Positions 1 through 43,509 of a DNA stretch of 43,509 bases are shown one piece after another. Each line of letters starts with the position of its first letter. Positions within the stretch are counted from its first letter, which is position 1. The notes beneath the pieces were generated by a model, which was given only the letters and a program-made list of their open reading frames with translations, was not told where the DNA came from and ran no database searches. The position numbers were made by a program, and so were the translations under genes. This DNA is from a virus (Duplodnaviria > Heunggongvirae > Uroviricota > Caudoviricetes), in IMG/VR virus record IMGVR_UViG_2703718810_000003. One strand, 5' to 3'.

Positions 1-906
1 ATACAGCGCCCACTTGTCCACATCCACCGCCCCCAGGCGTTTTCCCATGCCGTAGCGCGGGTGGGTCAGCATGTCCCACAGGCACCAGGCCGGGTTATTG
101 CTGTATGCCGGTTTCAGACTCCCGTCCCAGATACCGCTGTAGGTGCGTTTTTCCGGGTCATAGTTTGACGGCACCTGAATGATGCGGCCGCGGATATGGT
201 AGTTCACCACCATCTGCTGACCACCGAACTGCTCCGCATCCACCTGCAGCCCCACAATGGCCGTGTTCGGGTAGCACTGTTTCACATCGATGATTTCGGT
301 GTATGACGACCACAGCGTTCTGTTCTGCAGCTGGTCCGTGGTGCTGTCCGCCGTCACCCTGACCATCCGGATGTTAAAGGGGCGCTCAGGGAGATTATTC
401 AGAATCACCGACGTCAGGTACTGCGAGGTGGTCTTGCCGTTAATGGTGACATCCTTCTCCGTCACCCAGTTACCGTTACGCTCAAGCTGAATCAGCAGGC
501 GGACAGAAGAGGGATTACGGTCACCCTTTGAGGTGGTCTCCACCAGTGACTGCACCCCGAAGGTGACCCGCAGACGGTCAATGTTCGCTGACGTGATGGT
601 GCGCGTCACCGGCTTTGCCTTCGTCACCTCCACGCCCAGTGCGGTTTCTGCCCCGGTGGACTCAAAGCCTTCCGGCGGTGTCTGCTCCTGCTCCCCGGCA
701 CGCCAGACGGCGGTCACACCGTGTATCACGGGATTACCGTCCGTGTCCGTCAGCGGGGTTTTGTTCACCAGAATACTCTGCAGTCCCTTCACCGGGCCTT
801 CCACCGGTCCCTCACCGATGGCATCAATCACGCTCATCATCTGCGTGGATTTGAGATTGTCCTTCGCCTCACGCGGTGTGTGCCCCTTGCCGCCCCCTTT
901 ACCCAC
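1..906 (-). CDS. J: Tail tip / host specificity protein J, N-terminal 302 codons; 3' end beyond window edge; GTG start
   Basis: Reverse-strand translation VGKGGGKGHTPREAKDNLKSTQMMSVIDAIGEGPVEGPV...WCLWDMLTHPRYGMGKRLGAVDVDKWALY matches my recollection of the lambda J N-terminus nearly residue for residue; GGAGAGGGGG RBS precedes the GTG at 906..904. Not in ORF track because no stop in window. Confidence 0.85.
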   Translation of the reverse strand, partial: MGKGGGKGHTPREAKDNLKSTQMMSVIDAIGEGPVEGPVKGLQSILVNKTPLTDTDGNPVIHGVTAVWRAGEQEQTPPEGFESTGAETALGVEVTKAKPVTRTITSANIDRLRVTFGVQSLVETTSKGDRNPSSVRLLIQLERNGNWVTEKDVTINGKTTSQYLTSVILNNLPERPFNIRMVRVTADSTTDQLQNRTLWSSYTEIIDVKQCYPNTAIVGLQVDAEQFGGQQMVVNYHIRGRIIQVPSNYDPEKRTYSGIWDGSLKPAYSNNPAWCLWDMLTHPRYGMGKRLGAVDVDKWALY

Positions 907-946
907 TCTGTCCCCCTCTCCTGTCTGATGTCTGAATCTGTTTATG

Positions 947-979
947 CCCAAAAACAACAGGCACCCCAGAGGGTGCCTG
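947..979 (-). terminator. Intrinsic terminator-like hairpin immediately upstream of the J ribosome binding site
   Basis: Minus strand reads CAGGCACCC-TCTG-GGGTGCCTG followed by TTGTTTTTGGG; 9-bp GC-rich stem. Confidence 0.45.
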
Positions 980-990
980 TGTCATGACGG

Positions 991-1147
991 AATAAAAATT
1001 CTGAGTTTATTCACATTTCCGGCAATTGCCTGTAGCCGCAATAATGGCGCTGCGTTACTTTTTTGATGCCTGAAAAATAACTCCATAACGTTAATCTTCA
1101 TCGTTCTCTCCCGCAGCTCCGCTGATTCTGCGGGATTTTTTTATCCC
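991..1147 (+). repeat. Repeat unit 1 of a tandem ~155-bp element in the I-J intergenic region
   Basis: Unit 1 and unit 2 align over most of their length (ttattcacatttc..., gtagcc.caataatg.c.ctgcgttac, catcgttctct, ctgcgggattttttt); each ends in a plus-strand hairpin plus T-run. Confidence 0.75.
1110..1142 (+). terminator. Rho-independent terminator ending repeat unit 1
   Basis: CCCGCAG-(11 nt loop)-CTGCGGG then A plus TTTTTTT on the plus strand; minus strand has no U-run after the hairpin. Confidence 0.6.
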
Positions 1148-1218
1148 TTAAACCCGGCACGATGTTATCTGTCTTCTTCCACAGATACCCGGCTGGCTTC
1201 CGCTCCCCCGCTACCGGA

Positions 1219-1377
1219 TAAAAAGTCTGAATTTATTCACATTTCTGCAAATTACCCGTAGCCACAATAATGACACTGCGTTACATTTTTACAGGTAAAT
1301 AAAAATAAAACGCTAACAGGTTAGTCAACATCGTTCTCTTCACGCAGCTACAGAGCACTGCGGGATTTTTTTTATTT
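1219..1377 (+). repeat. Repeat unit 2 of the tandem I-J intergenic element
   Basis: Paralogous to unit 1; small ORFs within the two units are not conserved in frame, arguing against protein coding. Confidence 0.75.
1341..1373 (+). terminator. Rho-independent terminator ending repeat unit 2
   Basis: CGCAG-(10 nt loop)-CTGCG then GGA plus TTTTTTTT on the plus strand; abuts the stop codon of I. Confidence 0.55.
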
Positions 1378-2058
1378 TCATCCCCGCCCGATAACCACCA
1401 CTTTCCCGTCACCGCCCTCATCACGGGTGCTGATGTCCTGGGATATCCGTCGTGAGCCAACCAGCATTTCACCGTAAGGCACCGGCATCGGGTTCCCCTG
1501 GGCAATCATGTTATCCAGCGAGGAAAAGTACGTGTTCTGTCTGCCGTTATCCGTTGCCCTGTATTCCGGTGTTTTGGGCTTCGGGGCCAGCATCTGAGCC
1601 ACACCACCCAGTATCATGCTGGCACCCAGTGAGAACAGCATCGTGGTGGCAGTCAGCCCTCCGGCACTCAGGGCTACGCCCCACAACGCCATCGTTGCAC
1701 CGGCGGTGAAGAAAGAGCCCACGATGGCTGCTGCCCCCAGCACCACCTGAAAAACACCATTTCCCCCGGCCCCTGCCAGCCGCGGTACAATATGAATCAC
1801 GGCCCTCCCGCTCAGCGGTTCATGAAGACGGGCATACACCGCCTCCGGCGCGGTATCCTCACCGGCAATACGTATCTGGTACCAGCCTTCGTTCATCTGA
1901 CAGCGGAATCCCGGCACCTGCAGCGACAGGGCACGGATGGCCTCCGCTGCCGTGTTCACATACAGGCTGATGCGGCGACCAAATCGTTGTAAATCCCCGT
2001 GAAGGCAGATGCGGACCAGTGGCGGTGACGCCAGACAGAATGCGTTCGTCGTTGCCAT
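1378..2058 (-). CDS. I: Tail assembly protein I
   Basis: 226 aa; LYGDLQRFGRR, AGEDT...VIHIVPR, TYFSSLDNM, VVVIG motifs match lambda gpI as I recall it; overlaps K 3' end as in lambda. Confidence 0.8.
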   Translation of the reverse strand: MATTNAFCLASPPLVRICLHGDLQRFGRRISLYVNTAAEAIRALSLQVPGFRCQMNEGWYQIRIAGEDTAPEAVYARLHEPLSGRAVIHIVPRLAGAGGNGVFQVVLGAAAIVGSFFTAGATMALWGVALSAGGLTATTMLFSLGASMILGGVAQMLAPKPKTPEYRATDNGRQNTYFSSLDNMIAQGNPMPVPYGEMLVGSRRISQDISTRDEGGDGKVVVIGRG

Positions 2059-2699
2059 TTCTCTGAATACCTCTCCCGTTTACTCAGTTGTTCAGGTATA
2101 TGGTGAAGCAGCTCACCGTTGCCACAGTAAATGGCGGCATGATTCGGCACCGATGCGCCAAAGCAGCACAGCAGGATATCGCCTGCCTGTGCACAGGACG
2201 GAGACACACGGTAAAAGCCGTTTTCCGCCAGGTTGTCCAGGTACAGGTTCTGACCGTTGCGCCACCAGTCATCCTCGCGGTGAAAATCCGGCATCTCAAT
2301 CCCCGCCAGATGGTATGCATCCCGGAACAGGGTGTAACAGTCCGTCACACCGTGTTCAAAGCGCCGTCCGGTCAGGTGCGGCACACAGCGGAACCGGTGA
2401 ATTTCCCCCCGGCAGACCAGCCACCAGGGCAGGGCACTCTTTATCTGCAGCCGCCGGTCAGCCTCGCTCAGCCAGGGCAGACCAGCGGGATGACTGTGGA
2501 CCAGCGCCACAATCTCCCCCTGCATCTGTGCCTGCAGCCAGTCTTCCGGTGTAATACGAAAATACGCCTCCGGCTCTGCGGAGATATTCACGCAGGGCTG
2601 GTACCGTTCGCCCTCCGGGGTGCTTATCACGAAGCCGCACGACTCCGCTGGCGCACACCGCCGGGCATGCACCAGAATCGCTGATTCAGTCTGTGTCAT
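1956..2699 (-). CDS. K: Tail assembly protein K (NlpC/P60-type peptidase-like)
   Basis: Internal start MTQTESAILVHARRCAPAESCGFV...HSHPAGLPWLSEADRR...CYTLFRDAYHLAGIEMPDF closely resembles lambda gpK; ATG at 2699 confirmed on complement. The track ORF extends upstream to a non-ATG start. Confidence 0.8.
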   Translation of the reverse strand: MTQTESAILVHARRCAPAESCGFVISTPEGERYQPCVNISAEPEAYFRITPEDWLQAQMQGEIVALVHSHPAGLPWLSEADRRLQIKSALPWWLVCRGEIHRFRCVPHLTGRRFEHGVTDCYTLFRDAYHLAGIEMPDFHREDDWWRNGQNLYLDNLAENGFYRVSPSCAQAGDILLCCFGASVPNHAAIYCGNGELLHHIPEQLSKRERYSEKWQRRTHSVWRHRHWSASAFTGIYNDLVAASACM

Positions 2700-2709
2700 A
2701 AAACAGGAT

Positions 2710-3408
2710 TTACTGCGAAAGTTTATTGATGGAAAGGAAACCGCCAAAATTGACCGCCATGCCGCGCATCTCACACCCGCGCATGCATTTACTGCATCTG
2801 TCCTTCCGGATATCCGTGGTGGGGTTGTCGAACTCATCCGCCACTGCCGGACCGTTATACCCGCACTCATCGCCCCGGTAATCCCACATACAGGTGTTCG
2901 CCAGCATGATGCGACCGGGAAACAGCGCCCCGTCCGTCTCCGTCGGTGTCGCCAGCACAAACGAGGCCGTCATGGCTGTCAGCGATGACATCTGCTCCAC
3001 CACCCACCGGTCCGTCAGCTCCTGCTCAGGGTCTGCCTCAGGATTGCCTGCCACAAAATTCACCGCATCCAGAAAACGCGCATACACCCGGCGACGGACC
3101 ACCGTGGCACCCACCAGGCTCTGCAAATCCTCCGCCATCCCGGTGACCAGTCCGAAAAGATTGGACACTGTCAGCGACGGGCGGGCACTGCTGCCCTTTC
3201 CGTTCATCTCAAAGCCGCTGCCCTCAATCGGGTACGCCTGATATTCACGCCCCTGCCAGGTCACCGGCTCCCCTTTTTCATTCAGCTCATTGCAGAAAAA
3301 ATACCGCTCACCGCCCTGCACCGTCAGGTCGATTTCCCAGAGCACCACCCGCGGTGACTGCTCTGACTTAACCGACACATTCAGGCTTGCTTCGTGAATA
3401 TCCTGCAT
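2710..3408 (-). CDS. L: Minor tail protein L
   Basis: MQDIHEASL...VVLWEIDLT...GERYFFCNE...GFLSINKLSQ closely resembles lambda gpL; ATG at 3408 overlaps the M stop (TGATG). Confidence 0.8.
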   Translation of the reverse strand: MQDIHEASLNVSVKSEQSPRVVLWEIDLTVQGGERYFFCNELNEKGEPVTWQGREYQAYPIEGSGFEMNGKGSSARPSLTVSNLFGLVTGMAEDLQSLVGATVVRRRVYARFLDAVNFVAGNPEADPEQELTDRWVVEQMSSLTAMTASFVLATPTETDGALFPGRIMLANTCMWDYRGDECGYNGPAVADEFDNPTTDIRKDRCSKCMRGCEMRGMAVNFGGFLSINKLSQ

Positions 3409-3749
3409 CAGTTCACCACCTGCTCTATCGTGCAACTGAAATCACTGTACCGGGCGTTATCCGTAATACTCCACTCCCGGCACACCACCCTGACCGTCCG
3501 GTTATGTTTCGGGGGCTTCCACAAAAAAGCCCGGTAACCACCATGCCATGACAGAAACGCGGACAGTGCCTCCCGCTCAGCATCCGTTGTCACCCGAAAA
3601 ACCACCTGAAAGGTCTTCAGTTGCGCATTCAGTCCTGCCGGACGACGTTGCTGATAACCGTCGCCAAACTTCACCGTCACCACCGACGGTTTCTCCGTCA
3701 CCTGCATCCCTTCCCGGGGACACCAGTGAAGGGTCTTAATCTCATCCAC
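3408..3749 (-). CDS. M: Minor tail protein M
   Basis: 113 aa with FGDGYQQRRPAGLNA...FLW.PP...EQVVN, matching lambda gpM. Confidence 0.75.
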   Translation of the reverse strand: MDEIKTLHWCPREGMQVTEKPSVVTVKFGDGYQQRRPAGLNAQLKTFQVVFRVTTDAEREALSAFLSWHGGYRAFLWKPPKHNRTVRVVCREWSITDNARYSDFSCTIEQVVN

Positions 3750-6700
3750 TCAGCATTCCTCCGTCACGACGCATGGATAACATCACCGCCTGTACCCGCT
3801 GGTCAATCAGTTGCACAAGGGTGCCCGCCGCTTCCGGCCCTATCTGCCCGTTAGCGCCGTCATTCTGAATGGCAATGTGGTACACCGGGGAATACACCAG
3901 ACCCGCACTGCCGTTCATACAGCCCACCGCACGCACGCCGAGTGAACCATCCGCTGCCCGGGTCAGGGGCATGATGGCTTCAGGTCCGGCTTCCCCCATC
4001 AGCCCTGCCCCTTTTGCAAAGGCAAAGTACGTGGGCGTGTCCACAATACTGTTACTGTATGCACTCAGGTTTGCCGAGGTATAAACGCCGCCTTTTGCAT
4101 TGGCCACCGCGCCACCCAGCCAGTTGCCTATACTGCCGAAAAATCCTCCTGCACCGGACATACTGTTTGCGGCCATCTTAATGCCGTTGACAATGGCCGC
4201 ACTCATAAGAACTTTTGATATTTCCTGCAGGATTGATGCAGCCCAGCTGCGCCATTCCACTTTATTTCCGTTCAGCATCTCCGTGATGTTATTCACCATC
4301 CCTGAGATACCGTCTGTCGCAAGCTGTGCTGCCTGTGAAGCGTAATCAGATGCGCTGTCCACCCAGTTACTTAGCCCTTCCTGCAGCCCTTTCTGCCAGT
4401 CAGCACGCTGCGCATCCGATTCGGCATAAAAAGCCTCCTGGTCTTTAAGGCGTTCACTCAGATACTGCGCATTCTGCGCCAGCGCCTGTCTGAAAAAATC
4501 CTCACTGATATCCCCTGTCTGATACTGAGACTGCAGGTCCGCATCCTTCTGGCGGTAGCCGTCACGAATCTGCTGCAGCTCCCGCATCCGTTCACGGACC
4601 CGCTCACCCTGCCCGTACCCCAGCAGCTCAGCGTCATTTGATGCCCTTTCGTCTGCATTATCATTTTTCAGAGCCTCCTCCCGGGCCCGTAACTGCTCCC
4701 GGATTTTCTTCTGGTCAATCAGGGCAGCATTGCGCAGCAACTCCTGCTTCTGTATCTCCGTCAGGGTTTTCAGCTCTCCCTGCGAGGTCTGGTACTTCAG
4801 CTTCGCCAGTTCTGTATTATTCCCTGCCAGTGCCAGTTGTTCCTTCTGCTGCTTCAGCAGACGGGAAAAACTGTCTTCCGCTTTTTCCGTCTCAGATTTT
4901 CCGCCCCGGGATTTGGGTTTATTCGCCTCATTATTGCGCCAGGCTTCCATCGAATTACGGATGTAACGCTGCCTCGCCTCCTGATACGTATCCCCCACCA
5001 GACCAAGGTCATCCGCCGCATACCCCAGCCGGGCACGCTCTTTTTCTTCCCCTTTCAGCCGGGACAGGGCCAGTTGACGCTCTGTGTTATTCAGGGCGCT
5101 CTGCTGTTTATCATCCAGAGTGGCCTGTGGCAGTCGCAGCGGTACACTCGCCAGTCCCTGACGCTGTTGCAGCAGTTCATTACCCAGCCCCAGCAGGCGG
5201 TTGAATTCCGTATGCTGACCGTTCATGACCAGCTGTGACTGATACGCTTTATTCTGCTCTGCCGCCTGCTGACGAATTAACACAACACGGCGCTCTTCCA
5301 GTCCGGCAAGCACATCCTGAATGGACTGCGCTTTTTCCTGCATCTGTGCCAGACGGGACTGCTCAACAGCAAACTGCTCTGTTGCCTGAGCAAGCTCTTC
5401 CGTTACAGTTTTCACCGATGTCAGATGGTTTATCATGAAGCCGTTACCGGTCGTCCAGCCCGGATTAGCCAGCACATACTGATACCCGGCAATTTTTTCC
5501 TGCAGGGATTTCACCCGGCTGGCCTGCTCATCAATCAGCCGGTTCTGCTCTGTCAGCGCCTCCCGTGTTCGCCCTTCGTTATCTGAGGCTTCAGGCAGAG
5601 ACATTGATGGCGTTTTATGCGCGATTTCATCTATCGTCAGTGCATACTGGCGCGCAGACTCCCTGGCCTGTTCCTGCTTCTGGTACAGCGTGTACCATGC
5701 GGCAGCTCCCAGCATCACCAGTCCGGGTACGCCTCCAACCAGTCCCAGCGCACCTCTCATCAGACGTGAACCCACCGCCGTTGTACTGTTCAGCGCATTC
5801 TGGGCGGCGGTTCTGGCAGCAATATTTCTGTTCAGGCGTTCCTGTGTGACCGCCAGACGGGCCTCTGCGGCAATCTGCATCTCAGTCCCGCGGGCTGCCG
5901 CCACAGCCTGCTGAGCCCGGTACACGGCTGCCCTTGCCCGCGCAGTGGCAATCTGCGTTCCCCTTAACTGGGCCTCAGCCAGTGCCACTTCATTACGTGC
6001 AGCGGTCACAAGTCCTGCCGTGGCAGACATCGCTCCGGAAGCCAGATTACCAAAGTACCGGGCCACCCCGACAGCAACCAGCACACCCGCAGCTGTTGCC
6101 ACGGTATCAATATTTCCGGCCACACCGTTCAGCGCGCCGGAGAGCGTTTTCGTCGCTCCGCTGGCCTCATTCGCGCCGCCCACCCAGGCCATAAAGGCGT
6201 TTTCCACCTTCGTGATACTACCGGAAACCGTTTCCGGCATGGCTGCATATTCATCACGCAATATCCCCAGCTGGCTGATTAACGCGGGAACGACTTTATC
6301 CGCCGTCAGTTGACCATCGTCCGCCATCGCCTTCAGATCCTTACGGGCCACGCCCATGCCTGCAGCCAGTGCGCGAATGATCCGGTCCCCACTTTCATTG
6401 ACCGAATTAAATTCCTCGCCGCGCAACACCCCCTGTGCCAGCGCCTGGCTGAACTGGGTGATCACCGAACCCGCCTCTGCCGCACTGGCACCGGAAATTT
6501 TCAGCCCTGTCGAAATGGCCTCCGTCACCTTCAGCACATCATCAGCACTGTAACCATATTCACGCATCGAGGCAGCCGAACGGGCAAACAGGGCCGCATT
6601 ATCCGAAAATGCGGTGCCTGTCCGCTGGCTGATATCCATCAGCACTTTCTGTGATGACGAAAATTCATCCGATGACTGCGACGCCTGTTTCAGACGGGCA

Positions 6701-6984
6701 TTCACGGAGCTCCATTCATCCGCCAGCGAAATCAGGTGTCCGGTGGCAAAGGCACCGGCAAACGCACCGGTCATTCCGACAGCCGAAGCGCGGATTTCCG
6801 TCAACTGGCTGTTCAGCTCAGCCAGAGCCCGGCGCTGCTCCCTGGCTGCCGCAGCAGCCTGACGTCCGCCATTCTGCAGGGTCCGGTAATATTCACTGCC
6901 CATACGGGACGCCCGCTGGATCTCCGACTGGAATGACTGTGAATTTGCCGAAATTTTGATAATCAGTTCACGTAACGTCGCCAT
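3742..6984 (-). CDS. H: Tail tape measure protein (H-like), 1080 aa
   Basis: Long Ala/Gln-rich coiled-coil protein with Gly-rich C-terminal region (GFFGSIGNWLGG...AIMPL), located between G/T and M as in lambda. Confidence 0.85.
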   Translation of the reverse strand: MATLRELIIKISANSQSFQSEIQRASRMGSEYYRTLQNGGRQAAAAAREQRRALAELNSQLTEIRASAVGMTGAFAGAFATGHLISLADEWSSVNARLKQASQSSDEFSSSQKVLMDISQRTGTAFSDNAALFARSAASMREYGYSADDVLKVTEAISTGLKISGASAAEAGSVITQFSQALAQGVLRGEEFNSVNESGDRIIRALAAGMGVARKDLKAMADDGQLTADKVVPALISQLGILRDEYAAMPETVSGSITKVENAFMAWVGGANEASGATKTLSGALNGVAGNIDTVATAAGVLVAVGVARYFGNLASGAMSATAGLVTAARNEVALAEAQLRGTQIATARARAAVYRAQQAVAAARGTEMQIAAEARLAVTQERLNRNIAARTAAQNALNSTTAVGSRLMRGALGLVGGVPGLVMLGAAAWYTLYQKQEQARESARQYALTIDEIAHKTPSMSLPEASDNEGRTREALTEQNRLIDEQASRVKSLQEKIAGYQYVLANPGWTTGNGFMINHLTSVKTVTEELAQATEQFAVEQSRLAQMQEKAQSIQDVLAGLEERRVVLIRQQAAEQNKAYQSQLVMNGQHTEFNRLLGLGNELLQQRQGLASVPLRLPQATLDDKQQSALNNTERQLALSRLKGEEKERARLGYAADDLGLVGDTYQEARQRYIRNSMEAWRNNEANKPKSRGGKSETEKAEDSFSRLLKQQKEQLALAGNNTELAKLKYQTSQGELKTLTEIQKQELLRNAALIDQKKIREQLRAREEALKNDNADERASNDAELLGYGQGERVRERMRELQQIRDGYRQKDADLQSQYQTGDISEDFFRQALAQNAQYLSERLKDQEAFYAESDAQRADWQKGLQEGLSNWVDSASDYASQAAQLATDGISGMVNNITEMLNGNKVEWRSWAASILQEISKVLMSAAIVNGIKMAANSMSGAGGFFGSIGNWLGGAVANAKGGVYTSANLSAYSNSIVDTPTYFAFAKGAGLMGEAGPEAIMPLTRAADGSLGVRAVGCMNGSAGLVYSPVYHIAIQNDGANGQIGPEAAGTLVQLIDQRVQAVMLSMRRDGGMLSG

Positions 6985-7031
6985 TCACCTTTCTCCTGGC
7001 GTAAAAAAACCGCCTCAGCGGTTCTCATCAT

Positions 7032-7711
7032 TCATGACTGTGCTGCAAGGCTCAGCGCGTCTTCCAGCGCCGCAAACGGATCCACCTCCGGCTTATCCTC
7101 ATCCTCGCCCCAGCAGAGCATGGCGTCCTTCAGTGCAACATTCATCCCCTGTGCCCCGAAAACCGCTTTCACGATCTGTGCATTACGGATATCCCCGCGC
7201 TCATCACCCAGCGGGGATATCCTGTCGAACTCCATCCACATCATCGCCTCGCTCGCACTCAGGCTGTGCCGCAGTTCGGATAAGGTGCGCCCCAGACGGA
7301 GCGCAAGTCGCATCAGAAAGCGAATTTCCGGGCGGGCTACTTTTTTCTGACCGACTCTGCATCAGCGATCAGTTCCAGTGCCTGACGCAGCAAGCGGGCA
7401 TGTACCGGACCATAGACGGCCAGCACCTGCTCACGGTCGTCCGGAGTGAACACCCGTTGCAGATCCGTATCACACAGGACATCGCAGAACAGCGTCACAT
7501 CCGCTTCCAGGTTACGGCGGGTTTTCGCCACCACCGACAGGGTATCGTCATCCTCTCCATCACCATTGAGCACGTCCTGCCACAGATACCAGGCCTCTGC
7601 CGAAGGCTCCCGCAGCACCACGCTGACATTACCCCATTCCGGCACCTTCACCGTTTTATGACGAAACCCTGACAGTCTGGCCAGCGCCAGCGTTTTCAGA
7701 TCCTTTTTCAT
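7032..7711 (-). CDS. Tail assembly chaperone GT fusion made by programmed -1 frameshift (T frame 7032..7340 joined to G frame)
   Basis: T-like ORF (7032..7313) is open in the -1 frame relative to G and overlaps the G stop; slippery A_AAA_AAG heptamer sits directly before the G stop codon. Confidence 0.65.
7337..7711 (-). CDS. G: Tail assembly chaperone G
   Basis: ATG at 7711 (MKKDLKTLALARL...) with AAGGGG upstream, 15 nt after the V stop; positionally and compositionally like lambda gpG. The track ORF start further upstream would overlap V. Confidence 0.65.
   Translation of the reverse strand: MKKDLKTLALARLSGFRHKTVKVPEWGNVSVVLREPSAEAWYLWQDVLNGDGEDDDTLSVVAKTRRNLEADVTLFCDVLCDTDLQRVFTPDDREQVLAVYGPVHARLLRQALELIADAESVRKK
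7340..7346 (-). other. Slippery heptanucleotide A_AAA_AAG for G to GT -1 ribosomal frameshift
   Basis: Minus strand reads gtc AGA AAA AAG TAG in G frame; the -1 frame continues open into T. Confidence 0.65.
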
Positions 7712-7725
7712 GATGACCCATCCCC

Positions 7726-8442
7726 TTATCCGGCGGCTGCGCTCACTGTCACGGTGCATTCAACAGACGTCACACTCTGTGCTTTCTCTGCCGAATCAGT
7801 CACCATGCAGGTATATTTCCCCGCATCGGCGGACTGCGCACCTGGCTTACTGAAGGTGTCTGTCGTCTGCCCGTCAACCGGCTGACCATCCTTCTTCCAG
7901 GCGTATTTATACGGCGGCGTTCCCCCGTTGGCACTGACTGACATTGTCAGCAGCACACCGGTATTCACGGTAAGTGTCTTATCCAGATTTTTCACAAACG
8001 CCAGCGGTACCACAAAGGACACCGGTTTGCCTTTCAGACGCAGTGAGAACGTTGCAGCCACCACGCCGTTGGTACCGGATGACCAGGTGTGCTGACGCAC
8101 TTCCGCCAGGAATTTAAAGCCCTTACCGGACGGAAACTGCACCTTAAACGCATACAACGCGTCATTGTCATAAGCATCACGCAGGGCGTTCTGGGCCTGA
8201 TTCAGATAGAAATTACCCGACATGGAAATCTCGGACGACGCCCCCAGACCATTGATGTTCTCCTGCTCTGTGGAGCAGAGCGTGGTCACATCAATATCCT
8301 GTTTCTGACCGGCGGTGAACTGGACTTCCTTGATGGTGCAGTCCAGGCGCAGATATTCCGCCTTATCCATAGTTTCAGCAGTCGCCGGGGCAGATGAAAT
8401 CATCACCTGCGTCAGCTGTGAGCGTTCATACAAAGCAGACAT
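7726..8442 (-). CDS. V: Major tail protein (V-like) with C-terminal Ig-like domain
   Basis: ATG at 8442 preceded by AGGAGGCAGA; C-terminal segment KYAWKKDGQPV...YTCMVTD...ECTVTV looks like an Ig-like domain, as on lambda gpV. Confidence 0.7.
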   Translation of the reverse strand: MSALYERSQLTQVMISSAPATAETMDKAEYLRLDCTIKEVQFTAGQKQDIDVTTLCSTEQENINGLGASSEISMSGNFYLNQAQNALRDAYDNDALYAFKVQFPSGKGFKFLAEVRQHTWSSGTNGVVAATFSLRLKGKPVSFVVPLAFVKNLDKTLTVNTGVLLTMSVSANGGTPPYKYAWKKDGQPVDGQTTDTFSKPGAQSADAGKYTCMVTDSAEKAQSVTSVECTVTVSAAAG

Positions 8443-8507
8443 TCTGCCTCCTGATAATAAAAAAACCGCACGCGGCGGGGTATGGGTTTTGTAGAAAAAA
8501 GAAAAAG

Positions 8508-8852
8508 TCACACCGTGACCTGAAACTCCAGGGTTGCACGGTAACAGCGGTTTTCCGGAATATAGTCCTGCATTTCACTGACGGATCCCGGGGCCAGCTG
8601 CATTATGGCTTCACGGGCGTCCTGACGTATCTGACGCGCCTGCGTCACAGTCCCGGCATAAACGTCTATCTGCACCGCCACTGAGGACTCCGCCTGCCCG
8701 CCCATCACGTCCGCAGACACCGATGAAATCAGGCTGAAAACCACCCACGGAAGCGCCACCGACGGCCTGCCATCCAGCAGGGGGACCACATACGGGTACA
8801 CCTGCCCGCCGGCAAGATGCGCCAGATGAGGATACAAATCCGCCTCCGTCAT
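8508..8852 (-). CDS. Tail terminator / tail completion protein (gpU-like position)
   Basis: 114-aa ORF directly upstream of the major tail gene; assignment by synteny only. Confidence 0.45.
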   Translation of the reverse strand: MTEADLYPHLAHLAGGQVYPYVVPLLDGRPSVALPWVVFSLISSVSADVMGGQAESSVAVQIDVYAGTVTQARQIRQDAREAIMQLAPGSVSEMQDYIPENRCYRATLEFQVTV

Positions 8853-9295
8853 CGTCTCAGTACCTCATCAATGGCCCGGTTCATCCGCGCAATCGCCACC
8901 TGCGCTGCCTGTTCACTGCGCACATCAAACGCCGGGCGCACAAACGGGTGCGGTGGCATATTCACGGTCCCCATTTCCACAAACCGCCAGTAGAAAGCAT
9001 TGCGCGGGTTATCCGCCTTCATGGTGTTATCGCTGTTACCGGTGTCCGGATTAACACCACGGATATGGACACCGGATTCCATCCCGCCATCGCGGGAGCG
9101 CCGGGGAAGGACCACCACATTGCGGCGCAGTTTTCCCCTGCGTACCGGTGCCCGTGACACCACTTCTTCTTTCAGCACATTCGCACCCGCACGGGTTGCC
9201 TCACGCAGCACCCGGTTATTTTCCGCACCACTCAGAAGCTGCAAATCGCGGCTGATGTCCTCCAGCCCCGAAAAATCCAGCAGGGTTTCGATCAT
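8849..9295 (-). CDS. Head-tail joining protein (HK97 gp10-like position)
   Basis: 148 aa, overlapping starts/stops with neighbours in the head-tail connector block; family assignment from synteny and size. Confidence 0.45.
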   Translation of the reverse strand: MIETLLDFSGLEDISRDLQLLSGAENNRVLREATRAGANVLKEEVVSRAPVRRGKLRRNVVVLPRRSRDGGMESGVHIRGVNPDTGNSDNTMKADNPRNAFYWRFVEMGTVNMPPHPFVRPAFDVRSEQAAQVAIARMNRAIDEVLRR

Positions 9296-9642
9296 TTTTC
9301 CCCTCCCAGCCGACAGAGAATTTCCAGACGCCCGCCGGTCGCATCCGGCACAGGCAGCCCGACAACGTTCAGGATCCGGTCACGCCAGGGACCACTCAGC
9401 ACATGAAGTCGTGACGCTGCCGTGATTTCCCGACCGGACTGACCGCGCACCCAGATGCGGATTTCCGCCTGCGCCATTTCCGCACCGGACTGCATCCGCT
9501 CCCGGCTGCTCCTGCCACGGATATCCGCATGAATTTTCCCGCATGACACCCATTCTTCCGTCATTTCTCCGGCAGCATTACGGGTTAACACCGGGTTCAG
9601 AACACTTATCATCTGTGTCAGACGACCTGCAGATATTGCCAT
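9292..9642 (-). CDS. Head closure / head-tail adaptor protein
   Basis: 116 aa, translationally coupled within connector block. Confidence 0.45.
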   Translation of the reverse strand: MAISAGRLTQMISVLNPVLTRNAAGEMTEEWVSCGKIHADIRGRSSRERMQSGAEMAQAEIRIWVRGQSGREITAASRLHVLSGPWRDRILNVVGLPVPDATGGRLEILCRLGGEK

Positions 9643-9651
9643 TCCCCCTCC

Positions 9652-9978
9652 TCATAACACCGTCGGACAACGCAAATCGTAAATCAGCACGGAAACAGAA
9701 AACGGCAGCTCCCCCTGAATCAGTTCTTCCCGCTCCGCAAGATCCGGATTCCGGTACAGCATCCCGGTCAGTCGCATGGCAGCCCCCTTCATCCGGGTTA
9801 ATGCCTCGCCCGGGATCAGTTCACCGTCCTCACGAATCACCTTATCCCGGCTGCCCTGAATGTAGGCCAGCAGCACGGCGGTAGCCTGACGAACCTTCTC
9901 CATCAGCATGTCATCATCCGCGTCATGGTCGACACGCAGATGTGCCTTGATCTCTTCCAGTGTCAGTAATGCCGTCAT
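9652..9978 (-). CDS. Head-tail connector protein (gp6-like)
   Basis: 108 aa beginning MTALLTLEEIKAHLRVDHDADDDML, typical of gp6-like connector proteins. Confidence 0.55.
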   Translation of the reverse strand: MTALLTLEEIKAHLRVDHDADDDMLMEKVRQATAVLLAYIQGSRDKVIREDGELIPGEALTRMKGAAMRLTGMLYRNPDLAEREELIQGELPFSVSVLIYDLRCPTVL

Positions 9979-10874
9979 TTTCCGCCTCCAGCATCCCGCC
10001 CACGTTTTGCAGCCAGGGTCCAGCCTGATGAATGAGCTTCTCCGGGTTTATCACCGGTCATACTGTTGCAGTGCCACAGCGAGCCGCCCCACGTCACCGT
10101 ATCGCCGGGGTGGTAGGTTTCACCGGCTCTGAACACACCGCGGTAGAGCATCACCGGCAGGGAAAATGTTTTTTCCGTACGCTGGCCACTGCTCTGCCGG
10201 ACCACCACAGAGAACAACCGTTCACCCGTCATGCTGACGTCAATATCCGCCACCCCGTCAACCAGGCATTCCCATCCCCGCATCCCGTGCGTTTTTTCAT
10301 ACGCCCGCCAGAGTCCGCCCAGGTGTGTGGCATACGTGCCCCGGGGAAAGGATTTTTGATCGTCAATGGCGGGGAGTATTTCCAGTGCCGTGGCATCACG
10401 CCCGTCCTGCGGAGCCGGCAGGGCACTCACCGCATCCAGAACAGCCTTCTGCAGAACATCGGGATCATAGTCACGACCATCACGCGGAACAGGAATATGG
10501 CTTACCGCCTCCTTCACCATCTGTTCAAGCATCGGACGCACATCATCCGGGGTGAGACTTTTACCGTCTGCCGGCTGCGGAATATTTGCGACCGCATCAT
10601 TCACCGCCTTCTGCAGTACTTCCGGATCGTAGTCACGACCGTCACGCGGAACAGGAATATGGCTTACCGCCTCCTTCACTATCTGTTCAAGCATCGGACG
10701 CACATCATCGCCCGTCACGCACTTCTGTAATACCACAGACAGGGAAGCCAGTTTTTCTTCAAACATTTGTGCCTGCGCGGCTATTTTCTCCTCAAATGTG
10801 CGCTGTAAATCCGCCAGCACCGCGGAAAATTCTTCACCCAGCGCACGGATAATGGACAGTTCACGTTCATTCAT
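9975..10874 (-). CDS. Hypothetical virion-module protein with internal tandem 54-aa repeat
   Basis: DDVRPMLEQ(I/M)VKEAVSHIPVPRDGRDYDP(E/D)VLQKAV occurs twice; DNA repeats about 118 bp at 10430..10547 and 10592..10709. Confidence 0.5.
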   Translation of the reverse strand: MNERELSIIRALGEEFSAVLADLQRTFEEKIAAQAQMFEEKLASLSVVLQKCVTGDDVRPMLEQIVKEAVSHIPVPRDGRDYDPEVLQKAVNDAVANIPQPADGKSLTPDDVRPMLEQMVKEAVSHIPVPRDGRDYDPDVLQKAVLDAVSALPAPQDGRDATALEILPAIDDQKSFPRGTYATHLGGLWRAYEKTHGMRGWECLVDGVADIDVSMTGERLFSVVVRQSSGQRTEKTFSLPVMLYRGVFRAGETYHPGDTVTWGGSLWHCNSMTGDKPGEAHSSGWTLAAKRGRDAGGGK

Positions 10875-12235
10875 TTTTTCAGAATCCCCCTGAACATCGC
10901 CTTCACCGCGTCATGCTCTGTTTCAGTGATTGCCTTATTACCGTCAGATGCAGCGACCGCCTGAGGCACGGAAGCTGTTTTACCGGACGACGCGAACGGA
11001 TCCTCACGGGCATCACGGCGGGACAACGCTTCCAGACTGTAGTTCTGCTGCTGAAGATACAGTGCATCGCCTCCTGCCAGGGGCGGCAGGTTCTCCCGTT
11101 TTCGGGCTTCATTGGGCGTGAGAAGCGTATTTTTCACCGCATCCCCCAGCGTTTTCATGCGCCGCTCACTGTCCATTCTCAGCAGCGTGGTGACATCAAA
11201 TTCCGTACTCTCATTTTCCCCCGTTTCCAGCGCCTCATCCAGTAACAGCTCAATGGACTCAATCAGTGTCTGCAGGCACTGGGAATAATACTGCTGCTCC
11301 AGCGCCTCCACGTTGTCACTGGAAGGAGGTTGTCCCACGCCAATCTTGTAGGCCGGGACACGGAACACCGAACAGACAATTTCAGCGGTCATCTTCAGTT
11401 GTTCCACCGTCTGCGCATCCACCGGTGAAAACGTCGTGGGGTTGTATTTTGCCCCGTTGCTCAGAATGGCCGTTTTCCCCGCATTTTCGCCTGTATACCC
11501 GCTGTCCCAGTTGCTCTTCAGTTTTTTCGCATTTTCTTCCGTAATACTGCCGGGGATCTCAATCACCCCGGACGGCCTGCCGCCATTTCTGAAAAAAGAC
11601 GTCGAATTTTCCTGAATATGATGCCCCTGCGTGGCCGCCAGCCCGGCGGCATACACCGGCGGCAATCCTATAAGCGGATGAAAAAAACAGTTAAACCGGT
11701 CGTGGATCACTTCCCGGGCAGGCACCGTCACCGCCTCAGTGATCCCGCAGTTCCGGTCCGGCGTGATGCGGTAGAACACCTCGCCGTCATCCGCCACCAG
11801 AGGTTCAACCCGGTTCCAGTCCAGAATACGCAGTTCTTTGATCTGCCCCCGGGCATTACGGATTTTCAGCACCACCGTATTGCCGTGACGCAGTTTGGCG
11901 TTCAGCCACAGTTCAAAAAACTGGATGCGGTTCTGCTGGGCGTTGGGACGACGACAGAGGCGGGCAATATCCCCCCGGCGCGTTTCCCTGCGTATCCCCT
12001 GCGCATCCGTCTGCATAAGACGCAGCCGCATTTTGGCGATATCCTGGGATATCAGCGAAATACATGCAAACACCGCATGAAAGGAGAGGACGGCTTCAGG
12101 ATCGGCTTTCACGCCCTGCTGCCAGGCACCGGAAAAGGGCTCAGCCACCGCCTGAAACAGGCTGGTCCAGCCCGCCTCTCTTACGTCACGTCCTGATTTC
12201 TGGTTTTTTCGGGTTCGCCGTAAAAGGTTCCACAT
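10871..12235 (-). CDS. Portal protein (HK97 family)
   Basis: 454 aa with FFRNGGRPSGVIEIPG...NAGKTAIL...FRVPAYKIG segment characteristic of HK97-type portals; start codon choice uncertain. Confidence 0.65.
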   Translation of the reverse strand: MWNLLRRTRKNQKSGRDVREAGWTSLFQAVAEPFSGAWQQGVKADPEAVLSFHAVFACISLISQDIAKMRLRLMQTDAQGIRRETRRGDIARLCRRPNAQQNRIQFFELWLNAKLRHGNTVVLKIRNARGQIKELRILDWNRVEPLVADDGEVFYRITPDRNCGITEAVTVPAREVIHDRFNCFFHPLIGLPPVYAAGLAATQGHHIQENSTSFFRNGGRPSGVIEIPGSITEENAKKLKSNWDSGYTGENAGKTAILSNGAKYNPTTFSPVDAQTVEQLKMTAEIVCSVFRVPAYKIGVGQPPSSDNVEALEQQYYSQCLQTLIESIELLLDEALETGENESTEFDVTTLLRMDSERRMKTLGDAVKNTLLTPNEARKRENLPPLAGGDALYLQQQNYSLEALSRRDAREDPFASSGKTASVPQAVAASDGNKAITETEHDAVKAMFRGILKK

Positions 12236-12446
12236 TCGCCATGCTCCGCATCACGTTTCTTTTTCTGACCTGCCGGACGTCGCACCGTGATGTACTCCGC
12301 CTTTCCCAGGCGAACCAGCACCTCCGCACACGGCTGTGCCACATCACGGATATCCCCGGCCCGGGCATCATGCGTGCCCTGCAGATATCGGATCTTTGCC
12401 ATAACCTGTTACGGGAGGCGCACGCCTCCCGTCCTCCTTATCAGAC

Positions 12447-14384
12447 TCAGCCGCCGGACGCACTGCCGTAGTTCACTCCGGTGATCACCGCCACCGCCGC
12501 GGTACGGCGACGACGCCAGTTGATCCAGCGCTCCGCACGGATGGCCACGCTGCCTGTCTGGAACATGGAAACCAGCTCCACCGGCGACGGCGTGGTACTG
12601 TCGCCGGTCGGCTCAGACTGCATTTCCAGTGATGCCTCGCGGGACATATCCACTGCCACGCCGCCGTCATCCGCCAGATAAATATCCGGGGCATTCACCA
12701 GCACCAGCTGGTCACCCACGTACTGGGAGACAATCACCGGCAGCCCCTGGAAGGAGCCACTCAGCAGGGTCATGTCCGGGTATTCTTTCTGACCCAGCGC
12801 ATTTTTACGCATGGACAGTGCCAGGGCATTGGTGCTGGACATCAGCCAGACCGCACCGGTGGGCTGCAGGTTTGCTGCCACAAACTGTCCAAACGCAGCC
12901 TCTGCATCCGCATCCGGGTTACCGCTTGATGCCGTGCCCTTCACATCATGGGTGATGGACGCCGGGGAGACATCTGCCACCGCCGCTTTTTTCGGGTCCA
13001 CAAAGTCTGTATCCAGACGCGCCACCACCGCTTCCGCCAGCGCATTACGGACCAGTGCATCAGCAGCCGGACTGGAAAAACGGATCAATTCTTCCGTCAG
13101 TACCGCAATGGCCGACACCTTCGCATGACTGAAGGTGATGGATTCAAAATCAAACTTCGTCAGGGGTTTTGCCTTACCCTCACCCACCCAGCCGGCAGCA
13201 CCGCCGGACACCTGGGCGTGCACACGGATATTGAACGGCACCTGACGAAGTGCAGGGATCCCGCCCTGACCAAATCGCCCGATAATGGTCTGAGGACGCA
13301 GGTAATCAATAAAGTCCTGTGCGTATTCCTGATATTCAGACAGGCTGCCGGCCCACTGCGGATCCGTGGTGGTCCCCGCGCCCACTGCCGATTTCAGGAC
13401 ATGATGCAGACGACTGTCATCCGGATACTGACGACGGGCCACTTCCAGGGCTTCAGAGCGGACACCTTTAGCCGCAGCCAGTGATTTGGCAAAACGTGCG
13501 AAACCAATCCCCTTATCCAGTTTCTGCTCCACACGGATCACCGGCGCAGAAGCCACCGCGGCCACATTCCCGTTACCGGCCTGTTTCACCGGCTGCGCCG
13601 TGGCGGCCTTACCGGCTTCCAGTTCACGCAGGCGCTTCAGGTGCGCATCCACCTGACGGATTTCCGCTGCGGTGTTGTCGTAATGCTCTTCCTCCTCCAC
13701 ACCCAGCGTGCGCCCTTCCTCTGCGGCTTTGGTCATGACCTCCTCAAGGGAGGCTGCCAGCGCTGCACGCTTGTTTTCAAAACTTTTAATCTGTTCGCCA
13801 ATATTCATTATGGTCTTTTCCTTATGAAAAACGGTTGTTGACTGTGCCGCAGCGCCGGCAGAAGATGCGATTTTCACCACCGGTTTCCGGTTGCCGGACG
13901 CGGCAGAAAACTGGCGGTCGTAAGATTTAATGGTCCGGATGATGCATTCCGCATTCGCGGGCACGGTGACGGCAGACACCTCCATCAGTTCCCAGCGCAG
14001 AAAATGCAGTCCGCCTCCGTCCAGAAAGGTGTATTCATGAGGACGGAAGCCCACGGACAGCCCCCTGACCAGCCCGGTCTTAATGGCCGCGCAGGCCTCA
14101 TCCAGCCGGGCAGCCAGTTGCGATGGCATATCCGGCACGGGCTTCGCCAGTGTTGCCGTGATTTCCAGCCCTTCGCTGACCCGGCGCACCGTACACTGCC
14201 CCACCGGGCGGGAATGGTCATGCTGCCAGAGAAACGGGATCGCACTGCCAAACTCCGCGCCCTCCGGCTCCAGGATGTCACCATCCCGATCCGGAGAAGG
14301 CGTTGACGCAATCCCGGTGATCACCCGCTCATCCTCACTGAAGGATTTCACCGTCAGCAGGGAGCAGGCCCGTTTAAGAGTCAC
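12447..14384 (-). CDS. Prohead protease - major capsid protein fusion (HK97 fold)
   Basis: N-terminal FLWQHD...GLSVGF...LMEVSAVTVPAN matches HK97-type prohead protease signature; central coiled-coil; C-terminal ~400 aa capsid-like. Confidence 0.7.
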   Translation of the reverse strand: MTLKRACSLLTVKSFSEDERVITGIASTPSPDRDGDILEPEGAEFGSAIPFLWQHDHSRPVGQCTVRRVSEGLEITATLAKPVPDMPSQLAARLDEACAAIKTGLVRGLSVGFRPHEYTFLDGGGLHFLRWELMEVSAVTVPANAECIIRTIKSYDRQFSAASGNRKPVVKIASSAGAAAQSTTVFHKEKTIMNIGEQIKSFENKRAALAASLEEVMTKAAEEGRTLGVEEEEHYDNTAAEIRQVDAHLKRLRELEAGKAATAQPVKQAGNGNVAAVASAPVIRVEQKLDKGIGFARFAKSLAAAKGVRSEALEVARRQYPDDSRLHHVLKSAVGAGTTTDPQWAGSLSEYQEYAQDFIDYLRPQTIIGRFGQGGIPALRQVPFNIRVHAQVSGGAAGWVGEGKAKPLTKFDFESITFSHAKVSAIAVLTEELIRFSSPAADALVRNALAEAVVARLDTDFVDPKKAAVADVSPASITHDVKGTASSGNPDADAEAAFGQFVAANLQPTGAVWLMSSTNALALSMRKNALGQKEYPDMTLLSGSFQGLPVIVSQYVGDQLVLVNAPDIYLADDGGVAVDMSREASLEMQSEPTGDSTTPSPVELVSMFQTGSVAIRAERWINWRRRRTAAVAVITGVNYGSASGG

Positions 14385-14447
14385 ATCAGCCTCCTGAAAA
14401 TAAAAAAACCGCCGCAGCGGTCCATGATGGTTACAGGGTGAACAGGG

Positions 14448-16109
14448 TTATATGAAAAAAACCGCATATTCTTTCTTTTTCGGCCCCGGATTCAGGGACA
14501 TCAGGGATACCGCATTGAAGAGCGCCATCAGCGGGTCAATTTTCCCCCGTCCGCTGGCCTGTTTGGTAATAAGGATGGCGTTACCTTTAGGCTCCACCCG
14601 GGCATTGCCAACGCACCAAGCCATCAGTGGCTGACCACCATGCACCAGCACTCCCTCAGCCAGTTTGCGCTCGGTGGTTTTGATGGCCCCGCCCAGCTTC
14701 CAGCCCTGGCTTATCCCCACAACAATTCCGTCGGGGATCCCGGCTTCCGCCAGTGAATCCAGAATCTGCCCCACACCTGACGGGTCAATACCGATATGAT
14801 CCAGTAACTCAGCCTCATGGATACGACGCACATACTCCGCCACTTCCGCCGTGTCATCCCCGACCCGACGGACAATCGTCATGTCTCCACAGGCCACAAA
14901 ATCCTGAAACCGGGATGCCTCACTCTTCCGTCTGAGCACCGCGGTTTCATGCGCCCAGGCATGGCCCCAGCCCAGCCATTCGCGGGTTTCCCTGTCACGG
15001 CCAATCACGTACATTCCCAGCAGATCATCCAGGCCCCCGCCGTCAATCCCCACCGTCACCACATCAGCGCGCTGCAGGATATCGTCCAGGCTGACGCGCC
15101 TGCCCTGCTGCTCCCAGAAATCCGCGCCCGCCCAGCGGTCAGAACGCAGGGCAAGACCGATTTCCACATTGGCGTGTTTTGACATGAAGCCACGAAATGC
15201 TTCCTCACCAGCCTCCCGGGCTTTACGGTACTCCCGGTACAGAAAAGCCTCATCCACCGAATAACCGAGATTCGGATTGACCATGGCGAGGTTTTCCATC
15301 AGCAGGTGAGCCCCGCTTTCCACCATTTCAGGAGGGTGTTCAAATATCACCGGCAGAAAGTGCGGATCATGAATTTTGCCGTCACGGACATCCCGGGCGT
15401 ACTGCAGTTTCTGTCTGAACACTCCGGCTGGCGGCTCATTCGACTGGGTGGTCGTATACACCACAAACCCTTCCGGGCGGGAGGCAAGGCCGCCTATGGC
15501 TTCACGTAACATGTCCTCCGCCTTGCACTGCTTGCCAAATAACCACAGTTCATCAATCAGCGTCCCCACGGACTTGATACCGGACACCGTATTCGGATCG
15601 GCAGCCACCACCTTAAGGGTGGTGTCCGTCACCCGATGGGTGATGGTCCGGATATGTGTCTGCACCTGACAGAGGTCATCCAGATCATCGTCCCGTCGTA
15701 CCATATCCCTGGCAGGGTTGAAGGCGTTAGCCGCCACCTCCACGGTCGGGGCCAGAATGGTGTAGCCCGCCGCCTGCCGCCAGTTCAGTAACAGCGCCGT
15801 CATCATGATCCCCGCGGCCAGCGTGGACTTGCTGTTTTTTTTCGGTATCAGAATGAACACTTCCTTTATATGGCGTACACCGGTCTGCGCATCGTAGGAG
15901 CCAAACAGGGCCGCCACCAGGTCAAACACCCACGCTGCACAGGACTCCCCGAACGTCGGGCTGCCCGGTGCATCCACAATCCGCAGTTGTTTAAAAATCG
16001 CCAGGGCATGTGCGGCCTGCTCCGGGTAAATCGGAGACGGAATAATCGACAGCCCCTTTTTCAGACGCTCTGCCCAGTCCGGGCAGGCCGTGCTCCACAC
16101 TGGTATCAT
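14448..16109 (-). CDS. Terminase large subunit
   Basis: 553 aa; N-terminal ATPase-like region (ILIPKKNSKST) and C-terminal RNase-H-like nuclease region (VTVGIDGGGLDDLLG); follows small subunit. Confidence 0.75.
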   Translation of the reverse strand: MIPVWSTACPDWAERLKKGLSIIPSPIYPEQAAHALAIFKQLRIVDAPGSPTFGESCAAWVFDLVAALFGSYDAQTGVRHIKEVFILIPKKNSKSTLAAGIMMTALLLNWRQAAGYTILAPTVEVAANAFNPARDMVRRDDDLDDLCQVQTHIRTITHRVTDTTLKVVAADPNTVSGIKSVGTLIDELWLFGKQCKAEDMLREAIGGLASRPEGFVVYTTTQSNEPPAGVFRQKLQYARDVRDGKIHDPHFLPVIFEHPPEMVESGAHLLMENLAMVNPNLGYSVDEAFLYREYRKAREAGEEAFRGFMSKHANVEIGLALRSDRWAGADFWEQQGRRVSLDDILQRADVVTVGIDGGGLDDLLGMYVIGRDRETREWLGWGHAWAHETAVLRRKSEASRFQDFVACGDMTIVRRVGDDTAEVAEYVRRIHEAELLDHIGIDPSGVGQILDSLAEAGIPDGIVVGISQGWKLGGAIKTTERKLAEGVLVHGGQPLMAWCVGNARVEPKGNAILITKQASGRGKIDPLMALFNAVSLMSLNPGPKKKEYAVFFI

Positions 16110-16669
16110 CCGTTGCCCTCATTATCATTATTCACCACCAGTCGGGGTGGTGGTGGCACCGCAAAACGGTTAGCCGCTTTTTTCGCCGCGTCACCTTTTG
16201 CCGATTTTTTACCGGCATCCCCTTTTTTGTGGTGCGTGAACTGCGCCAGCTTATAAGCCGCATCCAGCGCCAGCCTGGGGTCGGTATTAATGTTCTCCAC
16301 CAGAAGACGCCCCATCGCTTTCACAGGATCGGGAAGACCGTCCTCCATATACTCAATACCAGGAGATATCACCACGGGCGGTGGCATCTCCGGATTTGTT
16401 TCGTCCGGCTGTGGTATTGCAGCCGCCTCACGGCGACGGGGTTTATCCTCCTGCTCTGATTTTTTCTGCCGGTAAACAGGAACCTCATCCACCTCCACCG
16501 TCTCGCACTGTTTACGGGCTATAAACGCAAGCACCTCCGGATCTTTTGCCAGCTGCGAGCCTTTAACCCTGGCTGTCTTCGCCGAATAACCGGCGGCAAT
16601 GGCTGACGCTGTTTTGTTTTTCCCGGACATGAGCGCCAGCGCAAATTTTCGTTTTTGCGTTGTCAGCAC
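16106..16669 (-). CDS. Terminase small subunit (GTG start)
   Basis: 187 aa, N-terminal HTH-like MSGKNKTASAIAAGYSAKTARVKGSQL; GTG start preceded by GGGAGGAGG. Confidence 0.7.
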   Translation of the reverse strand: MLTTQKRKFALALMSGKNKTASAIAAGYSAKTARVKGSQLAKDPEVLAFIARKQCETVEVDEVPVYRQKKSEQEDKPRRREAAAIPQPDETNPEMPPPVVISPGIEYMEDGLPDPVKAMGRLLVENINTDPRLALDAAYKLAQFTHHKKGDAGKKSAKGDAAKKAANRFAVPPPPRLVVNNDNEGNG

Positions 16670-16743
16670 AGCCTCCTCCCGGGTCCAGAACGCACTCAGC
16701 CGGGTATGGTTCAGCCCATTTTTCCCGGCGTCTCATGCCGCAA

Positions 16744-16867
16744 ATGTTAACTGCTGCCTGGTTAACATTTGCTGAAAAAGCCTGTTAACATTTTTTCCAC
16801 GCAACAAACTGAATAATAAAGATAAAAACCGCAAAAATGCCCGGACAGCCAGTTAACATGTTAACTG
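16744..16867. repeat. Cluster of five GTTAAC-core repeats (ATGTTAAC / GTTAACAT) between HNH and TerS; candidate cos / terminase recognition region
   Basis: GTTAAC at 16746, 16761, 16784, 16852, 16860 with conserved AT flank; lies immediately upstream of TerS. Confidence 0.45.
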
Positions 16868-16958
16868 CCCTGAAACGGGAATTTTTTCTCTGCGTGAGAG
16901 GGGGCGCGGTGTCCGGAGCGATAGTTTTTTACGCCGGATGATACCCCCCCGGGTCGGG

Positions 16959-17324
16959 TTACAGTCCGATGATGTCGTCCGCTCTGCCACTACCTCCGGA
17001 CACCTCCGGCAGTGTCGGGTCCGGCATACCACTCGCCGCTTCACGAACAGACTTTTGTCGATGGCATTCGGTACAGAGCGTCCAGAGATTCGTCTCCTCA
17101 TTACCACCACCGAATTGAAGTGCAATTCGGTGATCGAGTTCACTGTCACAGACGTCAACCACACGACCACAGAGACAGCACTGCCCGGCGTCCCTGAGCC
17201 AGATATGACGCTTGAGGGAAACACGTGCACTGCCACTGACACGACGCTGTTCACCCTTCAGAATATTCACCCGTCGGGTATTCAGTGTTTTGATTCTGCT
17301 CTGGAGTGTACGAAGCTGAGCCAT
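16959..17324 (-). CDS. HNH endonuclease (packaging-associated)
   Basis: 121 aa with CxxC...DHRIALQFGG.NEE.NLWTLCTECHRQK HNH motif; positioned just upstream of terminase genes. Confidence 0.8.
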   Translation of the reverse strand: MAQLRTLQSRIKTLNTRRVNILKGEQRRVSGSARVSLKRHIWLRDAGQCCLCGRVVDVCDSELDHRIALQFGGGNEETNLWTLCTECHRQKSVREAASGMPDPTLPEVSGGSGRADDIIGL

Positions 17325-17365
17325 GTAAAATCCCCGTCATATGGCAATCAGTAAAGGAAATAAAT

Positions 17366-17566
17366 ATGTCATCGAAAAACCGGACCCGCAGAACCACAAC
17401 CCGCAATATCCGTTTCCCCAATCACATGATTGAACAGATCAACATCGCCCTTGAGCATAAAGGGTCCGGTAACTTTTCAGCGTGGGTTATTGAAGCCTGC
17501 AGGAGAAGGCTGGCAACAGATGCAACGCATCTGCGCCCGGCCAGCATGACAAATAACGAGAAATGA
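17366..17566 (+). CDS. Small ribbon-helix-helix-like protein (YlcI/YnfO-like)
   Basis: MSSKNRTRRTTTRNIRFPNHMIEQINIALEHKGSGNFSAWVIEACRRRL; ATG at 17366 with AAAGGA RBS; opposite strand to neighbours. Confidence 0.6.
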   Translation: MSSKNRTRRTTTRNIRFPNHMIEQINIALEHKGSGNFSAWVIEACRRRLATDATHLRPASMTNNEK

Positions 17567-17697
17567 ACGTTCGGTTACAGGAGCAGGTACCCACTGTCCT
17601 CCAACAATATTTCATCTTCATATCCGACGGAACAAGACTTACCCTGCCGGGATGTACAGAATAACAACAGAGTGATAATTAATTTCTGATGAAATAA

Positions 17698-18030
17698 TCA
17701 GGGTGCAGAAGGACTAAAGATAAACGTTTTCTTCACGCCTTTACGCGGCCTGTCCTTCTCAAATCGCCATTTTGCCATCGCTTTTACAACCTGCTCATCA
17801 AACAGATGGTGCGGCTCTGAACGGATAAACTCAATTCGGGTGACAGTACCATCAGCACCAATATCAAACTTCACATCAACCCGTCCCTTTATATAATTTG
17901 CCGCTGCATAGGCCGGATATTGTGGTAATGCCTTAACCAACTGTCGGGGCATATCTGTTTTATGTTGCGTACAGCCCATAACCAGAGAAGACAACAAAAT
18001 AATTAACGGAAGATTTCTTTTCATTTTCAT
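17698..18030 (-). CDS. Lipoprotein with TonB C-terminal domain
   Basis: Signal peptide plus lipobox (LPLIILLSSLVMGC); PQYPAYAAANYIKGRVDVKFDIGADGTVTRIEFIRSEPHHLFDEQVVKAMAKWRF aligns with E. coli TonB C-terminus (PQYPARAQALRIEGQVKVKFDV...MRRWRYEP) as I recall it. Confidence 0.7.
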   Translation of the reverse strand: MKMKRNLPLIILLSSLVMGCTQHKTDMPRQLVKALPQYPAYAAANYIKGRVDVKFDIGADGTVTRIEFIRSEPHHLFDEQVVKAMAKWRFEKDRPRKGVKKTFIFSPSAP

Positions 18031-18369
18031 TCCCGGCACAGATAAGAATAAGTCTTATTCTAACAATGCCACCCTGTCGGTCATCAATCCTCTGCTTAAT
18101 GGCAACGACAATTATCCGACTTAAATCACAAATCAGACACATGACATAACAGAGCTTGCGAGGTAACACATCGTCCGGTTTCTTCCACCATCGCACCGGA
18201 CCAGCGACCATGAGGGGACAACGCCGCGCTCCGTTAACGCGGTAAACCCCGGTGTGTATCGTTTTTGATTATCCCCGCACACTCGCGCAGAGGAGTCTCC
18301 CTGTCGGGCTGCGGTCTCTGTTAATACGGGAATACGGCGACAATACCGCGCCATGGATAATAAGGTCGC

Positions 18370-18594
18370 TCAACACACTGGCTGTAATGCAGCGGATACC
18401 ATGCGGCATTTAGCGGCATTCATCGTACACTCAACGGTTAGCTCTTCATTCGTGGCATTCACCTGAAAGGTCCGGGAGTGTAATTGCGTACATTTACCAC
18501 TGAACGAACCTTCAACAAGAACACGACCACGCTGCAAAATACGGAACGGAATTGTTCCCTGAAAAGGTTCTACGGTTACCCGTAATTTCTTCAT
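18370..18594 (-). CDS. Hypothetical Cys-containing 74-aa protein translationally coupled to Rz
   Basis: ATG overlaps Rz stop (ATGA); no signal peptide; no family recognised. Confidence 0.35.
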
Positions 18595-19085
18595 GTATCC
18601 TCCGGATAATAAAAAGCCAGCTTAGTGCACTGAGTGCGTATATATTCCTGCGCCCCTTCCAGCTGCTTCTGCATTGTCATCAACCGTTCTCTGAGGTTGA
18701 AATAATCCCGTTCAGCGGTGTCTGCCAGTCGGGGGCCGGTTGCATTATCCACGCCGGAGGTGCCGGTGGCTTCACGCACGGTACCGGGGCAGGAGGCGTT
18801 GAGCCGCAGGCGCTTACGACCAGCGGCAACATCAGCACGCAGAGTTTCATTTTCAGCTCTCGCATCGGCTAATTCCCTTGAGTATCTGGCATCAAGCGCA
18901 GCAACATCACGCTGGCGCTGCTGCATGTCAGTAATGGTTGCGTTTGCCAGCTCCAGCTCTCTGGCTTTTTTATCGCGCTGCGCTTTGTAGGTGATGGCGT
19001 TATCACGGTAATGATTCAGCCCCAGACTAAGCGCACCACAGGCCACCAGCAAGGCAATAATGACCACACACAGAACGCGGTTCAT
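18591..19085 (-). CDS. Rz: Spanin inner-membrane subunit Rz
   Basis: N-terminal TM helix, long coiled-coil periplasmic domain, follows endolysin; Rz1 embedded in +1 frame. Confidence 0.8.
18680..18865 (-). CDS. Rz1: Spanin outer-membrane lipoprotein Rz1 (embedded in Rz)
   Basis: Signal peptide with lipobox LVVSAC then Pro-rich segment ([16 protein letters not shown]), fully inside Rz in a different frame. Confidence 0.75.
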
Positions 19086-19086
19086 T

Positions 19087-19185
19087 TCACCACCAGCGTA
19101 TCTGACCGATGAAATAACCGGAGGCCATAATCACAAACACCAGCCAGATAAGGATGAACTTCCAGGTGGATAATTTTTCAGCCAT
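19087..19185 (-). CDS. 32-aa single-TM peptide immediately upstream of Rz
   Basis: [40 protein letters not shown]; stop TGA 1 nt before Rz ATG. Below ORF-track size cutoff. Confidence 0.35.
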
Positions 19186-19260
19186 CACTCGAATCTCCCG
19201 AATCAGTTTGCTAAAATTAAACACACTTTCTCCTTTGACTTTTCCGGAGTCAGGAAACAC

Positions 19261-19298
19261 AAAACCCCGCTTGCTGCCAACAAACGGGGTTTTTACTT
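19261..19298. terminator. Bidirectional hairpin with flanking A/T runs between endolysin and Rz block
   Basis: AAAACCCCG-(loop)-CGGGGTTTTT; T-run on both strands after the stem. Confidence 0.4.
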
Positions 19299-19382
19299 TT
19301 ATTCACTAGGTTTTGCCAGTTCGCAGGATTTCGTGTTATCCGTCCGCGTTGGTCAACGTCATTTTTCAGCAAAATATTCTGC

Positions 19383-19916
19383 TTATCTGTCGATTCCCCA
19401 GCACGCCAGCGCGCTCTCCTGGTCACGACGGGATATCTGACCGTAGCAATTATTTGAGCGAATACGGCAGTCTCTGCCACCGTCCTTAATCCACCAGCGA
19501 ATCGCCTCACACGCTCCCCTGCGATCGCCTGCATTAATTCGTTTATAAAACGTCGACGGGAAACACTTACCTGGGCCAATGTTATACGGGCAGAATGACG
19601 CAATACCCGCTTTCTGGGGTTCGGTCAGTGGCACTTTGATGTTTTTCTCCACCCATGCCAGCGCCTTATCACGTTCAATGGCGTTAACCTGGTCGCATTT
19701 TTCCTTCGTCAACTTCATGCCAGGAATAACAGGCTTACCATCCACCCGGGTGGCTCCACGGCAGATGGTCCAGATACCCGCGCCATCACGGTATGCCGTG
19801 GTGTGGTTGCCTTCTTTTTCATCCAGAAACTGGTCGAGGATTTCAGGCGCAGACGCCCCTGCACCAATCAGCGCCAGAACGGCAGCCGATAAACCATAGC
19901 GGAGTTTCCTGCTCAT
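19383..19916 (-). CDS. R: SAR endolysin (T4-lysozyme-like muramidase)
   Basis: N-terminal signal-anchor-release segment (LSAAVLALIGAGASA) followed by E...D...T catalytic region (EKEGNHTTAYRDGAGIWTICRG). Confidence 0.8.
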   Translation of the reverse strand: MSRKLRYGLSAAVLALIGAGASAPEILDQFLDEKEGNHTTAYRDGAGIWTICRGATRVDGKPVIPGMKLTKEKCDQVNAIERDKALAWVEKNIKVPLTEPQKAGIASFCPYNIGPGKCFPSTFYKRINAGDRRGACEAIRWWIKDGGRDCRIRSNNCYGQISRRDQESALACWGIDR

Positions 19917-19920
19917 CAGC

Positions 19921-20136
19921 TTACTCTCCCCGCGCCGCCTTACGCCGGTCTTCTTTAATTTTGAAATACAGGTTCGTCAGATATGTCAGCAGCCCAAACA
20001 GCAGACTCCCCAGCACGCCTATTGCCGCCCACTGAGACGGGGAAACCCTGTCCAGCAACTGCAGGATCCAGTAGCCCGTTCCCACCGCTGACGTGGTGTA
20101 TGACAAACCTGTTGTGATTTTTTCCATCTGGTACAT
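19921..20136 (-). CDS. S: Holin (phage-21-type, dual start Met1/Met4)
   Basis: 71 aa, two TM segments, MYQMEK dual-start, C-terminal [13 protein letters not shown] resembling S21 as I recall it; directly upstream of endolysin. Confidence 0.8.
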
Positions 20137-20210
20137 ACCCCGTCTCCCGCAATCCGGAAGCTCACAACAACAAGTGGGGCATCAGCTCACACCGACACCC
20201 CTGCGCATGG

Positions 20211-20480
20211 TTACATCATCATTTCGCCGTCAGGCTGAGGCTCTTCACTACCGTCAGGCTGAGACCCGACGCCATCTGAAACAGCACTGTCATCCGCAAT
20301 GCCTTCCGGCTCCGGAACAGTCGGTGCGCCCAGCAGTTCATCCAGAATGGCATCCACTTCTGCATCAAGACGCGCCTCAAGATTCTGGCGGAGTTTTTGT
20401 TTCAGTGCGCTCAGGACTTCTTCAGAGCGCAGGACTTCCTTCACTGCCTCAGCAGTTACCAGCGATTTTATTTCTGACAT
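20211..20480 (-). CDS. Hypothetical acidic protein (89 aa)
   Basis: ATG at 20480; MSEIKSLVTAEAVKEVLRSEEVLSALKQKLRQNLEARLDAEVD...; coiled-coil then acidic tail. Confidence 0.45.
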   Translation of the reverse strand: MSEIKSLVTAEAVKEVLRSEEVLSALKQKLRQNLEARLDAEVDAILDELLGAPTVPEPEGIADDSAVSDGVGSQPDGSEEPQPDGEMMM

Positions 20481-20517
20481 AGGATTTTCTCGTTGAAAGG
20501 TGTTGTCAAGAAAGTGA

Positions 20518-20700
20518 CTACGGAATGAGCGGATCTTCGGGTTTGCTTCCGGCTGACTGACTGGCGCTGATTTTCTCAGCGGCCCTTTTATCAATCTGCC
20601 TGCGCCAGAAATCGCGCACGACTCTGTACCCACCCGAAAGAAGATACAGCACGCATACCACCGTACAGAAGTACAGCATCAGTTGATGAACAAATGTCAT
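20518..20700 (-). CDS. Hypothetical small membrane protein (60 aa)
   Basis: One hydrophobic helix (LMLYFCTVVCVLYLL); weak RBS. Confidence 0.35.
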   Translation of the reverse strand: MTFVHQLMLYFCTVVCVLYLLSGGYRVVRDFWRRQIDKRAAEKISASQSAGSKPEDPLIP

Positions 20701-20846
20701 AGTTTCTTACCGTTATGGTTGACAATGGCGATGACTTTTCAATAAAAGAAAGGCGATATGTGTTACATATCGTTCTCCATGAGGATACTCCTCCGCCAGC
20801 GTCAGACTTATCCTCCCGTTCTCCTCTGCGCTGGCGTTTTTTTGTT

Positions 20847-22835
20847 TTATGATGAAGAGGTTGCCTGGTTAATGCTTACCATGATACTGCGGAACATGAC
20901 AGGATAAGATTTTCCCTGATTTGCGCTGATACCTGTCACTGTGATGTTATCCACCGTAAAGGCAGAAGTGACCGGACCTTCTTTCAGTGCAAAACCTGTT
21001 TTCTCTTCTCCGTCAAGTACCGGAATAACCTGGTGATTGCCGCCTCCTTTATATTTAAAGACAAGCGTGTGCCAGTTGTTATTAACCGCACCGAATGACT
21101 CAATTTTTGTATTAGGCTGTGTTTTACCGTGATACATGACATCCAGGTTACTGGCTTTTGTCTGAGTGAAAAAGGAGGCCATCATATTGCTGCTGTTGCC
21201 TTCCTGAGTCCACCCGGAAACTGGCAGGTAAACACCAAAGAGGTATTTGTCATCTGCAACCTGGGTACCATCCGGCAACCTGAATTCAAGTTTTATTTCA
21301 CCGCCATTTTCATACAGAGCACGGGCATCTTCAGCTGATACTCCTGCTGACAGCATCCACGGTCCCTGTTTGCCCTCATGCTGCTTAATCTTCAGCACCT
21401 GTCTGCTTTCATCATTAACAAACTCGGCGACACCGTCCCGGGCATTCCAGTGCTGGGCTGCCCAGTTACCACCGAGGCTGTCTTTCTCAACAGCTGAATT
21501 ATACTCAACAACCGTTCTTCTCTGAGGTGCATCCTGTGATAACGCAGCATCCTCCACAGGTGACGGGAAATTTCCGGATGTAACGTTTTCCCGTTCATCT
21601 CCTGCAACTACCGTTTCTGACCGCCCGGTGATAAACGCCGGGTATTTGCCTGCGTGGGTCAGAATTGCGGTTGCAAGACGATCTGAAATAATTCCACGCC
21701 GCGCCCATGAACCGAAATGGCTTGCCCTGTCACCTGACGTCCAGCTGACAGAACTGTCTCGCCACTTCGAACCGGAGTAGCCAATACCTTCAATATCAGG
21801 ATCTTCTGCCGGATTATTGGTCTGCACATTTACCCCGCTTCCATCAACCATGAAAGGGACAAAGTGAATATTCTGCGCTGCCTTATTTTTATATCCACCG
21901 TATACAGTTTCATAAGACGCAGCATATTTTTCTTTCCAGTAATGCGTCGTATCGCCACAAACCCACGGAACGCTCAGTGCCGAGCCCCCCACGCACTGCC
22001 CTGACATATCAGCGATGTCAGCACGGAATTTCTGTACCATGCCAGTAAAAAGAGCATTATGACTCTGGCTTCCTGAAGCCAGATCACTCTCCCCCTGCAT
22101 CCAGATTACCGCCAGCAGGATATTTCCGGGATTTTTAGCCAGCGCGACTTTCGTGCGACTTAACAGATCCTGGTACAGCGGCTTATCAGCTCCCCACAAT
22201 GCAGAATCAGGGCTTGCCCCGGAAGAGGCGTTAAATGTTCCCTCATTACCTGTAGTCACTCCCGAGCCTCCACGACAGCATGGAACCAGAAGAATGCCCG
22301 CATTCGCCGGTATAAACGGTAACAGTTTTTTGGCAATATGCAGTCCCTGACCCACACAACCATACTGACCTTTATTGAGGTCTGCCCGGGGGTGATTTTT
22401 TTCACTCATATCCATCACATCATGAAGACAATGATCTGCCGGAATAACATCGTTATAGGTGCAGGGAACGCCTCGCGGCGTAACGGTACGTCGACGGGCA
22501 AGCTGCTTAATTCTCGGATCAGGGCGATCATAAGAATCAGGTAACGGTACTCCCTCTCCAAAAGACATACCATTTGACTGACCCGCCAGCGCGACAACAT
22601 AATAATATTCAGGCTCACCGGTCTTGCTGATAGCCGTCTCCCCGTCACCCGATGGTTTAACCAGCACCGGCGTGGTGACATCACCTTCCGCCGCAATAGC
22701 CTGCATCAGGGTATAAGGCGTGATGGCGACAGGGCTGCCAAATGGCTGCCACCCCTCCTTCAGTTTTTGTGTCAGTCGTTCAGCAAGGTCTGACGGCGAT
22801 GCCGCCCTGACCACATCGTAGTGTTTAAATGCCAT
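20847..22835 (-). CDS. NanS-p-like sialate O-acetylesterase (N-terminal DUF1737-like region plus SASA/SGNH-like hydrolase)
   Basis: 662 aa beginning MAFKHYDVVRAASPSDLAERL; VVALAGQSNGMSFG esterase motif; occupies the position of the ~645-aa ORF downstream of stx in Stx phages. Confidence 0.7.
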   Translation of the reverse strand: MAFKHYDVVRAASPSDLAERLTQKLKEGWQPFGSPVAITPYTLMQAIAAEGDVTTPVLVKPSGDGETAISKTGEPEYYYVVALAGQSNGMSFGEGVPLPDSYDRPDPRIKQLARRRTVTPRGVPCTYNDVIPADHCLHDVMDMSEKNHPRADLNKGQYGCVGQGLHIAKKLLPFIPANAGILLVPCCRGGSGVTTGNEGTFNASSGASPDSALWGADKPLYQDLLSRTKVALAKNPGNILLAVIWMQGESDLASGSQSHNALFTGMVQKFRADIADMSGQCVGGSALSVPWVCGDTTHYWKEKYAASYETVYGGYKNKAAQNIHFVPFMVDGSGVNVQTNNPAEDPDIEGIGYSGSKWRDSSVSWTSGDRASHFGSWARRGIISDRLATAILTHAGKYPAFITGRSETVVAGDERENVTSGNFPSPVEDAALSQDAPQRRTVVEYNSAVEKDSLGGNWAAQHWNARDGVAEFVNDESRQVLKIKQHEGKQGPWMLSAGVSAEDARALYENGGEIKLEFRLPDGTQVADDKYLFGVYLPVSGWTQEGNSSNMMASFFTQTKASNLDVMYHGKTQPNTKIESFGAVNNNWHTLVFKYKGGGNHQVIPVLDGEEKTGFALKEGPVTSAFTVDNITVTGISANQGKSYPVMFRSIMVSINQATSSS

Positions 22836-22948
22836 GAATCCTCCCGGCCGGAATAATGTTCTGAGTCAGAGAAGGCTCGGGCTGACCTCCGGAAACACAA
22901 AAGTCACACAAAACAGCCCGCAAAAAAGAAATACGCCCTTACATACAG

Positions 22949-22978
22949 TTGCGCAATGTGATTACTGTAAGGTATTAT
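22949..22978 (+). promoter_or_regulatory. Sigma70-like promoter (TTGCGC-N18-TATTAT) of plus-strand unit 1
   Basis: -35 at 22949..22954, -10 at 22973..22978; same architecture repeated at 23881. Confidence 0.45.
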
Positions 22979-22984
22979 TAGGGC

Positions 22985-23053
22985 GCTGAATAAATTACTT
23001 CACGTTTTGTTATTTATTCCTTGCCAACCGCTCTTCCCTGGAGCGGTTTTTTT
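22985..23053 (+). ncRNA. Candidate ~70-nt small RNA (plus-strand unit 1), antisense to the nanS-p leader
   Basis: Promoter to terminator distance ~70 nt; U-rich body (auuacuucacguuuuguuauuuauuccuugcc) conserved with unit 2; terminator CCGCTC-TTCCCTG-GAGCGG plus T7. Confidence 0.4.
23028..23053 (+). terminator. Intrinsic terminator of plus-strand unit 1
   Basis: 6-bp GC stem plus 7 T. Confidence 0.6.
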
Positions 23054-23058
23054 GCATG

Positions 23059-23084
23059 TAAAAAGGCTCCTGCAATGAGGAGCC
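23059..23084 (-). terminator. Minus-strand terminator downstream of structured element 1
   Basis: GGCTCCT-loop-AGGAGCC followed by U-run on minus strand; convergent with plus-strand terminator at 23028. Confidence 0.45.
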
Positions 23085-23112
23085 TGGATGTATGCCTAAT
23101 CTCTGTATACTA

Positions 23113-23226
23113 CATGGTGCCGGGTGCCTCCCGGTGAGTTCAGTATCAGCACCTGAACCCGCACAGAAAGGATAGAGTAGAAACACCTGCGCTGATATGC
23201 CCCTCCGCTCAGGGGGATTCACCATG
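23113..23226 (-). ncRNA. Structured RNA-like element, copy 1 (strand assignment tentative)
   Basis: CATGGTG...CACCATG closing helix enclosing hairpins CCGGGTGCCTCCCGG and CCCCTCCGCNCAGGGGG; three paralogous copies in window. Confidence 0.45.
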
Positions 23227-23321
23227 CAGAACTTTTTTAACAACTCCCCGTCAGACAGGCAAGCATCAACCATCTGAACTGTGAGGGATTTAACATTTAA
23301 CAACACAGCCTTTTCCCGCAC

Positions 23322-23346
23322 AAAAAAAGCCCCTCAGGAGAGGGGC
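23322..23346 (-). terminator. Minus-strand terminator downstream of structured element 2
   Basis: GCCCCTC-AGGA-GAGGGGC followed by 7 U on minus strand. Confidence 0.55.
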
Positions 23347-23373
23347 CGATCGCTGTGTATACACCATAAGCAG

Positions 23374-23485
23374 CATAGTGCCGGGTGCCTCCCGGTAGAT
23401 TCAGCCTGACTACTGAATCTGCGTATTGTGACCATCGCTATGGAGACCATGTCAGACGCCCCTCCGCACAGGGGGATTCACTATG
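23374..23485 (-). ncRNA. Structured RNA-like element, copy 2
   Basis: Closing helix here is CATAGTG...CACTATG: both strands changed compensatorily relative to copies 1 and 3. Confidence 0.45.
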
Positions 23486-23723
23486 CTGGCTCGTTTTTAC
23501 AAGACTTCCATCAATCAGACAATAGTCCATCAACCGAATTGTGAGTCATTTAACATTTCCATGAGGTAACTGATATCCAGCTAACAATCATCTGCAATGG
23601 ACGAAGCCAGTTCCAGAACTTGCCCACACTACAGCAACAACCACTGCATTCCAAAAATGGAATTTTGGGAGATTACTTCTGCAAACAGCTACCGATAAAT
23701 ATATCCCTGATTGCCTGCGCAGT

Positions 23724-23837
23724 CTGTTCAAAACGCCCGGTATCCAGCTCAACGCCTATAGCACGACGCCCCAGCGCCATCGCTGCTTTAACTGCCGAAC
23801 CCTACCCCATGAAGAAATCTGCAACCAGGCCACCCGG
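23724..23837 (-). pseudogene. Internal fragment of a second DNA methyltransferase gene (paralogous to 25255..25368), with in-frame stop
   Basis: ~114 bp near-identical to the 3' region of the intact methylase; translation PGGLVADFFMG*GSAVKAAMALGRRAIGVELDTGRFEQ. Confidence 0.7.
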
Positions 23838-23880
23838 CAGAAGGGAGACTACAGCCCGCAATTCGAAAAAGGCCGCGCAG

Positions 23881-23910
23881 TTGCGCAGAGTGATTACTAT
23901 GGGGTATTAT
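23881..23910 (+). promoter_or_regulatory. Sigma70-like promoter (TTGCGC-N18-TATTAT) of plus-strand unit 2
   Basis: Paralogous to 22949..22978. Confidence 0.45.
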
Positions 23911-23916
23911 TCGCCA

Positions 23917-23984
23917 GCTGAAATATTACTTCACGTTTTATTGTTTATTCCTTGCCGCCCGCGTCTCCCAGCGCGGGCTTTTTT
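23917..23984 (+). ncRNA. Candidate ~70-nt small RNA (plus-strand unit 2)
   Basis: Same U-rich body as unit 1; terminator stem sequence entirely different (GCCCGCG/CGCGGGC) but structure retained. Confidence 0.4.
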
Positions 23985-23990
23985 GTCCAT

Positions 23991-24014
23991 AAGAAAGCCC
24001 CTCCAGAGAGGGGC
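23991..24014 (-). terminator. Minus-strand hairpin downstream of structured element 3
   Basis: GCCCCTC-CAGA-GAGGGGC followed by UUUCUU on minus strand. Confidence 0.4.
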
Positions 24015-24042
24015 TGAAGCCGCATTTCTGTATCACCATGAA

Positions 24043-24167
24043 CATGGTGCCGGGTGCCTCCCGGTGAGTTCAGCCCGGTGACACTAAACCCGCGTATTCT
24101 CGCTTACGATCATCAAAGAGATCATACCGTTCACCAGTCGCCCCTCCGCACAGGGGGATTCACCATG
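24043..24167 (-). ncRNA. Structured RNA-like element, copy 3
   Basis: Same conserved 5' and 3' blocks as copy 1 with a different central insert. Confidence 0.45.
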
Positions 24168-24303
24168 CGAAATTTTTTTAACAAATGCCCAGTCTGACAG
24201 GCAACTGTCAACTTACTGAATTGTGAGGAATTTAACACTTCACAGCACAATATCTTTCCAGCACCCCAAAATCATCTGGACAGGAGAAAATCTTCTCCCC
24301 CAG

Positions 24304-24732
24304 TCAGAGTTTAAAATCCAGCACGCCATTTCTAAATGCTTTATATACTCCTGAAGACGGTGGTGATGGTATATCAGCATTCTTTACTGCATTCATCGCT
24401 TCACGACATAAATCGGGATCACCGCTTTCTCTTTTAACCTGTAGCAGAAGACCATTCGGGGCCATATACATTCTCAGTGAACACTCTTTTCCTGAATACT
24501 TACCCGCATCCTTTAACTGTTCTTCTATGGCTTCCCTGACCTGAATGGCATACTGCCGGATTTCTTCACTGGCATCAGGGGTACGTTCCGATAAGCTCAA
24601 ATTTTGCGACTTTATTAATTTATCTGAGTGATGCAGCGAAGCATCATAATTATTTGTCGATACATCTTTTGTGCAGCCAGTTGTCAGACTGGCTAATATC
24701 AAAACAAGAACCGGTACAGCACGGCAATACAT
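24304..24732 (-). CDS. Lipoprotein with TolA C-terminal (domain III)-like domain
   Basis: Signal peptide plus lipobox (LILASLTTGC); C-terminal YAIQVREAIEEQLKDAGKYSGKECSLRMYMAPNGLLLQVKRESGDPDLCREAMNAVKNADIPSPPSSGVYKAF aligns with E. coli TolA C-terminus (YAGQIKSAIESKFYDASSYAGKTCTLRIKLAPDGMLLDIKPEGGDPALCQAALAAAKLAKIPKPPSQAVYEVF) as I recall it. AT-rich gene and flanks. Confidence 0.75.
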   Translation of the reverse strand: MYCRAVPVLVLILASLTTGCTKDVSTNNYDASLHHSDKLIKSQNLSLSERTPDASEEIRQYAIQVREAIEEQLKDAGKYSGKECSLRMYMAPNGLLLQVKRESGDPDLCREAMNAVKNADIPSPPSSGVYKAFRNGVLDFKL

Positions 24733-25010
24733 TTATCCATCTCCATATTAACAAGAACAATTATCTATAAAATATAGTAAATATGCGGGATCCGGGAGGA
24801 CTTGTAACTATCATCTCCGGATCAGCATGTAGTTTTTATTTTTCCGGATGATATATGCCGCAATAATACCCCTGCATACAGATGCCTGCAAATATCTACG
24901 AAGCATCCGGCGAGAATAAACAAGGAAATCTGAGACTATCTTATATGATAGCCTGTTGCTCAAAAGACAATGATTCACTCATCAGAGCTAACAACGCATG
25001 ATGCAGATAA

Positions 25011-25087
25011 TGGACCGCCATCGAGGACTCGAACCCCGCGCAGCCAGCTCCGAAGGCTGGCGCTCTATCCCGATGAGCTAATGGCGA
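25011..25087 (-). tRNA. tRNA-Arg (anticodon UCG by my reading of the loop CUUCGGA)
   Basis: Cloverleaf foldable by hand: 7-bp acceptor (U1-G72 wobble), D-arm GCTC/GAGC with GG, anticodon stem CCAGC/GCTGG, T-arm CGGGG-TTCGAGT-CCTCG, encoded CCA. Confidence 0.8.
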
Positions 25088-25096
25088 TATGTGATA

Positions 25097-25172
25097 TGGT
25101 GGCCCTTGCTGGATTTGAACCAGCGACCTGGCGATTATGAGTCGCTCGCTCTCACCACTGAGCTAAAGGGCC
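25097..25172 (-). tRNA. tRNA with CAU anticodon (Ile2-lysidine type like ileX/ileZ, or Met)
   Basis: GGCCCTTTAGCTCAGTGGTGAGAGCGAGCGACTCATAATCGCC...TTCAAATCCAGCAAGGGCCACCA; near-identical to my recollection of E. coli ileX. Confidence 0.85.
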
Positions 25173-25212
25173 GGGCGCAGGATAATAACGGTACGTAACT
25201 AATCCTGCAATA

Positions 25213-26271
25213 TCATCCGTTCTGGCTGGCTAAATCCTGAACTTCCCTGACCGTCTGCTCAAAACGTTCAGTCTCCAGCTCAACGCCTGTAGCACGACGC
25301 CCCAACACCATCGCTGCTTTGACTGTCGAACCCGACCCCATGAAGAAATCTGCAACCAGGTCACCCGGACGACTGCTCGCACTGATTATCTGCTGCAGCA
25401 TTTCTGCCGGTTTTTCGCACGGATGTTTCCCGGGATAGTACTGCACCGGTTTATGCGTCCACACATCGGTGTACGGCACCCGCACCGTCACACCGAAATA
25501 CCGCCGCAGATGCTTATATTCACTCTGCAGTTCCGTATACTGCCGGTTCAGTTCACTGTATGTGCTGACCAGTTGGTGATGTGGCTTTTCCAGTTCTCCG
25601 CGCTGATGCTTCTCTTCTGCCACCCGGGCATACAGCGCCTGTAATTTCAGATAATCGCTTTCGTCCGGTAACTGCCACTGGCTGGCACTGAACCAGTGCG
25701 ACACCATGTTTTTCTTTCCTGTGGCATCCACTATCTGTTTTGCCGTTATCCCCAGGGCAGCACGCGCATCACGAAAGTAAGAAATCAGCGGGGCCATCAC
25801 ATGCTGTTTCAGTGCCCTGCCCTTCGCCTCATACCCGGCATCTTTCGGGCGATACGGCCCCTGATAATGTTCCGCGAACAGAATGCGCTCTGTGGCGGGG
25901 AAATACGCCCTCAGGCTTTCCTTGTTGCACCCGTTCCAGCGTCCGGACGGCTTTGCCCAGATAATATGGTTCAGCACACTGAAGTGTTCACGCATCATGA
26001 TTTCGATATCAGATGCCAGGCGATGGCCACAGAACAGGTAAAGACTTCCGGCAGGTTTCAGCACCCGCCAGAACTGCGCAAGACACTGGTCCAGCCACTT
26101 CAGGTAATCATCGTCGCCCTTCCACTGGTTATCCCAGCCCTCAGGCTTCACTTTAAAGTACGGCGGGTCCGTGACTATCAGATCAACAGAATTTTCGGGT
26201 AACGACCGGATAAATTCCAGGCAGTCAGCGTTGATTAACTCACAACTGGATATTTTTACAGTGTTAAGCAT
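25213..26271 (-). CDS. DNA methyltransferase (N6-adenine / N4-cytosine family, beta-class motif order)
   Basis: 352 aa; DPPY motif near N-terminus (LIVTDPPYF) and FFMGSGST near C-terminus. Confidence 0.8.
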   Translation of the reverse strand: MLNTVKISSCELINADCLEFIRSLPENSVDLIVTDPPYFKVKPEGWDNQWKGDDDYLKWLDQCLAQFWRVLKPAGSLYLFCGHRLASDIEIMMREHFSVLNHIIWAKPSGRWNGCNKESLRAYFPATERILFAEHYQGPYRPKDAGYEAKGRALKQHVMAPLISYFRDARAALGITAKQIVDATGKKNMVSHWFSASQWQLPDESDYLKLQALYARVAEEKHQRGELEKPHHQLVSTYSELNRQYTELQSEYKHLRRYFGVTVRVPYTDVWTHKPVQYYPGKHPCEKPAEMLQQIISASSRPGDLVADFFMGSGSTVKAAMVLGRRATGVELETERFEQTVREVQDLASQNG

Positions 26272-26410
26272 GGATCATTAAGCCTGTCTCTGATAGGCTC
26301 ATTCTGCTTTTGCGCAAAGCAGTGGGCCTGAGGTTTGCTTGTGATCCTGACGCATGAGCAGATGGCTGGTGAGTGCCCCTAACACCCACCAGCCGCCCAT
26401 TTACCACAAA

Positions 26411-26436
26411 TAAAAAAGCCTTCAGGACTGAAGGCG
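26411..26436 (-). terminator. Intrinsic terminator after small ORF (late-leader terminator 3)
   Basis: GCCTTCA-GGAC-TGAAGGC followed by UUUUUU on minus strand. Confidence 0.55.
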
Positions 26437-26619
26437 TCTGTAACAACCGAACTGATAGTCTGCCAGCCCCGCCATAACCAGCTGGGTCAGTATTAACTGG
26501 CAGCGTTCGCGTGAAAGGTAAGTATTCTGCGCAATCTCCCCGACTGTCGCCGGTTCGGTGACGCTTAATTCATTAAACACCACTCTGGCGGTTTCTGTCA
26601 TATCCTGCTGTTTCAGCAT
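26422..26619 (-). CDS. Hypothetical 65-aa protein between Q and methylase
   Basis: MLKQQDMTETARVVFNELSVTEPATVGEIAQNTYLSRERCQLILTQLVMAGLADYQ; ATG at 26619; the track ORF start lies inside a terminator hairpin so was trimmed. Confidence 0.4.
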   Translation of the reverse strand: MLKQQDMTETARVVFNELSVTEPATVGEIAQNTYLSRERCQLILTQLVMAGLADYQFGCYRRLQS

Positions 26620-26742
26620 GTCTTTTTCCCTTTTCCGGTTAACGTGACACACCAATAACTCTTGTCGAAAAAGCCAGCAAGATAAAAGGTCGCTATTCAC
26701 GACCACCAGCGCGTTTAACGTCCTGTGCCGTTTTTCGGGCAT

Positions 26743-26765
26743 AAAAAACCCCGCCAGTGGCGGGG
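26743..26765 (-). terminator. Intrinsic terminator (late-leader terminator 2)
   Basis: CCCCGCC-AGT-GGCGGGG followed by UUUUUUAU on minus strand. Confidence 0.6.
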
Positions 26766-26968
26766 ATCTTTTGATAAAAACGACAAAGGCACCATTAAGG
26801 TGCCTTTTACACAGGGCAGCAGGCTTGTCATCACCTTATTGCTACTCCTGGCTTCCAGTTCGGAAGTCTCACAAGTCCCATCAGGGTACAGCGACAGTAT
26901 CAGTCAACACTCTATGATTCTGCTGAACAGGCAGTTTCGCACTGTACATTATAACCTGTTAAGCCAAC

Positions 26969-26990
26969 AAAAAACCCGCTCGGCGGCGGG
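26969..26990 (-). terminator. Candidate tR' (first terminator downstream of pR')
   Basis: CCCGC-loop-GCGGG followed by UUUUUU on minus strand, ~50-70 nt downstream of predicted pR' start. Confidence 0.5.
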
Positions 26991-27044
26991 GTTTGCTTAC
27001 TTTGCCATCGCGTACAAAATCTGCAAAATATCAGATTTACACGG

Positions 27045-36053: not shown

Positions 36054-37037
36054 TCACCCCCTGAATCCCGGCGGTATTTCAGTGTCCGGTTCAGAAATGT
36101 GATTTACGCAACGCTGCGCGGGCGAACGCCCCAGGCGGATAACCAGTTCATCCCATTTTTCCCTGAGTTTTGCCGGACTCATGATGTTTTTTACCCAGAA
36201 CGAATCCCGCTGGACACGCCCAAACATTTCACAAATCTGCCGGTGACTACGTCCATCCAGCATACGCATCATGCGCACATCATTCGCCCAGGTCGTCCAG
36301 TTAGGTTCTCTGGGGCGTGACACCTCACCATCATCACTGGCGGCCTGTTCATACAACGCCACAACCCGTCCCCAAATCCACTGCGCACAGGCGACATCCT
36401 CACGGGTACCCCACTGTCGCTTCGGTACATTCCAGGTATGCGCATCTGGGTGTTTCTCCAGAAATCGCTCAACTGGTGATGATCGTTTTTCGTCCGGCAG
36501 TGAAACGTCCGGACAAGAAGATCTTTTATCTGACGGATCAGGTTTTAATACTGATGGATCGGGGTCAATCATCGCCCCCCTAATACGCAGTTTTTTATCA
36601 ACCGTTGATCCATCAACATTTGACGGGTCAACCGTTGAGGGGGCAATATTTGACGGGTTAACTGTTAACGGGTCATTTTTTGCCGGGCTAATTTTTCTTT
36701 TCGGTTTATATGCCTCACGCGCCGCAGTTGCAGCTGCTTCGAGTTTTTCCACATTAAGCCGATAGATATTGCTTACGTTACGCCCACCGACCTTACGCTC
36801 TTCCTTCGTCAGCCAGCCCTCTTTCGCCAGTTCTGCAATAGCAGATTTAACGGTGGATTCACTTCTTGCACCGATCTGACGCCGGATAGTTTCAATGGCA
36901 GGCCATGACACGCCCTCGTCATTGCTGTAGTCTGCAAGACGGGCCATAACCGCCACCCTGGATAAGATCATGCCGGTGAAGGCGCACCCTTCCCAGACAA
37001 GACCATGAAGCTTGCTGCTCATAAACCCCCCGAACAC
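36054..37037 (-). CDS. Replication initiator (O-like / replisome organiser) containing origin iterons
   Basis: N-terminal winged-helix-like domain; internal peptide repeats encoded by DNA iterons; directly upstream of the DnaC-like gene. Confidence 0.65.
   Translation of the reverse strand: MFGGFMSSKLHGLVWEGCAFTGMILSRVAVMARLADYSNDEGVSWPAIETIRRQIGARSESTVKSAIAELAKEGWLTKEERKVGGRNVSNIYRLNVEKLEAAATAAREAYKPKRKISPAKNDPLTVNPSNIAPSTVDPSNVDGSTVDKKLRIRGAMIDPDPSVLKPDPSDKRSSCPDVSLPDEKRSSPVERFLEKHPDAHTWNVPKRQWGTREDVACAQWIWGRVVALYEQAASDDGEVSRPREPNWTTWANDVRMMRMLDGRSHRQICEMFGRVQRDSFWVKNIMSPAKLREKWDELVIRLGRSPAQRCVNHISEPDTEIPPGFRG
36598..36687. repeat. Three 30-bp direct repeats (iterons) followed by AT-rich tract; candidate replication origin inside the initiator gene
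   Basis: TCAACCGTTGA...ATTTGACGGG units at 36598, 36628, 36658, each with an inverted-repeat core; AT-rich 36688..36710. Confidence 0.6.
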
Positions 37038-37044
37038 CGTGCTT

Positions 37045-37470
37045 TTAGTGCATCACCACAGCATTCCCTGCCGGGCCGCCGCGATTCATCTGGTCATACA
37101 AAACAACCGCTGACGCAACAAAATCATCGACATCCTTCACCAGCCGATCCCTCCGTTCGACGATCTCACGGTAATATTCAGAACTGTGGCTGCGCATACG
37201 GGCCACCAGCAAAGGCGGCATCGCCTTTTCGATCGCCGGTAACAGAGCCTGCATTTTTTCAACAGCATCAGGGGTGTCTTTATCCAGCCAACGGAAAATT
37301 TTCTGTGTATTACGGGCCAGGGCTTCCGGATGGCTGTCGTCGTACAGTTCAGGGAACGTCATCCCCAGTTCGAAATAAGTCCGGGCTATTTCAGCTGCAG
37401 GAACTTTCTCACCGTCCGGATAGGCCCAGGCATTGATCGCCATGCGGATGTGCTCATGCTTGATTTTCAT
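37045..37470 (-). CDS. CII-like regulator (YdaT-like)
   Basis: 141 aa beginning MKIKHEHIRMAINAWAYPDG, immediately downstream of the Cro-like gene; family by recollection of Rac ydaT. Confidence 0.5.
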   Translation of the reverse strand: MKIKHEHIRMAINAWAYPDGEKVPAAEIARTYFELGMTFPELYDDSHPEALARNTQKIFRWLDKDTPDAVEKMQALLPAIEKAMPPLLVARMRSHSSEYYREIVERRDRLVKDVDDFVASAVVLYDQMNRGGPAGNAVVMH

Positions 37471-37735
37471 GAATCAAGCTCCTAGAAAGTGGTTGTGTTA
37501 ACGTTTTGGTATCTTCCAGCTCAGGCCAAATATTCATCCAATCAAAAGGCCTTAGTTGCTGACGTGTAACTTCACCATTACTGGCTCGCTCAATAAGGAC
37601 ACATAACGATGCCCCTAACACTTGGCCTTTACTCAATGCCTTTCTTAGATAACCGATGCTGGTACCACACTCGCATGCAAACATACGCTGTTCATCTGAC
37701 GAAAGAGAATTGAGAAATATTCTTAATTCTTCCAT
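37454..37735 (-). CDS. Cro-like HTH regulator (YdaS-like)
   Basis: 93 aa; AGGAG RBS; divergent from repressor gene across operator-containing region. Confidence 0.55.
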   Translation of the reverse strand: MEELRIFLNSLSSDEQRMFACECGTSIGYLRKALSKGQVLGASLCVLIERASNGEVTRQQLRPFDWMNIWPELEDTKTLTQPLSRSLIHENQA

Positions 37736-37764
37736 AGCTACTCCTTAGTAAACACAGCAAAGAA

Positions 37765-37776
37765 TACCTATAGGTA
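37765..37776. promoter_or_regulatory. Operator-like 12-bp perfect palindrome TACCTATAGGTA in divergent promoter region
   Basis: Shares TACC...GGTA half-sites with sites at 37804 and 38301/38326. Confidence 0.5.
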
Positions 37777-37803
37777 AACAAAAGTCAATACCTTTGGGTT
37801 GTT

Positions 37804-37815
37804 TACCTTACGGTA
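37804..37815. promoter_or_regulatory. Operator-like site TACCTTACGGTA overlapping candidate repressor promoter
   Basis: Imperfect palindrome with the same half-sites; a third partial site TACCTATGG overlaps the repressor ATG. Confidence 0.45.
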
Positions 37816-37835
37816 ATCACATCTATTATTTACCT

Positions 37836-38255
37836 ATGGACAAATATGAATTTAGACGACAGCAGCTCATCAAAATTCGTGATGAGAAATGCGATGGTAA
37901 AGCGGTTAACGTAGCCAGAAAGATCGGTCGCGAGCCTTCTTATGTATCAAGAATGTTGTACCCAGAGGGGAAAAAGGGAAAAAAACGGATCGCTGATGAT
38001 ATGGTGGAGATTATCGAAGAGTCCTTTGGGTTACCCCGAGGATGGATGGATGGTATCGTTTCATCATCAACGAACACAGCCTCCAATTATGAAACAAGGG
38101 TTCTAACGCCACGACAACGTATTTTTTTAGATCTCTTAGACGAGCTGCCAGAAAGTGAAGCGGATAACTTATTAAAAACTCTTGAAGAGAAAAAACAGTA
38201 TTACAATATGATCTACGAAGAAATCCGTAAAAAGAAAGCACAAAACGCATCATAA
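37836..38255 (+). CDS. Prophage repressor (CI-functional analogue, RacR-like HTH protein); probably leaderless
   Basis: MDKYEFRRQQL... with HTH (VNVARKIGREPSYVSRML); TATTAT -10 only 7 nt upstream of ATG at 37836. Confidence 0.6.
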   Translation: MDKYEFRRQQLIKIRDEKCDGKAVNVARKIGREPSYVSRMLYPEGKKGKKRIADDMVEIIEESFGLPRGWMDGIVSSSTNTASNYETRVLTPRQRIFLDLLDELPESEADNLLKTLEEKKQYYNMIYEEIRKKKAQNAS

Positions 38256-38300
38256 CTCACCAAACAACCAGTCACCAGTTAAGACGCCTGAAAAAAAAGT

Positions 38301-38337
38301 TACCCATGGGTATTTACTTTTTGGGTACCCATGGGTA
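38301..38337 (+). promoter_or_regulatory. Candidate pL with two perfect 12-bp palindromic operators TACCCATGGGTA (38301..38312 and 38326..38337)
   Basis: Palindromes spaced 25 bp centre to centre; TTTACT-N17-TATGCT promoter-like hexamers at 38313..38341 with the second palindrome in the spacer. Confidence 0.5.
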
Positions 38338-38522
38338 TGCTTCCTTTCATACCAACCCACTCCGCCCCACAGAATGCAGGGCAATACCTCGAGTTACCCG
38401 GCAGTGGTCAGGGGTTAAGTAGCCAGCCCGAGGCGTATGAACATGACGGCGGGAACACTTTGTATAACAGCGCAGCAGGTTTTTAGTTCCGCTACCCGGC
38501 GTTAAGGGTAAATGGGGTCAAC

Positions 38523-38675
38523 ATGGATACTATCGAGCTTGGCAACAACGAATCTCTGGTGTGCGGAGTATTCCCCAACCAAGACGGCACGTTTACCGCG
38601 ATGACGTATACCAAAAGTAAAACGTTTAAAACCGAAGCTGGCGCGCATCGCTGGTTAGCCAGAAACGCTAACTGA
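38523..38675 (+). CDS. Hypothetical 50-aa protein
   Basis: MDTIELGNNESLVCGVFPNQDGTFTAMTYTKSKTFKTEAGAHRWLARNAN; below ORF-track size cutoff. Confidence 0.35.
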   Translation: MDTIELGNNESLVCGVFPNQDGTFTAMTYTKSKTFKTEAGAHRWLARNAN

Positions 38676-39147
38676 TTAGCGCCAGTAAAAACAGGTTTCC
38701 ACAGGTTAATTTACCCTGAAAAGTCAGGGCATAACACGAAAGCGCACGGCGAGATTCCTTTGCATATAAGGTTAGATTTCTTCGACCGTGCGCTTCCGGT
38801 TGTGGCAATCCGCGAAATGGCGCGGCGGTAAGTATGGCGGGGTTATTCCTTCCCCCGTTGAGGACACCGGGTTGTCAGGTTGACCATACGCTTAAGTGAC
38901 ACCCCAGCCACAACAACCTCTGTTATCACTTTTCTGGTGATTCGGCGGAAATGAATATCCGCCCTTTTTAAAGTGAATTTTGTGATGCTGTGAATGCGGC
39001 TATGCGCACGCGGAACAGTTAAAGCAGTAAGGCGGTCTTTTACTGGCGTAACGAGCATCAACTAACCCGACGTTAATTGTTAACTGGTTAACGTCACCTG
39101 GAGGCACCAGGCGCTGCATCACAAAATTCATTGTTGAGGACGCGATA

Positions 39148-39336
39148 ATGGAAACGTTATTACCAAACGTTAATACGTCTGAAGGTTGTTTTGATATTGG
39201 TGTTCTGCTCAGTAATAAAGCGTTTACTGAGGATGCCATTAATATGCGGAAATATGAGCCTTATCTGCTCAATGATAATTCCATTCTTTCCCGAATTGCC
39301 CTTATTAAACTTGGTATTTTCGGAGAACGTCAATGA
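39148..39336 (+). CDS. Hypothetical 62-aa protein
   Basis: GAGGA RBS 8 nt upstream; AT-rich gene; followed by a 17-codon hydrophobic mini-ORF overlapping its stop. Confidence 0.35.
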   Translation: METLLPNVNTSEGCFDIGVLLSNKAFTEDAINMRKYEPYLLNDNSILSRIALIKLGIFGERQ

Positions 39337-39616
39337 CTTCAGCATTTGCACTGGTGATGACGGTTTTTCTTATAACGGGTGAATAACAGAATGTGATTAC
39401 CGGAATTTATGCCAGTAAAGAATCCTGCCTCCAGGCAAGAGACGAGCAAAAAATTTCTGGTGAATGCCTACCGGTAAAAAAAGTATCGCTGTACCTGAAT
39501 AACGAAACACCGGCTGGATAACCCGCCAGCCATATTAACGCCATACCAACGGATTAAAAATGCCAGCAATAGCAGGGATTCGTTCACCCTGAAATCTGTA
39601 ATGAGGTTAAAACACA

Positions 39617-42088
39617 ATGAATAAAATCTTTATTTGCGCTGCTATTCCTGACGAACAGGCCATAGAAGAAGATAGCGCTGTTGCGGTGGCCACTGCCATT
39701 GAAGCCGGTGATGAGCGTCGCGCACGCGCAAAATTTCACTGGCAATTTCTGGAGCAATTCCCGGCAGCTCAGGACTGCGCTTATAAATTTATTGTCTGCG
39801 AGGATAAACCCAGTATACCCCGCCCTGCCCTCGATTCCTGGGATACCGAATATATGCAGGAAAACCGCTGGGATGAGGAGTCTGCGTCCTTTGTCCCGGT
39901 CGAACCCGAATCCGATCCGATGAACGTCACTTTTGACAATCTGGCCCCTGAAGTACAGAACGCCGTCATGGTTAAGTTCGACGCATGTGAAAACATCACT
40001 GTTGATATGGTGATTAGCGCTCAGGAATTGTTGCAGGAAGACATGGCAACATTCGACGGCCATATCGTTGAAGCGTTGATGAAGATGCCAGAAGTTAACG
40101 CCATGTATCCGGAGCTTAAGCTGCATGCCATCGGGTGGGTTAAGCATAAATGTAAACCTGCTTCTAAATGGCCCGAAATTCAGGCAGAGATGCGCATCTG
40201 GAAAAAACGTCGCGAAAGTGAACGCAAGGAAACCGGGAAATACATATCTGTCGTTGATATCGCCCGTTCCAGAGTAAACCAACAGAACACTGAAAACGCT
40301 GCTGAAAAAACCGGGGCTGTCACTGTTGCCGTTCGCCGCGAATACAAACAGACATGGAAAACACTCGACAATGAACTGGCCTGCGCCCTCTGGCCCGGTG
40401 ATGTGGATGCAGGAAACATTGACGGTACCATCCATCGCTGGGCGACAAATGAGGTTATCGACAAGGATCGCGAAGACTGGAAGCGTATCTCAGCATCAAT
40501 GCGCAAACAGCCCGAAGCACTTGCCTATGACCGTCAGACTATTTTTGGCCTTGTTCGCGAACGTCCGATCGATATTCACAAAGATCCCGTTGCACTGAAC
40601 AAATATATCAGCGAATACCTGACGACAAAGGGCGTGTTTGAACATGAAGAAACAGACCAGAGCTCTGCTGATGCTCTCCAGTCACCAGCAGCACAAACTG
40701 CTCCAGTGGAGACGGCAGAATCCGATACTCAAAAAAATGAAATCCTGGTGGAAGCTGAACCATCTGTAGAGCGTGAAGGACCATTTTATTTCGTCTTTAC
40801 CGATAAGGGCGGGGAAAAATACGGCAGGGCAAACAAACTTTCTGGTCTGGACAGGGCGCTGGCTGCCGGCGGTACCGAAATCTCAAAAGAAGAATATTTT
40901 GCCCGAAAAAATGGCACATACACGGGCTTACCGCAAAATGTGGATAGCACTGAAGATTCCGAACAACCAGAGCCGGTAAAAGTTACCGCTGACGAAGTAA
41001 ACAAAATTATGCAGGCAGCCAATATCAGCCAGCCTGACGCCGATAAATTGCTTGCTGCATCACGTGGTGAATTTGTTGAAGGGATTAGCGACCCGGATGA
41101 TCCGAAATGGGTGAAAGGGATCCAGAGTCGCGACGCTGAGGACCAGAATCAGCCCAACGTGAAACAAAATGAGCCAGAAGCGGAACAAAACAGCCCGGAT
41201 ACGCAACAAAACGGGCCAGAAGAACAACAACCAGAACCAGCAGTGCAACAGGAACTGGAAAAAGTTTGCACCGCATGCGGTCAGACCGGTGGCGGCAACT
41301 GTCCTGACTGTGGTGCGGTGATGGGGAACGCAACCTACCAGGAAACATTCGATGAAGAGAATCAGGCTGAAGCTCAGGAAAATGATCCGGAGGAAATGGA
41401 AGGCACTGAACATCTGCACAAGGAGAACACTGTCAGCGATCAGTATCACGCCAGCGATAATAAAACTGGCGAAACAGCAAATCCCTTAATTAAAGTGAAC
41501 GGTCATCATGAAACCACATCCACCAGCAGGTTGTGGCACCATCTGATGATTGACCTTGAAACAATGGGAAAAAATCCTGATGCGCCAATAAACGCTATAG
41601 CCGGTAAGTTTTTTGATCCGGCAACCGGAGAGATGGGGCCAGAATTCAGCAAAACTATCGATCTGGAAACCGCAGGCGGGGTCATCGATCGGGACACCAT
41701 TAAGTGGTGGCTGAAACAGTCACGCGAAGCACAATCCGCCATTCTGACCGATGAAATCCCGTTGGATGATGCACTGCTGCAATTCCGGGAATTTATCGAC
41801 GAAAACTCCGGTGAATTTTTTGTTCAGGTCTGGGGTAACGGTGCAACTTTCGACAACGTGATTTTACGCCGTTCATATGAACGGCAGGGGATCCCCTGCC
41901 CGTGGCGTTACACCAATGATCGCGATGTAAGAACGATGGTTGCTCTGGGACTGGTGATGGATTTCGACGCAAGAACGACTATTCCATTCGAAGGTGAACG
42001 CCATAACGCGCTGCACGATGCGCGTTACCAAGCAAAATACGTTTCAGCCATCTGGCAAAAACTGATCCCGAGTCAGGCTGATTTTTAA
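39617..42088 (+). CDS. Large exonuclease: acidic ~600-aa N-terminal region plus C-terminal DEDDh (DnaQ-like) 3'-5' exonuclease domain
   Basis: C-terminal motifs MIDLETMG (Exo I), VWGNGATFDNVIL (Exo II), HNALHDARYQAKY (Exo III); upstream region rich in D/E/Q; located where lambda carries exo/bet/gam and Rac carries recET. Confidence 0.7.
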   Translation: MNKIFICAAIPDEQAIEEDSAVAVATAIEAGDERRARAKFHWQFLEQFPAAQDCAYKFIVCEDKPSIPRPALDSWDTEYMQENRWDEESASFVPVEPESDPMNVTFDNLAPEVQNAVMVKFDACENITVDMVISAQELLQEDMATFDGHIVEALMKMPEVNAMYPELKLHAIGWVKHKCKPASKWPEIQAEMRIWKKRRESERKETGKYISVVDIARSRVNQQNTENAAEKTGAVTVAVRREYKQTWKTLDNELACALWPGDVDAGNIDGTIHRWATNEVIDKDREDWKRISASMRKQPEALAYDRQTIFGLVRERPIDIHKDPVALNKYISEYLTTKGVFEHEETDQSSADALQSPAAQTAPVETAESDTQKNEILVEAEPSVEREGPFYFVFTDKGGEKYGRANKLSGLDRALAAGGTEISKEEYFARKNGTYTGLPQNVDSTEDSEQPEPVKVTADEVNKIMQAANISQPDADKLLAASRGEFVEGISDPDDPKWVKGIQSRDAEDQNQPNVKQNEPEAEQNSPDTQQNGPEEQQPEPAVQQELEKVCTACGQTGGGNCPDCGAVMGNATYQETFDEENQAEAQENDPEEMEGTEHLHKENTVSDQYHASDNKTGETANPLIKVNGHHETTSTSRLWHHLMIDLETMGKNPDAPINAIAGKFFDPATGEMGPEFSKTIDLETAGGVIDRDTIKWWLKQSREAQSAILTDEIPLDDALLQFREFIDENSGEFFVQVWGNGATFDNVILRRSYERQGIPCPWRYTNDRDVRTMVALGLVMDFDARTTIPFEGERHNALHDARYQAKYVSAIWQKLIPSQADF

Positions 42089-42152
42089 TGTTCAACCCCG
42101 GTCGTCGCCCGCAAGCTATAGTGGCGGCGACCATGATTAGCGAACAACTCTC

Positions 42153-42401
42153 ATGGCAAGACTTATTCTTCTCACTGAGTGGGCAAAAGAGGAATTCAGT
42201 GACCCGGTCCCGACTCCGGGCACGTTAAGTAAATACGCTAAAGCCGGAATGATATTTCCTCTCCCCAAAAAAGTTGGAAGACACTGGCGAGTGGATCCTC
42301 GAGCTCGCTTTGTCGGAATGGTAAACAAGCCGGAAGTGATCGCCACAGATCACCCTGCTTTGAAGAGGATACTGGAAGATGGCGCGCCCACGAAAATATA
42401 A
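42153..42401 (+). CDS. xis: Excisionase
   Basis: 82-aa basic protein immediately upstream of and overlapping int. Confidence 0.7.
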   Translation: MARLILLTEWAKEEFSDPVPTPGTLSKYAKAGMIFPLPKKVGRHWRVDPRARFVGMVNKPEVIATDHPALKRILEDGAPTKI

Positions 42402-43509
42402 AACTGAAGTTCCGGGATTATCTCCGTATTTTGACAAAAGAAATAACAAAGTTTACTGGCGTTACAGGCATCCCATAACAGGAAAAAATCACGGACTCGG
42501 CAGTATTGACCAGAAACAGGCAGAAGCTATTGCAGCAGAAGCGAACAGCCGTCTTGCCAGGCAACAAATGGAACAAATGCTCAGTCTGCAGGAGAAAATT
42601 ATTAGTGATACCGGTAGTCCATCAACCGTTTCTGCTTTTCTGAATAGTTACCGAAAAATTCAACAGGAAAGATATGAAAACGGAGAGATCAAACTCAACA
42701 CACTGAAACAGAAAGCATCCCCTCTCAGAGTATTTGATGAACGTTTTGGTACCAGACCATTAGATGCCATAACCGTAAAAGATGTGGTATCGGTGCTGGA
42801 AGATTACAAGGCAAAAGGACATAACAGAATGGGACAAATTTTCAGGAAAGTACTGATCGATGTTTTCCGGGAGGCCCAGCAAACGGGCGATGTCCCGCTA
42901 AGCTTTAACCCTGCAGAATCGGCAAAAAAACCACAGGTACGGATATCACGGCAACGACTGACCTTTGATGAGTGGATGATGATTTATAATGCAGCGGAAA
43001 AGGATGGTTACTTTTTACAGCGTGGTATGCTGCTGGCACTGATGACAGGCCAGCGCCTTTCAGATATTTGCAAAATGAAATTTTCGGATATCAGGGATGG
43101 TTATCTTCATGTCGAACAGCAAAAAACAGGAACCCGGATTGCCATCCCTCTGGCTCTGCGTTGCGATAAATTAAATCTCACCCTGGATGATGTGGTGTCA
43201 TCCTGTCGCGATTGCGTTCTTAGTCCGTGGCTATTGCACCACCATCATGCTAAAGGGACAGCTAAGCGCGGCGGGATGGTTAAGCCAGCAACGTTAACCG
43301 TTGCATTTAAAAAAGCCCGGGATTCTGTGGATTACAACTGGCGTGCTAATGGCACCCCACCCTCTTTCCATGAGCAGAGATCTTTATCAGAACGATTGTT
43401 CAGAGAACAGGGAATTGATACCAAAATTTTGCTGGGCCATTCGAATCAAAAAATGACCGATATTTACAACGACGCACGCGGTAAGGAATGGAAAAAACTG
43501 GTCATTTGA
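42379..43509 (+). CDS. int: Tyrosine integrase (lambda Int family)
   Basis: 376 aa; C-terminal catalytic region ...MTGQRLSDICKMKFSDI...GYLHVEQQKTG...HEQRSLSERL...LLGHSNQKMTDIY aligns with lambda Int catalytic region as I recall it; stop codon is the last three bases of the window. Confidence 0.9.
   Translation: MARPRKYKTEVPGLSPYFDKRNNKVYWRYRHPITGKNHGLGSIDQKQAEAIAAEANSRLARQQMEQMLSLQEKIISDTGSPSTVSAFLNSYRKIQQERYENGEIKLNTLKQKASPLRVFDERFGTRPLDAITVKDVVSVLEDYKAKGHNRMGQIFRKVLIDVFREAQQTGDVPLSFNPAESAKKPQVRISRQRLTFDEWMMIYNAAEKDGYFLQRGMLLALMTGQRLSDICKMKFSDIRDGYLHVEQQKTGTRIAIPLALRCDKLNLTLDDVVSSCRDCVLSPWLLHHHHAKGTAKRGGMVKPATLTVAFKKARDSVDYNWRANGTPPSFHEQRSLSERLFREQGIDTKILLGHSNQKMTDIYNDARGKEWKKLVI

What the first reader, a model, noticed from the sequence alone, without database searches (positions are those of the whole stretch)
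39617..42088. 823-aa early-left-operon exonuclease with DnaQ-like DEDDh domain and long acidic N-terminal region, without a recognisable annealase partner
The position corresponds to lambda exo/bet or Rac recE/recT, but the catalytic domain carries 3'-5' DEDDh motifs (DLET, FD, HxALxDA) rather than a lambda-Exo-type fold. No Bet/RecT-like gene lies between it and xis. The ~600-aa Asp/Glu-rich N-terminal region could be a DNA mimic or interaction scaffold. Function could be recombination, host nuclease antagonism or anti-defence.
Basis: partly seen in the sequence, partly recalled or inferred. Interest (0 to 1): 0.65.

Follow-up and report, generated by a model that had tools for sequence, protein, structure and literature searches.

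The report
Common prophage RecE-like 3'-5' exonuclease
This is a real, intact gene for a large prophage exonuclease that is already annotated in about two thirds of complete E. coli genomes: a RecE-like scaffold carrying a DnaQ/DexA-type 3'-5' nuclease instead of the usual RecE nuclease, with no annealing partner and no experimentally known role.

Summary
Window 39617-42088 (+) is an intact 823-aa gene, the last gene of the early-left operon before xis/int of an ompW-integrated lambdoid prophage. Residues 641-813 are an Rv2179c/DexA-like DEDDh 3'-5' exonuclease (Pfam E 7e-62) with all five catalytic residues intact. The N-terminal 640 aa are acidic (net -54). No annealase was found anywhere in the window.

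It is not new. PHROG 2082 matches it end to end. PGAP calls it "exonuclease" or "3'-5' exonuclease". Homologues cover at least 80% of it in 3535 of 5426 complete E. coli genomes. K-12 ydfE is its IS2-truncated N-terminus.

The N-terminal region is not a plain DNA mimic. It holds three confidently predicted folded domains (Pfam YdfE_N/YdfE_C) under purifying selection, then a disordered acidic linker with a Cys4 knuckle that is 67% identical to RecE.

In relatives, the same scaffold carries a RecE-type PD-(D/E)XK nuclease followed by RecT, or a weakly Rad52-like domain. The DEDDh version lacked an annealase in all five gene contexts examined.

The most likely role is 3'-end DNA processing in the phage recombination slot. 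An anti-phage role like the DexA homologue EcD is a live rival. The function is untested.

The parts
39617..42088 (+). Complete CDS, 823 aa plus stop: RecE-family scaffold fused to a DEDDh 3'-5' exonuclease
   Evidence: ORF list. PHROG 2082 matches 1-823 of 823. PGAP CDS in a 99.9%-identical copy. dN/dS 0.18 against phage Tritos.
39617..40228 (+). Folded domain 1 (aa 1-204): an alpha/beta subdomain followed by a helical bundle; YdfE_N-type. This is the part retained in the K-12 pseudogene ydfE.
   Evidence: AF2 block-mean pLDDT 72-96. dN/dS 0.10. tblastn to K-12 ydfE gives 86.7% identity over aa 1-255. Homologues carry precomputed PF27430, named YdfE_N.
40229..40348 (+). Low-confidence linker (aa 205-244) at the end of the basic patch
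   Evidence: AF2 pLDDT below 50 at 205-213 and 225-237. dN/dS 0.29. Charge profile.
40349..40636 (+). Folded helical domain 2 (aa 245-340), YdfE_C-type. It is weakly shared with RecE and with the Exonuc_VIII-type proteins.
   Evidence: AF2 block-mean pLDDT 82-92. dN/dS 0.11. BLASTP to RecE 295-376, E 8e-5. 30-36% identity to the P0136 family at their aa 350-517.
40637..40777 (+). Acidic disordered linker (aa 341-387)
   Evidence: AF2 pLDDT 26-46. dN/dS 0.83.
40778..40921 (+). Small beta-hairpin/helix domain (aa 388-435) holding the most conserved motif of the scaffold (GPFY...RANK)
   Evidence: AF2 block-mean pLDDT 81-89 over aa 391-430. G388, P389, F390, Y391, R404, A405, N406 and K407 are invariant in 51 sequences. 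dN/dS 0.12.
41036..41488 (+). RecE-homologous acidic, Q/N/E/P-rich linker (aa 474-624)
   Evidence: 67% identity to Rac RecE 471-614. NCBIfam NF007259 matches only aa 453-625. Net charge -22 over aa 501-640. AF2 shows it mostly disordered.
41267..41311 (+). CxxC-x7-CxxC knuckle (C551, C554, C562, C565), a probable zinc-binding element shared with RecE
   Evidence: Motif positions. Conserved in RecE. dN/dS 0.03. Metal binding is inferred, not shown.
41537..42055 (+). DEDDh 3'-5' exonuclease domain (aa 641-813), Rv2179c/DexA-like. Catalytic residues are D646, E648, D746, H796 and D801.
   Evidence: Pfam PF16473 E 7e-62. PDB sequence hit to 8kel, which PMC12153337 identifies as T4 DexA, E 6.5e-6. 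Catalytic residues 98-100% conserved among 63 homologues. dN/dS 0.10.
39148..39336 (+). Upstream operon neighbour: dicB (62 aa)
   Evidence: PGAP annotation of the 99.9%-identical prophage. PHROG 1251.
39393..39521 (+). Upstream neighbour: DUF1482/YdfD-like small ORF (42 aa)
42153..42401 (+). Downstream neighbour: excisionase. Only 64 nt of non-coding DNA separate it from the exonuclease gene, so no annealase gene fits between them.
   Evidence: ORF list. PGAP annotation.
42379..43509 (+). Integrase (376-aa ORF ending at the window edge). In the near-identical genome ompW follows.

Best explanation
The gene encodes a modular, RecE-family early protein of a lambdoid (PPompW/Qin-type) prophage.

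Architecture, from N to C terminus:
- three folded scaffold domains (Pfam YdfE_N/YdfE_C);
- a disordered acidic linker with a Cys4 knuckle, inherited in common with RecE;
- a catalytically intact DEDDh (DnaQ/DexA/Rv2179c-like) exonuclease.

Shown: the architecture, intact catalytic residues, purifying selection on every folded module, homology to RecE, and absence of an annealase.

Inferred: the enzyme is a Mg2+-dependent 3'->5' exonuclease that acts on DNA 3' ends. It is transcribed with the dicB-type early-left operon after derepression. It fills the phage's recombination and DNA-end-processing slot.

The scaffold appears to be a swappable delivery platform. In relatives it carries a 5'-3' PD-(D/E)XK nuclease with RecT next door, or a weakly Rad52-like domain.

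The DEDDh version would therefore trim or resect 3' ends of linear phage or foreign DNA without its own annealase. It would rely on spontaneous annealing, on host functions, or on annealases from co-resident prophages.
For: Identity:
- PF16473 E 7e-62; D646, E648, D746, H796 and D801 are invariant.
- The nearest solved relative by sequence is the DNA exonuclease T4 DexA, 8kel (PMC12153337).
- A 189-aa protein matching the published features of EcD is 37-39% identical to aa 644-816, and EcD is reported to be a DNA exonuclease (PMC12153337).

Link to RecE:
- 67% identity over aa 474-624; NF007259 gives a partial match only.

Shuffling of scaffold and effector:
- YdfE-type N-terminus with DUF3799 PD-(D/E)XK nuclease in P0140, L023 and L024, with RecT immediately downstream at E 1e-39 and 9e-30.
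- YdfE-type N-terminus with a ~285-aa domain that hits Rad52_Rad22 weakly in 5 of 5 members. In its contexts it is flanked by Gam-like and Sipho_Gp157 genes.
- RecE's own Exonuc_VIII N-domain with DEDDh in P0124, P0127 and P0136.

DEDDh variants are followed directly by xis/int, with no annealase, in 5 of 5 contexts.

Every folded module is under purifying selection: dN/dS 0.03-0.12, against 0.29-0.83 in the linkers.

No sigma-70-like promoter was found directly upstream. The only hits are the divergent pair at 37761-37829.

The RecE N-terminal region is of unknown function, but full-length RecE boosts linear-linear recombination (PMC11611040).
Against: - No enzymatic or genetic data exist for this protein, and polarity and substrate are inferred from homology alone. 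The Pfam family's namesake, Rv2179c, is named an exoribonuclease.
- A 3'-5' nuclease destroys the 3' tails that canonical annealase pathways use. A recombination role without a partner is therefore not obvious.
- Stand-alone homologues sit in many unrelated early-region contexts: next to a DNA methyltransferase gene in a P2-like phage, next to helicase and primase genes in 9NA, and in an N15-like phage. The nuclease is therefore not tied to recombination modules.
- The related E. coli protein EcD was reported to defend against T4 (PMC12153337).
- The Rad52-like assignment is below Pfam's threshold (17.5 bits against 20.3).
- The AF2 model of the nuclease domain was poor, with pLDDT 40-63.
Confidence: 0.45

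Rival explanations
1. Anti-phage defence or superinfection exclusion of the HREX/EcD type. The DEDDh domain would degrade incoming modified (for example 5hmC) phage DNA from its 3' ends while sparing host DNA. The prophage keeps the gene because it protects the lysogen.
For: - PMC12153337 reports that bacterial DexA homologues are commonest in Escherichia, Citrobacter and Klebsiella. Those are the same genera that carry this fusion.
- The same paper reports that EcD digests T4/5hmC DNA but not unmodified dsDNA, and protects E. coli from T4.
- A 189-aa protein matching the published EcD features is 37-39% identical to aa 644-816.
- The gene occurs in 3535 of 5426 E. coli genomes, with a median of 2 places per genome. 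It stays intact in a remnant Citrobacter prophage.
Against: - The proposed 5hmC-recognition tryptophan (DexA W152, EcD W132) is Thr766 here.
- The Asp that EcD has replaced by Ala (DexA D90) is retained, as D717/D718.
- EcD is a 189-aa stand-alone protein, not an 823-aa fusion.
- The gene lies inside an early operon with no promoter-like site of its own. From my own knowledge, the dicB operon of Qin is repressed by DicA, so the gene is probably silent in the lysogen.
- PADLOC gave no real match: E 0.029, 12 bits.
- The EcD data rest on plasmid expression in a single paper.
Confidence: 0.2
2. Counter-defence or host-takeover nuclease. Made early after induction or infection, it would remove host nucleic acids that threaten the phage, such as ssDNA or msDNA of retrons, signalling oligonucleotides, or 3' ends used by host nucleases. 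This would be analogous in position to Gam, Kil or Ral.
For: - It is an early-left operon accessory gene next to dicB.
- In relatives the same slot lies beside Gam-like and KilR genes.
- The fast-evolving acidic linkers (dN/dS 0.6-0.8) are compatible with interaction arms races.
Against: - No homology to any named anti-defence protein appeared in the PHROG, Pfam or PDB searches.
- Nothing points to a specific target.
- The scaffold is shared with bona fide recombination proteins.
Confidence: 0.12
3. RNA-directed 3'-5' exoribonuclease. It would either trim 3' ends of RNA phage genomes, as the prophage-borne TONDO/ISG20-like DEDDh enzymes with auxiliary domains do, or process phage or host transcripts.
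For: - The Pfam family is named for the Rv2179c exoribonuclease, and NCBI names many homologues "3'-5' exoribonuclease".
- PMC13344964 shows that prophage-encoded DEDDh enzymes with auxiliary domains defend against MS2 and Qbeta.
Against: - The closest characterised relatives by sequence (T4 DexA and EcD) are DNases (PMC12153337).
- TONDOs were picked as ISG20 homologues. The authors describe them as distinct from other defence-associated DEDDh domains, and no sequence link was tested here.
- The fusion partner and the slot belong to DNA recombination proteins.
Confidence: 0.08
4. Nucleotide scavenging, like one of the roles of T4 DexA. It would degrade DNA fragments to mononucleotides for phage replication.
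For: Homology to DexA. PMC12153337 states that host-DNA scavenging is one of DexA's roles.
Against: - From my own knowledge, temperate lambdoid phages do not degrade the host chromosome.
- Scavenging would not need a 640-aa conserved scaffold shared with RecE.
Confidence: 0.05

Closest known systems
RecE (exodeoxyribonuclease VIII) of the Rac prophage, with RecT
   Same: - Same operon slot, the last large early-left gene before xis/int.
- Same overall plan: a long N-terminal region of unknown function, an acidic linker and a C-terminal nuclease.
- 67% identity over the linker and Cys4 knuckle (aa 474-624), and weak similarity in the YdfE_C-like helical domain.
- Hybrids exist in both directions.
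   Different: - The nuclease is DEDDh with 3'-5' polarity, not PD-(D/E)XK with 5'-3' polarity.
- The N-terminal domain is YdfE_N, not Exonuc_VIII (PF06630).
- No RecT follows.
- The NCBIfam RecE model scores 253.7 bits against a cutoff of 1269.
- The common annotation "exodeoxyribonuclease VIII" is therefore a misnomer.
YdfE (K-12 Qin prophage pseudogene); Pfam YdfE_N (PF27430) and YdfE_C (PF27432); PHROG 2082
   Same: - K-12 ydfE is the first 255 aa of this protein at 86.7% identity, in the same dicB-ydfD context.
- PHROG 2082 matches end to end.
- 96%-identical homologues carry PF27430, PF16473 and PF27432.
   Different: - K-12 ydfE is cut off by IS2 and lacks the nuclease.
- No functional study of YdfE turned up in the searchable literature.
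T4 DexA and the E. coli DexA homologue EcD (HREX; PMC12153337; PDB 8KEL/8KEN)
   Same: - Same DEDDh subfamily (Rv2179c-like) with the same catalytic residues.
- DexA matches at E 6.5e-6.
- The EcD-like 189-aa protein is 37-39% identical over 183 aa.
   Different: - Those are stand-alone proteins of about 190-227 aa, whereas this domain is the C-terminus of an 823-aa fusion.
- The DexA W152 equivalent is Thr766.
- The D90 equivalent is retained.
Rv2179c (the exoribonuclease that gives Pfam PF16473 its name)
   Same: Namesake of the Pfam family that the C-terminal domain matches over its full length, 1-177 of 177.
   Different: - It is a single-domain mycobacterial protein, named by Pfam as an exoribonuclease.
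- It gave no hit in the PDB sequence search at E <= 1, so it is more distant than DexA.
TONDO / ISG20-like prophage DEDDh exonucleases (PMC13344964)
   Same: A DEDDh nuclease plus an auxiliary domain of unknown function, encoded on prophages and other mobile elements.
   Different: - They were selected by homology to ISG20 and act on RNA phage 3' UTRs.

Membership tests
DEDDh (DnaQ-like) 3'-5' exonucleases, Pfam PF16473 Rv2179c-like | Profile match above the curated threshold over the whole domain | tested here: met
   208.7 bits against a cutoff of 27, E 7e-62, profile positions 1-177 of 177.
DEDDh (DnaQ-like) 3'-5' exonucleases, Pfam PF16473 Rv2179c-like | Exo I D-x-E, Exo II D and Exo III H-x4-D catalytic residues | tested here: met
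   D646, E648, D746, H796 and D801 are present and 98-100% conserved among 63 homologues.
DEDDh (DnaQ-like) 3'-5' exonucleases, Pfam PF16473 Rv2179c-like | RNase H-like alpha/beta fold | tested here: inconclusive
   The AF2 model of aa 641-823 reached only pLDDT 40-63 because the alignment was shallow there. Foldseek gave no DEDDh hit.
DEDDh (DnaQ-like) 3'-5' exonucleases, Pfam PF16473 Rv2179c-like | 3'->5' metal-dependent exonuclease activity; DNA or RNA substrate | not testable with these tools
   Requires an enzyme assay.
RecE / exodeoxyribonuclease VIII (NCBIfam NF007259) | Equivalog score above the cutoff | tested here: not met
   253.7 bits against a cutoff of 1269. Only aa 453-625 match, to model positions 446-602.
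RecE / exodeoxyribonuclease VIII (NCBIfam NF007259) | C-terminal PD-(D/E)XK nuclease (PF12684/DUF3799) | tested here: not met
   No hit in the window protein. Rac RecE and P0140 do hit it.
RecE / exodeoxyribonuclease VIII (NCBIfam NF007259) | N-terminal Exonuc_VIII domain (PF06630) | tested here: not met
   No hit. The domain is present in Rac RecE and in P0124, P0127 and P0136.
RecE / exodeoxyribonuclease VIII (NCBIfam NF007259) | Adjacent RecT annealase | tested here: not met
   Only a 64-nt gap separates the gene from xis. No annealase family was found in 20 early ORFs.
RecE / exodeoxyribonuclease VIII (NCBIfam NF007259) | Shared acidic linker with a CxxC...CxxC knuckle | tested here: met
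   67% identity over 151 aa.
YdfE family (Pfam PF27430 YdfE_N, PF27432 YdfE_C; PHROG 2082) | Homology to K-12 YdfE and to the family profiles | tested here: met
   86.7% identity to ydfE over aa 1-255. PHROG 2082 matches 823 of 823 positions. Both Pfam families are precomputed on 87-96%-identical homologues. The local Pfam copy lacks these two models, so they were not scored directly.
HREX / EcD-type anti-T4 DexA homologues (PMC12153337) | Conserved DEDDh catalytic residues | tested here: met
HREX / EcD-type anti-T4 DexA homologues (PMC12153337) | Loss of the tetramer-forming Asp (DexA D90 replaced by Ala78 in EcD) | tested here: not met
   The window protein has D717/D718 at this position. 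The alignment is slightly uncertain in this loop.
HREX / EcD-type anti-T4 DexA homologues (PMC12153337) | Proposed 5hmC-recognition Trp (DexA W152, EcD W132) | tested here: not met
   Thr766 aligns here (PWRYT against PWCYW in EcD and PCKFW in DexA).
HREX / EcD-type anti-T4 DexA homologues (PMC12153337) | Selective digestion of 5hmC DNA and protection from T4 | not testable with these tools
   Requires biochemistry and plaque assays.
Known anti-phage defence systems (PADLOC-DB v2.0.0) | Match to any defence-protein model | tested here: not met
   The only hit covers 23 residues at 12.2 bits, E 0.029.
Acidic DNA-mimic proteins (Ocr/ArdA-like) | Strongly acidic composition | tested here: met
   Net charge -54 over aa 1-640.
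Acidic DNA-mimic proteins (Ocr/ArdA-like) | Compact fold presenting a DNA-like charge array; structural similarity to known mimics | tested here: not met

The most novel reading that the evidence does not exclude
The YdfE/RecE N-terminal scaffold may be a general targeting platform of lambdoid phages. It would deliver interchangeable DNA-end effectors to one cellular site or partner: a 5'-3' PD-(D/E)XK nuclease with RecT, a Rad52-like annealase, or a 3'-5' DEDDh nuclease. On this reading the DEDDh version is a previously unrecognised, annealase-independent pathway that resects DNA 3'->5'. It could serve recombination or destroy foreign DNA. It would also explain the long-unexplained N-terminal 600 aa of RecE.
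Probability: 0.2. Interest if true: 0.55.

Novelty: already known. Interest (0 to 1): 0.3.

Why it matters
As a sequence feature it is ordinary. It is one of the commonest prophage genes in E. coli and is already in Pfam, PHROGs and RefSeq.

Its value is as a pointer in three directions:
- Thousands of copies are mislabelled "exodeoxyribonuclease VIII", although they lack the RecE nuclease and RecT.
- The N-terminal region of RecE, used daily in recombineering and still of unknown function, belongs to a scaffold that nature recombines with at least three different effectors. That gives a comparative handle on what the scaffold does.
- A 2025 report that E. coli DexA homologues defend against T4 did not mention that these genes are prophage-borne. 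It also did not mention that many are C-terminal domains of RecE-like fusions. That changes how the claim should be tested.

Tried and rejected
- DLP12 exoD as a fragment of this family: rejected, no similarity.
- DicF sRNA upstream, as in Qin and Tritos: not found at the Rfam gathering score or at E <= 1.
- PADLOC defence models: no real hit.
- AF2 of the nuclease domain: low confidence, so it was not used.
- PDB profile search with the Rad52-like C-terminal domain (alignment A1): no hit. Only sub-threshold Pfam Rad52_Rad22 hits support that assignment.
- Literature. "PF16473" returned no papers. "Rv2179c" with "phage" returned nothing relevant. "ydfE" returned no functional study. One search was wasted on word-start matching of "RecE" to "receptor", and one failed on a term that was too short.
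- Exact identity of EcD (HAK9828821.1) could not be fetched. It was inferred from the published primers (MIDTET start) and the reported Ala78. Both match a 189-aa protein found on six IMG/VR viral contigs.
Full report
**Observation.** The ORF at window 39617-42088 (+) is real. It has an ATG start, encodes 823 aa, and has a GAGG ribosome-binding site about 10 nt upstream. The same start and stop are annotated by PGAP in 99.9%-identical E. coli copies as "exonuclease" or "3'-5' exonuclease".

The window is a lambdoid prophage of the PPompW/Qin type. In the nearest genome the order is repressor-like gene, DUF1391 gene, dicB, DUF1482 gene, this gene, xis, int, then ompW.

Pfam finds one domain: PF16473, the Rv2179c-like 3'-5' exoribonuclease, at aa 641-813 with E 7e-62. 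In an alignment with 63 diverse stand-alone homologues (38-60% identity) these five residues are 98-100% conserved.

The first 640 aa are acidic: D+E is 18.9%, net charge is -54 and pI is 4.6. There is a basic patch at about aa 151-250, and aa 501-625 are very acidic and rich in Q, N, E and P.

**No annealase.** Only three small ORFs (50, 62 and 42 aa) lie between the repressor gene and this gene, and 64 nt separate it from xis. Twenty early-region ORFs gave no RecT, Bet, Erf, Sak or Rad52 family in PHROGs, and ten of them gave none in Pfam either. PGAP lists none in the near-identical prophage.

**How ordinary it is.**
- PHROG 2082 ("exonuclease") matches all 823 positions.
- Megablast finds at least 80% coverage in 3535 of 5426 complete E. 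coli genomes, with a median of two places per genome and a maximum of nine.
- It also occurs in phages Tritos, HannyBb, PhiR42_1, mEp460 and the PPompW series.
- Homologues carry the precomputed Pfam architecture PF27430 + PF16473 + PF27432. A later look-up names the first and last of these YdfE_N and YdfE_C.
- The K-12 Qin pseudogene ydfE is the first 255 aa of this protein at 86.7% identity, cut off by IS2.
- I found no paper on YdfE function.

**Relation to RecE.** BLASTP against Rac RecE gives 67% identity over aa 474-624, which includes a CxxC-x7-CxxC knuckle. There is also a weak match at aa 262-352. The NCBIfam RecE equivalog matches only aa 453-625 and scores 253.7 bits against a cutoff of 1269. 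The protein lacks both Pfam domains of RecE, namely Exonuc_VIII and the DUF3799 PD-(D/E)XK nuclease. Many deposited records call it "exodeoxyribonuclease VIII", and that name is wrong.

**Anatomy of the N-terminal region.** An AlphaFold2 model of aa 1-440, built from 51 sequences, has a mean pLDDT of 79. It predicts three folded units:
- aa 1-204, an alpha/beta subdomain plus a helical bundle;
- aa 245-340, helical;
- aa 388-435, beta-hairpins plus a helix, carrying the invariant GPFY...RANK motif.

The stretches between these units, and aa 438-640, are predicted to be disordered.

Evolutionary rates agree with these boundaries. Against the phage Tritos copy, dN/dS is 0.10-0.12 in the folded units and in the nuclease, 0.03 in the Cys4 knuckle, and 0.29-0.83 in the linkers.

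**Modular shuffling.** A search of 1.84 billion cluster representatives found 10617 relatives. Most are stand-alone nucleases of about 180 aa. The long relatives show recombination of modules:
- The YdfE-type N-terminus occurs with DEDDh (this protein, P0123).
- It occurs with the RecE-type PD-(D/E)XK nuclease (P0140, P0157).
- It occurs with a ~285-aa domain whose five sampled members all hit Pfam Rad52_Rad22 weakly, at E about 0.003 and 17.5 bits against a cutoff of 20.3, at the motif KKSLTDAxKKALSLLGFSADVWLGLYD.
- It occurs with a short domain of unknown function (P0129).
- RecE's own Exonuc_VIII N-domain occurs with DEDDh (P0124, P0127, P0136).

The gene contexts are consistent with this:
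- PD-(D/E)XK variants have RecT immediately downstream in Rac, L023 and L024.
- DEDDh variants are followed directly by xis/int in the window, Tritos, vB_EcoS-689R5, Citrobacter and Atlantibacter.
- The Rad52-like fusions sit between Gam-like and Sipho_Gp157 genes with no nuclease gene next to them.

**The nuclease domain elsewhere.** tblastn finds it in 644 phage records. Most are stand-alone genes in various early regions: a P2-like phage next to a DNA methyltransferase gene, an N15-like phage, 9NA next to helicase and primase genes, and a Salmonella lambdoid phage next to int.

The only solved relative found by sequence is 8kel/8ken, which PMC12153337 identifies as T4 DexA and its S87A/D90A mutant (E 6.5e-6). 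That paper reports three things:
- DexA is a 3'-5' DNA exonuclease.
- "Bacterial" DexA homologues are commonest in Escherichia, Citrobacter and Klebsiella.
- One of them, EcD, digests 5hmC and T4 DNA but not unmodified dsDNA, and protects E. coli from T4 when expressed from a plasmid.

Using the published EcD primer I found a 189-aa protein on six viral contigs. It starts MIDTET and has Ala78, as reported for EcD. It is 37-39% identical to aa 644-816 of the window protein. In the window protein the DexA W152/EcD W132 position is Thr766, and the D90 position keeps Asp. The two features that paper uses to define the defence-type enzyme are therefore not met here.

**Most likely mechanism.**

Shown: an intact DEDDh active site on a conserved RecE-family scaffold, located in the recombination slot, without an annealase.

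Inferred: a metal-dependent 3'->5' exonuclease that acts on DNA ends and is expressed with the early-left operon. No promoter-like site lies directly upstream of the gene.

The same scaffold carries two kinds of recombination effector in relatives. The most economical reading is therefore that the scaffold targets an interchangeable DNA-end effector to a common site, and that this version trims or resects 3' ends. I put this at about 0.45.

The rivals are HREX-like defence (0.2), counter-defence or host takeover (0.12), an RNA-directed nuclease as in the TONDO report PMC13344964 (0.08), and nucleotide scavenging (0.05).

**Verdict.** The feature is an already catalogued, very common prophage gene whose biology is uncharacterised. 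The modest interest lies in the scaffold-effector shuffling and in what it could say about the unexplained N-terminus of RecE, which is described as of unknown function in PMC11611040.

Noticed in passing
L008-L012 (Salmonella and Klebsiella prophages); proteins P0138, P0144, P0146, P0169, P0223: The YdfE_N/YdfE_C scaffold is fused to a ~285-aa C-terminal domain. That domain gives sub-threshold Rad52_Rad22 hits in 5 of 5 members. The gene is flanked by Gam-like and Sipho_Gp157 genes. These proteins are annotated "exodeoxyribonuclease VIII" but have no recognisable nuclease domain. They may be scaffold-annealase fusions.
   Followed up: partly
Proteins P0129 and P0153: A further short C-terminal module (...LTIAA(L/I)xGLCANP...) replaces the nuclease on both the YdfE-type and the Exonuc_VIII-type scaffolds. 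Its function is unknown.
   Followed up: no
window 41267-41311: A CxxC-x7-CxxC knuckle inside the otherwise disordered acidic linker. It is conserved with RecE and is the slowest-evolving segment of the gene (dN/dS 0.03). It is absent from some relatives (P0123, P0127).
   Followed up: partly
window 42074-42085 (protein C-terminus ...PSQADF): From memory, the C-terminal tail resembles the internal beta-clamp-binding motif QADMF of Pol III alpha. The tail is kept in E. coli-type homologues (P0123, P0124) but not in more distant ones (P0136 ends ...RLTAN). This could be chance.
   Followed up: no
window 23054-24197 (-): Three tandem copies of the Rfam sRNA family STnc100 (121-169 bits) lie upstream of the SASA-family esterase gene.
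   Followed up: no
window 25011-25172 (-): Two phage-borne tRNA genes: Arg (anticodon TCG) and one with a CAT anticodon. ARAGORN calls the second Met, and PGAP calls it Ile in the related genome.
   Followed up: no
window 34704-36047 (-): The DnaC-like helicase-loader gene is split into two ORFs (35301-35756 and 35781-36047), and the DUF1627 gene is short. PGAP marks both as pseudogenes with internal stops in the near-identical prophage. The prophage may be replication-defective even though the exonuclease gene is intact.
   Followed up: partly
window 29611-31466 (+): A PAPS-reductase-like gene and an IbrB/ParB-like gene form a pair that is oriented against the surrounding early-right genes. 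This looks like a moron cassette.
   Followed up: no
window 38301-38337 (+): A 16-bp-stem hairpin with a T-rich tail lies directly after the repressor-like gene and ahead of the dicB-type operon. No DicF sRNA was detected between it and dicB, unlike in Qin and Tritos.
   Followed up: partly
L017-L019 (Citrobacter): A remnant prophage abutting an ars operon retains an intact 823-aa Exonuc_VIII+DEDDh gene next to int. This suggests selection for the gene in decayed prophages.
   Followed up: no
L028, L033, L043, L044, L046, L049 (IMG/VR viral contigs): The EcD-type 189-aa DexA homologue, reported as a bacterial defence gene in PMC12153337, is found on viral contigs. That paper does not mention prophages. 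Its "bacterial DexA homologues" are probably largely prophage genes, including RecE-like fusions such as this one.
   Followed up: partly
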